Of a stretch of 64,000 nucleotides of DNA, positions 1 through 64,000 are shown in pieces (positions within the stretch are counted from its first letter, which is position 1; each line of letters starts with the position of its first letter). The DNA comes from Octopus sinensis (lineage: Eukaryota), in the NCBI RefSeq assembly GCF_006345805.1, contig NC_042998.1, positions 131,936,001 through 132,000,000 of the forward strand, given 5' to 3'. The position numbers were made by a program, and so were the translations under genes. The notes under the pieces were generated by a model, which was given only the letters and a program-made list of their open reading frames with translations, ran no database searches and was not told the DNA's origin.

Positions 1-99
1 TGTTTGCAAGTCTGAAAGAATGCGTATGTGTATAGATGACTATTCTCTCTTTTTTTTTTTCATTCTATACACACACATATACGATATGTACACACAACA

Positions 100-109
100 C
101 CACACACAC

Positions 110-148
<39 letters not shown>

Positions 149-224
149 ACGTATATATACTTACATATATATATATACATATATATATATACCTATATAT
201 ATATATATACTATATAAATATTAC

Positions 225-267
<43 letters not shown>

Positions 268-286
268 TTATACAAATATTATATCA

Positions 287-370
<84 letters not shown>

Positions 371-392
371 TATATTATATATTATATATATA
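100..392. repeat. (TA)n-rich compound microsatellite
   Basis: Near-continuous TA dinucleotide repeat with interruptions; explains the YIYI ORFs. Confidence 0.95.
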
Positions 393-688
393 AGTCTTTT
401 TTCAACAGAACTTAAGTAGTCGGTTGCATGAGATATATATTGCATAGTGCACCGAAGTACACTACAATATCTGATAAGAGGTGATGACCGACCTCTTTCG
501 TCCCAAGAACATGATTTACGTACTCGTGAACTGATAATGTCATTCAGAAGAGAAAAGAAAAACTGGGTTTTAGAGCTAAACGATGTAAGGACTTTTGAGT
601 TACCTCCCGATTATCGAGGCCATACCCATTCGAACATCGTAGATCTATCATAACTGCAATGATCAGTTTATGCAATAATGACATACTG

Positions 689-739
<51 letters not shown>

Positions 740-742
<3 letters not shown>

Positions 743-990
743 TTGTTGTCATTGGACTGTGGCCAAGCTGGGGTACCGCTTTGAAGAGTTATAGCCAAAT
801 GAATCGACCCCAATATTTATTTACGTTTGGATGCACCAATTATAATGCGAACTTCTCGACCACGTAGGTATGCCTCCTGGCTTTGCTATTCAATTCATCA
901 GTCTCTTTTGTTGAATTGCTAGGTTACGAGTACGTAAACAATTCAACACCGGTTGTCAAGGAACCAATGCAGACACAAGGACACACAATC
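740..990 (-). mobile_element. tRNA-derived SINE family C, degenerate 3' half
   Basis: Reverse complement of the family C tail (gtcattggactgtggcc...gaatcgacccca; ctaggttacg...acaccggttgtcaag), compared with the copy at 31068-31487. Confidence 0.65.
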
Positions 991-992
991 AT

Positions 993-1040
<48 letters not shown>

Positions 1041-1074
1041 CACACACACACACATATATATATTTATATATATA

Positions 1075-1225
1075 TTCTCTCTGCATATTTTCTCTCATTC
1101 CTTTCTGTTGAAGAGCGTAGGCTCGAGACGTAAAATACTTTCTCACTTTCCGGGCGTTAAACTAATACAGCTGCTTGTTGCTCATACATCTGCCTTCGTC
1201 TTTTGCTTTTCTGTAAATTTCAGCC
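1075..1225 (+). mobile_element. Penelope-like terminal-repeat fragment with degenerate minimal hammerhead motif
   Basis: ttt-CTGTTGA-A-GAGC gtag GCTC-GAGA-CG-TA-aaa at 1102-1135 follows hammerhead topology with two core changes; downstream sequence resembles the minus-strand element at 26090-26260. Confidence 0.5.
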
Positions 1226-1354
1226 ATGTGGGTGTGGGTGTGTGTGTGGTGTGTGTGTGTGTGGTGGTGTGTGTGTGTGTGTGTGTGTACATACATACGT
1301 ACATATATATATATATATATATAATATATATATATATATATAATATATATATAT

Positions 1355-1638
1355 GGAAAATAAGACAAAATGGTAAGATAATTTTATCGTAAAGAACATT
1401 TTAGGAGCAGTTTCATTCATTGCGAATTTTTCAACTTAGAGTAATATATGAAAAACAATTAAATCCTGGAAAAATTAAATGAAATGTTCTTTTTTTTAAA
1501 TTGCGTTTACTTTTTCCACAATTTAATTGTTCTTCATACTTTACTCTAAGTTGTAAAAGTCTCAATAGCTGAAACCGGGACTAAAATGTTCTTTTATTAT
1601 AAAATTATTTTAGCATTTTCTACCCTGTCTTATTTTCC
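1355..1638. mobile_element. Imperfect fold-back (inverted) Penelope-like element with a decayed hammerhead-like motif in each arm
   Basis: ggaaaataagaca...tgtcttattttcc termini; the arms are reverse complements along their length; lies between (TA)n tracts. Confidence 0.65.
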
Positions 1639-1678
1639 TTATACATATCAACTTGTTTGTTCCTGTTCAACCTTTCAG

Positions 1679-1799
<121 letters not shown>

Positions 1800-1800
1800 A

Positions 1801-2328
1801 CTAATGTAGGATAAAAAATTTTTCGGGAAAAAAATTTTATCAATGGCCGCATATCAAAAAATACCTTTAAAGGTTAAGTTTATAAATAATTTACAATATA
1901 AGGGCAAAAGAAAAATAGAATCCGGAAATGAACACTATTCAAATTTATAACTAATGTAGGATAAAATTTTTCACTTCCGGATTCTATCACAAGTTTCTAG
2001 TTCGAATCACACGTGTCTCGAGACGTGCCGAAGATTTCCTATTTTGGATATATTTGGGGTACTTAGGTCTGCTCAGGACTTGGTGTTTGCTTTTTTCCAT
2101 GGGTATGAGTAAGTATTTCACTTATATCTCGCGTATTTGCCGCTGAAGAGGAGAACAATCTTATGAATTAACTCCGAAATTGGTCCAATACGGTAATAAC
2201 GAATTTTTAGAAATTTCTATCGGTTTGTTTCGAGACGCATAAATTATAATGGTTAATTGACAATTTTTGTCTTTTTTTCGGCATATTTGGCATTAGAATT
2301 TTTCTTTTGCCCTTATATTGTAAATTAT
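1801..2328 (+). mobile_element. Non-coding Penelope-like element (same family as 52310-52907) with inverted terminal segment
   Basis: 2097-2328 aligns with 52554-52803; 1801-1915 is the reverse complement of about 52775-52905; 1886-1915 is inverted relative to 2299-2328; flanked by (TA)n. Confidence 0.75.
2134..2198 (+). ncRNA. Type I hammerhead ribozyme motif
   Basis: Stem I TATT(T)GCCG/CGGTAATA; core CTGAAGA 2143-2149; stem II GGAG/CTCC; GAAA 2176-2179; stem III ATTG-gtc-CAAT; cleavage triplet AUA (2188-2190). Confidence 0.8.
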
Positions 2329-2580
2329 ATATATATATAATAGTAGGGAATATAATTCCAAACTTACAGGGAAAAATTCAATTTAGGAATTCTAAATCAA
2401 ATTTCACAGTATATAATATATGTATATAATTTAGAGAAATAACCTCTATTAAGCAATTCAATAATGAATTATTTATGGCGAATGTTTATTCATTTTTATT
2501 GATTTTTAATAATACCCTTAAATCTATGCGATCAATATACTAGAGTGGAAAATGTCAAATCATATGTATACCTCTTCCGA

Positions 2581-2783
2581 AAGCAGCTAGCTAGTAGAAT
2601 CATTAACATGATGGGCAAAATGCTTAGCGGCATTTCGTCTGTCTTTACGTTCTGAGCTCAAATTCCACTGAGGTCGATTTACCTTTCATCCTTTCAGGGT
2701 TGATATAATAAGTACGAGTTGAGGACTGTGGTCAATTAACTCGACTTCCCCGAAGGTGCTGGCCTTGTACCAAAATGTGAAAC
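2581..2783 (+). mobile_element. tRNA-derived SINE family A
   Basis: gcaaaatgcttagcggcatttcgtc...gagctcaaattcc...aggtcgatttacctttcatcc; matches many other copies in the window. Confidence 0.85.
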
Positions 2784-2797
2784 CTATATACATATAT

Positions 2798-2896
<99 letters not shown>

Positions 2897-2943
2897 GCTC
2901 AGCATTTTGCCCGTCATGTACTTTCAATTTTATAATTGGAAAT

Positions 2944-3002
2944 ACTATACTGAAGAGAGAAGTAAATTTTAAAATACTTTAATCGCGAAACGCGTAGATA
3001 GT
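2944..3002 (+). ncRNA. Type I hammerhead ribozyme motif (slightly decayed) in a Penelope-like fragment (about 2915-3145)
   Basis: ACTAT(a)-CTGAAGA-GAGA...TCGC-GAAA-CGCG-TA-(g)ATAGT; palindromic stem III ACGCGT; one mismatch each in stems I and II. Confidence 0.7.
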
Positions 3003-3401
3003 TAATCTTTTGTTCTATTTGCCTTCGTAAAAAAGCATGTTACCGTCATGGAGATTCTTATAGTAGTAGAAAAGAAATTTTAACACCTATTTCTAAATTC
3101 GGTATTTGGTGAAGCAATTAGCTGAACCCTAATTATAATTATGCTTATAATTATAATATATATATATATATATATAATCTTTTTGGTTTCGTAATTATCG
3201 ATTATTTGTCGTTGTTATAAAAAGAAAGTTGCAAGATAAAGAAAAAAAGAACATGGCTTCTATCGTGACTGTTCTTCAGCTCCAAGTCAGCTCTGATGCA
3301 TCAATTATAATGCGAACTTCTCACCCATATAGATATGTGATCTGGCTTTGCTATTTAAATGTCTGTGCATTTGAAATCCCTATTATGAAGGCAGTAGAAC
3401 A

Positions 3402-3760
3402 AGCAGCGAGCTGACAGGAACGTTAGCACGCCAGGTAAAATGCTTAGCAGCATTTCACCCGTCTTTACGTTCTGTATTCAAATTCTGCCGAGGTCGACTT
3501 TGTCTTTTATCCTTTCGGGTTTCATAAAATAAGTACCAGTTGAACACTGGGGTCGATGTAATCGACTAACCTCCTGCTCCAAGATTTCAGGTGTTGTGCC
3601 TCTAGCAGAAAGGATTATTAAAGCAGTAGAAGGCGGTATATGGCAAAATTGTTAGAGCATTGGTCAAAATATCTTTGTTTCAGCTTTTTGTGTTTTGAGT
3701 TCAAATCATAACCGAGGTCAACTTTGCTTTTCATATTCTGGAGCCGATAAAAGTTCTACT
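3402..3760 (+). mobile_element. SINE family A copy (3402-3620) followed by an older degenerate copy
   Basis: gcgagctgacaggaacgttagcacgcc...gaggtcgactttg...aagtaccagttgaacactggggtcgatgtaatcgac. Confidence 0.85.
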
Positions 3761-5198
3761 TTGGGAGATGGATTCATCATCCTCTATTATTAGGGTGATA
3801 GATTGGCAGAGAAGTTAGACTCTTAAATACTTTGTTATATTTTGTACGCTGTTCTGGGTTCCATTCCTACTAGGATTTAATTTTCCTTCCAATTTTGCAG
3901 GGCTCACTTTACTACTCATCTTTTCGGTAAACCACACTCACCAGTTAAGTATTTGGAATCGATTAATTTAAAAGTTCAAAATCTTCCTCAGCAGTTTACG
4001 ACCTTGCACCTTTCTTAATCGATAGTATTAGTTTTCAGTTCAAATTTATTGACATTTTAGCTTGATTGTGTAAGAAGTTCGTTTCACGACAACGTGATTG
4101 TAACAGCTTGGGTGAGTATCCTCGAGTTGAGCAAAGGCTGATGAGTAGAATTTGAAAGATAGAAGCTATATAGAAGCCCATCAATGAAACAATTGGTTAA
4201 CCCGTTACCCAGTTTAAAACCACCAGTGGTTCTTGAGTGACTTTAGAGGACGATAATTCGTTGCAAACATTCGAAACAAGGCCTTCTTAAAGAAGGGTAA
4301 GTCCTGGAAAAGTTGTGGGCGCTGTCCCTCCTCAACTATGGCAAATATGTATCACTAATGTACTAGTTTTAAGTCAATTGATTACATTCCCTTCCTATAA
4401 ATATCAGGTCATGCGCCGAAATTAGTAAAAATTACGATCATTGCTATTATTAATATTTTGCTTTGTTGTTATGTAGTTCTTTACATTCTGACTTCATATT
4501 TAAGGCAGAAGTCTCAACTTTGTCATTCAAGCTCAGAATATAGGAGTAAATCAACGAAACCAAGGAGTACCAGTAATATATACGGGTTAACTCAACTAAC
4601 CACAACCTATGCGTCCGATCAAATAGTCTCTCCATTTTATCAATCATTCTAATTGTCCAGTTATTGTTGCTATTGTTGCTGTTATGGTTGTTATTGTTAT
4701 CATTATTGTTGTTGCGGTTGTTATCATTATCATTATTGTTATTGTAGTTGTTGTCGCTAATTTTCTTCTAGACTATTTTTACTAATATTTTTTTTTCATC
4801 TTTGCATCTCTTATTTTGTGTATCCTTCCTCTATTTTCTATCAAGTTTCTTTTAGATCAGAAAGTTCAGACACAATTTTAAATTGCTATATCGATATAAT
4901 TAATGGCAATGTGGTTAACTTTCTTGTCATGTGCTCATGCGTGCACACATGTGTCTGTATGTACCTTTATGTGTATAAATATATATTTGCGTGCTTCTCT
5001 GTCTCCATGTGCATATGTGTCTGTATGTGAGTGTATGTATATAAGTGTGTCTAAGCATGCGTACGTGTACGTCTGTGTACCGGGACGTATGCTTTTTTGC
5101 ATATGTGTGTATCTAAAACGTGTATACATGTGTGTAAACGTGCACATTACAAGGCGTGTTTATATATCTAGTCTTACTTGCGTGTATATGTCTATGTA

Positions 5199-6623
5199 CA
5201 AGGGTAGTACCGAAAGTAATGCAAAACTGGGTATAACATTTTGTTAACTGACCTATATCAATCTAATTGCACATTTTATCAGAGTGACTCTAAGGTGGCT
5301 AGCTGGTAGAATCGTTACTGCGCCGAAGAAAATGCTTAGCGGCATTTCGTCCGTCTTTATGTTCTGAGTACAAATGCCACCGAGGTCGACTTTACTTTTC
5401 ATTTTCCTGGGTCGATAAAATAAGTACCAGGTGAGTACTGAAGTCTATGTAATCGACATGCATCCTTTCCTCGAAATTTCAAGACTTGTGTCTATAGTAA
5501 AAAGGATTATTAGAGTAACTCTACCACTATTGTACATCTCCTTACTGTTCTTCATTGTAGGCAAATAACAGGTTCCTAGTTGAAACAGCATACTTTCATT
5601 CACTTCGAGACGTAGAAGAAGGTGCAGGCCACGAACAGTGAAACGTTGTTTGCTGTGATGACACTGTGGTACCCAAATGGATGAAGAAGTTTAAAGAGGA
5701 AGACGAGGAAGTCAGCATTGCTAATAAATCACACACTGGAAGACTACCGACTATAACCACGGATGCAAAATGTTGGCAAATCGATTCGCACTGACAGACA
5801 AATCACAATTTGTGAGCTTGCTGTATAAATAAGTGGTGATCACAATGAATTGCAGATCGTAGGGAATGATATTGCATATTATAAAATAAAAAAGGTGTGT
5901 AAACTGGGCCCCATGACAGTTTACGCCCAATTTGAAGAAGAAAAGTGTAGAAGTCTTCGTTGATCTGCTAGAAGCGTTTAAAGCCAATGAAGATAGGTTG
6001 TTCCCTACCTGGTGACATGGGATAAAGTGTGGCTGTATCGTTATGATCCGGAAATGAACGTTCAGTCCATGGAATGGAGTCACATCTCTTCTCCAAGGCC
6101 TAATAAGAAAAAGTGAGAGCGGGTGGCAATGAAAATAATAGTGAATGATTCGGTGGATGACAAGAGCGTCATTCTCCTTGGTGTTTTTAAAACATGGTTG
6201 TACCGTGAACAGTGAGAGGTACACTGAAACATCTAAAAAGCTTGAAGGAGCCATTCTGAAAAGGTGACCGAACAAGAATCCGAAAATGATCCACATTCAT
6301 TATGTAATGTTTGACCACAAATCAACCCGTCGATAAATATGGGAGACCAGCGGCCTTCCATCCAATTACACATCTCGGATCTATCCTCAGGGACAGCGAA
6401 CTGAAGACAAGCACAAGGTGAAAGTGGCGGTAAGAAGTGTAGTAAGAAAGGTGCACGTCTGAAATTTTCAAAGAGGATTCGTAAGTCGGATTCTACGATG
6501 ATGCAAGTTGATCGCTTGTGAGGGAGACTATACTGGATGGTAACTTCGTGCAGTTTGAACACCCTGTGTAAGTTTGTAAAATAAAATTATGCCCGCATTA
6601 CATTATTATTTGTTGAACCCTCG
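5199..6623 (+). mobile_element. Decayed mariner (Tc1/mariner) DNA transposon with transposase pseudogene
   Basis: Plus-strand remnants KWMKKFKE..HTGRLPT, NWAP*QFT (WVPHEL-like), LVTWDKVWLYRYDPEMNVQSMEWSH (first catalytic Asp region) and TVNSERYTET; many frameshifts; weak TIRs caagggtag...aagtaatgc / ...gaaccctcg. Confidence 0.85.
5293..5510 (+). mobile_element. SINE family A inserted into the mariner element
   Basis: Family A sequence with a target-site duplication ttatcagagtgactcta (5276-5292) / ttattagagtaactcta (5507-5523). Confidence 0.9.
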
Positions 6624-6652
6624 AATATTTGTGAGTATATGTGTGTATATGT

Positions 6653-6701
<49 letters not shown>

Positions 6702-8420
6702 CGCGCGCACGTGTGCCTACTTATATATTTTTGCAGCACAGTGTATACATATACAAACGAAGCTTATGCATGTATGAACGTATGTATGTACGTACGTATC
6801 TATGTATGTATGTATGTATGTATATATGTATGTATGTATGTATGCATGCGCGCGTGATTGAGTGAATGCATATGTGAAAGATTACTAAAAACGTGTTGCA
6901 TACGTGTGTATGTATGTATGTACAGCAATTCTGTCTTATATATCAACATTGTACATGTATGTATACGTACGTGTGGTGAGTTTCTGTTGGGAGATGCATC
7001 ACTATGAATATGTGTGTCCGTTGGATCGTGCATGACCATATTTGAAGAAATGAACGTGTAGCAATATGTAGGCGCCTGTGTATATGGTTGTATTACAGTA
7101 ATACGTGTATGTATTGTGTGCGCGTGTGCATGTATGTATGTGTATATGTTAGTGTGTTAGACAACATTACCTGGACCTTGGGTCACATTAGCGGAGTTTA
7201 CTGCGTTGTAAGCATTCAAATTAGTCATCCAGTTCCTTCTGTATCTCTGTATAATGTATATTTTTTCCCCCTGCTAGCATCGACCTGCGAATGTATCAGC
7301 CACATAAATCTAAACAAGTGAGAGAACGCTGGCAAAACATCACAGAAACTGTCCCATCTTCCAAGGCTACCTTTTAATATTGTATATCTCCATATTACAG
7401 CAAGAAAGCTGAAAATGATTTTCAACGCTTTGCTGGCAAGTTGAGAGCTTTGAAACAATAAATAAATAAATAAATAAATAAATGAACTCTACGCTCAAAC
7501 GCGTTGAGTAGTTTTTTTTTTATCTGTTGACACCTTAGCTTTGACACTAAGAATACCTGTGCTATTATAAATAGATACAAACATTCACACGCATACATAC
7601 ATACACAAACATTCACAAACATACGCAGACATACAAACATTTATACACATGTTTAAAGAATGTATACGTACGCATGTATATACATATATATATATATTGC
7701 ATGGAAACTATTTTGAATAGTGTGTGTATGTGTGCTAGTGTGAGTACGAGTGTGTGTCTGGTGTGTGTGTGTGTGTGTGTGCCAGTATGTGTACGACTGT
7801 GTATGTGTGTCAATGTGTGTACGAGTGTGTGTGTGTGTGTGCTAATGTGTGTACGTGTGTGTGTATGTGTGTGTGTGCGTGTGTGACTGTATAGTTTCGC
7901 TACAATGCTACTGGTATTCTGATCGAAATCATTTGAAGGTCTTTCGTCGTATAATCATCATTATATTCCAACAAATCACCATGGTTCATTGTACCAGTTT
8001 TGTTGTTGTTGTTGATGCTCTTGTTGTTCACGTTGTTGTTCTTGCGGTTGGCAACAGGTCAGCCCTGGTCCAGCAAACAGACTTTCAACAATGGCCGACT
8101 ATCTCGTATTTTTACATACCCGCCAACTACATATTATAATGTCATTCTATTTCTAACACGATCCTTCACTGTAGTGATCTGTGGGGAGATTTAGTCGCTA
8201 ACTCTAACATGTCGCGCAATGCTTAATGAGATTATCATTGGCTTATTCATCAACTTATCTAGACTATAGAAAGCAGATACTCTTTCAGAATGCCCTTCGG
8301 GTTAATACTAGTGCCATCTACGGGGGAACAGGGTGGATTTAGTATATTTTTTCATTCACTAACCGTCAAACGTGTCTAGGAAACATTGATATTTCTTATA
8401 AAATTCATTTGATCTATATC

Positions 8421-8466
<46 letters not shown>

Positions 8467-8681
8467 GACAATACGGAAATGACAGTCTATACCGCTTTTC
8501 TTTCCAGGTGGTTATGTTTGCGTATGCATATATAATAAACAATTATACACACACACAAGCGCGCACATTTACAAATATATCAGAATATACATGATATATA
8601 TATATATTTATATATATATATATGCATACATGTAATAAATACGAAGGTATCTATACATATATGTAAGCGAATATATATCAA

Positions 8682-8737
<56 letters not shown>

Positions 8738-9293
8738 GATATATATATATATATGTTTGTACGTGTACGTGCATACATATATAAATGTATGTATGCGTGT
8801 AATCTATTTATGTACATATGTATGTATAATATAAGGAATTTGTTACCCCGTAGATCTGGTCCGGATAAAGTATCTTTCATTTTCTTGTTTATATTTCAAA
8901 CAGGGTGTTGACTGTGTTGCTCAGCAACATAGGATAAAACGACATGTAGTGGGGGTGGGGTGGTTGACGGTTGCCACCTTTGGTAACCAGGTGTCATGTG
9001 GGTGTGGGTGTGTGTGTGGGTGTGTGTGTGCGTATATATATGTATGTGTGTGTGTGTTGGCGGATGTCAAGACAGATGTACTGCATGCGTTGTATGCCTG
9101 TACATTGCGTGCACTTATACATAATCTGTATATATGGGTGCATATATATGTGTGTGTGTGCATATTTATATACATGCATACGTATATACAAATTGATATG
9201 CATATGATATATACATGTGTGTGTATACATATGTATGCATGTGTATAAATATATGGATATATATATGTATATATGTATATATGTATATATATA

Positions 9294-9500
9294 TATTTCT
9301 TTACTACCCACCAGGGGCTAAACACAAAGGGGACAAACATGGACTGACAAACGGATTAAGTCGATTACATAGACCCCAGTGCGAAACTGGTACTTTATCG
9401 ACCCCGAAAAGATGAGAGGCAAAGTCGACCTCGGCGGAATTTGAACTCAGAACGTAACCGCAGACGAATTACTGTTAAGCATTTCACCCGGCGCGCTAAT
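9294..9500 (-). mobile_element. SINE family A
   Basis: Reverse complement of family A (aaggcaaagtcgacctcggcggaatttgaactcagaacgtaa-type body) with the ctacccac..ggggctaaacac tail. Confidence 0.9.
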
Positions 9501-9962
9501 ATGCATATATACGTATCTATATTTATGCATATTGATACGAATGTGTGTCTACACACACATCTCTGTCTGTATATGTGTGTGTGTTTGCCTACGTACTCAT
9601 GTCTATGGATAGAAAGAGAAACAGACAAACTGACAGACAGACAGAGTAACAGAGAGATTGATAGAATTGATCCCCTTCGGAACGAGAAAGGACAAAAAAA
9701 GTTATCTTGGTCTGCATCTGAATCCAAAATGATAAGTTTGCGAGTATATTAAAACATCAACTCAATAGTCGCGATCCCTAGCATTCTGTTACTTCGAGTT
9801 TCATGCTTCTGACTAAAGAAAATTCTGAGATATTAATGGATGGTAGCGCTTATATGTTTCCAATCTGTCGTTTTATCAGTTCTTATTCTTTTATCCTTAG
9901 GCTTGTTTCAGTCATTGGATTACGGCCATGCGATGGCTCCAATCGGAGAAATTTAGATCAAA

Positions 9963-10360
9963 CTAGCAGTATCGCCCGGCGTTGCTCGGGTTTGTAAGGG
10001 AAATAACTATATAAGCATTTTTAGAGATGTAAAGTATAATAGCCATCTCAATATGGCTAACCACAAAGGGGGGGGGGTCTTACTGTAGCTTTTTACGTTC
10101 TGAGATTTAATAATACATTTTTAGAGAGTTACTTCCCTTATATAATAGCAAAAAATGCATTAAAAATGGGAAAAAAATGATGGTAATTTTTTTTTTAATC
10201 GTAGACTCATCGTAGACGCGCGCTAATACCCAGAATGGCTCGATATGAATCACGACTATAAGATACCCGCTTTTGGTTACACTGCACCGCAAAATGTGGG
10301 AGTAGTTAGGAATCTAAATCGTAGGAGACAGACACACAACTTGACTTTTATATATAAAGA
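9963..10360 (-). mobile_element. Non-autonomous Helitron
   Basis: On the minus strand it starts with TC (tctttatatataaaag) and ends with a GC-rich hairpin (cccgagcaacgccggg, 9975-9990) 8 nt before CTAG; inserted between host A and T with no TSD. Confidence 0.85.
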
Positions 10361-10519
10361 TTAGCCACAGCGATTACTAAATTGTTGGCACATAAACAAA
10401 CCACCGTCGGTTATGAAGCGGTGAAAGGCAAACACAAACACACACGCACTCATGTGTATATATACAGACACATATTCACTCTCGCTCTCTCTCTCTCTCA
10501 CACACACACGTATGCACAC

Positions 10520-10680
10520 ACGCACACACACAAGATAGGCTTCTACAAAATGTCCGACGACCAAATTCACACACAAAACATTGGTCGACTCGGGATTTAT
10601 TAGAGACAAATCTTGCCCAAGTTACTGCGCAATGGAATTGAACCCGGTTGTGTTCGTGATCCATCATGTTGTTATCATGC
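10520..10680 (-). mobile_element. SINE family C, degenerate 5' half
   Basis: ggcttct...caaattcacacacaaaacattggtcgactcggg...agacaaatcttgcccaag...ggaattgaaccc. Confidence 0.65.
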
Positions 10681-10864
10681 AGTTTGCTTAGCGTAGCAAA
10701 TGGAGACCTACACACTCCAGATTTCATTGTGGTTTAAATTCAGAGAAATTTATAGGTTTCTTAATAGTATTACACGTATGTATATATGTATGGGTGTTTC
10801 ATTAAAAACACGACTTAGTTATACTCTTATTTCTTTCTATTACAAACTACTTTAAAATTTAATT

Positions 10865-12331
10865 TAGTACTGGTTTTTGCAGTCATTAACGTACGTTTGT
10901 CATTCAATTTGATAATCGAGTCATTCAAAAATCGTGAAAAAAATTAGCGCCATGAAGTTAATCATTCAAATTTGTTTTTCAATCATTCAATTTCGCATTT
11001 CGGTCAAAGAATTTAGCACTTGCATCATTCAAATTAAAATGCCCGTCGAGAGCATTCAAATTAGTCGGAATGTGAAGAAGCGTCTTTTCGATCATTCAAA
11101 TTCACACGTGAGCATTCGAGTTCGAATAAGTTTATTCAATTTAGCACTAATTTTACATGTGCGTTTTTATTCACATTCTAAGAAGTGAATGTTAAAAATG
11201 ACCAATTTAAATGACATGTTTTGTCATGCAAATTTTATTGTTGTTGTAACTACAAGGAAGAAATAAATTGCGTGCTTCTTTTATCCACGAAAGTGTTTTT
11301 TTTTTTATTGCAACGTTCATAACCGGTCGGTATCAATTGCATTTTATTCGTCTTTCTCTTAGACCAATTTGTAATCATGGAGCCACGCGTAAGGTACATG
11401 CGTATATCAGACGAATATAGGACAAGGCTGATTGATGCCTTAGAGAGACATCACACCGATTACCTGCAACTGGCAGACACACTTGGCATTAAAAGGAGTA
11501 GTGCTCGATCAATAGTAGCCACCTACCTACGGTCTGGGAGGCGCCACAAGTTTCCCATGACCATGGAAGAATGGCAAGCACATCTCATATAACAGGTCGC
11601 GTAACATCGACGCGCTCACTCCAGGAACTAGACGCCTCGACCGCCAGGAACTAGACGGGTAAATCCTCTCAAACGAATTCTCCTTATTAAGACTGTAAAT
11701 CAATTATTATCTTAGTGTACATAGCACTCTTCTTCCGATGAAAGAGAAAATGCAAAATCAAAGATATATATACTCTTCCCAACAAGACATATCCAAAGGA
11801 AGAATACATAGCACAACATAACGTATTCAAAATCGAGGAAAATGAGCATTTGTTGCAATTGTGAATTTCTTTTAAAATGATTGAAAAGTCTGGAAATGCG
11901 ATTTTATGAAATCTTTGACAATAAATACATGCACCTATGCAAAATAAAAGAATACATAGAAAAGACATTGGCACGATAGAGTGCTTAAAGCATAAACAAT
12001 GGATGAAAATCCATAACTATAATAACAATGACCATGAGATAAAACCAAAACAGCTATCGTGCTAATTTGATTACTGTTAAATATATTGCTCCGAAACGAA
12101 GCTCGAAAAGAAGCTTCCTCGCATTCCGACTAATTTGAATGCTCTCGACAGGCATTTTGATTTGAATGATGTAAATGCTAAATTCTTTGACCGAAGTGCG
12201 AAACTGAATGATCGAAAAACGAATTTAAACGACTAACTTCATGGCACTAATTTTTTTTTTCGCGACTCTGAATGACCCGATTATCAAATTCAATGACACG
12301 CGTAATAAAATGACTGCTAAAACCTTTACTA
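10865..12331 (+). mobile_element. Internally deleted Tc1/IS630-like DNA transposon with long (>220 bp) TIRs
   Basis: 10865-11090 and 12100-12331 are reverse complements, with internal TCATTCAA subrepeats; TA at the right end; encloses an HTH-like ORF. Confidence 0.8.
11377..11592 (+). pseudogene. Truncated transposase N-terminal helix-turn-helix ORF (71 aa)
   Basis: MEPRVRYMRISDEYRTRLIDAL...YLQLADTLGIKRSSARSIVATYLRSGR fits a Tc1/IS630-type HTH; no catalytic domain follows. Confidence 0.65.
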
Positions 12332-12510
12332 TACTTCATAAAGCCTAAAACAAAAAACTTCCCCATCTCCTATAACCACGAAAACAAGAAACTAATGAAT
12401 ATAATTGTAAAACTAATAGTTGTAAACCTCCGGACTCCATTGGATACACACATTAAACGGCATCCGTATTTGCAGACATGCAAACGTTTGCATATACTAC
12501 GTGCATATAG

Positions 12511-12544
<34 letters not shown>

Positions 12545-13125
12545 GGGGAGGGGGATAACGCTATAGATATAGTACCACTGCATTCAAACCTTGCACGAAA
12601 GCAGCCCCTAAACCTGTGCACACGTTCCCAGAAATCTCGTGTAGCTTTGCAACAGCTCGGAGCCGTTTGTTGCAAAGGGACATGACTATTGACTTAACCT
12701 TTGCTCAGCTCGCTTCTTTTTTCACAGCAATCACAAACCGATGTGTTTTTGCGCCTGCAAAATTTGAGAGCAGTCGCCATATTTTCTTCCGTAACTGCCA
12801 ACTCTGAAGAATGCAGAGTTACATAATCGAGCTGTTATCTAACATACCGTTGAACCCCCACCCCCAATGTGAAACCGATTGGCAAGATCGACCCTAATGG
12901 ATATATAGTACTGTACACTCAGATTACAATGCCCTCTCTATCGACAAGTATACAAGTGCATACTTTTTCTGACTTATGGATTCTTAAACGGCTTACATGT
13001 GTGTGTGTGTGTGTGTGTGTGTACGTATGTATGTATGTGCACATACACACACACACATACGCATGCGTACATTCATATTCCCCGCTGCATTGTTGATATA
13101 TAAATGGATATATAAATTTTATATA

Positions 13126-13315
13126 CGATGGATTCCTGAAAAGTTCCTGGCTTTAAGGGTATCATGAAAGACTGGTTGGAGGCACAGGCTTCCGAATTCT
13201 TTTATAGGGCTTAGAAAAAACCGAAGGACCGCTGCAATAAGTGTGTGAATTATAATTAACTGATCCTCCTATATTTTCTTTTACCCAAAGCCAAGAACTT
13301 TTCAACAGTCCCTCG
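13126..13315. mobile_element. Mariner-derived MITE
   Basis: TIRs cgatggattcctgaaaagttcctggcttt / aaagccaagaacttttcaacagtccctcg, flanked by TA on both sides. Confidence 0.85.
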
Positions 13316-13949
13316 TAAATTTTAACGGAGGAGACCAGTTTCTGTGTTAGTAGCCGGCTTTTTTTTTTCCTATTGCAAAACAATCAAAAGACAAACTTTA
13401 AAGAACATACATACACACAGGACTACATAGATGATGTTATCTAAATGTCAATGAAGGAATTTTGTTTCTGCTTTAGAAACCAAATCTTTCTCCTTTCGCT
13501 GAAAATGTTGTGAGTAAAGCTGAAAGAACAAACATACATCAATACTTATATTTATGCAATACATAATATAAATTTACTTTCATAAACACAACAATGTAAC
13601 TTTTACACGTATTGTTTAAAGGAACAGCTGGGTAATGAACAATTCAAGAGAGAATTGTTCTCTTGCTGTGCTAAGCTGAAAATAAGCTTCCGATGAGCTA
13701 TTGCTAAGAAACGGATGGAATAGGATCCATTAAGTATGAATCTGGAAGAGAGACAGCAAAAGATATTGGAGGTTAAAGAAAATGTGTTGTCTATTTAGGT
13801 AATGGATATATTCCACAATTTAATCTGTTATAATACTTTAGGTTTCTGTCTTTTTTTTTTCTTCTTGTTCCTTATAGCTAAGGCTTGAACTGCTAAGTTA
13901 CATGTGCGAGTGAATAATATAAGTTTATGTGTCGGTGATTACATTCATA

Positions 13950-13982
13950 TACATACATACATACATACATACATACATACAT

Positions 13983-14055
<73 letters not shown>

Positions 14056-14075
14056 TAGATAGATATCGATAGATT

Positions 14076-14131
<56 letters not shown>
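13950..14131. repeat. Compound tetranucleotide microsatellite (CATA)n-(CAGA)n-(TAGA)n
   Basis: Direct reading; each block differs from the next by one base. Confidence 0.95.
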
Positions 14132-14400
14132 TGAATTATTAAAGCAGGTGTTTTACATTTGAAAGACTGGTATCATCTTATTCTTCTTCGTTTCGTCTTG
14201 TTTCACATTAACCAAGAAAGCGTGAAATTAAAGTAACACATACATCTCGATCAGGTAGAGTAAGTAATCTAATAAGCTTTAGCATAGCTGTAAGACGTGG
14301 CCTAAAACATGACACAGAGATCTGTATATGTATGTATGTATGCATGCATGTATGTATGTATGTATGTATGTATGTATGTATGTATGTATGTATGTATGTA

Positions 14401-14695
14401 TGTTGCTGGCAAGGGGTCAGTGACGAAGGGCCAAAGTGCACACGTGGTGCACTGACAGGGTATGTGTAGGCCACCATCCATTTCTAAAACTTATAAACTT
14501 AAGGTATTTAGTGACACGCGATGTCAGTGATAGCAAGTCGGAGAATATTTATATGTAAGGTCTAGTTTAGCATATAATATACAAGTGGGACATGAGTACA
14601 TGTGGAAATGAATGAAAACTTGCCATTATAAACAGAGGTTTTAGGTCCCTATTGTAGGTTTATGCATTCATACATACACACACACATATATATAC

Positions 14696-14743
<48 letters not shown>

Positions 14744-14898
14744 TATTGAACCAAATCCAGAGGCTAGCCTTTTCCAATACGTTAAAATACTGTGATAGGT
14801 TATGGCATGTAGTTTAACCCGAAACAACACTTTCTACGTATTCAACAATCGGGCAACATTGGGTTCCTCAGTTAATTTTAGTATGTGTGTGTGTGAGC

Positions 14899-14985
<87 letters not shown>

Positions 14986-15289
14986 ATGTGTGTATTTTTT
15001 CGGTATATTTCGTCTGACGAAATGATCTGTAACTGATTTTATTGGTCAATAACTTTTTTCTGTATTTTGTTCATTTAAACTGCGTATATGTAGCATTACC
15101 CAAGAGACCGTGTCTATACTGATACTTCTTATGCTGCCTTATTTGAAGGATGCAAATCAGTTTGATTCGTCCTTTTTGTAGAATTCCAGCATGAATAATA
15201 TGTACTCGTATATAGACATCTGTATACTTACATATTTATTTTCATCTTTCTATGTATTCAGATATGACTGAATGTACGAGTATAGATCA

Positions 15290-15373
<84 letters not shown>

Positions 15374-15403
15374 AAATGTGTGTGAATACATATATGTACA
15401 TAT

Positions 15404-15442
<39 letters not shown>

Positions 15443-15538
15443 AAATGTATTTATGTATATATATTTCTGTGGCATACATATATTTATATGTGTGTGTGTA
15501 TACATATGTATTCGTATGTGTATTTATATATATTAATG

Positions 15539-15594
<56 letters not shown>

Positions 15595-16118
15595 TACATA
15601 TATATGTATTAGAATGTGTGTATATATATGTATATATGTGCGTGTGTGTATACATATACACATATACATGCACTTGTGTGTATGCGTGCGTGTGTTTGTG
15701 TTTATGCATGCATGCATGTATGTATGTATACATATGTATGTACATATTATGTATGTATGTATGTATGTATGTAGTATGTATGTATGTATGTATGTATGTA
15801 TGTATGTTGCTGGCAAGGGGTCAGTGACGAAGGGCCAAAGTGCACACGTGGTGCACTGACAGGGTATGTGTAGGCCACCATCCATTTCTAAAACTTATAA
15901 ACTTAAGGTATTTAGTGACACGCGATGTCAGTGATAGCAAGTCGGAGAATATTTATATGTAAGGTCTAGTTTAGCATATAATATACAAGTGGGACATGAG
16001 TACATGTGGAAATGAATGAAAACTTGCCATTATAAACAGAGGTTTTAGGTCCCTATTGTAGGTTTATGCATTCATACATACACACACACATATATATACG
16101 TATATATATATATATTAT

Positions 16119-16149
<31 letters not shown>

Positions 16150-16304
16150 TGAACCAAATCCAGAGGCTAGCCTTTTCCAATACGTTAAAATACTGTGATA
16201 GGTTATGGCATGTAGTTTAACCCGAAACAACACTTTCTACGTATTCAACAATCGGGCAACATTGGGTTCCTCAGTTAATTTTAGTATGTGTGTGTGTGAG
16301 CGAT

Positions 16305-16397
<93 letters not shown>

Positions 16398-16719
16398 ATG
16401 TGTGTATTTTTTCGGTATATTTCGTCTGACGAAATGATCTGTAACTGATTTTATTGGTCAATAACTTTTTTCTGTATTTTGTTCATTTAAACTGCGTATA
16501 TGTAGCATTACCCAAGAGACCGTGTCTATACTGATACTTCTTATGCTGCCTTATTTGAAGGATGCAAATCAGTTTGATTCGTCCTTTTTGTAGAATTCCA
16601 GCATGAATAATATGTACTCGTATATAGACATCTGTATACTTACATATTTATTTTCATCTTTCTATGTATTCAGATATGACTGAATGTACGAGTATAGATC
16701 AAAAGATAGATAGATAGAT

Positions 16720-16783
<64 letters not shown>

Positions 16784-16804
16784 AAATGTGTGTGAATACA
16801 TATA

Positions 16805-16851
<47 letters not shown>

Positions 16852-16953
16852 AAATGTATTTATGTATATATATTTCTGTGGGCATACATATATTTATATG
16901 TGTGTGTGTATACATATGTATTCGTATGTGTATTTATATATATTAATGTATGT

Positions 16954-17004
<51 letters not shown>

Positions 17005-17197
17005 AGTACATATATATGTATTAGAATGGTGTATATATATGTATATATGTGCGTGTGTGTATACATATACACATATACATGCACTTGTGTGTATGCGTGC
17101 GTGTGTTTGTGTTTATGCATGCATGCATGTATGTATGTATACATATGTATGTACATATTATGTATGTATGTATGTATGTATGTATGTATGTATGTAT
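14401..17197. repeat. Tandem duplication of a ~1.4-kb unit (14401-15804, 15805-17197)
   Basis: tgttgctggcaaggggtcagtgacg recurs at an offset of 1404; unique parts appear identical and differences lie mainly in microsatellites; breakpoints are in (TATG)n. Confidence 0.95.
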
Positions 17198-17745
17198 GAT
17201 GGAAAAAGAAACAGTGAACTAATGATGGAGTGCGAGATACACTTAAACAAGGTTAGAAAAAAGAGAAATGGGTACGAATGAAAAGAAACAAGCAAACGAA
17301 AAAGAAGAGAGAGAGGAAGGGCGAGAGAGAGAGTGAGAGAGAGGAAGGGCGAGAGAGAGAGTGAGAGAGAGTGAAACTATTTTTACGAGTTTTACATAAC
17401 AGATAAAAAATGGCAAAAGAATCTGAATGATTTTTGAATACTTCCATCTGTGTTGGTGGCCGTTTGTCATTTGATCCTGTTATCTCATCTGTTGAAGGCG
17501 GAATTAATATCACGGATGTGTTTCGTTGGTGGCGGGAGATGAGTTGCGGTGTAATGACGAGAGTGCTTAAGGTGGGCTTGGTGGTATTGGTGCTAGTGGT
17601 GGTGTTGGTGGCGGTAATATGTACTATAGAATTAGATGTCATGATGGCAATATAATATGCAGGGTTGATTTGTGGGCAAGTAAGAGAAACGTTGGAAGAG
17701 GATAGATAGATAGATACATACATACATAGATAGATAGATAGATAC

Positions 17746-17823
<78 letters not shown>

Positions 17824-17874
17824 TGGTTGACTGGGGAGAAGCTAGGATGACCGAACGGTTGACAGAGAAACTGG

Positions 17875-17907
<33 letters not shown>

Positions 17908-18193
17908 AGGGAGAGAGAGAGACTGGGGGAGAGAAAGATCTAAAGAGAGATGAACTGACTGATTAGTGGGAAGACAGATGGATTGTTTGATTGATAGACA
18001 ACTTATATATATATATATAGTGTACACATACATATAAATATATGAATATATATACATTTATACATATATGTATATATTATATATATTTATATACATATAC
18101 ATGTGTGTGTGTATATATATATATACACATATATACATACGTGCATACATACATACGTGCATACATGCATACATACATACATACATACATACA

Positions 18194-18227
<34 letters not shown>

Positions 18228-18417
18228 GAGAGAGAGTGAGGGTAAGGGGAAGAGAGAGAAAGAATGCGGGAGAGAGTGAAACGAAGAAAGTAAACAAGGA
18301 GGAGACAGAGAGAGAGAGAGGGAGAGAGTCAAAGGTTATTGTGATGTATAATTAATCTCAGTCAGAATTACCTGCTTCATTGAACTTTGTTTGACTAAGG
18401 TGTTTGTATTAATTTAC

Positions 18418-18900
18418 TAGTGGTAGTAGAAGTAGTAATAGTAGTAACAGTGGCGACAGCGAGGGAGGCGGACGGCGGCGGCGGCGGCGGTGGCGGCAGC
18501 GGCGGTGGCGGTGGTGGTGGTGGTGGTGGTGGTGGTGGTGGTGGTTTGGTGGGGGCCGCGACAGTTGTGACAACGATAGTAACTCTGGTTGTGGCGGTGG
18601 GATGGTGGTGGTGATAGTGGTGGTTGTGGTGGTGGGCATACGGACTGTAGGATCGGTGGCGGCCGTAGCGCTTGTGTTTTATTATACTGCTGATAGTGGT
18701 GGTGATGATGGAAATGGTAGTTGTATAGTTACATTGTTGCTAATTATATTGTCGTTGGTCGGTGGTGGTTGTTGTACTGGCGGTGGTAGTCCTTGTACGT
18801 GGGTAATCATTGTAGTTTTTCTGGTTGTAAAAGTGGTGTTGGTACTAGTAATAGTAGTACTAGTAACGGTGGTGATGGTGGTGGTGGTGGTGGTGGTAGG
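18418..18900. repeat. (GGT/GGC/GTA)n low-complexity triplet region
   Basis: Direct reading; source of the poly-G/V/T/H ORFs. Confidence 0.9.
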
Positions 18901-18933
18901 GATGCTAATGATGGCAATGGTACAAAGATACCG

Positions 18934-19352
18934 AAGGTAGCGAGCTGGCAGAAACGTTAGCACGCTGGGCGAAATGCTTAGCGGTATTTCGTATGCCGTT
19001 ACGTTCTGAGTTCAAATTCCGCCGAGGTCGACTTTGCCTTTCATCCTTTCGAGGTCGATAAATTAAGTACCAGTTACGCAGTGGGGTCGATGTAATCGAC
19101 TCAATCCGTTTGTTTGTCCTTGTTTGTCCTCTCTGTGTTTAGCCCCTTGTGGGTAGTAAAGAAATAGGTATTTCATCTGCCTTTATGTTCTGAGTTCAAA
19201 TTCCGCCGAGGTCAACTTTGCCTTTCATCGTTTCGGGGTCGATAAATTAAGTACCAGTTACGCACTGGGGTCGATATAATCGACTTAACCCGTTTGTCTG
19301 TCCTTGTTTGTCCTCTCTGTGTTTAGCCCCTTGTGAGTAGTAAAAAAAAATA
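18934..19352 (+). mobile_element. Dimeric SINE family A, young copy
   Basis: Head with A-box/B-box-like motifs, then a second headless unit; perfect 15-bp TSD ggtacaaagataccg (18919-18933 / 19353-19367). Confidence 0.95.
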
Positions 19353-19520
19353 GGTACAAAGATACCGTTCTTTGAAATATACCAAATCGACAATGATCGG
19401 AAGTGACTATGGTGGTAGAAGTAGATGTTGCTAATGTCTTCGTTCCTCGTTTAGAGGTCGAACATTCTTATTTTACACCTCCATATCTCCCTTTGACTCA
19501 CATTACCACACTATATTTTA

Positions 19521-19553
<33 letters not shown>

Positions 19554-19579
19554 CAGTAGTAGTGGTGGTGGTGGTGGTG

Positions 19580-19626
<47 letters not shown>

Positions 19627-19726
19627 TTGTCATATATAAAGACCATATCAGATGTCGAGAGGGCAGAAAGTAGTGAGGATTGTGTATCTATATGCGTCTG
19701 CGTACGAGTGCGTGTGTGTGTGTGTG

Positions 19727-19764
<38 letters not shown>

Positions 19765-19858
19765 TGCTTGAGTATGTATGTGATAGTGTGAATGTGTTTG
19801 CGTATGTGTGTGACAGTGTTGCAAAGGAAGCCTCTCTCTCTCTCTCTCTCTCTCTCTC

Positions 19859-20510
19859 AACAGTGGTAAAAAAAATATTGAAAGAACCAACCAGAGATTT
19901 CATTACGTGCGCTCAGGACAGCAGATCCGTTTCAAGAAGAAGAAATTTCCTCTGAGCGATGAAAAGTGGAACGGCTATTGGGAAGTGGTTACAGATTTAC
20001 CAGGGAGCCAAGGATTCTTTCACATTCCAGTTACGAAGAAATCGGGTATCATAATATGGTATGAAAGAAAATGGTAAATCAAGTTAAGAGTCCTTCATGA
20101 AGATAACATGGACGCCGCTCAGGCTCGAAAGATTGACCGTTATGTAAACCTCCTCGACGAATGTGAAGGTGCGGGCTGGAAGGCGGAGCATTTTCCAATC
20201 AAAGGTGGATGTAGGGGATTCGTTGGACTCAGTGTGAGGCGACTGTTGTTATCGTTAGGCCTGTTGTCATCGTAAAGCAAATACCACCATGAGCGATATC
20301 CAAACTACAGAGGAAAAGGCTAGCCACTGGATTTGCTTAAAAAGCGACGATAAGCGATGGCTAGATGAATATTGGAGCTATATCTGATAACCAGTTGATC
20401 TAGCAAGCGGGACCCTATTCTCTCCTGATGATACCATCCACTCGCTGGTTTCTGATATGTGGTGCTTTCGAATGGTAGCACTTGCATGTGCAGGTTGTTT
20501 GCAAAACACC
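19859..20510 (+). mobile_element. 5'-truncated HERO-like non-LTR retrotransposon (restriction-like endonuclease domain plus 3' UTR)
   Basis: Translation ...VLHEDNMDAAQARKIDRYVNLLDECEGAGWKAEHFPIKGGCRGFVG...EKASHWICLK resembles the RLE C-terminus of HERO-clade elements; stop and frameshift present; (TC)n on both sides. Confidence 0.8.
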
Positions 20511-20749
20511 TCTCTCTCTCACTCTCACTCTCTCTTTCTCTTTCTCTCTCCCTCTCTCTCTCTCTTTCTCTCTCCCCCTCTCTCTCTCTCTTTCTCTTTC
20601 TTTCTCTTTTTCTCTCCCTCTCTCTCGCTTTCTCTTTCTTTCTCTTTCTCTCCCTCTCTCTCTCTCTCTCTCCCTCCCCTAACAAGATTGTATTGGGTAT
20701 CTTTACTGAAGTGATAGTCTTTCAGGTGTTGATAGTTTTGGTACTGTTG

Positions 20750-20824
20750 TTGGTGGTGGTGGTGATGGTGGTCGTGGTCGTGGTGGTCGTGGTTGTAGTA
20801 GTAGTAGTTGTGGTGGTAGTGCTG

Positions 20825-20874
<50 letters not shown>

Positions 20875-21588
20875 GGTGGTGGTGGTGGTGGTGGTTCTTG
20901 CGATGCATTGTCTATGACAAGGTGTTGGTGACAAATATGGTGGCCTCGCCCCTCTACCGACTGACAACATGAAACCTATTGTTCTTTTAGTAACCTTCGT
21001 CATTTTTTTTCTTTTTTATCTCATGTCTTTCCTTCCCCTGCTCAACTACATCATCATCGTTGTCGTCGTCGTCATCATCATCATCATCATCATCATCATC
21101 AGCATCATCATCATTATCCCCCTTATTAATATATTTCTTCGCGATTGCTGCTAGTGTCATGACTTATTACTCGTATTGTTGCTGTCTTTATTATCTCATT
21201 GGCATTTCCGTCATCTTCCAAACAGTCTCCGTTTTCCTGCCAGCTAATCATCATCATCATTATCACCAACAACATCAGCAGCAGCATCACTGTATTCATC
21301 TCCTTCATCATCATCATCATCATCATCATCATTATCATCATCATCGTCGTCGTCGTCATAGTCAACTTTTTTACGAATATTTTTGCGACTGAAAATCCTA
21401 ATTGGAAATATTATCGCCAAATATTATAGTTTTTGCAGCATCATTATCCCCCATCGTCATTGTAAGCATCTTCACTATCAGCGGTAGCAGTATCATCATT
21501 ATCACCACCAATCCTCAACACTATCAGCACTATCCACTTCCTCCTCATCATAATTATCAGGAGCAGCACCAGTAACAGAAGCAACACA

Positions 21589-21622
<34 letters not shown>

Positions 21623-21630
21623 GCAGTACC
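20750..21630. repeat. Triplet microsatellite cluster (GGT, GTA, CAT, CAG)
   Basis: Direct reading. Confidence 0.9.
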
Positions 21631-21854
21631 ATTTTCTTTATTTTTCCCAAGTGCAGTACCATCCTTCATGTTCGATATCTATCGTACATCGAAAATAAAT
21701 AAATAAATAAAAATAAGGGTTTTAGGATAAAAAAACAGAAAACCGATACGCTCGCGTTGCCCCACAAATTTCATTTTAATAATTTAAACAAGCGAATGTT
21801 TTATTTAACCATTTAAAGTGTGTTGTGGAGTATCCAGTAACCACAACTATTATT

Positions 21855-22252
21855 CTTTTCTACTCTAGGCAAAAGGCCCGAAATTTGGGGGGAAAGGACC
21901 AGTCGATTAGACCGACCCCAGTACGGAACTGGTACTTAATTTATCGACACCGAAAGGATGAAAGGTAAAGTCGACTTCTGCGGAATTTGAGCACATAATG
22001 TAAAAACAGACAAAATACCTATTTCTTTACTACCCACAAGGGACTAAACACAGAGAGTACAAACAGGGACAGACAGACGGATTAAGCCGATTGTATCGAC
22101 CCCAGTGCGTAACTGGTACTTAATTTATTGACCCCGAAAAGATGAAAAGCAAAGTCAATCTCGGCGGAATTTGAACTCAGAACGCAACGGCGGACGAAAT
22201 ACCGCTAAGCATTTCGCCCGGCGTCTTAACAATTCTGCCAGCTCGCCTCTTT
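21855..22252 (-). mobile_element. Dimeric SINE family A
   Basis: Two family A bodies on the minus strand; diverged TSD aaccacaactattatt / aagcacgaccattatt. Confidence 0.9.
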
Positions 22253-22280
22253 AAGCACGACCATTATTAACTGACAATAA

Positions 22281-22494
22281 AGCGGTGAGGTGGAAGAATC
22301 GTTAGCATGCCGGGTAAAATGCTTAGCAGCATTTCGTCCGTCTTTACGTCCTGAGTTCAAAATCCGCCAGGGTCGACTTTACCTTTCATCCATTCGGGGT
22401 CGATAAAATAAGTACCAATTGAACAGAGCGGTCGATGTAATTGACTAGCACCTTCCCCCAAAACATTTCAGACTTTGTATCTATAGAAGAAAGG

Positions 22495-22550
<56 letters not shown>

Positions 22551-22655
22551 GGTGGTGAGCAGGAAGAAATGTTAGCACCTCAGGCAAAATGCTTAGGGGT
22601 ATTTCGCCCGTCGCTACGTTCTGAGTTCAAATTCCACCGGGGTCGACTTTGCTTT
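22281..22655 (+). mobile_element. SINE family A copy with (ATT)n tail plus a second partial copy (22549-22655)
   Basis: gcggtgaggtggaagaatcgttagcatgccgggtaaaatgcttagc...; second head at 22549. Confidence 0.9.
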
Positions 22656-22673
22656 TCCTCCACATTGTTATGT

Positions 22674-22985
22674 GGAGGCGCAATGGCCAGGTGGTTAGGG
22701 CAGCGGACGCGCGGTCGGAGGATCGCGGTTTCGATTCCCAGACCCGGCGTTGTGTGTGTTTATTGAGCGAAAACACCTAAAAGCTCCACGAGGTTCCGGC
22801 AGGGGGTAGCGGCGACCCCTGTTGTACTCTTTTGCCACAACTTTCTCTCACTCTCTCTTCCTGTTTCTTGAGTAACGCTGCGATGGACTGGCGTCCCGTC
22901 CAGCTGGGGGGAACACATATGCTACAGAAACCGGGAAACCGGGCCCATGAGCCTGGCTAGGCTTGAAAAGGGCGAAAAAAAAAAG
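22674..22985 (+). mobile_element. tRNA-derived SINE family B
   Basis: tRNA-like head ggaggcgcaatggccaggtggttaggg...ggtttcgattccc; A-rich tail; TSD acattgttat (22662-22671 / 22994-23003); second copy at 41219. Confidence 0.9.
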
Positions 22986-24653
22986 AGACAGATACATTGT
23001 TATACATCCTATTTTCATATCTGAAGAAAGTGTATTTGGTTTGTTAAGTATTCTAAAAATATATATGCCAAATTAATTTTAAATATTCATTTTCTAGTCT
23101 TATTTTCTTACAAGTAATTCAAATAATACAAATGTTGCATTTTTATAGTAAAATATATCTTTGATTTTGTTCCACAGTTTCTGAACCATTGCCGTACGAA
23201 AAGTATAAATATTGTGTGTTTGTAACGGATTATGTCTTCCATTGTGTTCCATAGCAAAGCGTAGCAGAAAAATGTTACTTAATAGATGTTTCTAAAATAG
23301 GCACAAGGTGAGAAAATAGGGAACGGACAGTTAGTCGATTAAATTGACCCAATGCAAGATTGGTGCTTTATTTAATCGACCACTTAATGATGGAAAGTAA
23401 AGACGAACTCGGTAAGATTTGATCTCGAATGAAAAAAAAAACAAAACAGGAATTACGAGAGCGACATATAGAAGCTCACACGGTGCCGTGACTTTTTTTT
23501 TTTTTTTTTTTTTTGTCGCGTTGCTGAACTATAAAACTAGACTACATGAAACTGTCATAAGTTTGGAAATCAACCATCATGCTTATTCGGTTTCGCTACA
23601 AATCACACGTCTGGATTTGTAGAATTAATGACTCATTCCTTTTTCTCAGCACAAGCGTTTCCTCTCTCCAAAGTGCTTACAATCCATCCCTGATACTAAA
23701 AGAAAAAGCAATCTCCCCCTGTCCTAAGGTAGTTGCACTATTTGCTTAAGATAACAGCTAAATCTCCCTTAAATGATACTCCACTGTCAAATATAAAAAG
23801 GTGGTGGGGGGGACATTGGATAATATCGGACTAGATAACCTTACAAAAAGACAGAATTGCTACGGATGAAACGTTTGATCACGTCTGACCTTAGGCTAAA
23901 CAACAGCAACAAGATCCGTTAATTTCGGTTTTTTTTTAAACTTTTTTTTTTCTTTTGGTTTTTTTTTTTAATTATGAACCATCTCATACTCGAATGAAAT
24001 TTAGATCGTAATTTTTCTTTATAGTGCTAACATAAACAATATAGAAATTAGTTATGAAGCAGTAAGTTTACTCCTTCTCTCTCTCTCTAAAAAAAAAAAA
24101 AGGAAAAAAGTACAGCATACATAAAAGTAGACAAGAATACTGATAAACTTTTTTTTAAAAAAACCACAGAAGCGACAGTCACAACGGGAATAATTGAATA
24201 AAAAGATCGTCGACTGATTAGAGTAGAGAGAAAGATACATTGAACCCAGCATGACAAATTGTTTGCACTTGTATGGATGTGCATATACATATGTAGAGTA
24301 TAATGAGTGAGATAGGAGAAGAGGCCTCCAAAAGAGCAGACTTGCTTTCTCTTTCCTTTTCATCCTCAGGTAATAAGCGTTTATGCGTTTATGTGTCTGT
24401 GTACGCGCGTGCGCAGAAACGCACACGCATACAAGTTAGTACGCCATTCTGTTGCTACTCATAATTTCCAGTTTTTCCATTCGTTCTCTCGAAATATAAT
24501 TTGGATTAAATTTTTAGTATATGAAGAAGGTTATATTATTCTTTACTTAAACTGAGTTATTTCTCTTGTGACTAGAATTTAACGCCACTCCGCTGTTTCA
24601 GGGAAAAGTTTTTTTTGTTTTTTTTCTCGGTATTCCTAACTGGTTTTGTGCAT

Positions 24654-25240
24654 AGGCCCAGGCGTAGCCGTGGAGTTAAGAAGTTCGTTTTTCAACCACG
24701 TGGTTTTAGGTTTAGCTCCACAGCGCGGCGCATTGAGTAAGTGTCTCTCACTATAATTCCGGCCCGACCAATGCCTTGACAGTGAATTTCATAGGTGGAA
24801 ACTCTATGGAAGCTTGTCATACATACATACATACATACATACATACATACATACACATGTATGTATGTATGTATGGATGGATGGATGGATGGATGGATGG
24901 ATAGATGGATAGATGGATGGATGCATGTATGTATGTATACATACAGATATACACACACACATGTATGTATGTATGTATGTATGCATGCATGTATGTATGT
25001 ATGTAGGTAGGTAGGCAGGTAGGTAGGTAGGTAGGTAGGTAGGTCTTTGTGTTTGTATTTGTCCCTTCCCACACCACTGTTGGTATGTTTGCGTCCCTTT
25101 AACTTTACGGTTCAATAACAGAGGCTGGATGAATAAGTAGCAGATTCAAAATAAGTCATGGGATCGATTTGTTCGGCTAAACTCTACAAACCAGTACCCA
25201 ACAAAGGCCATCATCCAATGAATGAAACAAGTAAGATATT
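24654..25240 (+). mobile_element. SINE family C with expanded internal microsatellite
   Basis: Head aggcccaggcgtagccgtggagttaagaag...; 3' half tttgtccc...cggttc...gaataagta...tgaaacaagtaa. Confidence 0.8.
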
Positions 25241-25634
25241 CTTTTCTAATCTAGGCACAAGGCCCGTAAATTTTGGGGAGGAGGCCAGTCGATTCGATCG
25301 ACCCCAGTACGCAACTTGTACTTATCGACCCTGTAAGGATGAAAGGTAAAGTCGACCTCGGCGCAATTTGAACTCAGAACGTAAGGACAGACGAAATACC
25401 CATTTCTTGACTACCCACACGGGGCTAAACACAGAGGGGACAAACAAGGACCGACAAACGGATTAAGTCGATTACATCGACTCCAGTGCGAAACTGGTAC
25501 TTATTTAATCGATCCCGAAAGGATGAAAAGCAAAGTCGGCCTCGGCGGAATTTGAACTCAGAACGTAGCGGCAGACGAAATACCACTAAGCATTTCGCCC
25601 GACGTGCTAACGTTTCTGCCAGCTCTCCGCCTTA
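25241..25634 (-). mobile_element. Dimeric SINE family A inserted in the tail of SINE C
   Basis: Perfect 16-bp TSD aaacaagtaagatatt (25225-25240 / 25635-25650). Confidence 0.95.
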
Positions 25635-26089
25635 AAACAAGTAAGATATTAAAATAAACTCGGTCTTCTGCATGTAGCAATAGTTTTTTAACGATTAGTT
25701 TCTACATAATACTTTGTTGTGATATTATCTCATTATTATGTTGCCATACCATTGCTATTTAATGGACTGTTTGTTGGTTATTTGGACTGTTTGTTTATTT
25801 CTTTATTACATCCGGTTTCAGTAGGTCGTCGTTATTTCCCAACTAATCACAAAACTAGTGCGCTCTATATTAACAAGTGTGCCTGAAATGTGTGCAACAC
25901 TTCCCACACGAGCTGCCGTTTGAGAGTACAGTCCCCATTTATATGCGTTGCTGCGCAGAGAATAGCGCTCATTTACGTACGATGTTGCCCGAAATATTGA
26001 CCATGTTGTTTGTAAACTCTCATTCTCTCACCTACATGCGGTCACAAGCAGAACATGCCTTTGTATTCACGGAATGACCGAATATGGCC

Positions 26090-26260
26090 TTTCCTAATTA
26101 CACACAAAAGAAACATTGTATTTAACAAGTTCATATAAGTTGTTTGACGCTCAAGGAAGAAATAAAGGTTACAGAGTAAAAGTTATAACGTTTCGGTCAT
26201 AGTCCTTCCTCAAATACTGGAAGAAAGTCCGAGACTATGGAGGGAAGGAAAAGAAGGAGT
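26090..26260 (-). mobile_element. Penelope-like terminal fragment with degenerate minimal hammerhead (26182-26217)
   Basis: Minus strand gtat-TTGAGGA-A-GGAC tat GACC-GAAA-CG-TT-ataac; related to 1075-1225. Confidence 0.5.
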
Positions 26261-26291
26261 TATCTATCTAGCTACCTATTTATCTATTAAC

Positions 26292-26330
<39 letters not shown>

Positions 26331-26444
26331 CACATACATACATACATACATACATACATACATACATACATACATACATACATACATACATACCATGCAT
26401 GGATATGACTGCAGAAAGCACCGGGATGATGGTAGCATTGATAA

Positions 26445-26794
26445 CACTGGTCAACACATTTTTCTGACTTCGGTTTTGTGGTTGTTTTTGGTTAATTTTG
26501 AGATGCAGATTTCAAATATGGCATCCATTTTTTCCTAACAGATCAGGTTTTCACTCTAAAGCATAGCCCTATTTTATGAGGTACTGCATAAATAATTTAC
26601 TTGGTCAGGATAATTTACTAAGTCTTATAGCTTCAAACTGTAATTTATAATGTCAATAGAATATGAAATGTTAGTTAGCATCACCTTTCACTTGATACCT
26701 ACTGTCAATTTTCAAAACTCAGTAACCCCAAATTACCCCAAAGCAGGTCTCAAACTTAGGTCAGCAGAAAAAAGTTAGAATATGTTGGCCAGTG
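26445..26794. mobile_element. Chapaev3-like non-autonomous DNA transposon
   Basis: TIRs cactggtcaacacatt / aatatgttggccagtg, CAC...GTG termini, 3-bp TAA duplication on both sides. Confidence 0.75.
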
Positions 26795-26799
26795 TAATC

Positions 26800-27420
26800 A
26801 AAGCATTCTCTTAGGGACCAACAACCGGATTGCTAACTCTCACTTAGAAGGGTATGCGTTTGTAATCCAGGAACAGGAAATATCTGATGCACAAAAGGGA
26901 CACAGTCGAAAGAAAAGCATATAAATTTGGTAACCAATGCAGACTTTGTAGAGTTAATACCAAATATATCCCCCACATCATAAGCAGTTTGTCCCAAAGT
27001 CACATCGCGCTGTTATCTACCAATGAGACATGATTTCATAGCTAGGACCCTATATAATGAGGTCCGTCGGAAGGATGAACCTGAGGCCAAAGAAATAAGA
27101 ATCCATAGTATTGTAGATACCACAGCCACTCAAAATAAGAATAATACTAGTGGAATGTCCCAGTGAAAACTTCAATAAAATGTATGCATAACAGACCAAA
27201 CATAATGATTTGAGATGGAGAAGAGAAACTGTGTACATTTGTAGAAATCAGCTGCCCAGCGGATGTTAATATAAAGCTAAAAAAACAGAAAACACACCGA
27301 GCTATTGAGAAATCTACAATTACTTTACCCGGTTTACAACTCCAGGTTTATACTTGTAAATTATTGGAGCATTGGGATATGTAACACACTGCTTAAGTAC
27401 CAAACCTGAGAAATTAGGTT
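26800..27420 (+). mobile_element. R4/Dong-like non-LTR retrotransposon 3' fragment (CCHC knuckle plus RLE), decayed
   Basis: Plus-strand remnants VIQEQEI, CRLCRVNTKYIPHIISS, MRHDFIAR, HNRPNIMI*DGEEKLCTFVEISCPADVNI, IIGALG. Confidence 0.75.
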
Positions 27421-27777
27421 TTATATCGGAGTTATCCCAGTTACCCGAGTTACCTTCTCCTAGAAGGATACCTTAACAAAGGCTAGGAGTCCTTCACTCC
27501 CAATGGTTTAACCGTGCGATCGGGTATTCAGTCCGATTATTTCTATGTCCCCGCGCATGATACAGCCTTAAGACATTTATTTATTGGATGGCCATTGAGT
27601 CTCAAGAGTTCCTCCGCCCTTTGACGGGTTTTGTTTTTCATCCCGCAAGATGTCCGATAAACACCCTCCTCACCAAGCAAGCTTGGTGGGGTTGCCGGTT
27701 TAGTCGCCGACGACCCGACCATGCAACAGGTTGTACTGGGTTACATGTTACCAGTAGCACTCGAAAGTGACCTGACA
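27416..27777 (-). mobile_element. RTE-clade LINE 5' UTR fragment, hairpin-rich
   Basis: Minus strand ends ggtatccttctaggagaaggtaactc...taaaacct, resembling RTE 5' UTR motifs from memory; GC-rich with several stem-loops. Confidence 0.55.
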
Positions 27778-28264
27778 TACACATACATACATACATACAT
27801 ACATACATACATACATACATACATACATACATACATACATACATACATACATAAACTCAGGAACGATATTCACTGTCGCTATGTAGCTGTATAGTTTCTG
27901 TTAGGGCACCTTATTTGTGTCTTTTCTGCTGATATCCAAGATTAATTTTCTGCTTAGCGGTAGCCACTATTATCATTAGCAGTATTTTAGATTTTATGAC
28001 TCGTTTATACTTACGTTTCGAGCGTATTCTAAACTAGGTTTGTTGTTTGCTTTAATGGTGAAATCGAAACAAACAAACAAGCAAACAAAAAAATATATTT
28101 CTCTCTGAGACCCACTAATTTGAAAAGGTGTACTCAGGCGCATAATGATATGTACTTGTCACAATTATCATGTTAGCTGGCGTCAGCCCTTTCATATACT
28201 CTCATTGTTCCTATATCTCATACATATGCGTGTGTGTGTGTGTGTGTGTGTGTGTAGTTATAAC

Positions 28265-28771
28265 ATAAACATAAACGGTTAAGTTTTTAAATATAAATCA
28301 TAACCCATTTATGACCACGACCAGCAAAAATCAAGCAGATCCTCTCACGAGTGTCGAGCTGCTTTCGTCGTGTGCCAGACGACTGTGTGTTATTGATGAT
28401 ATTAAAGAATGTTGCACGGGAATAAATGTTTTACTAAACTCACTTGGGGAGTGTATATAGGCACTCACCTACCACGGAAAAGGTTTTCCCACTACTGTCT
28501 AATACACTCCAATATCATATGTTTATGAGGAAGAGCGGGCTCAAACATATGAACAGCAATTAGCTACGTTTAAAGCAACGTTTAACAATTTATGTTTAGA
28601 TATGCGCCATTTAATAAAACGGCTTGTATCAATCGCATTCAGGGTAATGGCGTTAGCGACTAAACCAAAACAAATCTGAAAACGGTGAAAGGTTTAGCAT
28701 TTGTAAACATATAAACGTGGAAGTTTCTGATCATTTTCTTAATAACTTTGACCGTGACCGTAAATGTTTAT
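28265..28771. mobile_element. Possible MITE-like element
   Basis: Imperfect 15-bp inverted ends ataaacataaacggt / accgtaaatgtttat. Confidence 0.3.
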
Positions 28772-29130
28772 ATGAGTGTGTCTTCGTGTGTATTATACAG
28801 ACACATATATAAATACATGCAAACATAAATATAATTTGAATGCATACACACACCTACATGCACATACCCACCATTCGAGGTATGCAGATACACCCTGACA
28901 TCATATATGTACATATGTATATATTTTTGCGTACATATATATATATATATCTTACAAGGTTTGGAGATGATGTACAGGTATTATGTATTAGAAGAAATAA
29001 GGTACTCAGAAATCTGGATGGTTTTATATTTACAGATTTTTATTAATGTCACATGTTTTTATAAATCATATATTAGCGCTTGCATCCAGGCGAATCCACT
29101 AAAGTTCATGCAAGCGCTAATATATGATTT

Positions 29131-29461
29131 TAGAAATCGTTTAAACCATTTTCGAATTGACCACGCAGTGGTCATTTTCTCGCCAAACGTTTAGTTGATA
29201 TCGCGAGCAGTTTCAGCTGCTTTACGTCCTTTTTTGAAGTTGAATAGCAAAATTGCTCGAATATCATGCATTGACTCCCATTTCAGATGATTGTAATAGC
29301 AGTGAGAAAAATATCAATATTAATTTATTGATGCCGTTGGGCAAGTGTATGTCTGTATTATTAGATAATTTCAAAAAAATGTTTTAAAAAATTCAAAACT
29401 CTGCAAAAATCCGATACACAGTTCTTCATGGTTCAAAATGTTTACTTTTTGCTCAACCTGA
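29131..29461 (-). mobile_element. Mariner 5' fragment (TIR plus transposase N-terminus)
   Basis: Minus strand TA-tcaggttgagcaaaaagtaa TIR and HDIRAILLFNFKKGRKAAETARDIN*TFG...IRKWFKRF, a mariner HTH. Confidence 0.85.
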
Positions 29462-29590
29462 TATATATAAAGAAACAATCATGTTACGAACTTCATAACT
29501 CTCTATTCCTTTGTCATTCCAATTTCTCACTGCCGAGGTGTACTTGACTCACGTTTCGTTATGAAGCATATATATATATATTATATATAT

Positions 29591-29649
29591 ATAGTCTAAC
29601 TACCAGATTATTACCATAGCAATGCCTAAACCACACACACACACATCGG

Positions 29650-29687
<38 letters not shown>

Positions 29688-29745
29688 AACTACCAGATTA
29701 TTACCATAGCAATGCCTAAACCACACACACACACATCGGAATTAT
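29591..29745. repeat. Short tandem duplication (90-bp period) bounded by (TA)n
   Basis: atagtctaactaccagattattaccatagcaatgcctaaacc occurs at 29591 and 29681. Confidence 0.9.
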
Positions 29746-29763
29746 ATATATATATATATATAT

Positions 29764-30568
29764 ATTAGTCAATTTAGGGTAGCAAAAAAATTCAATAGAA
29801 ATTTATCGCTACCAGCGGCCTGATGGAAAAGAGAAAATAGTCATCGACTAAATATATAAATATAACAATTTAGGAGTGACCCCAACAGGTCACTCGTCCA
29901 CCAGAAAGAGCAGCCATAACTCACACCGCCAAGTAGTAGTAATTCAGAAATTAGGTGAAAATTTAAAAAACATTTACCCTAATTCATCTTTTAGACGTTG
30001 CAACGTTTCTGTGTCATTAATGATTAAATTAGCTTAATTAAATTAAATTAAGCCAATCTACCATAGGTTACACTTCATCAGTAAAAGACCTGGGAGAGAC
30101 AAATATACACGAGGCGTCTGTATCGATGCCTACGGGATATCTGACTTAAAATTTTCAAGACTGACGTATTCGCGCCAAACTTATCAACAGTAAATATAAA
30201 CTGCCGATTCAATCTCAGAATTATTCAGAAAATTATCAATTAGTCAATTTAGGGTAGCAAAAAAATTCAATAGAAATTTATCGCTACCAGCGGCCTGATG
30301 GAAAAGAGAAAATAGTCATCGACTAAATATATAAATATAACAATTTAGGAGTGACCCCAACAGGTCACTCGTCCACCAGAAAGAGCAGCCATAACTCACA
30401 CCGCCAAGTAGTAGTAATTCAGAAATTAGGTGAAAATTTAAAAAACATTTATTAGGGTAAATGTTTTTTAAATTTTCACCTAATTTCTGAATTACTACTA
30501 CTTGGCGGTGTGAGTTATGGCTGCTCTTTCTGGTGGACGAGTGACCTGTTGGGGTCACTCCTAAATTG

Positions 30569-30574
<6 letters not shown>
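29764..30574 (-). mobile_element. Non-coding Penelope-like/retrozyme-like element: 475-bp unit, partial direct copy and inverted copy
   Basis: 29764-29976 is repeated at 30239-30451; 30451-30574 is the reverse complement of 29860-29983; (TA)n on both sides; contains a hammerhead. Confidence 0.85.
29987..30088 (-). ncRNA. Type I hammerhead ribozyme, canonical core, GUC site
   Basis: Minus strand TCTTTTA-CTGATGA-a-GTGT...long stem II...ACAC-a-GAAA-CGTTGCAACG-TC-TAAAAGA; perfect 7-bp stem I and palindromic stem III ACGTTGCAACGT. Confidence 0.9.
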
Positions 30575-30649
<75 letters not shown>

Positions 30650-31067
30650 CTGTCTTAGTATGCATGTATCTATTTAAATATGATGTGTGTATACGTGCAC
30701 ACCCATCCGCACGAATTCAAACACTTCCCATGTCATCATCACATGTATGGGGGTGAAATAAAGGCAGGAAATGGATGGTTTCTTTTGAATGCCGTCAGTG
30801 TCTCCAGACGAGGAAAGCGCCCGAGTGACGGGAGAGAAAGGCTCCAAATTCTTTCAGATATTGTCATACGTTGAATATAAGCTGTTATTATTAAAACATA
30901 TATTTGCAGATTCACAGATTACACAACAGTGATAAAGCAACAACATGTAACAATATAATGCATATTTTAGATACAAAAATACATAAACAAGCATTGCTGA
31001 ATAAAAAACACAGCTATTTTACATATGAATAAATAGCTTAGGAGCTAGTGAGTTTATGAATGTAAAC

Positions 31068-31487
31068 AGGCGTAGGAGTGGCTGTGTGGTAAGTAGATTG
31101 CTTACGAAACACATGGTTCTGGGTTCAGTCCCACTGCGTGGCACCTTGGGCAAGTGTCTTCTACTATAGCCTCGGGCCGACCAAAGCCTTGTGAATGGAT
31201 TTGGTAGACGGAAACTGAAAGAAGCCCGTCGTATATATGTATATATATGTGTATGTGTGTGTATATGTTTGTGTGTCTGTGTGTTTGTGTGTCTGTGTTT
31301 GTTCACCCAACATCTTTGACAACCGATGGTGGTGTGTTTACGTCCCTGTAACTTAGCGGTTCGGCAAAAAGAGACCGATAGAATAAGTACTAGGCTTACA
31401 AAGAAGAGGTCGATTTGCTCGACTAAAGGCGGTGCTCCAGCATGACCGCAATCAAATGATTGAAACAAGTAAAAGAATAAAAGAATA
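31068..31487 (+). mobile_element. tRNA-derived SINE family C, full length
   Basis: aggcgtaggagtggctgtgtggtaag...gggttcagtccc head, internal (TA/TG)n, tail gaaacaagtaaaagaataaaagaata. Confidence 0.95.
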
Positions 31488-31559
31488 CACGCACACACAC
31501 AAACACAACTGCCTTGGAGATCAGAAGTTGATTCCATTTAGTTCATTTATGTTCTAAAT

Positions 31560-32100
31560 GGACATCACAAACCTATTTTTGGTCAAAAGTCCAAAAAGAA
31601 GCCGACAACAAGATCATGAGAAATGAAATGCATTTGGACGAAGGATTCTTCTTTGCTGTTTGCATTTTTCTGTTCATATCTGTTGCCTATTTATTTCCTG
31701 TTTCCTGTCCCTTACATAGAAATCACACCCGACGTAACTTTATCTGATGATCAGTTATATCAACATTCCAGATTTGTATCAACGTTCCTCAATGAAACAT
31801 CAGTACTGATCTTCTTTCACGTTTGGTTTAGTTGATCCTTATATCACCACTTTGCAGCTCCTTTTCAACCTGTCCTATTTACAATTCTCTGACTATAAAC
31901 AAGCTGAACAGTGGATATCCGACAATTTTTGACCGTTGCAAACCCAGCGTAGTTAGTGATGTAAGACTTCCACCTCAATACTTTTTGTTGAATCTGCTCT
32001 GATCAAGAAATTCTTTATTCATAGCATAGTCTTTTGTTGGCATATACGCAAGCTGATTCTCTGCTTTGTCAGATGGAAGTGTTCCAAGTTTTTTATGTCA
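31560..32100 (-). mobile_element. Highly decayed RLE-type non-LTR retrotransposon remnant
   Basis: Weak minus-strand traces (ITDHQIKLRR, NANSKEE) in the order expected for an R4-like C-terminus. Confidence 0.3.
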
Positions 32101-32306
32101 TTTCGGTAAAGAGTTCAGGTTTTATAATACATACGTACCAGCGAGTCGTGGAAACAACCGCTTAGCAAGCCATCAACTTAGTGCATAACGAAATCAAAAC
32201 ACATACACGCCAATATATGCATGTGTACAAACAAACTCAGATGCGAATTCATTTAACAGACGCTCCAAAACTTTAGAGCAAACACACATGCCTTGCTTAC
32301 ACACAC

Positions 32307-32413
<107 letters not shown>

Positions 32414-32441
32414 CACACAGACAGACAGGCAGGCAGGCAGG

Positions 32442-32480
<39 letters not shown>

Positions 32481-32522
32481 GCAGGCAGGCAGACAGACAG
32501 ACAGGCAAGCAGGCGGGCAGGC

Positions 32523-32599
<77 letters not shown>

Positions 32600-33054
32600 T
32601 GCTGAATGTATATGTAACATATACACAGAAATATACATACAGAAGATATACGTACAGCTACATTCTTTTCCTTCGAGAGGGCTTTTCGTCACGTCATGTT
32701 GTATCAGAGTCTTTGATGTAACTGTCGATAACAAACTAAGCCGGAGTGCACATATCACCAATAAAATGAACAGGTTCCATGCAGTTTTCTCTTACATCAG
32801 TGGGACTTTTCCGTCTAAAGAGATCCTGATGTCAACGTCCTTCGCTTCTCAACGGTTCCGCAGTCTCTGTCTACTGCTGTCGACTGTGGATTTGCTATTT
32901 TTTTAAAATGCTTAAAGATGAAGCCCCCAGTGGTAAAGAAAAAAATAGCATGACAAGCTTTGATTATTGGAAAAAGGTAACCCAATATATGATTTAAAAG
33001 ACTTCATTAGATGATTATCAACTTAAACATGGTCGGTGACGTTCAGGGCCAAAA

Positions 33055-33165
<111 letters not shown>

Positions 33166-33857
33166 ACACATAAGAGCGAGAAGTGAAAGAGGAAGGTAAA
33201 GTCTACCCTCGGATATGTAGGCTACAATAGGATTTGAACTCGCAATGCAATGAGCCGGAAGAAATACGCTCTAATGACTCCACCGATTCGTTCACACGCA
33301 CTCACACCACATACACACACACACACACTTACACACACGCGCGCGCGCACGCACACTGAAAAATATATAAATATACATGCAGGATGAAATTTTGAGGTTA
33401 ATCCGTATGTAAGAACTTGAAAAAAATTATCCAGAATATGGATTAATCTTATCGGTTATTACAAGCGGGATACCTCTCGTATCTAAGAAATATATTAAAT
33501 TTAATGAAACGGTCGACTCAGTCAGTAACAGATTAGAGGGGGACAGATATGCATACACGTTCACACACGTAAACATTCGAGTGTGTATTTTACGTGTATT
33601 AGAATTTCATATTTGAACGTATATGTGTATCACTGTGTGTATGTGTATGTGTGTGTGTGCGTGTGCGCGTGCGTGTGTGTGTGTGTGTGTGTGTGAGTAT
33701 GTATGTGTGTGTGCGTGAGTTTGTGTATGTGTGTGATTGTGTGTGATTGTGTGTATGTGCGAGTGTGCTTATATGTTTGCATGCGTTTTATCTCCTATTT
33801 TGCCAATATTCCAAAAAGTTTACGCTTGCTTTTGATCGCGGCCATTTTAACGAGATT

Positions 33858-33874
33858 TATTATTATTATTATTA

Positions 33875-33910
<36 letters not shown>

Positions 33911-33959
33911 CATCATCATCATCATCATCATCTTCGTTGTTATTATGATTATTGCTATT

Positions 33960-34006
<47 letters not shown>

Positions 34007-34220
34007 TATTTTAATTCTTGATATTTCTATTTTCGTTTACGTTGTTTGTTCCTCTTTTTATGTCAAGCCATGTTTTGTTACTATTTTTATTGTTTTTGGT
34101 ACTGTGTTTTTTTTATTTATTTGTTTTGTTTCCATTTTTTGCTTCTTTTGTTGTTGTTGTTGTTGTTGTTATTGTTGTTGTTGTTGTTTTTCCATTTTTC
34201 GCTTCTTTTGTTGTTTTATT

Positions 34221-34252
<32 letters not shown>
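33858..34252. repeat. Triplet microsatellite cluster (TAT, CAT, GTA, TTG)
   Basis: Direct reading; produces the 183-aa and 272-aa low-complexity ORFs. Confidence 0.9.
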
Positions 34253-34697
34253 ATTTCTATTTCTGGTAAACATTTTGATTCCAACTCAAAACTTGTGATA
34301 GCATTTGCTATCACATCATTTCCTGACTGTTATCTTCATTCTCATCACAATCTATTCTTAGTATTTAGACAAACTGCTAAACAGGAACTCTTTGATTTTT
34401 CGAAAATTGAAGCCAAAATAAAAATAAAAAGAATACTTTTTTTTTTTCATAAAAATCTTTTTTTTTTTAAATTCTATAAATATTTTGTTTCTTCTAATAA
34501 CTGGTATTCCAAAATGTCGATCAGACAGCCACACATTTTGAGGCGAATATATATCTTCATACAGAATCGTTGGTTTCTTTTTTTTTACTTTTCTCCTTTT
34601 TATTTCTTTGGAACACAAATACATATGCTAACATATACACACACATACACATTTATATACACACACACACACATATATATATACATATACATACACG

Positions 34698-34734
<37 letters not shown>

Positions 34735-34777
34735 ATATATCTGCATATATATACATATGTATGTATGTTTATGTATG

Positions 34778-34839
<62 letters not shown>

Positions 34840-35519
34840 ATATTCTTGGCCTTCAAGAAGTTAACTCTCTCTGGAATTACTGACTATCTTTCTGGTAGAG
34901 AGGAATAGGTGATAGAAGTGTTTAAAATAAGCAAGTTTTGCTTTCGTCCAGAATTAATACAAACTTTTCGAAATTACGTAGTTTGTAAATTTGGAATTTG
35001 GCAGCTTTTGTAACAAACTTGTCCTGCATTAAAATAGTTTCTGATTAAGCAACCAGCTTCATCTTTAAAATGAGATTTAAACAGAAGAAAACTCCAAGTG
35101 ATGATCTTTGGTAAATGTTACGTTTTGTTGAACTACCATACATAGAAATAAATATACGCATATTTATGTATGTAAACGCAGATACATATATATGTGTGTG
35201 TGCGTGTGCGCGTGCGTGCGTGCGCACGTGTGTGTGTATGCGCGCGCGGTGAAAAGACAGTTCAAGATAACGATTTCCTGCGATCTCATCTGGCGAACTA
35301 TCAAAATCTATTTTGGCAATTCGCAAGATGAAACTGCAGTTAATCGTAATCTCAAACTGTCTCTACGATTTCATTTAAGTTATATACATTTGTGCTCATA
35401 CAGCGTGTGGAAACGAAATTCTTTTAATTAAAATTTATCTAAAAACAATCTTTAGGAAAAGAGATTGTGGTAGACCTGAAAAGAAAATGTGAAGAAAACT
35501 TCGGAAGAGAAATTATAAT

Positions 35520-36393
35520 TATTTTTGATTTAGGCACAAGGCTTGCAGTTTTGTCGGAGAGAGACACAGTCGATGCCATTGACTTCTGTACTTGCCTAGT
35601 ATTTTATTTTGTCGTCATTGTGGAGGGAAAAAAGTCAGAGTTAATTCTGGCAGCATTTAAACCCAAAGCTTAAAAAGCCGGAATGAATACAAGGCATTTT
35701 TTGTAATAAAGTTCAAATGTTTCTACCAATCTTCCACCTCTTTTGTTTCTACTTTAGATTAATTTAATTTTTTTCCAAATTTCTCTAATTTGAGAAAGCA
35801 GTGTGTCGTTTAAATCGGTGCCAGTTCTTGACTGATTGCTTATTTTATCGCCCCAGAGTGATGAAAGATAAATTTCACCTTGGTGGAATTTGAACTCAGA
35901 ATGTGAAAGCCCGGATCAAACACTATAAAATAATTTTGTACGACGCTCAAACGGTTCTGTTGATCCACCACCCAAAACAGAATTAATATCGGTAAACAGT
36001 AATGGAATTCTCGTTAAGAAAATTACTGCAATCGAAACCTAATATTGAATTTTGGAACATCGGCAAGATATAAGCAAATAGCACGTATAAAAACACACGT
36101 CAATATCCTTCACTTTGTCCATCAGGATTGTATCAATCTCTGAGGCGAATTAACTATTTATATCAATGGTACCTAATGTGGCTTTCAAGTTTTTGCACAA
36201 GGCCAGAAATTTCGGAGAATGGATAAGTCGATTAGATTGACCCCAGTACTCAACTAGTACTTATTTTATCGACGTTGAAAAGACGAACGGCACAGTCGAC
36301 CTCGGATGAATTTTAACTCAGAACGTAAAGACGGACAAAATGCCGCTAAGCAGTTTGCTCAGCGTCTTAACGATTCTGCCAGCTGGCCGCCTT
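35520..36393 (-). mobile_element. Three SINE family A copies (about 35520-35740, 35800-35972, 36190-36393)
   Basis: Minus-strand family A motifs (ggcacaagg...gtcgat...ttttatcg...gaatttgaactcagaa). Confidence 0.75.
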
Positions 36394-36687
36394 AACATAT
36401 ATCAATAATATTCATAATTATAAGAATGATTGAATCAGTTCAACTGCAGTAGTCAGTTACGTTCTTTAATGTTCTAAGTTCACATTTCTGGAATCAATTT
36501 AAACGCATTCATTCTTTAAAAATAAACAAAAATGTAGTTTAGCATCAACAAGATTAGTGTCTATAATATGGAACCAACAAACGAGCCTCAAGGCAATCAT
36601 TCGATCGATTAAAAGTAGAAGCAAATTCTCTGTCAAAACACACAGTCGTCATGAAAAGGGAAGAACACTGTGGATATTTCTATTTTT

Positions 36688-36984
36688 AAAGGCGGCGAGC
36701 TGGCAGAAACGTTAGCACGCCGGACGAAATGCTTAGCGGTATTTCGTCTGTAGCTACGTTCAAATTCCATCGAGGTCGACTTTGCCTTTCTTCTTTTCGG
36801 GGTCGATAAATTAAGTACCAGTTGCGTATTTGTGTCGATCAAATCGACTGGCCCCCTCCTCCAAAATTTCGGGCCTTGTGCTTAGAGTAGAAAAGAATAT
36901 TCTTATTCTTATTCTTCGGATACTTACAACTAACTATACTACGTGTAGTAGTAGTAGTAGTATTAGTAGTAGTAGTAGTTGTAG

Positions 36985-37016
<32 letters not shown>

Positions 37017-37655
37017 ATTGCTGCTGCTACTGCTGCTGCTGTAGCATTCAAGTCGTAAGATTGGCAGAATCGCTAGAGCATCAAACACAATGCAATATTA
37101 TTTTCTAGATCCTTAACGTTGAAAATTCAAATCTCACCGAGAGTAATTTTGCGTTTCATCCATCAGATAGAATAAAGTAGCAGTCAAATACTATGGCCGA
37201 TATAACCGACTATATTCCTGCCCTGAGCTTGTGGCCCTTAGCATTTGGCATCAATCAACGTTACTTGTTTCTTTAAGGTAGCAGAATCTTTAGAGCGCCT
37301 GGCAAACTTCTTAGCCGCATTTCATTCCTCTTTACGTTGAGTTCAAATGCAGTCGTGCTCGACTTTGCCTTTCATCCTTTCGGGGTCGATAAAATAAGTA
37401 TCAGTTATGCACTGGGATCGGTGTCAACAACTTTCTCCCTCCACGAAATTGCTGGCCTCGTGTCAAATTTAAAATCAATATTAATTGTTTTTTTGTAAGG
37501 TGGCGAGCTGGCAGGAACGTTAACAGAATTGTCGACTTTGCTTTTCATCCTTTCGGTATCAATAAAATATGTACCAGTTGAACAGTGGGGTCAATGTAAT
37601 CGACTTCTGCCCTCCCCAAGATTGCTGGCCTTGAGCCTAAATTTGAAATCAATAT
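36688..37655 (+). mobile_element. Cluster of four SINE family A copies (about 36688-36905, 37050-37240, 37275-37480, 37497-37655)
   Basis: Repeated plus-strand heads ggcggcgagctggcagaa and bodies gtcgactttgcctttcatcctttcggggtcgataaa. Confidence 0.85.
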
Positions 37656-37743
37656 GACTTCTTTCTTTACATCACCATCATCATGGTCGCAATCGCCATT
37701 GTCTTCTTCACTAACATTTTATAGTCACCTCTACAATACCACA

Positions 37744-37828
37744 TACTAACAGTCTTCTATTTTTCCTCTACAGAAACGGCAGCCATATTGGTATAAGATG
37801 AGATGTTTAATTTAAACTTACGGTAGGT
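37744..37828 (+). other. Candidate exon with strong 3' splice site (exon start 37774)
   Basis: TACTAAC branch point (37744-37750), pyrimidine tract, CAG at 37771-37773; possible donors GTATAA (37791) and GTAGGT (37823). Confidence 0.4.
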
Positions 37829-38415
37829 GATTTTTATTTTTTTCTTCTTTTGTATAATATTTCAGTTGTCTGCTTCCTGGACTTTTTAAACTATATCGTT
37901 CGTGCTTATCACCAATGACAATACAAATATTACCTATTGTTCTTACATTTTCTGCAATGTTATTTTTCTATCGTACTTTCTTTCACAGCCCTGTGTATAG
38001 CAGTATTTTGTGATTTTGTGTTTTCCATAAATAATCTCTAACCCAGTGACGTTATTTTGTGTATTTTGTGTATTTTGTGTATTTTGTGCATGTGTGCGTG
38101 CAAGTCCTCGTGATTTGGTTTCACCCATCCATTTGTTTGCATTTATTTGTTGTTGTTTTTCTTCTATTTGTTTTTGCTTTGTTTTATTTTTCTCAGATGC
38201 TGTAATGCTCTTACAATGAGAATTGTTTGTTTTAAATCCTGAACTTCTGTATGATTCTATTTTCGGGTTTTGTGCATATGTATGTATGCTTACCATCATA
38301 CACTTTTATTTCAAGATTTCTTGCCAATAGAAAGGTATTTTTGTATGTATGTATGTATGTATGTATGTATGTATGTATGTATGTATGTATGCATGCATGC
38401 ATGTATGTATCTATG

Positions 38416-38446
<31 letters not shown>

Positions 38447-39044
38447 TTACTGAAGAGATATTCAACTCTGATTAAGAAACAGTATTTATAATATATTCAT
38501 ATCTACTACACACTAGCGAATTTGTATAAATCCACCGTCCGTGACCGAATATTTTAGAAGAGATAACGCTTAGAAGGTAATTAAAATTAATTAAAGCTTA
38601 AGTTTCTCCTCACCATTTAGCAAAGCAAAAATCATAAACCTCATGTCTATTTTGTTCATCGAACCTTGAAATCTGTAACTTCAAATCTTACAGCTGGTTT
38701 GTGTGAGCTAAATTTCAATTAACGTTTGCTATGACTATATTAATACAGGGAAGCAATATCAGTCAGAAACTTCAGTCAATGAAGGCGCCTTACATCACAC
38801 AAAATATTAAAACAGGGTGAACTTCTGAAATAGCAGTTCAGTAGCAGTCGATCTTATCAAACTTAACTTATCAAGTTTATTCAGTTAAATTTTGCTTGTC
38901 GAAAGCTGAACACATTTTTCTACATCCTTCATCAGTTGTTTCCAACCAGTTTTTGCCTATGGATCTTTTTGATTCCTGTTTTACTCTACAGAACCTTCAT
39001 GGTCATTTGATGTATATATATATAAATATTTTTTAATCCTGCAT

Positions 39045-39395
39045 TCGAGTGCTGGGGCCGAGCTCTTTTCGAGTGTTGGGCCTCACGGAGTCAATGACCA
39101 ATGCCGTTGGCATTATGTCGTGCTTGAGAAGAAAACACATCAAACTGAGCAAAATCGCAGTCGTGGCAGATACCGGTGTCACGCAAATGGTACCCGTTCC
39201 GGTGGCACGTAAAAGCACACATTACACTTTCGGAGTGGTTGGCGTTAGGAAGGGCATCCAACCGTAGAAAACCATGCCAAACCAGACTGGAGTCTGGCGC
39301 AGCCTTCCAGCGTGCCATCCCAGTCAAACCATCCAACCCATGCCAGCAAGGACAACGAACGTTAAATGATGTTGTTGATGATGATGATGATGATT
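39045..39395 (+). mobile_element. SINE/retroposon with (GAT)n tail
   Basis: ggttggcgttaggaagggcatccaaccgtagaaaacc...aacccatgccagc...cgttaaatgatg(atg)n, a typical retroposon 3' end. Confidence 0.7.
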
Positions 39396-40958
39396 AAAAT
39401 ATTTTGTCTATTGCCGAAGTGTAACTTATTACATTGCACATAAATTTTAACATCAAACCTAAGAGTCATATAGACGCCGATTGTTAACCACAGCTCTACA
39501 CTGATACAATGTCAGGCCAGCAGAAGTGCAAGTCATTGCACTAGTGGGCATCCCAGCAAGCATTCTATAGTTGGTGGGTTTGTGATACAGTTACACGTAA
39601 TGTCGTTCAGAGAGATAATTATCGCTACAAAGCAGTAGGTGAGCAAAGACAGGCTGTAAGTCAGTTGCTACCGTTGATTGCATAGCAGTTTTAGTCTGAG
39701 GTTAAGGTTAAACTTTTTTTTTCTCACTTATGCTCGCTAAAGTGTAGAATTATGAATATCACCACGTCACAAGATGCCGTTTCTTCTTCCTTTGCAGCAA
39801 AAATAGTTTCATTTATTTATCTGGATCTTTTCCGTTTGGCCGCCAATTTCAATTTCTGTTCGAATTTATTTCCTATTCAGTGTAATAATACACTTTTATA
39901 GGCTAATCAATGCCATGAAAATCATTTTCGCTATAAATTAATAACTAAAGAGTTATTAAAGTTTAAAAATTTGGGGTAATTTTAGCCAATTGTAAGCCAT
40001 AGTCACATTCATGCCTCTTTCTATAGTAACAAGCCGAACACGAGAACTATTTTGTCTGTGAGGAGGCACGTGCTGACAAATATATTGAAACCACTTGTTA
40101 ACGCTGTGTTCTACTGTTTTACCCATATGAAATGCATATCGAATGCTTAAATGATTGTTTTCTTTAATATTTAATCCGGAACCATGATGCTGGTAAGCAA
40201 ACGTCTTACCACAATACTATGGAAGGTTATGGTATAAGAGACACAATCCATACGGCTCACCTTCTCATGGAGAGATATTGTGAAAAGAAATGATCGGTGT
40301 ACATGAATTTTTTTTTTCTATTGGACTTCGAAAAACTATTTTATCGATCTCACGCGGATTTATAAGGCTGGTTTTTTAGCAGTACGAGGGCTCCGAAGTC
40401 TACGTAAAGTGAATGTAAATGCATTACAAGATGTCATTAGCAATGTAAGATGCGTTCTGGAATCTCGTCACCTTTTGCTCTCCGTGCCGGGGTTCACCTG
40501 GGCTCCGCGCTAACACCAGAATCAAATAGAGAGTATTTCTTAGCTTGTTTTATTGCTCATATTTATATACAACTAAATTATACAAACCACAATTTTTTAC
40601 GATGTTCAGGCTCTAGTACAGATTTGTCATCAAAACATTTTTTCATTTTAAGTATGCAGCAAACAGATTGAGAACCACAGACATGATATAATGTACAGGT
40701 TCAATCAAAATAAAGATGCTTTTGATCGCAGAGCAGTCGTCTACAAATAATTTTTTTCCAGACTGTATTAAATATTCACATCGGCTGAACAACTAACTCA
40801 CGTCATGATCATAGTCATGTAATTTTCATCTTCAAATTTTTAAGTCTTTCACTAAGCAAGGAATTGGTTTCTAAGTATCACCGTTACATCACTGAAATAT
40901 AAACAACAACAACAGACAAGAAACGACTGACAATTAATTTCACTGTTTCTTTTGTCAG

Positions 40959-40984
40959 ATTGAATATACAAGAACAGGTGTTAG
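40959..40984 (+). other. Candidate 26-nt micro-exon
   Basis: CTGAC branch-like motif about 30 nt upstream, tttcactgtttcttttgtcAG acceptor, AG|GTACGT donor. Confidence 0.45.
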
Positions 40985-41218
40985 GTACGTTCTTGCTTAT
41001 ATATATTTTTTTAACTGAAAGCTCCCGATTTTTTAGGCCATTACATAAACGATTATTAATATAATCAATTATACTAGTAGTTATAGGTGCAAATACTAAT
41101 TTATAATCTGGGGAAGAAGTTGTAAATGCTAATTTTGAATGAAATATTCACATTCTCTGAGCAACTGACATGTATGTTTGTGTATTTATGTATGTATGCA
41201 TGTAAATATCTGAGTGGT

Positions 41219-41497
41219 GGAGGCGCAATGGTCCAGTGGTTAGGGCAGCGGACTCGCGGTCGGAGGATCACGGTTTCGATTCCCAGACTGGGCGTTGTGT
41301 GTGTGTTTATTGAGCGAAAACACCTAGAGGCGCCACGATGCTCCGGCAGGCGGGGGGGGGGCTGTTGTACTCTTTCGCCACAACTTTCTCTCACTCTCTC
41401 TTCCTGTTTCTTGAGTAACGTTGGAGGGAACACATACGCCACAGAAACCGGGAAACCGGGCCTATGAGCCTGGCTAGGCTTAAAAAGAGCGAAAAAC
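41219..41497 (+). mobile_element. tRNA-derived SINE family B
   Basis: Aligns with 22674-22985 (with an internal deletion); TSD atatctgagt (41206-41215 / 41500-41509). Confidence 0.9.
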
Positions 41498-42308
41498 ATA
41501 TATCTGAGTAAAATGTGTGTGTATCTTCGTGTGCTTATGTAGATTTATGCATGCATGCATGCATGTATGTACGTAAGTATGTATTATATATGTATGTATG
41601 TGTGTGAGTGTGAGCGTATGTGTGTGTGTGCGCGTGTGTATGTGTAATATGACGTGTGTAGTATGCGAAAAGAGTTGTAGGTCGATTTCGGGTCTGAAGT
41701 GACATATTGGCGGCTCACAGAGATCATATCTCAGAAAGCGACCTGATCAATCCAGTGGAAGGTTCAACTTCAAATCATACAGATCCGCAGCGGGATTGAA
41801 AACTCATGTGAAAGGTTATAAACGGAATGCTAGAAATTCAACTGACCATGAAGAAGTTCAGAAGGACGGCAATCAACTGTGAAGATAGAGTAATCACCAT
41901 ATTTATTTCTGTGCGTGCGTACGTGCGTATATTCCAAAGTTCCTCAGCTATTTATTTATTTATATTTTGGTTGCTTTGTTTCTATCTTTTACCAAACTCC
42001 AGCAAGCATAACTTCTTAGAAAAATGACTGATGGAGGTTCAGGGTCGCATTCTGCATCAAAAACAAGTAGTTGTACAGATGCTTGCATCCCGAGATTAGT
42101 ATGCCAAGATATATTAATTAGTTACTCTCGCATTAACGGAGAAAACAATACTGAGATGGAGATGAAGCCTCCATTTTGAACTGAGTCAAAGGAAGAGACT
42201 TTTATGTTAGCGTTTGATTTGCTAAATATAGCAGCCAAATCCCCTAGAACCTTAACCAAACGTCCACAAAAGGGAAGAACACATTCAATAATATAGTATT
42301 GGATAAAG

Positions 42309-42352
<44 letters not shown>

Positions 42353-43118
42353 AATAATGCGTGCTATTGTCAATGTATCAATGTGTATGTATAAGGTTTT
42401 GTGTGTGAGCTAGCGCGTGTATGTAGGATATGTATTGTATGTATGTATGTATGTATGTATGTATGTATGTATGTATGAGTGTGTTGTTCAAATATCATGG
42501 ATTACTATGGAAGAAGTGTGAGAAAGAGAGATAGGGGAGAGAGAGGAAGAGAAACGATGATAGAGAGAGGTTTCACTCGGCAGTGCCATGTCGTCATTTG
42601 GACTCGCCCACCAGTCGAAACGTATACACCGGACGCTTAAAGTGTAATCCATGCGGTATGTCACCATCAATCCTTTCCGACCCCTACCAATCACAACTCC
42701 ACCTTCACGAATAAAAATAATATAGGGGTCACAGGGAAAGAAAGTAAAAAAAAAATAGTAAAATAAATAAATACATAATTATATAAATGAATACAAACAT
42801 GTAGGCTTTTTGTGTATAAGGCGCAAAACTGTTGAGAAAGTCGGAAAAAAAAAAGGCGGTTCCACATGTGTAGTTATGAATGGGAATTATGGCGGTGATA
42901 AATTCTATTGTATGGGAAATGAAACAGCGCTGTGCTTATAGAAACTATTTTTTATTGCATTGAAAGCGTGATACATAGACAAATACATTAATATACAAAA
43001 GACGTACACATACACGCACACACACATACACACACACACACACTCTCGTACATATATAATATATTTATATACATATGCACGTGTATATGAGCATACATAC
43101 ATATATATAAATATATAA

Positions 43119-43210
<92 letters not shown>

Positions 43211-43317
43211 AATATATATATATATATCGTGACAGATAATAGAATACAATTTTACTATGGATGGATGGTTACATATCTAATGAAACAGTTTAACAGACCA
43301 ATAGAAATAACTAAAAG

Positions 43318-43369
<52 letters not shown>

Positions 43370-43374
43370 GGATG

Positions 43375-43449
<75 letters not shown>

Positions 43450-43462
43450 GGATGGATAGATA

Positions 43463-44703
43463 TGTTCTTTATTAGCCACACAGGGCTGCACACAGATAGA
43501 ACAAATTACAAGGTAGAGCTTTTCTTTTGAAGGTTTAAAAAAAATAAAATAAAAAATAAAAAAAATAAAAAATAAGAAAAAAATAAATAAAATAAAAAAT
43601 AAAATAAAAAAGGGGGGGTTGATCAAAAGGGATCGTAAAGGAGAGAAAGAGGACAAAAAAAAAAGGGGGGTTAAAAAAAGGGGGAGAGGAAAAAAATTGA
43701 TCAATAGGGATCGTTATCACAGAAATGTCAATATGAAGTGTAAAGGGGGGGGACAGGTGAGGTTTACCCGTGGAAAGAAAAGCCTACGGAAAAGACCACG
43801 GTAACCTCGGTCAATGAAGTCACATGTTATATTTCTTTTTTTTTTTTTTTTTTGCAAATAAGCAACTCTCTGTATTAATTTTTACGGTTCATAGAATCAT
43901 AGTCAAGGTGGCTTCGTCATTCATACGTGCCATTCTTGCTACATTCACCCATCTTTTTTTAAAACATTCACTAGACAAAACTTGCCTCTCTACTCTCACT
44001 TTTTTCTTCAAGTGATACTTGAAGAAGTGATGAGAGATTGACCAGAGAGGAAAGTGTTTGTCTCTAATCCTTTCAGACGCGTCCACCAGATACATTCTTT
44101 CGCCATAGCCACAAGTATGATAAAAATAGCTCTTCCTTCCCGTTTGAAGGAAGGAGCGTGACGATATTAACGATAGACTCGGCTGATAAACCGACACGTC
44201 CCACACGTGACAGCAGTCGTTCGACATAAGCCCACAGTGGGAAATTGCTGGACACTGCACGATTGCGTGCAGAGCGGTTTCGTCGCTCTGCCCGCATCTC
44301 GGGCAGTCGGCGGCCCCGTGTTTCTCGAGCCATGCCTATAGAGCTTATCCCGAACGGGTAGCGCTTCTCGGTAGCACCGCCAGGCCAGGGATCTCTGGAA
44401 GTTGTCCATAGGTCCGGGCCGAAAGTCGTTTGAAAACGGCGGTCAGGTATTCCTCGTCGACGCCCAGGTTTGCCCAGAGCTCGTCGTCGTACCTCCCCTC
44501 CACTAATCCCCTATAGAATGCTTTGTTGTGTTGAAGTCACTCAAGGTCGACCGGGACGGCAGAGTTGCTTGAGAGCAACGCGACACTCGCGGTGCCATTC
44601 GCCCTTCTTCGGCCTCTTTTTGATCCACGACTGTAGTTCGGTCATGGAGACGAGTTGCGGGAATGCGTGCCTCACAAACGGCGACCACACCTGTTCACCG
44701 TCA
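43463..44703 (-). mobile_element. 5'-truncated L1/Tx1-clade LINE (C-terminal zinc knuckle plus 3' UTR)
   Basis: Minus strand MDNFQRSLAWRCYREALPVRDKLYRHG / CPRCGQSDETALHAIVQC / LWAYVERLLS with frameshifts; AATAAA near the 3' end; (GATA)n on both flanks. Confidence 0.85.
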
Positions 44704-45430
44704 GATAGATAGATAGTGCTACAGGTGTGCAGTCAAACTACAAAATATGCAAATTGCTAAAATTACACGCATGTCTAAGAGATAGCTAAACAGGTTGGTA
44801 AAGGCAACAGCAAAATTTTAAATAACACAGAAGTTACGTAATCATTTCGAAAGACGCTATATTTCTACTGAGATGTACTTGCATAACAAGAGTTTTGATA
44901 TTAGATCGTGCTTCTGTTTTTTTTTAAACTGAAGCGATTGCAACGTGGAAGCTATAAACTAGCCAGTCAGAAAAACACAAAGGTCGTTAAAATCACTTAA
45001 GAATTTTTATTTTTTATTCTATTTTTAAAATTTTTTTTGTAAAACGGTGTCAAAGTTTTGTCGTTGAAAACTGCGATCTGTTCGCGGACTAAAAAAAAAA
45101 AAAAAAAAAAGAAATTGTGCTAATTTATTCTTTCACAGTCATTGGACTGTGGTCGGAATGGAGAGTAGCTTTTTAAAATATTCTCCAATGCAAGTAAGTT
45201 GTAACCATTTTATTGCCTGACATATTTTATGTACCTGAGAAGGGTGAAGCTTAAAGTTGACCCGAAAAGGAATTGAAATTAGAATGTAAAGGAACATAAG
45301 CAGGCATTACAACTTATTTTCATGAAACTTTATGCTATGCCATGCACTTGCTTTTAGTATAAGTAATAACTCTATATTCAAGCCACAACACTCGTACCTA
45401 CAACGTGTTTTAAAACAACTCTACGTATGT

Positions 45431-46117
45431 AGGCAGACACGGGTGCTTAGTTAAGAATCTCGCTTTGCAACCGCGTGGTTTCGGGTTCAGTTCTACTGCG
45501 CAGCACTTTAGGCAAATGTCTTGTATTATAGACCCAGGTCGATCAATGTTTTGTGGCTGAATTTTGGCAGACGGAAACCGCGTGGAAGCCCTGTGTGGTA
45601 AGTAGCTTGCTTACGAACCACATGGCTCCGGGTTCAGTCCCACTGCGTTACACCTTGGGCAAGTGTCTTCTACTATAGCCTCGGGCTAACCTAAGCCTTG
45701 TGAGTGGACTTGGTAGACGGAAACTGAAAGCCCGTCGTGTGTGTATATATATATATTATATATATATATATAATATATATGTGTGTGTGTATATATATAT
45801 GTGTGTATATATATGTATATATATATATATATTTATATGTATATATATATAATATTTGTATGTGTGTATGTGTGTGTATATGTTTGTGTGTCTGTGTTTG
45901 TCCCCCCAAAATCGCTTGATAACCGATGCTGTGTGTCTACATCCCCGTAACTTAGCGGTTCGGCAAAAGAAACCGATAGAATAAGTACTAGGCTTACAAA
46001 GAATAAGTCCTGGGGTCGATTTGCTCGACTAAAAGGCGGTGCTCCAGCATCACTACAGTGGAATGACTGACTGAAAGAGGTAAAAGAGTAAAAGAATATG
46101 TCTGTGTGTTGTGCGTG

Positions 46118-46148
<31 letters not shown>

Positions 46149-46453
46149 ATATATATATGTGTGTATATATGTATATATATATATTATTTATATGTATATA
46201 TATATATATTTGTATGTATGTATGTGTGTGTATATGTTTGTGTGTCTGTGTTTGTCCCCCCAAAATCGCTTGATAACCGATGCTGGTGTGTCTACATCCC
46301 CGTAACTTAGCGGTTCGGCAAAAGAAACCGATAGAATAAGTACTAGGCTTACAAAGAATAAGTCCTGGGGTCGATTTGCTCGACTAAAAGGCGGTGCTCC
46401 AGCATCACTACAGTGAAATGACTGACTGAAAGAGGTAAAAGAGTAAAAGAATA
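45431..46453 (+). mobile_element. Composite SINE family C (two heads, duplicated 3' half)
   Basis: Old head at 45431, younger head at 45591; 3' half repeated at a period of about 360 bp (45880-46098, 46235-46453). Confidence 0.9.
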
Positions 46454-46490
46454 TGTCTGTGTGTGTGTGCGTGTATATATATATATATAC

Positions 46491-46521
<31 letters not shown>

Positions 46522-46789
46522 TGTATGTATGTATGTATGTATGTATGCAACTATTACAGAATACTGTTGGTAGTTTATACTCTAGCTTCCTCTCTTTTCC
46601 TAATGCTTCTTCCAATTTGGCTCTACTTCGTATACTCCTTTTTTTTCTTTTTCTTGCTTTTGCCATTCTTTGCGGTCACTCGCAGTCTTCTCTCATGCAG
46701 TCGCAATCTGGTAACCCACTTCATTGAAATGTGGTGTCATGACATTCTTATATCAGTTCCGGGTGCCTCCTTCTTCGACGGCTTTCACA

Positions 46790-47260
46790 TCTATAGAGAA
46801 TATTTTCAACTTTGCTTTTCATCCTTTTGGGGTCGATAAAATAAGTTCCAGTTGAACACAGGGGTCGATGTAATTGGCTTATCTCCCCCCCCCCCGAAAT
46901 TGTTGGCCTTGTGCAAAAATTTGAAATCAGTATTTTTTTTTAATGTCTTCAGAGTGACGAGCTAGCAGAATCATTAGCACGCTAGGCAAAGTGCTTAGCT
47001 GTATTTCGTCCGTCTCTAAGTTCTGAGTTCAAATTCCGCCGAGGTCGACTTTTGCCTTTCATCCTTTCGAAGTCGATAAAATAAGTACCAGTTGAGTACT
47101 GAGGTCGATGCAATCGACTTATGACCACCACTACAATTACTGGCCTTGTGCCAATATTTGAAATCAACATTTTAAAAACCTCTGCTCTTCATTCTGAGTT
47201 TAAATCATATTGGGATTAACTTTGAATCTTTTCATCATTTCCGGAAGATGAATATTTAAG
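46790..47260 (+). mobile_element. Tandem SINE family A copies
   Basis: Family A bodies at about 46800-46935 and 46950-47170 plus a degenerate third. Confidence 0.85.
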
Positions 47261-48207
47261 TAAAATTGGAATATCATGGCTTCAGAACAATTCCCCATAT
47301 TTGCACATCTCCTCCTCCGCCTCCTCCTCCGCCTCCTCCTCCTCCTCTTCTATCTTTATCTCTGAAATGCTTAGCCTACTATCAATGTCAAAAAGCATCA
47401 TCATCATTATCACTAGCAGCAGCTGTATCCCCTTTATTGGTGTCTTTGTCATCATTGACATTGTTAACCATGATGATGGTTGTAGAGATGGGGGTGACGG
47501 TAGGCGCGGTGATGGTGGTGGTGTGTCTGGGGTCGGTGGTGGATGTAGTAGGGGCCGGTAATAGGGATGGAGTGGGATTGAAGGTGGGAGAGATGATGGT
47601 GGTGGTGGTGGTGGTGGTGGTGCTTGTAGTATTACTGTTATTGAAGCAGTTCTTGCTTTCGGTGCTGTAACAGCTGTTGCAGTAATTTCTTGCTGACATT
47701 TTTCATATACATTCCCTGATTACTGATGATTGCATGAGGTGGGAGGGCTATACGGAATTAGTATTTAGTAAAGGTACCACCATCACCGCCACCACCACCA
47801 CCACCACCACCACCACCACCACCATGAAAATCGCCTTCACCATTACTATCAGCATTATCATTATCAGCAACAACAACAACAACAACAGCAGCAGCAGCAG
47901 CAGCAGCACGGAATCATCTTCGAGGTCGTCAGTGTTGCTGTCGTGAATGTCATCGTTGTCTTCGATGTCGTGTCGTCATTGCCTTCGGCGTCTTCATATT
48001 GCAATATACAGGTAATTAGAAATAAATAATTGCAATGAAATCGAAAGTCACATACTCCCCCGCTCCCCCATTCTCCCACTTTCACTCTCTCTCTCTCTTT
48101 CTCTCTCTCTCTCTTTCTCTCTCTCTCTTTCTATCTCTCACTCATTTACTCGTGCTCTCTCTTTTCTCACCCTCATTTCTTTCCCTTTCTCTCCTTTCCT
48201 CTCTGTC

Positions 48208-48242
<35 letters not shown>

Positions 48243-48337
48243 TATTTCACTCTCCTCTCATTTGTTTCTCTCAATCTATAACATTTATATATTTTATTTT
48301 ATTCAGCTTATCGATCGAGGTTTGTAAGGATTTGATT

Positions 48338-48500
48338 CGGGACCGCCTTAACACATAACTCAGTTGGCAGTTGCCCAGGGCCGCATGGATCTAGGGGCTC
48401 AATTCTGACCAATTTATGTTGCGGTTTGCTGTCAATAAATAAATTTGGGCGCAGCACATTTATTTACCCAGCATCCTACAATGCTGCTATGATGGTTCTG
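48338..48500. mobile_element. Possible hAT-type MITE
   Basis: Degenerate inverted ends cgggaccgccttaac / gctatgatggttctg. Confidence 0.35.
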
Positions 48501-48554
48501 ATTTTCCTACCCAGTTCTCATCTTAAAATATAGCTATTGACTGAATTATCTACC

Positions 48555-49368
48555 CAAGGGCTTCCCCAAACTTTTTTGTCAGATACCCTTCATATAATAA
48601 AAATAAGCAAAAATACATTTCCATTCACCTCCAAACACAATATTATCAAATATCAAATTAGAAAGCAGTACTAATATTCCGGTGTTTAATACAAATTTGC
48701 TTGTGAAAGCAATCAGCAAACACTAAACGCAAGCATACCTTTATTGCTAGAATTACAAAGTAATGGTATCGATGGATTAGGAGGGCAGTAAGAAGATCAT
48801 GAATACTGAATTTCAGGTTTGTGAGTTTAAGCCGCAAATCACTACATTCTATGATCAAAGTGCTTCCCTGTTTGCTTAGTTAATAATCCGCGTGACTAAA
48901 CCCAGATTCTACCAAATACAAACTAGGAAAATCTAGCCAAACGGGCTCAACCGTTGTACAAGGGTTGGAGATAATTTCTAACAGTTTTTGATGATCCAGT
49001 GATAAGCCATTCCTTTAAATGTGAATATAGACTTTGATTCAAGATCGAAAGTCATATCAATAAATTCTTCTATAAGAAAGGTATCCAAATTTGAACTTTA
49101 CATTTCAACTTCAAATGGTAAAATAATCCATTCAGGAATTTCCAAGTTTGGAAGATCTTTGAATCGAGCTTAAGTGTCTTCTTACAAATTCTTACTGTGG
49201 TTTTTATCGATAAGCAGGTCATTATCCAAAACACTTTCTTCTACTCTAAAAGGATTTATCGATGCAAACTAGTAAATTCTCTCCCTGTCGACGCTTAAGC
49301 TTCTATCCATTCCTGCTAAAATTTGATTCACTCCCACGGGTCTATAGGGACTACTTTAAACTGTTCTG
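48555..49368 (-). mobile_element. hAT (Charlie/Buster-like) deletion derivative with transposase C-terminal remnant
   Basis: Minus strand RFKDLPNLEIPEWIILPF...DFPSLYLVESGFS...DLRLKLTNL resembles the hAT dimerisation domain; Charlie-like end caagggcttccccaaactttt. Confidence 0.8.
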
Positions 49369-49981
49369 ATCAACATATTTCAATACCAGAGTAGATACAT
49401 ATATCTACATCCTATACAGACGCACATAAATATATACATACACACACAGAGAGTATATTTATTTCATTATTTATCAATTATCTCAATCTGGATGCATGTG
49501 TATTTGTGTATGAGTGAAGGTGTGAGTGTGTGATTCTCTCACACTCTCACGCTGTGTGAGAATAAGAGTGAGAGAGAGAGAGAAGGGGAGAAAGAGAGAG
49601 TTATTGTTGTCTGACACTCGTGCTTTTCTGACAGAAACAGAAATTGGTGCAGGTGAAACCAGTACAATTGGCCATATTTGAAGACGACGAAAAAGAAACT
49701 AGCTTTGCCAGCACACTCACAGCGTGCATGCTTTGGGCCACAAGGATTCAATACCTGCATACAAGCATTCTGTTGTATAACGAATTTCCTGTCTTAGTCA
49801 TCTAAATAGTTGAAGTCATCACACAAGCACACAAACATACATACGCACATATATAGAATACATACATAGAGAGAATCGATGTTTATCCCATTAGTTTATA
49901 GTTTACATAACCTTTTTAGTTATTTGATAGATTTTACATGCACTTCGTGCGTATATTTATATGTATATTATATATATATAT

Positions 49982-50026
<45 letters not shown>

Positions 50027-50542
50027 AATATACATATAAATAGGTATGCGTGTGTGTACTGAGAAGCAAGCGAACAGGCTAATAATCGTCAGAAGGTTTA
50101 AAACATCAACTCCACTGCAGAGAGCAAGCTGACCCAATATATATCCACAGGCGATGGATGTTCTCTGCAGGTTACGATTTTTGATTTGCTTTAAGGGAGC
50201 AATGGTCATAGATCAATACAAATGCAAGGAAAGATGCAGTAGATAAATAAATACGATAAGGTAAAAAAAATCCAAAAATATCACAAAAAAATTAAAGAAC
50301 CAGAAAAATTTAAAAGTAAATAATAAAAACAAGGTTTATTAAAGGAAATGGATTCAAAGGGATATACTAATATAGAACTATTTTCTAAAAGCAGATAGGT
50401 TGACCAGTATAGCATCAATGTAGATGAATAAAAGAATAAATAAATATATAACGAATAAAGAATTTGATCTGTGAGAAGAGAAAGACATAAACGGAGAGCA
50501 AAAATTCCAAAAGGGATCGTGAAAATAAAACAAAAAAAAATT

Positions 50543-50611
<69 letters not shown>

Positions 50612-50612
50612 C

Positions 50613-50747
50613 AGGTTTCTTTATTAGCCACTAAGGGCCGAACGCAGAGGAGACAAAATACAATGTAGAGCTTTTCTTTTTGCAAATAGAAAAAAAGGAG
50701 AAAAATAAAATTCCAAAAGGGATCGTGAAAAAAAACAAAAAAAAATG
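50613..50747 (-). mobile_element. 3' end of the same L1/Tx1-clade family as 43463-44703
   Basis: ttctttattagccac...agggc...gacaaaatacaatgtagagcttttctttt aligns with 43465-43528; abuts (GATA)n on both sides. Confidence 0.8.
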
Positions 50748-50974
50748 ATAGATAGATAGATACATAATTTGTGCGGTTTCATCCAGCAAATACAGACGAA
50801 CAGGGTGCTAGAAGTAGGAGAGTTTTCCTTAAAAGAAAGTGTTTCATAAAACGCGAAATTCCAAAGTCTCAGAGTGTAATGTATTAAGTCCAGAATGGAG
50901 GTGACAGAATTACAGTTATTCCTTGGTAAATGTTATACCATCACCTCCATTCTTGGACTTACAGTATACATTTC

Positions 50975-51089
<115 letters not shown>

Positions 51090-51632
51090 ATTCCATTTAT
51101 CTTTCCATTTTCCATTTGCCAATTTATCTATTTACAGCTACTTGACTATTCTTTCATTCTTAGATTTTTTTCAATATCTTTTTTTCCCTCTCTCGCTCAC
51201 TTTCACTTTCACTCTCCTTCTCACTTCCTGTCTTTCTCTATTTGCGTCTCTCCCTCCTATATCTCACTGCACATCTATTACTAAGACAACAGTGCGAACA
51301 TACCTACTGTCTTCTGTGCAGGATATTGAACGAAACGTTGTCTCATCAAATCACAGCTGCTTTCGCGCTCTCCTTCTTACACCCTCTCACTCCTTCTTTC
51401 TTCCGCTCACACATTCACAGACTCATACACACGCACACACGCGCGCGCACACTCAAATGTATGCAAATATACATAGACATACATACATACATATACATAC
51501 ACACTCGTAAACACACACGCACACATATGTACATGTATGTCTGTATATTGATATATTTATATATGTACATGTATGCTGTATATTGAGATGTGTGTGTGTA
51601 TGTGTGTAATACATACATGAACATACACTTAT

Positions 51633-51679
<47 letters not shown>

Positions 51680-51837
51680 TATATGATGTTCCTTTTAATT
51701 ACCGTACATGCAGGTGAGACGAAATTGTCTGCCGATTGTCAACAGAATTCGATGACTCCTGACATTCCATCATTCACAGCAGATAATTGGTTTGACATTT
51801 CCCAACTACATCTGACAAAAAGATGTAGGTAGGTATG

Positions 51838-51932
<95 letters not shown>

Positions 51933-52058
51933 GTAATTGGAAAAATGAGAGGTAGTTATGTAAGTAGACATAGATCGATGCATTTAATGTGAGTGGGGCA
52001 GAGTGATGTGTTTCTCCATGTACATATATCTATGTATATATATATATATATATATTTA

Positions 52059-52098
<40 letters not shown>

Positions 52099-52309
52099 TA
52101 TATGAGAGAGAGAGAGAGAAAGAGGCGACATTAATACAATATATACCTATGTGAATACGCTAAATGTTTTTTAAAGACCAATTTGAAATTATTTTCTCAA
52201 CTGGGTATTCACTTGTATGAATTAGATATAATGTATCTTATAAATATGTATGCATGTAGATGTGTATATGTATGTATGTATGTATGTATGTGTATATATA
52301 TATATATAT

Positions 52310-52904
52310 ACAATTCATAAATGAGGGCAAAGGAAAAAATTTCTAATGCCAAATATGCCGAAAAATTGGACATATTGTCCATTAACCATATAATTTTTTC
52401 ACAATACGCACGCTACTCGAAGAAAGGTCGACAGAAATTTCTAAAAACTTCCATTATTACCATATCGGACCGATTTCAGAGTTAGCTACTAAGAGCCCTC
52501 TCTTCGGCAGTGATACATGTGGCAAAAGAAATAAATGAGATACTTACTCATACCCATGGATATGAGTAAGTATCTCATTTATTTCTTTTGCCACATGTAT
52601 CACTGCCGAAGAGAGGGCTCTTAGTAGCTAACTCTGAAATCGGTCCGATATGGTAATAATGGAAGTTTTTAGAAATTTCTGTCGACCTTTCTTCGAGTAG
52701 CGTGCGTATTGTGAAAAAATTATATGGTTAATGGACAATATGTCCAATTTTTCGGCATATTTGGCATTAGAAATTTTTTCCTTTGCCCTCATTTATGAAT
52801 TGTTTATAAATTTAACCGTTAAAGGTATTTTTTAATATGCTGGCCATTGATAAAATTTTTTTCGAGAAAATATTTTTTTCCGAAAAGAATTTTATCCTCA
52901 CATT

Positions 52905-52907
<3 letters not shown>
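52310..52907. mobile_element. Penelope-like element forming a 494-bp near-perfect palindrome (52310-52803) with decayed hammerheads
   Basis: 247-bp arms centred on CCA|TGG (52556/52557); core CCGAAGA...GAAA-TCGGTCCGA-TA at 52606-52650 and its mirror; homologous to 1801-2328; (TA)n flanks. Confidence 0.9.
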
Positions 52908-52967
<60 letters not shown>

Positions 52968-53032
52968 GTATGTATGTATGTATGAATATATAAGGCAATT
53001 TATGTATATATGTTGTGTGTGTATATATATAG

Positions 53033-53360
53033 GTAACCAGAGTTAGCGGTTGGAATGGCCGTCTAAGGGATAAGAATATCTGTTCTTATTAACGGTATCA
53101 TAGACCAATGCCACCCTGGGCATGGGTATGCAAGTACACTGTACTCATAGTGTACAGGTAATAACTGTTAAACAAAAGTTTATCCGGAATTCTAATTTAT
53201 ATAAGCAGAAAATGGAGAAAACTTTTCATCAACAAACAAAATGAGTAACAATGGTTACTTATTTTTTAATACAAAACATAACATATCATTACATCACACT
53301 TCTTACGGCCGTTTCGGTTGCCGATGTCAATCGGTGCTTACAAAGAAAATTATAAAGATA
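53033..53360 (-). mobile_element. Penelope-like terminal fragment carrying the 3' half of a hammerhead (53299-53337)
   Basis: Minus strand ccgattgacatcgg-caacc-GAAA-CGGCCG-TA-agaag with palindromic stem III; the CUGANGA half is absent. Confidence 0.5.
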
Positions 53361-53477
53361 AATATATGTATATATTCAGGTTCGTGGTGTATTACTGCTT
53401 TTGTGTATATGTACCATGATACAGATGTACATTACAAACGTCTGCATGAGAATACATCTGAATAATATAAAAAACTG

Positions 53478-53790
53478 GCTCTTTGTCGGTTACGACGGCA
53501 GGAATTCCAGTAGATTCAATCAACGAAACTTGCTGCTCTTGAAATTAATGTGTAAGTCTCTGAGTACTCCTCAGATACGCGCACCTTTAACGTAGTTCAC
53601 AGAGAGATTCAGCGCGACACAGAAATATAGGTATAACTGTGAAATATAGGTATAACTCATCGTGTGACAGTGAGTGGACTGGAGCAACCTGGAATAAAGT
53701 GTCTTGTCGAAGGAGGCAACACAGCGCCAGGAATCGAACTCACGACCTTAAAATCCTGAACTAAATACTCTAACTAATAAGCCACGCGCC
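53478..53790 (-). mobile_element. tRNA-derived SINE family D
   Basis: Minus-strand head ggcgcgtggcttattagttagagt...gtgagttcgattcctgg (A and B boxes), followed by gcaagacactt-like and gctccagtccactca motifs. Confidence 0.75.
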
Positions 53791-53828
53791 CCCACATATG
53801 TATATATATATATGGTGTGTGTGTGTGT

Positions 53829-53880
<52 letters not shown>

Positions 53881-53943
53881 TGTGTGTGAAAATACATAAG
53901 GCATACATGCATATAAGCATGCATACATACATACATACATACA

Positions 53944-53974
<31 letters not shown>

Positions 53975-55099
53975 CGAGTAACACAAATGTAATATAATAA
54001 ATTGTAAATTCTTTATGATTATCAATAAAACTTGAAGATAATCATTCCGTCAAGATTGCTGAAAAATCTAAAAACAACCTGCAAGAGAGACAGTTGCAGT
54101 AAGATTAATTAGTTGAAATTTCTGAAAACTATGCACACACCTATATTGGTGAGGATCTGGTTTTTATGACATCAGTCAAGGTAACGGATAATTTTCAGTT
54201 ATATTAGAAGCGAAGTTCTCAAGACTAAGTGTGATCAAATGTAAGGGAAGTTATGAGATTGATAATGTATTCTAACAGATTGGATAAAGAGAAATAGCTC
54301 AAATTACTGCTCTGCACTCTAAACAAAAATACTGTAGTATCTCAAATATGTGTAAACGAAACTTATATTAAAAAAATTGCTTGACTATTCATCATCAACA
54401 AATATGAAATCCTAGTCTTAGATAGATTCCACTTAGAGAACATATAAATTTATGTGCAATAACCAAACATTCAAAATTCCAATTGCTCCCACCTTACCGC
54501 TGTTCGGACAAACCGCAGATTAAACACAGATAAGCAAAGCAAAACATATTTATTTAAAAAATATAAACCATGCCTGAACAAGCAGTAACGATGTATCGCA
54601 AAGACATAAAATCGCCAAGATATTACACTTTTGTTGTTCCCACTTTCTCATACAAACACGTAGCTATATACACGATAATACACATGACACAGTCATGACA
54701 TTTGGCGAAATTATCATCCATGCTGCCACATGATCTTTGGATAAAGTCGCATTGCGCAGCTGTGGTTCATACTCTTACATGATGCACTCGATGAAGTAAC
54801 AAAGCTGTTCCTACGGTGTTGTGACTTAACATACAGGCAGCGTGGGGAACGAACTATATTCTGTGTTTTTATCTATAACTATATTCAACCAGTCACACCC
54901 TTTCTTAGTTTATGGCAATTTGGACCATAACCAGTTTGAACTGGAAACCTTGAACCGATAAACTAATCCTCCTAAATTAATCCTCCTAAAAACTCTAAGT
55001 AATTTTCGATTTTACACATGCATACACATACATGTGTTCATTATATGTATGTGTGGGTGTATATATATAATACATGCATTATATATATATATATATATA

Positions 55100-55472
55100 G
55101 CAATTAAGGACAACTACTTAATAAGGAAAACTAACAAGAAATTGTCAGGTAGATAGCGTAAAAAACCTCATAAGAGAAAAAAATTTCGAAAATAATTATT
55201 TCTTATTGAACATATTAATTTATATATAGAGGGCATTATACATACATGCCAGGAGGCATTCTACATACACGCCATACGCTAAGAGGGACAATCAGTCATT
55301 TCTACCAAAAATATTACTAATCCCACCGAATGCAATTTTTCTTTGAAAAATTGCATTCGGTGGGATTAGTAATATTTTGGTAGAAATGACTGATTGTCCC
55401 TCTTAGCGTAGTGGCGTGTATGTAGAATGCTCCTGGCATGTATGTATAATGCCCTCTATATATAAATTAATA
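55100..55472. mobile_element. Penelope-like terminal fragment with a 260-bp fold-back palindrome (55213-55472)
   Basis: Arms are reverse complements (a few single-base indels) around a 3-nt TTT loop at 55342-55344; (TA)n flanks. Confidence 0.75.
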
Positions 55473-55799
55473 ATATATATATTATATATATATTATATAT
55501 ATATAGTGCATGTATTATATATATACACCCACACATACATATATGAAAACAATGTACTATATATATATAAATTACATGTAGATACATATATGTATATGAA
55601 CACATTTTATATATTTTAGACTGTAAGCCATAGACCTTTTACTCTGTGTTAGAGATAGGCCCTGCGAAAAGCGCAGATACGCTCTCCGTGGGCCTTATCT
55701 ATCACAATAAAGAATACACTCTACATAATTATGCATTCATTTCTCATTTAAACTATGGCCTTCACAGATTTATATTGGGTATATTCCATGCATTATAAA

Positions 55800-55831
<32 letters not shown>

Positions 55832-56242
55832 TGTGTGTGCGTGCGTGCGCGTGCATGTATTCTATTTAATATAGTAAAAAGGCATATTGCATTGTTGTTC
55901 AATGAATAAGCGAAAATTGCCTATGAAACGTATGAAGAGAATTGAAGGAAGAAATATCATTCTGTAAAAAAGATATCAGTATGCGATATCCTATTGTGAC
56001 AGTCTCTAGGAATGATAAGCACCTAATATTCATAGATAAGTATATTAACTATATTGCATTGACTTGTGGGAGACCTATGTAAGTATGAATAGGGATGTAA
56101 GTGTTTATAGAAAGAGATACTCCGGTGTGTGTGTGTGTCTGTGTGTGTGTGTGTGTGTGTGCGTGCGTGTGCGCGCGCTTTTAACCGGAGAGCTACGGTG
56201 ACTTGAAGATCTACAGATTCATGCTAATTATACGCTTATCTC

Positions 56243-56313
<71 letters not shown>

Positions 56314-56314
56314 A

Positions 56315-56353
<39 letters not shown>

Positions 56354-56370
56354 TAGACAGAAAGACAGAT

Positions 56371-56430
<60 letters not shown>

Positions 56431-57083
56431 CGGATACGTGCATAAAATGTGTGTATGTTTTATTGTCCGAGGAGCTACGGTGACTCAAGGGCCTTGAGAT
56501 TCGTGCGTGCCAATGCACTTATCAAAGTTGATAAGTGCATTGATATTTAGATACCTTTAGCACGGATGCATGTCATCAGCATGGTAACGGGTACGAACTG
56601 TTGGCCTCGCAGCTAGTCACTTAGGTTCTCTACTATTTTTTTTTTCCATTAATGGTTCCTTAAATTCGTGAGCTATTGTATGTACGTGTGCGTGTGTGTT
56701 GTGTGGTTGTGCGTGTGATGTTGAGTCCATGACAGAAATGGGTGTTTTGGAAGCAGGGCACGCAAAGGTACGTAATACTAAGATTGGAAAGGGAACTAGA
56801 AAAAATAGAGAAACTCTACCCGCTGCGTTCTTCATCCTCCGTGTCCACTTTTATTCTTGGGTGGTGTTCTTGCAAAGCATCAGGCCATCTCTAACCAAAC
56901 ATAGTTTGATCATTGATATTCAAATTGCGACCATCTCGTTCTTTTTGTTTTTTTTTTGGGGGGGGGGGGTTCTCAGATAAAGCATATCTTCTGAGGGAGC
57001 AACATATGATTAGAGAGAAGAGTGGGGCGACGATTTGACCCCCATGTCTAGCAGGTCAAACGACTGCATAATGACTCACTGTG

Positions 57084-57115
<32 letters not shown>

Positions 57116-57588
57116 TGTGTGAGTGTGTGCGTGTGTCCTTGAATGGTTAACAACAGCCAGGATGATGAACTAGACGTAGGTTGCGGATCGTATCGTTCGT
57201 TGTGGCCCAAGAAGGTTGATAGGTTAGCATTACAGGCGAGAAAAATGTTACAAAAAAGAAAGAAAATAAGAATTTGAGTAGGAAAGTAGTCATAGCAACG
57301 AAATACGGATAGTTACTATTATATGTCTGTTTCTGCCTCATTTTACCATCTCTCTCTCATACACGCACACATGCACACATACACACACACGTACACACAC
57401 AGACACACACACACACTCACTCGTTCACAGGTGTATTTACAACATCATTTAAAGACAGTATCAACAACAACAGCAAGTGGGATGAGGGATTAAGTAAGTT
57501 GAAGGATTTTTGTGCTCTACTGTCAAACCTATTATAACAGCTGCTATCATCATCATCATTTTTAGAAAAGCGGTTACACCCTAACAAG

Positions 57589-57622
<34 letters not shown>

Positions 57623-58179
57623 TTATAACTGTCAGCTGTTACTCGTTTGTTTTTTTTTAAAAAAAACCTTCCTCACCCAGCAGCATTGACCACTTCATAA
57701 AACCATCGTATCCCATCCCATTTGAATACGCCTACAACCTTCAAGTTTATTACTCCAACCACCACTACCGCCACAACCGCTATACCAGCCATTATACTTC
57801 CGTTCACCTACCCGCGACATCAACTATTAAGCATGGTATTTCTATATATAATGTGAAAACAATGACTTATATGGTATGTGTGAATTTGTGTACATATATT
57901 CATATATATAGATATATATAGATATATTTCGGGGCGAATGGTTTTTTTATACGGTGTAGTGTTTGCAATCCTGTAAATAATAATAATGGTATTTTTAAAT
58001 ATGCTTAAAGCTTATGGCGATGACCGTGCAATGAATGACTAAGGAAAATAGACTAATAATGGGGCATATAAGCCTTCGGCAGAAAAAATACAAGGCTTTC
58101 CTATCCACGTGCGAGTCGAACCCACTCTCTCCAGCACCACCGCGATCTGTACATCATTTGTACGACCGCTAGCATTCCT

Positions 58180-58572
58180 CAAACGACCTGAACATTAGCT
58201 TCAAAGTTCATCCAAGACTGGGACCACGGGCCATACGTTCCCTGTCCAATTCAGGATCGCAACATATAGGTACACTGCGACACAATTTCTTTTCCTCAAC
58301 AGGCCCTGTCCTGTTTAACATTGTTCCGAAAGAGATCAAAGAGGAGAGGAAAAGGATTTCATCACCTTTAAACGGAGTCTGGACAAATTTCTTCAAGGAA
58401 TACCAGATAAGCCGCCCATTACCTGGATACAACTCACTCAACAAGAAATCACTACTTGAATGGACCATGATACCACAAAACTTGACTTTAAAAGGATTTA
58501 GATAACTTTATTAGGTGGTGCTATTAAGTTAGACATGGCCCGGACCAATCTTTGGTTGAACATATCTCAGTT
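58180..58572 (+). mobile_element. CR1-group LINE 3' fragment
   Basis: NDLNISFKVHPRLGPRAI...LRHNFFSSTGPVLFNIVPKEIK / FKRSLDKFLQGIPDKP / PGYNSLNKKSLLEW, a typical CR1-type ORF2 C-terminus; frameshifted. Confidence 0.8.
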
Positions 58573-58634
58573 TATATATACTACATAATATATATATAAT
58601 ATATATATTATATATATATATATATAATATATAC

Positions 58635-59374
58635 AATATAAGAGAGGAACCACTATGTGGAAACCCTACGCTAGAAAAAGATCCGCTATGGTCTCAACCA
58701 CTAACAATTGTTCTCCAGAAAATTTAGCACTCCAGAAAAACGTAAGGCGAGCAAGACAAAATGAAAATGACAAAATATAGATTAATCACAAACAATTGTT
58801 TCACACTATCAATAAATTACGTAATTTTACTTACACAACTTATCTGTAGATCGTCAGTGTGATCTCTTTGCAAGATATAATTTGTAGAACTACAACGCCA
58901 GAATCAACACGAGGTCAAAATGCATGTTGTTCCACCTATTATATCTGCGGTTATTTCAAAGCCTTCTTTAGGCGCGCTAAATTACCGGAAATAAATACTG
59001 CATAAATAATTCACTGCAGTAGTTTTCGCCGGTTTGAGAACGTATCAATTTAAAATTAAAATCAAAATGAGGGTGAAAAATTGGATATTAATTTTATAAC
59101 ATCAATTTAACACCAGTGGTCTAGCATATAAAAAAACTGAGATTCAGTAAATAGTACTTTATACATAAATATAAGAGAGGAACCACTATGTGGAAACCCT
59201 TACGCTAGAAAAAGATCCGCTATGGTCTCAACCACTAAGAATTGTTCTCCAGAAAATTTAGCACACCAGAAACGTAAGCGAGCAAGAGAAATGAAAAATA
59301 ACAAAAATATAGATTAATCACAAACAATTGTTTCACTATCAATAAATTACGTAATTTTATCTGTAGATCGTCAG
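58635..59374 (-). mobile_element. Non-coding Penelope-like/retrozyme-like element: 533-bp unit plus partial direct copy
   Basis: 58635-58857 is repeated with indels at 59168-59374; (TA)n flanks; a hammerhead core in each copy. Confidence 0.85.
58785..58863 (-). ncRNA. Type I hammerhead ribozyme motif
   Basis: Minus strand ATCACA-CTGACGA-tCTA...TAGtgt-GAAA-CAATTG-TT-TGTGAT; perfect 6-bp stem I, palindromic stem III ACAATTGT, GUU triplet; the base of stem II is imperfect. Confidence 0.75.
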
Positions 59375-59638
59375 ATTATATATATATAACTGAAGAAGGA
59401 AACGGAAGATAGATTTAACACTAGTCTTTATTCAGTACGACATTCAAAACATGTATGTATGTACATAGAACAAAAATATAGATTAATCACAAACAATTGT
59501 TTCACTATCAATAAATTACGTAATTTTATCTGTAGATCGTCAGATTATATATATATAACTGAAGAAGGAAACGGAAGATAGATTTAACACTAGTCTTTAT
59601 TCAGTACGACATTCAAAACATGTATGTATGTACATAGA
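59300..59638. repeat. Perfect tandem duplication, 169-bp period
   Basis: aacaaaaatatagattaatcac...gtacataga occurs at 59300 and 59469. Confidence 0.9.
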
Positions 59639-60889
59639 CTCATATATATATATATTTCACAATACGATTTGTAGAGGCAATAAGTTATCACTTCTTTTAA
59701 ACGAAGTGTATTACAAAATAGAAAGAAAATGGTGAATCTCCATTCCTCGAATTTCTCTCAAGAAAATTTACGAAACTGATATTTGCTTTTCTCTGTAAAA
59801 TTCTAACAAGTTGCTTTCTTCACAATACAAAATGGACCATGTCTATGTATCTACGTATCTATCACTGTTTCTATTTCGGTATCTCAGCTTATACAAGTGT
59901 AACTTACAAAAATCACGAGCCATGTCCACTTCAATTTCCTCCATTCAGCCATTTCTGAAAATATTGTAGAATGATTATTTTCTTACAGACAATTTTTAAA
60001 ATTCACTTTATCATCGAGCAGTTTATCCTAAATAAAGAACATGTAATTTCATAAAGCTAAGCAAGCGATGCAACGGCAGCGTTCTAACACGTTTTCTACC
60101 TCAATCTCTCGATTTCACAATAGGAAATTACACGTAATCAATTATATATTGCGTTGAGTAGTGTTGGGGCTCCACCAGATGGGATTTTTATCAATTTTTT
60201 TTTTCTGTGTCAACTTTTATTTTATCTTATTTCATTTTATTTACCTGAATGGATGGATGGATGGATAGACAGGCAAGTGGGTTTTCTGATCCTAAGTAAC
60301 CACACTCATATCCCGCAGCTCATATCTCGATCACTCACTCACCCGCTGCCCTAGATCTGCAAAGAGTAAACAGTCACGTTAGATAATCTCTTGCTGTTCA
60401 GTTTTGCCCAGAAAGCTGTGCATTGTATTACTTTACAGCTTTTGAGGTGAGTAACTAAAATTTTCTTTTAGAGCTGGACGAGTTCGTAAATGATTTTGTC
60501 ACCTGACACAAGAGTGTCACAACAATCTAGAAATTTTCGATGACTAATTGGAACCATCTATGACTTTAATCCATAGAAAAAAAATCGGCTCACTGGGAAC
60601 ACGAAATTAATTGATTTGTAAGGGATCAGCTTAAATTGAATGTTCAGGTAGTTACAGTACAGCCAACCGTCACTGGTGAGAGAGTAATACTTGGTAACAA
60701 GTACCATGCATTCGCTTATTATTATGACTGCTTGTGTAATCAAAAGCAGACGTAGACATCCACTCGGCTTCGTCACCCTTGACGCAGTTGCTGGAGGTTT
60801 AACTCTGTTGGCATCAGCTTGGCATTCATTTTCAGTGGAGTATTCTGTGACTGATACGAATTATAAGAGATATGAAAAAATATGTAATC

Positions 60890-61360
60890 AGGTGCAGGAG
60901 CGGCTGAGTGGTAAGAAATTTGTTCTCCAACCACATAGTTCTGGGTTCAGTCCCACTACGTAGCACTTTGGGCGAGTGTCTTCTACTATAGCCCCGGGGT
61001 GCAAAAGCCTTGTGCGCGGATTTGATTGACGGAAAGTGAAAGAAAACCACCGTAAACATGTGTGTATGTATGTATACATGTATTGTACATGTATGCATGA
61101 GTGTATGTGTGTGTGCGCGCGTGTGAGTATCAATGTGTGTGTGTCTTTGTGTTTGTTCCCCACCACAGCTTGACAAACGGTGTTGGTTTCTTTACGTCGC
61201 TTTAACTTAGCGGTTCTGATAAAGATACGTTAGAACAAGTAAGTACCATGCTTTAAAATAAATAAGACCTGGGAATAATTTTCTGGCTAAAAACCCTTCA
61301 AGACTGTGCCCCAACATGGCCACATTCCAATGGCTAATACGAGCAAAAGATAAAAGATAT
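60890..61360 (+). mobile_element. SINE family C
   Basis: aggtgcaggagcggctgagtggtaag...gggttcagtcccact head; tail aaaagataaaagat. Confidence 0.9.
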
Positions 61361-61612
61361 AAGTATATTATTTTGCATTTAATTTTCTTTGAGGGGACAA
61401 GGTGACTGCTTTATCTACTAAAAGTGAGTAAATTTGGCAGCTAGCTACATAATTGTATCAGGTGTCGGACTATATTCGACCTTCACCAACAACTCCGCTA
61501 TCATCTACACAACGACCAATTTATCTCTAGGTGGACGTTGTTTATTAAGGGGTACATTCACAACATTTCATACACAACTGCACCAAAGTTACCCCCAAGT
61601 GTCAAAACGATC

Positions 61613-61667
61613 TACTACTACTACTATAATACTACTACTACTACTTAGTATTAGTAGTAGTAGTAAG

Positions 61668-61705
<38 letters not shown>

Positions 61706-61787
61706 TTGTTGTTCTTGTTGTTGTTGCTGTATCAAGAAAACAACTGTATTAATAATGATAATGACAACGGTGATGATAAGAAGAGGA

Positions 61788-61828
<41 letters not shown>

Positions 61829-61850
61829 AATAACAATAATAATAATAATA

Positions 61851-61893
<43 letters not shown>

Positions 61894-61910
61894 AACAATA
61901 ATAATAAATA

Positions 61911-61961
<51 letters not shown>

Positions 61962-62024
61962 TAATAATAATAAAAAATAACAACAACAAGAACAATAATA
62001 ATAGTAATAATAATAATAATAATA

Positions 62025-62062
<38 letters not shown>

Positions 62063-62090
62063 GCAAGAGTAACAATATAACAATAATAAT
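61613..62090. repeat. Triplet microsatellite cluster (CTA, GTA, TTG, GAT, AAT)
   Basis: Direct reading. Confidence 0.95.
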
Positions 62091-62487
62091 TCGGTCGTTT
62101 ATCATTCATCATTTCTGCTACCTGTTAATATGTAAGGTAACGGTATCTATAGAATTGTCTTCATTAGTCAACTCAGCTTACTCAAAATAAATAATAGGGT
62201 CGAAAAGATTACTAATGGCATTTGCTTGACAACCATATTATATAGGTTACATACCATTGGAACTGGGGCCCCGGTGCTTATCCTATTCATATTCTGGCTA
62301 TCATTTACTGAGAGACTATAAAGGATTAGAAACATGGCCGGGAAAAACAAGAGTGGGGAAGGAAATAGTATGAGCAAAAGCAAGGTCGACTGCAGTAACG
62401 TAATCAGGAAGAGGAGGATATTTGTGTGTGTAGGTGTGTATGCATACATATATACATACATGCATACGTATATATATATATATATAT

Positions 62488-62892
62488 ACAATTGCAGCGT
62501 GGAAGGTGTTTATAAGCCATTTAAGAAACACACAAAAGTCGTTCGATTCACTTCAACATTTAAGTTTAATTTGTCAAAATATTTTCGTCGCTAAAATCCG
62601 CGACCTGTTCACTGACAAAAGTCCGTGCTGCATCTCGGAGATGCAGCACGGTTTTTTGTCAGTGAACAGGTCGCGGATTTTAGCGAGATGCAGCACGGAT
62701 TTTTGTCAGTGAACAGGTCGCGGATTTTAGCGACGAAAATATTTTGACAAATTAAACTTAAATGTTGAAGTGAATCGAACGGCTTTTGTGTGTTTCTTAA
62801 ATGGCTTATAAACACCTTCCACGCTGCAATTGTTTTCGTTTCAGCACACGATCTCAGATCAAATTACTTGCTATGCGAGTACATCTCCGTAA
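62488..62892. mobile_element. Penelope-like element forming a fold-back palindrome (62488-62833) with a 47-nt internal re-start
   Basis: Apex catctc-g-gagatg (62631-62643); gagatgcagcacgg restarts at 62685; arms nearly identical; (TA)n flanks. Confidence 0.85.
62702..62751 (+). ncRNA. Type I hammerhead fold with variant core GUGAACA (G3-C8); mirror copy on the minus strand at 62570-62619
   Basis: TTTGTCA-GTGAACA-g-GTCGC ggatttta GCGAC-GAAA-ATAT-TT-TGACAAA: perfect 7-bp stem I, 5-bp stem II, palindromic AATATT stem III. Confidence 0.7.
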
Positions 62893-63089
62893 TATATATA
62901 TATATATATAATATATATATATATGAATACATGTACACATACATATATATCTATACATCTATATTATAATTAAGTACAAATACATTGATATAAATTCATT
63001 AACAATGCTAAATAATGCAATATAAATACATATATATATATATATTATATATATATATATATATACATTCAAATATACATTCATATATG

Positions 63090-63474
63090 TATTCTTTTTT
63101 TAATTCTTTTATTCGTTTCAGTCATTTAACTGCGGCCATTCTGGAGCATGGCTGCAGACGAAGAAATCGACCCCAGGACTTATTCTTTGTTTGCTTGGTA
63201 CTTATTCTATCTGTTTCTTTTGCCGTACCACTAGGTTACGGAACGTAAACATGCCAACATCGGTTGTCAAGCGATGGTGGGAAGACAGATACAGAAACAT
63301 ATATATATATATATATATATATACGATGGGCTTCTTTCGGTTTCAGTCTTCCAAATCCACTAATAAGGACCGAGAATATAGAAGCCACTTCCCCAAGATG
63401 CCACGCAGTGGGATTGAACCCAAAATCATGTAGGTGGGAAGCAAGCTTCTTACCACACAGCCACACTTGCACCT
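63090..63474 (-). mobile_element. SINE family C
   Basis: Reverse complement of 31068-31487-type sequence, head ending ccacacagccacacttgcacct. Confidence 0.9.
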
Positions 63475-63889
63475 ATATGTGTGTGCGTGTAATATATATG
63501 TATGTAAATGTATATATATATGTGTGTATGTATACAATATATATATATATGTATGTATATATAATACAAATAATATATATATGCATATATGGGTAAAGGA
63601 CGTCACCAACAGTGAACAACAAGAAATACGAAAACAAATGTGTTAAACACGCAAATAACGAGAGAACAAAAGGCACAAGTAATATAAAGAACGACCTTTC
63701 ATCAGTTGTCAGCTGTGTATCTACTCCCCATTTCGAGCAATCAACATATGTATATATATTTATGTGTGTGTGTGTATGTGTGTGTGTGTGTAAGTATATG
63801 TGTGTATATGTGTGTATGTATGTATGTATGTACCTACGTAAACACAGTTAAAATATTTCGAATATTTCTTCGTGATTCCCACGTTTATT

Positions 63890-64000
63890 ATAAAGCTAAG
63901 CAGTGTAGCTTTAAAATAAGAGCTGGGTCAATTTGTCTGACTAATCGTTTCAAGATGGCGCCCCAACATGGCCGCATTCCAGTGACTGAAACATGTAAAA
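63890..64000 (+). mobile_element. SINE family C 3' fragment
   Basis: ctgggtcaatttgtctgactaa...ccccaacatggccgcattccagtgactgaaaca. Confidence 0.7.

Follow-up and report, generated by a model that had tools for sequence, protein, structure and literature searches.

The insertion at positions 29764–30574 on the minus strand of the window, by which we mean the whole 64-kb stretch of Octopus sinensis DNA that was analysed, comprises one full 475-nt unit with a hammerhead ribozyme motif, a partial tandem copy and an inverted 3′ piece, all flanked by (TA)n. Our preferred reading, held tentatively and at a little under an even chance, is that of a multi-copy non-coding hammerhead repeat pasted into (TA)n by a borrowed Penelope reverse transcriptase/endonuclease from a linear, longer-than-unit RNA, the 5′ end of which was likely made by ribozyme cleavage. 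From its sequence organisation, the element probably derives from Penelope, is non-autonomous and belongs with the non-LTR retrozymes, and for the narrower claim that the template RNA's 5′ end was produced by the hammerhead, the chances appear about even.

The unit spans 29764–30238 (34.5% G+C) and runs head to tail through a joint from 30238 back to 29764. Read as a circle, its longest stop-free frames comprise 48 codons in the sense and 61 codons in the antisense direction. The adjacent pseudo-LTR-like partial copy (30239–30451, minus strand) is identical to 29764–29976 at 213 of 213 positions, an exact direct repeat with a spacing of 475. The inverted copy (30451–30574, plus strand) is the exact reverse complement of 29860–29983 over 124 of 124 nt. 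The direct copy begins at the position corresponding to 29976, which lies 17 nt beyond the predicted cleavage site, and the inverted copy 10 nt beyond that site, as the initial annotation had recorded from the 475-nt period and its partial copies. Its two positions are right, but since the copies meet at one shared base, 30451, they represent the two sides of a single junction and not independent events. A 96-nt tail (29764–29859, minus strand), which ends in a predicted hairpin, is present on the direct end and missing from the inverted arm. The latter stops at an internal AT-rich stretch joined to (TA)n, where 12 of 13 positions match (TA)n. The target tracts lie at 29743–29765 on the left, with the last two bases common to the element, and at 30570–30645 on the right, with the first five in common, and because (TA)n is found on both flanks, no target duplication can be read. 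The insertion was also held to be recent on account of its identical copies, and we found 0 differences across 337 duplicated positions, which corresponds to an upper 95% age of 0.4–4.5 million years at an assumed 1e-8 to 1e-9 substitutions per site per year. Next to the element, between adjoining (TA)n tracts, an exact 70-nt direct repeat with a spacing of 90 occupies 29582–29741, with no further copy in the window; it may be a slippage duplication or the short ends of another (TA)n-targeting element. A donor-like site at 29977 lies one base away from where the direct partial copy begins. An intron between this site and an acceptor-like site at 29821 (minus strand), proposed by eye, was rejected, with no spliced joint among the joints listed in public contigs.

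The type I hammerhead motif occupies 29987–30088 on the minus strand and was assigned from its core, three stems, a shuffle test and family variants. The core boxes CUGAUGA (30075–30081) and GAAA (30006–30009) and the GUC triplet (29996–29994) were read from the sequence, and the predicted cleavage site, between 29994 and 29993 immediately after GUC, follows from its position within the motif. CUGANGA, GAAA and NUH thus occur in order together with three stems, of which stem I is open, as in type I. Stem I pairs 30088–30082 with 29993–29987 through seven Watson–Crick pairs, and one G-U pair can extend the helix. Stem II (30010–30074) has a base of four pairs (30073–30070 with 30011–30014) topped by an AU-rich 19-pair hairpin and flanked by an A on each side, at 30074 and 30010, so that the base reads either as an A/A closure or as a G-C pair with an extra A on either side. 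Stem III (29995–30006) is a perfect 12-nt palindrome that forms four pairs and a 4-nt loop as a monomer and, as modelled, could pair between two copies. These coordinates reproduce the core, the 7-bp stem I, the palindromic stem III and the 29994/29993 cut of the earlier description on the minus strand. The A/A closure, which had been called unusual, is present, but it is the family's majority state rather than a peculiarity of this copy: it accounts for 87–100% of the depth in three DNA-like runs of public contigs, in which a minor variant at 30010 that makes an A-U pair accounts for 0–13%.

A descriptor combining core and stems, drawn up after the motif had been seen, found a match in one of 20,000 dinucleotide-shuffled units and in one of 200 shuffled versions of the whole window, as against two real matches in the window. 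The Rfam search gave no match at gathering score and no hammerhead model among 34 weak matches at E ≤ 10, the best of which came from miRNA models, lay in the inverted repeat and stayed under the gathering threshold; the long insert in stem II may explain the missing match. A scan of metagenomes with the motif yielded no match. A 22-base scan yielded two metagenome, no viral and two prokaryote matches, all four of which matched those 22 bases only and were set aside as chance. The active ribozyme fold lies above the best predicted fold by 0.7 kcal/mol for the isolated motif and by 3.6 kcal/mol for the whole unit, where nucleotides immediately 3′ of the cut are able to pair with the region around it and so weaken the fold. 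The latter deficit would fit a ribozyme that is often left uncut.

Part of the unit was found in 20 of 24 listed sequencing runs, from 10 studies and six organisms; none of the 24 is on record as RNA. Four runs from three organisms, not all independent in that the best-matching one may be the source of the window, were compared with the single unit. They contained 1376, 808, 561 and 30 matching contigs, which covered all 30 bins and were mostly less than 99% alike to the unit, so that, judged from these matches, the unit belongs to a diverged multi-copy family. The run with 30 contigs (X11) was guessed to be RNA and was not counted as evidence of expression. The joint from 30238 back to 29764 was the sole joint listed in all four runs (9, 5, 3 and 2 contigs), and several contigs carried different letters across it. 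Recurrence with diverged letters makes the 475-nt period a property of the family and not a one-off template jump. This bears on a very improbable alternative, in which there is no 475-nt unit and template jumps joined three 3′ ends, each truncated independently, that derive from a long autonomous Penelope. Most Penelope insertions are indeed 5′-truncated (PMC8557442; bioRxiv 10.64898/2026.07.22.740005), and contigs that extend beyond 30238 were listed without their letters, but the recurrence of the joint in four of four runs, three organisms and diverged versions, together with a unit that has no reading frame over 61 codons, largely refutes that origin.

Among the 40 substitutions shown of 68, 11 fall within the motif. 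None of the 40 hits an invariant core base, which by itself is weak evidence. The five single changes at paired motif positions all keep the pair (chance 0.18–0.44 each, depending on transition bias), and two motif substitutions fall where the model leaves bases unpaired. The changes at 29998 and 30003 break a stem III pair when taken singly but jointly restore both the pair and the palindrome, and they occur together on one X11 contig, as deduced from contig depth and distances. One variant converts GUC to GUA, which is likewise a cleavable triplet. The loose end of a contig in a further run (X5) was read as a diverged subfamily with the free seventh core position changed and the following A kept. 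The stems are thus kept across copies among the 40 of 68 substitutions shown, and these variants support a hammerhead under structural selection.

The same variants weigh on the possibility, again very slight, that the structure arose in assembly or is a repeat at the DNA level, such as a satellite or fold-back element, and that the hammerhead is a passive relic. Perfect copy identity could come from assembly, structures of this kind trouble assemblers (PMC8557442), and the inversion junction of the locus is absent from the joints listed in the four runs. However, single-copy junctions fall below the 3% listing threshold, which hides them in a joint table that was not built to show them; the family variants are compensatory and wobble-compatible; and the tail-and-inversion geometry is repeated at two other (TA)n loci in a different sequence family (see below).

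Contig ends offered some view of other insertions. Loose ends lie before 29852 in three X11 contigs, with a consensus ending in short (TA)n, which suggests, from the contig sequences, that the internal AT-rich end of the inverted arm recurs in the family. Two loose ends near 29852 in another run (X8) are AT-rich and possibly a diverged tail, and one X8 contig joins its 5′-side end to (TA)n at 30040. At 29976–29993, no pile-up was seen among the 24 of 144 loose ends shown, in a table whose 3% threshold hides single-copy junctions. The (TA)n joint at 30040 and the missing pile-up count against a cut-made 5′ end. Contig ends near 29986–29993 were rejected as evidence, given that variants at 29994 and in stem I would break contigs anyway. 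Summed contig depth was 1.27–1.62 times higher 3′ than 5′ of the cut in the three DNA-like runs, and this asymmetry was not used because depth does not measure copy number and differs 5- to 23-fold between bins.

Dimer-cleaving hammerheads of Penelope elements are reportedly the topic of an earlier paper. Typical Penelope insertions have a pair of direct repeats, with an inverted one next to them, and a tail confined to one end (PMC3846280; PMC8557442). Non-LTR retrozymes are defined by type I hammerheads that lie in short, non-coding units in tandem (PMC7229834), and a 2026 preprint derives them from Penelope pseudo-LTRs (bioRxiv 10.64898/2026.07.22.740005). The 475-nt unit carries no open reading frame with a reverse transcriptase (RT) and a GIY-YIG endonuclease, and is therefore not an autonomous Penelope. 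Its partial tandem copy, comparable to pseudo-LTRs, the adjacent inverted 5′ copy and the insertion into microsatellite DNA, with (TA)n on both sides, are the marks of a non-autonomous one. It is at the same time a short, non-coding, low-GC head-to-tail unit with a type I hammerhead, as in non-LTR retrozymes. Mobilisation of the Penelope type, which the initial annotation had put forward, accordingly agrees with the layout; no partner RT gene was found within the 64-kb window, in which four of 44 long frames were scanned against Pfam and gave no match.

With non-LTR retrozymes, as described in the available sections of PMC7229834 and bioRxiv 10.64898/2026.07.22.740005, the element shares the type I hammerhead, the short low-GC non-coding head-to-tail unit and the many copies, and Penelope enzymes, proposed as the movers of those elements, are proposed here as well. 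At 475 nt, the unit exceeds the 150–450 nt given for retrozymes (PMC7229834) and lies within the preprint's range of 51–972. Unlike them, the locus is a 1.45-mer with one ribozyme, so it does not hold the two or more consecutive units with a whole hammerhead by which the preprint recognises active copies. Its stem II is far longer than the retrozymes' usual four pairs with a small loop, and an inverted arm and tail, Penelope marks both, were not found described for retrozymes in the sections available. With Penelope-like elements that carry an endonuclease (EN+; PMC3846280; PMC8557442), it has in common the direct pseudo-LTR-like repeats with an inverted one, the one-sided tail, the microsatellite target and the lack of a discernible target duplication, although the (TA)n flanks would hide any here. 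It differs from them in having no RT/GIY-YIG gene, in a tail of 96 rather than 30–40 nt and in a hammerhead that lies outside the duplicated 213 nt instead of within the pseudo-LTR. As in Penelope-associated hammerheads (PMC4209133), there is an extra base between positions 9 and 10.1, a G10.1-C11.1 pair, a long helix II and a palindromic helix III able to pair between copies. In contrast, helix III has four pairs as against 0–2 in most metazoan forms, and the second extra A before GAAA and a helix I of 7–8 pairs are unlike the hammerheads of that description. Finally, Chlamys elements such as MRC1 (PMC8557442) are, by description only, likewise derived from Penelope, short and non-autonomous, with pseudo-LTRs and copies arranged head to tail, whereas most of them have no canonical hammerheads, according to the text available, and are found in green algae.

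The window contains a second hammerhead family that shares the geometry of the 475-nt element on (TA)n and is unrelated to it in sequence; kinship between the two was rejected, as 71 of 500 shuffles scored as well. One copy (1797–2332) has an intact-looking type I motif on the plus strand, with its core at 2143–2149, the cut at 2190/2191 and an AUA triplet. It has an inverted 3′ arm with a tail of ~90 nt at 1797–1916, a rearranged junction near 1917–1990 and (TA)n on both sides, and the inverted arm ends about 107 nt downstream of the cut. A relative about 72% alike (52310–52906) forms a palindrome with 247-bp arms and one mismatch, centred at 52556/52557, and a 103-nt tail on one arm. At the centre of this palindrome, 94 nt upstream of the cut, lies a palindrome of 6 nt; the core is changed at position 4, and stem III differs from that of the copy with its core at 2143 by a compensatory pair. 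A one-sided tail of ~90–103 nt, for which a hairpin close to the 3′ end is predicted, is common to all three insertions (29764–29859, 52804–52906 and 1797–1885) and exceeds the published 30–40 nt.

For the 475-nt element, the simplest template would be a linear RNA of ~705 nt that extends from the upstream cut as far as the tail and retains an uncut inner ribozyme. In this scheme, a tandem donor locus would be transcribed, the upstream hammerhead would cut and the downstream one would stay uncut. Both target strands would be nicked within (TA)n, and cDNA would be primed at 29764, the tail end, and at 29860, in the AT-rich site inside the unit. The first cDNA would cross the uncut ribozyme into the upstream partial unit, both cDNAs would run out near the 5′ end of the RNA, and they would then be joined head to head through one shared base, with a loss of 10–17 nt. 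Parts of this scheme have parallels in the anole Penelope protein, which nicks both strands of AT-rich DNA in vitro and starts reverse transcription at two internal sites bounding the tail (PMC11167929). A junction placed 10–17 nt from the cut has an estimated chance of about 4% if positions are uniform over 475 nt. Furthermore, the only 12-nt palindrome of the unit lies just beyond the cut and the junction is not placed there; this natural fold-back site went unused, which was counted in favour of a cut-made end. On the other side, the evidence comprises one junction only, and an identical cut site 475 nt downstream was crossed intact. The earlier proposal that the template had a ribozyme-generated 5′ end is consequently not established, resting as it does on that single junction, with the cut site crossed intact and the junctions of the second family elsewhere.

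It is quite possible, if somewhat less probable than the cut linear template, that the same non-autonomous Penelope-type element was copied from an uncut multimer or read-through RNA, in which case the junction would reflect stalling, self-priming or chance. Junctions of the second family lie away from the cut, one of them exactly on a 6-nt palindrome, and Penelope inverted junctions often sit on palindromes, from which self-priming has been inferred in rotifers (PMC3846280). The junction of the 475-nt element is found at the 3′ foot of stem I and adjoins a near-palindrome at 29974–29982 in the unit; this near-palindrome or the ribozyme stems could stop the enzyme without cleavage. The anole element inserts in vitro without a need for cleavage, and in the text available no reads begin or end at the cut (PMC11167929). 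Eight of nine predicted retrozyme dimers did not cleave (bioRxiv 10.64898/2026.07.22.740005), and the A/A closure of stem II may lower cleavage, as a U-U mismatch at this place in axolotl goes with weak activity (PMC7229834). Against an uncut template stand the palindrome left unused and the fact that the enzyme passed the same structure once. The conserved stems, too, show selection for the fold of the ribozyme, but not for its use in this step.

A template consisting of a 475-nt circle, formed by double cleavage and ligation and then reverse transcribed by rolling circle into a 1.45-mer, as in the retrozyme model, is improbable. It would accommodate a layout that exceeds unit length and is circularly permuted, and circles have been demonstrated for retrozymes of coral, mussel and axolotl (PMC7229834) and put forward for Penelopes (PMC4209133). 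However, a circular RNA lacks a 5′ end at the cut. The two inferences of the initial annotation, a cut-made 5′ end and a circular template, thus cannot describe the same template, and with a circle the position of the junction would become a coincidence. In addition, with a single hammerhead the locus itself could not release a cut-to-cut monomer or circle, and no locus with two hammerheads was seen among contigs that were too short to show one.

Elsewhere in the window, a tandem duplication of about 1.4 kb (14326–17198), 98% identical and microsatellite-rich, is either real or an assembly haplotype duplicate. An inverted pair of about 230 nt (10865–11091 and 12103–12331), 86% alike and 1 kb apart, possibly represents the ends of a DNA element. 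Many dispersed repeats of 100–400 nt occur within 2577–47171 (e.g. 18934–19356, 21848–22661 and 25213–25637), with others at 31060–31489, 45591–46538, 60882–61292 and 62975–63464. They belong to at least two families, some arranged as tandem or inverted pairs, and look to us SINE-like. A 148-codon frame at 43889–44335 (minus strand) had no Pfam match and by eye resembles what we take to be the zinc-finger end of a non-LTR retrotransposon protein.

A search of the open literature, with subscription journals, Repbase/Dfam and supplements outside its scope, found no prior description of the 475-nt family or of junctions mapped relative to the cut. The element probably represents a new family within a known class and not a new kind of element; its tail and stem II are longer than those in the descriptions. 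An octopus repeat annotation counts 31 recently active Penelope-like families, and its main text, as available, does not use the words ribozyme or hammerhead (PMC13282606). The locus links retrozyme-type units to Penelope insertion marks directly, whereas the 2026 preprint argued from co-occurrence and trees (bioRxiv 10.64898/2026.07.22.740005). A short, young and very abundant non-autonomous family leaves many near-complete insertions, so that the spread of 5′ junctions around the cut provides a cheap, genome-only test of a cut-RNA template and also bears on linear versus circular templates. The role of hammerheads in Penelope elements has been called unclear (PMC8557442). The broader proposition that insertions of a high-copy retrozyme family record the hammerhead cut as the 5′ end of the RNA copied by Penelope, with only some units cutting, is on present evidence doubtful. 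If true, it would constitute in vivo evidence for a role of Penelope hammerheads and structural evidence that retrozymes use Penelope enzymes from linear rather than circular templates, with a two-site priming tail of ~100 nt used on (TA)n.

Follow-up and report, generated by a model that had tools for sequence, protein, structure and literature searches.

The inverted insertion and its hammerhead motif

The window, that is, the whole 64-kb stretch of octopus DNA analysed here, holds a complete type I minimal hammerhead layout at 62702-62751 on the plus strand, as read from the sequence. The motif lies in a short, ORF-less, head-to-head inverted copy inside (TA)n, and all three motif copies belong to this one insertion, as the first-pass annotation of the window had maintained. 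The features are as follows.

44860..45115, minus strand: older relative of the insertion's pLTR, decayed; core GCGAACA (G3..C8)
62466..62488, no strand: (TA)n target, left flank
62490..62635, minus strand: inverted arm; shortened version of the 3' repeat (pLTR) of the element, tail absent
62570..62619, minus strand (read 62619 down to 62570): second complete motif, identical, in the inverted arm; core 62612-62606
62639..62686, plus strand: partial tandem copy with 5' leader, core (62662-62668) and most of stem II; ends before C11.1/GAAA, without cut site
62686..62832, plus strand: direct pLTR arm, beginning with AGATG, the family's most frequent 5' end
62702..62751, plus strand: complete motif with G3-C8 core, G9a, 5-bp stem II and palindromic AATATT; predicted cut after 62744
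62702-62708 with 62745-62751, plus strand: stem I, 7 bp, TTTGTCA base-pairing with TGACAAA
62709..62715, plus strand: core GUGAACA (DNA GTGAACA); G3 = 62709, C8 = 62714
62716, plus strand: unpaired G (9a) between core and stem II
62717-62721 with 62730-62734, plus strand: stem II, 5 bp, GTCGC with GCGAC
62735-62738, plus strand: GAAA (G12-A13-A14 plus the A15.1 site)
62738-62743, plus strand: palindromic AATATT (short stem III)
62743 and 62744, plus strand: U16.1 and U17; predicted cut directly 3' of 62744
62833..62891, plus strand: tail of ~58 nt, at one end only (a Penelope hallmark)
62892..62921, no strand: (TA)n target, right flank

Stems I and II enclose the core in a three-way junction, and the fold of the motif scored z = -3.7 against 500 dinucleotide shuffles. 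G12-A13-A14, A15.1-U16.1 and the required H17 are all in place. The literal core C3-U4-G5-A6-N7-G8-A9 is not matched, as the motif has G3 and C8; the remaining five positions agree. Indeed, 3 and 8 are the sole departures among the 11 invariant hammerhead core positions, and together they form a Watson-Crick-compatible G-C. The short palindromic stem III and the unpaired 9a, hallmarks of the minimal hammerheads of Penelope-like elements (PLE min-HHR), are both present as AATATT and G9a. The first-pass annotation had proposed a hammerhead with an inverted 3-8 pair, departing from the consensus at exactly these two positions, framed by a 7-bp stem I, a 5-bp stem II, GAAA and AATATT and cut after 62744. 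The layout, the fold score and 5,236 genome matches (control 0) bear this out, and U16.1/U17 give the same predicted site. The annotation did not mention G9a and did not recognise the host element as a Penelope. The window gave no Rfam match at the gathering score; this blank carries no information, because Rfam returned no hammerhead match on the canonical-core sister loci L268 and L306 either.

Longer copies of the family run upstream into an ORF (793 open codons at locus L031, 1,042 at L066) that carries DKSG, GGAIG, YVDD, CQSNCAVC (CxxxCxxC) and VYQI..YIGET. The family protein P0001 had no Pfam match at E 0.1, and a solved-structure search with the element's protein returned no match; homologues of P0001 match Pfam RVT_1 and GIY-YIG. 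These motifs and homologue matches give the single ORF with RT and C-terminal GIY-YIG that characterizes EN+ Penelope elements. A protein labelled Octopus vulgaris matches one repeat family of the genome at 97%. The sense-strand motif was present in 25 of 30 ORF-selected loci and lay 900-1,135 nt downstream of the ORF stop in 20 of the 24 loci measured, which is where a min-HHR is expected: in the pLTR, in the sense orientation of the Penelope ORF. With RT, a CX2-5CxxC linker (here CQSNCAVC), C-terminal GIY-YIG, (TA)n targets, inverted pLTR and one-sided tail, the element shares the features given for Neptune clade EN+ PLEs in excerpts of PMC8557442. Judged by linker and (TA)n targeting, the host is a Neptune-like EN+ Penelope retroelement, an assignment made by features rather than by a tree with named references, and the linker also occurs in Nematis.

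The motif likewise resembles the PLE min-HHRs of Cervera and de la Pena 2014 (PMC4209133, in excerpt) in its type I layout, tiny palindromic stem III, G10.1-C11.1, unpaired nucleotide 9/10.1, pLTR location and many solo and inverted copies. It differs in the core: the consensus excerpted there is CUGANGAH with U3-A8 as the sole 3-8 variant, whereas the octopus core is G3-C8. Position 9a, H in that consensus, is G in the octopus family and in its C3-G8 sisters.

A transcript through both window arms folded computationally into a single long hairpin (-274.8 kcal/mol), and in such read-through RNA the motifs would be hidden inside a hairpin of roughly 150 bp. Since it also lacks an ORF, the window's own copy is, on this model, probably inert. 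Nine loci examined for a dimer partner had inverted or short tandem arrangements only, with no complete pLTR-ORF-pLTR copy among them.

The 3-8 pair across the family and its sisters

We searched 2.72 Gb of genome for the Penelope family of the window insertion, termed family A. Exact matches to the 28-mer spanning stem II through the cut site numbered 1,592 (control 0), the downstream anchor of the element occurred 8,066 times, and the 5,236 matches given above were obtained with positions 3, 7 and 8 partly free. The first 100 of these, counted by eye, comprised 96 G3/C8, 2 C3/C8, 2 G3/G8 and 0 C3/G8. Among 92 distinct copies, taken from 109 loci selected independently of the core, 83 were G/C, 4 G/G, 4 G/T and 1 C/C, with C3-G8 in none; the GTGAACA core anticipated by the first-pass annotation is indeed the family consensus. 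Contigs from four public runs with four organism codes had no variants at 3 and 8 at a level of at least 3%, and the variants listed there affected the tail, loop II, a single CpG and a single stem I wobble. G3-C8 characterizes the family as a whole and is not a product of decay.

Of the 9 loop/N7 sites, 4 bore changes common to at least 10% of family A copies; of the 41 structured sites, 1 did (p = 0.0025), and that change is a pairing-compatible U.G. The public-run contigs displayed the same pattern. When structured sites were compared with loop and tail together, the difference was not significant (1/41 vs 9/88, p = 0.17).

Single C8G variants (window 62714; loci L176-L205) were found in 4 of 92 copies against 0.3% for background C-G changes, a ~14-fold excess, and 243 were counted genome-wide. 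They are scattered across all subfamilies, and in all 5 inverted pairs examined just one of the two arms has the change, indicating that they arise at or after insertion; a mutation hot spot and reverse-transcription error are candidate causes. A G3.G8 intermediate lineage was ruled out on this same distribution of G8 copies. Nor did any subfamily turn up in which a G3.G8 or C3.C8 mismatch had become fixed.

To look for unrelated families, a generic G3-C8 pattern was run; its 3,851 matches compare with 3,713 in the control, were mostly an unrelated repeat lacking stems, and revealed no further family. Combining C3-G8 with the AATATT palindrome produced 32 matches against 7 in the control. Most are due to chance; the set includes the family A double variant L169 and locus L159, a lead to the canonical sisters.

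With 3, 7 and 8 left free, 169 matches (control 1) belonged to an older family, B; of 30 loci examined, 18 have G3-C8 and not one has C3-G8. Its N7 is mostly C, its loop II is different, and its palindrome, AATT rather than AATATT, differs in length from that of family A and is still palindromic. Two of the 30 loci resemble family A deletions, and no ORF remnants were found next to the copies at 33 loci. Homologous C3-G8 families, searched with a pattern that required Y3 and R8, gave 1,641 genome matches (control 1); these sisters have stem II GTCAC/GTGAC and G at 9a, with Penelope ORF remnants upstream in 3 of 30 loci. Family C, reached independently via its protein (55% identical), has C3-G8 at the same place. 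Among outgroup metagenome contigs encoding 29-49% identical proteins, the motif lay behind the ORF in 5 of 27 loci; four of these motifs are C3-G8 and one U3-A8, all with G9a.

In a tree of 54 pLTR copies with positions 3 and 8 masked, 23 A+B rows split from 31 canonical rows on a branch of 0.38 (support 89/98, bootstrap unsettled). The pair alignment comprised 36 of these rows, three long-branch family B rows and near-duplicates being left out. Positions 3 and 8 were paired in 34 of 35 distinct aligned rows, including 21 CG and 11 GC, and unpaired in one. Stem II was 98.9% paired across families, and its pair 4 covaries between A-U and G-C in the 36-row alignment, whose covarying cells amount to two events, not 19. 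Tail DNA homology between family A and the C3-G8 families is weak (blastn 4/30; profile E = 0.003), and the protein similarity is the firm link between them. The best nhmmer tail match, window 10338-10191, was an unrelated repeat from one training flank and was set aside; window 10191-10338 is an interspersed repeat, also in the flank of locus L304, not a Penelope tail.

Given C3-G8 in the homologous families, in family C and in four of the five outgroup motifs, together with the split in the tree, C3-G8 is most likely ancestral, and one double swap to G3-C8 would have arisen and been kept. As the homologous sister families are C3-G8, the swap is by sequence comparison a true compensatory change. 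The first-pass annotation had read the two reciprocal transversions as compensatory, and this part of its interpretation stands. Its further step, to selection for catalysis, is favoured by the concentration of shared changes in loop and N7 sites and by a palindrome that altered its length yet remained palindromic, but it stays conjectural, because there was one swap event, C9 is fixed in a sister family and cleavage is unnecessary for Penelope insertion in vitro. Many copies likewise do not make many tests, since the swap is a single phylogenetic event. At the level of sequence, there is good support for G3-C8 as a naturally occurring compensatory inversion of the 3-8 pair, in a Penelope lineage whose matched sisters are unswapped.

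A9 is important for hammerhead catalysis. A young subfamily of family C (L266-L295, e.g. L268:2945-2998) carries C9 instead in all 27 motif-bearing loci of 30, whereas older members have A9, and outgroup contig L328 has C9 together with U3-A8. The fixation of C9 in this young sister family indicates that core departures can spread.

Cleavage, copy ends and alternative readings

Crystallography and laboratory mutants indicate that inversion of the 3-8 pair is tolerated, and Lunse et al. 2017 reportedly contains many Penelope-linked hammerhead variants. The only natural 3-8 alternative in the literature examined, taken from excerpts, is U3-A8 (Perreault 2011, PMC3088659; Schistosoma Cercyon, PMC4209133), likewise a natural covariation. 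U3-A8 amounts to two transitions with a possible route through U3.G8, whereas G3-C8 takes two transversions via a mismatch inactive in laboratory tests. In the Anolis Penelope (Poseidon) hammerhead, C3G and G8C each abolish cleavage and C3G/G8C restores part of it (PMC11167929); a review (PMC8495972) likewise reports the double mutant as partly active, both in excerpt, and the first-pass annotation had stated this partial activity correctly. Unlike these laboratory-made mutants, G3-C8 in octopus occurs naturally, as the state shared by two related families. Natural G3-C8 was not found in the portions searched of the literature (including PMC6155905, PMC8495972, PMC13481778, PMC11014351 and bioRxiv 10.64898/2026.07.22.740005), a search in which colon notations went unmatched and to which Lunse et al. 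2017, Przybilski and Hammann 2007, Martick and Scott 2006, a 2012 review or supplements could add earlier examples. The nine GUGA strings in the available supplement text of PMC4209133 include no G3 core.

The ribozyme is most likely a Penelope minimal hammerhead whose core departs from the literal consensus and whose cleavage is predicted. Starting from direct observations, namely the fold, the family-wide G3-C8, the position ~1 kb behind the RT/GIY-YIG ORF and C3-G8 in homologous families, we think it probable that this type I motif represents a G3-C8 lineage set apart from C3-G8 sisters and self-cleaves slowly after 62744 via palindrome-paired motifs. One ancestral double swap from C3-G8 would have been retained in that 3-8 pairing positions the 2'-OH of nucleotide 8 whichever the base order. 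Cleavage would occur in a dimer, in which either the two pLTR motifs within one tandem transcript or two separate RNAs pair. Computed folding put the cost of closing stem III within a monomer at 5.4 kcal/mol, and the double-hammerhead dimer (-27.2 kcal/mol) at about the level of two open monomers (-26.6 kcal/mol). Both values agree with the dimer model for minimal hammerheads in excerpts of PMC4209133 and PMC6765202; metazoan minimal hammerheads are described as weak, even when dimeric (PMC4209133, in excerpt). The uncut RNA would be the template of inserted copies, with a slow, dimer-dependent ribozyme processing tandem transcripts and most insertions coming from uncut RNA.

For the Anolis element, excerpts of PMC11167929 report that uncut RNA is the main insertion substrate, that cleavage is dispensable for insertion in vitro, that RNA ends at the cut site were not seen, and that reverse transcription begins internally at two sites, defining the tail. 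The octopus copy ends fit this picture: 3' ends gather in two places, around 62833 and at or past 62886-62890, and 96 of 119 copies have their start 5' of the motif (stem I), as against 3 of 119 near the cut site. The family copies show no build-up of 5' ends at the cut site that could serve as a genomic sign of cleavage. Instead, 5' ends accumulate at AGATG, ~23 nt before the core (51 copies, from loci picked by tail), and 9 of 12 copies beginning exactly there carry an extra 5' G that is absent from the longer element. This end may be a capped transcript start, with the cap copied, or a splice junction; the latter option comes from the branch-point-like and 3'-splice-site-like sequence directly before AGATG in longer copies (window 62685-62690; L086-L115, L207-L235).

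Position 17 is U in both G3-C8 families (A and B) and in young family C, and C in most older canonical sisters. A G3-C8 variant is stated in an excerpt of PMC3884650, as data not shown there, to be more active with G17 than with C17. U17 may avoid a G3-C17 mispair trap, a hypothesis built on one event.

Other explanations were weighed. A chance match or assembly artefact could draw on the Rfam blank and on the palindromic junction of the locus in a microsatellite, but it is already refuted by thousands of matches with zero in the controls, by independent public-run contigs invariant at 3 and 8 at the 3% level, and by a location that agrees with that of Penelope hammerheads. Alternatively, the fold may be kept as a structure, such as a protein binding site or 5' RNA signal, with the swap preserving the tertiary fold and in vivo cleavage negligible. 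Inserted copies retain the whole motif and begin ~23 nt upstream of the core, insertion in vitro is independent of cleavage (PMC11167929, in excerpt), the young C9 family is successful, and Naiads thrive without canonical hammerheads (PMC8557442, in excerpt). We nevertheless consider this reading unlikely: GAAA, U16.1, H17 and the palindromic stem III, which are needs of cutting or dimerization, are kept in families A and B, the C3-G8 sisters and the outgroups.

Less likely still is that the ribozyme was dispensable and both changes drifted in a master lineage, the pair being restored by coincidence or by brief selection that is now relaxed. The single swap event, a family tail conserved almost as well as the stems and the fixation of C9 in a sister family speak in its favour. 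Yet 9 of 11 core letters are shared by family A and its canonical sisters, against a divergence of ~30% in aligned tail columns, and the two letters that did change are pairing partners. Moreover, no subfamily was found with a fixed G3.G8 or C3.C8, and the G8 singles are dispersed, sitting in a single arm in all 5 inverted pairs. The slowly cleaving minimal hammerhead is therefore the reading we prefer.

An inversion on a dated branch, with unswapped sisters in one genome, provides matched natural constructs, and these bear on whether Penelope hammerheads are selected for cleavage, given its dispensability in vitro. As the first-pass annotation had expected of CUGANGA-based searches, descriptors that insist on CUGANGA or CYGANGA give too low a hammerhead count, with more than 5,000 motifs missed here. 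We advance a broader claim tentatively, judging it slightly more apt to fail than to stand: that this is the first documented natural active G3-C8 hammerhead lineage, in which a two-transversion valley was crossed, possibly aided by U17, and the swap persisted over two or more family radiations, that selection acts on Penelope hammerheads to keep them cutting, and that CUGANGA surveys miss thousands per genome.

Two further observations concern copies elsewhere in the genome. At six loci, including L099, L104 and L113, one arm of the inverted pairs has an identical junction sequence in place of the 5' half of its core; the shared junction suggests that the palindromic non-autonomous unit may itself have been amplified. 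At L071:1325, an unrelated repeat and its inverted partner, inserted beside an old family copy, carry a canonical CTGACGA hammerhead-like motif.
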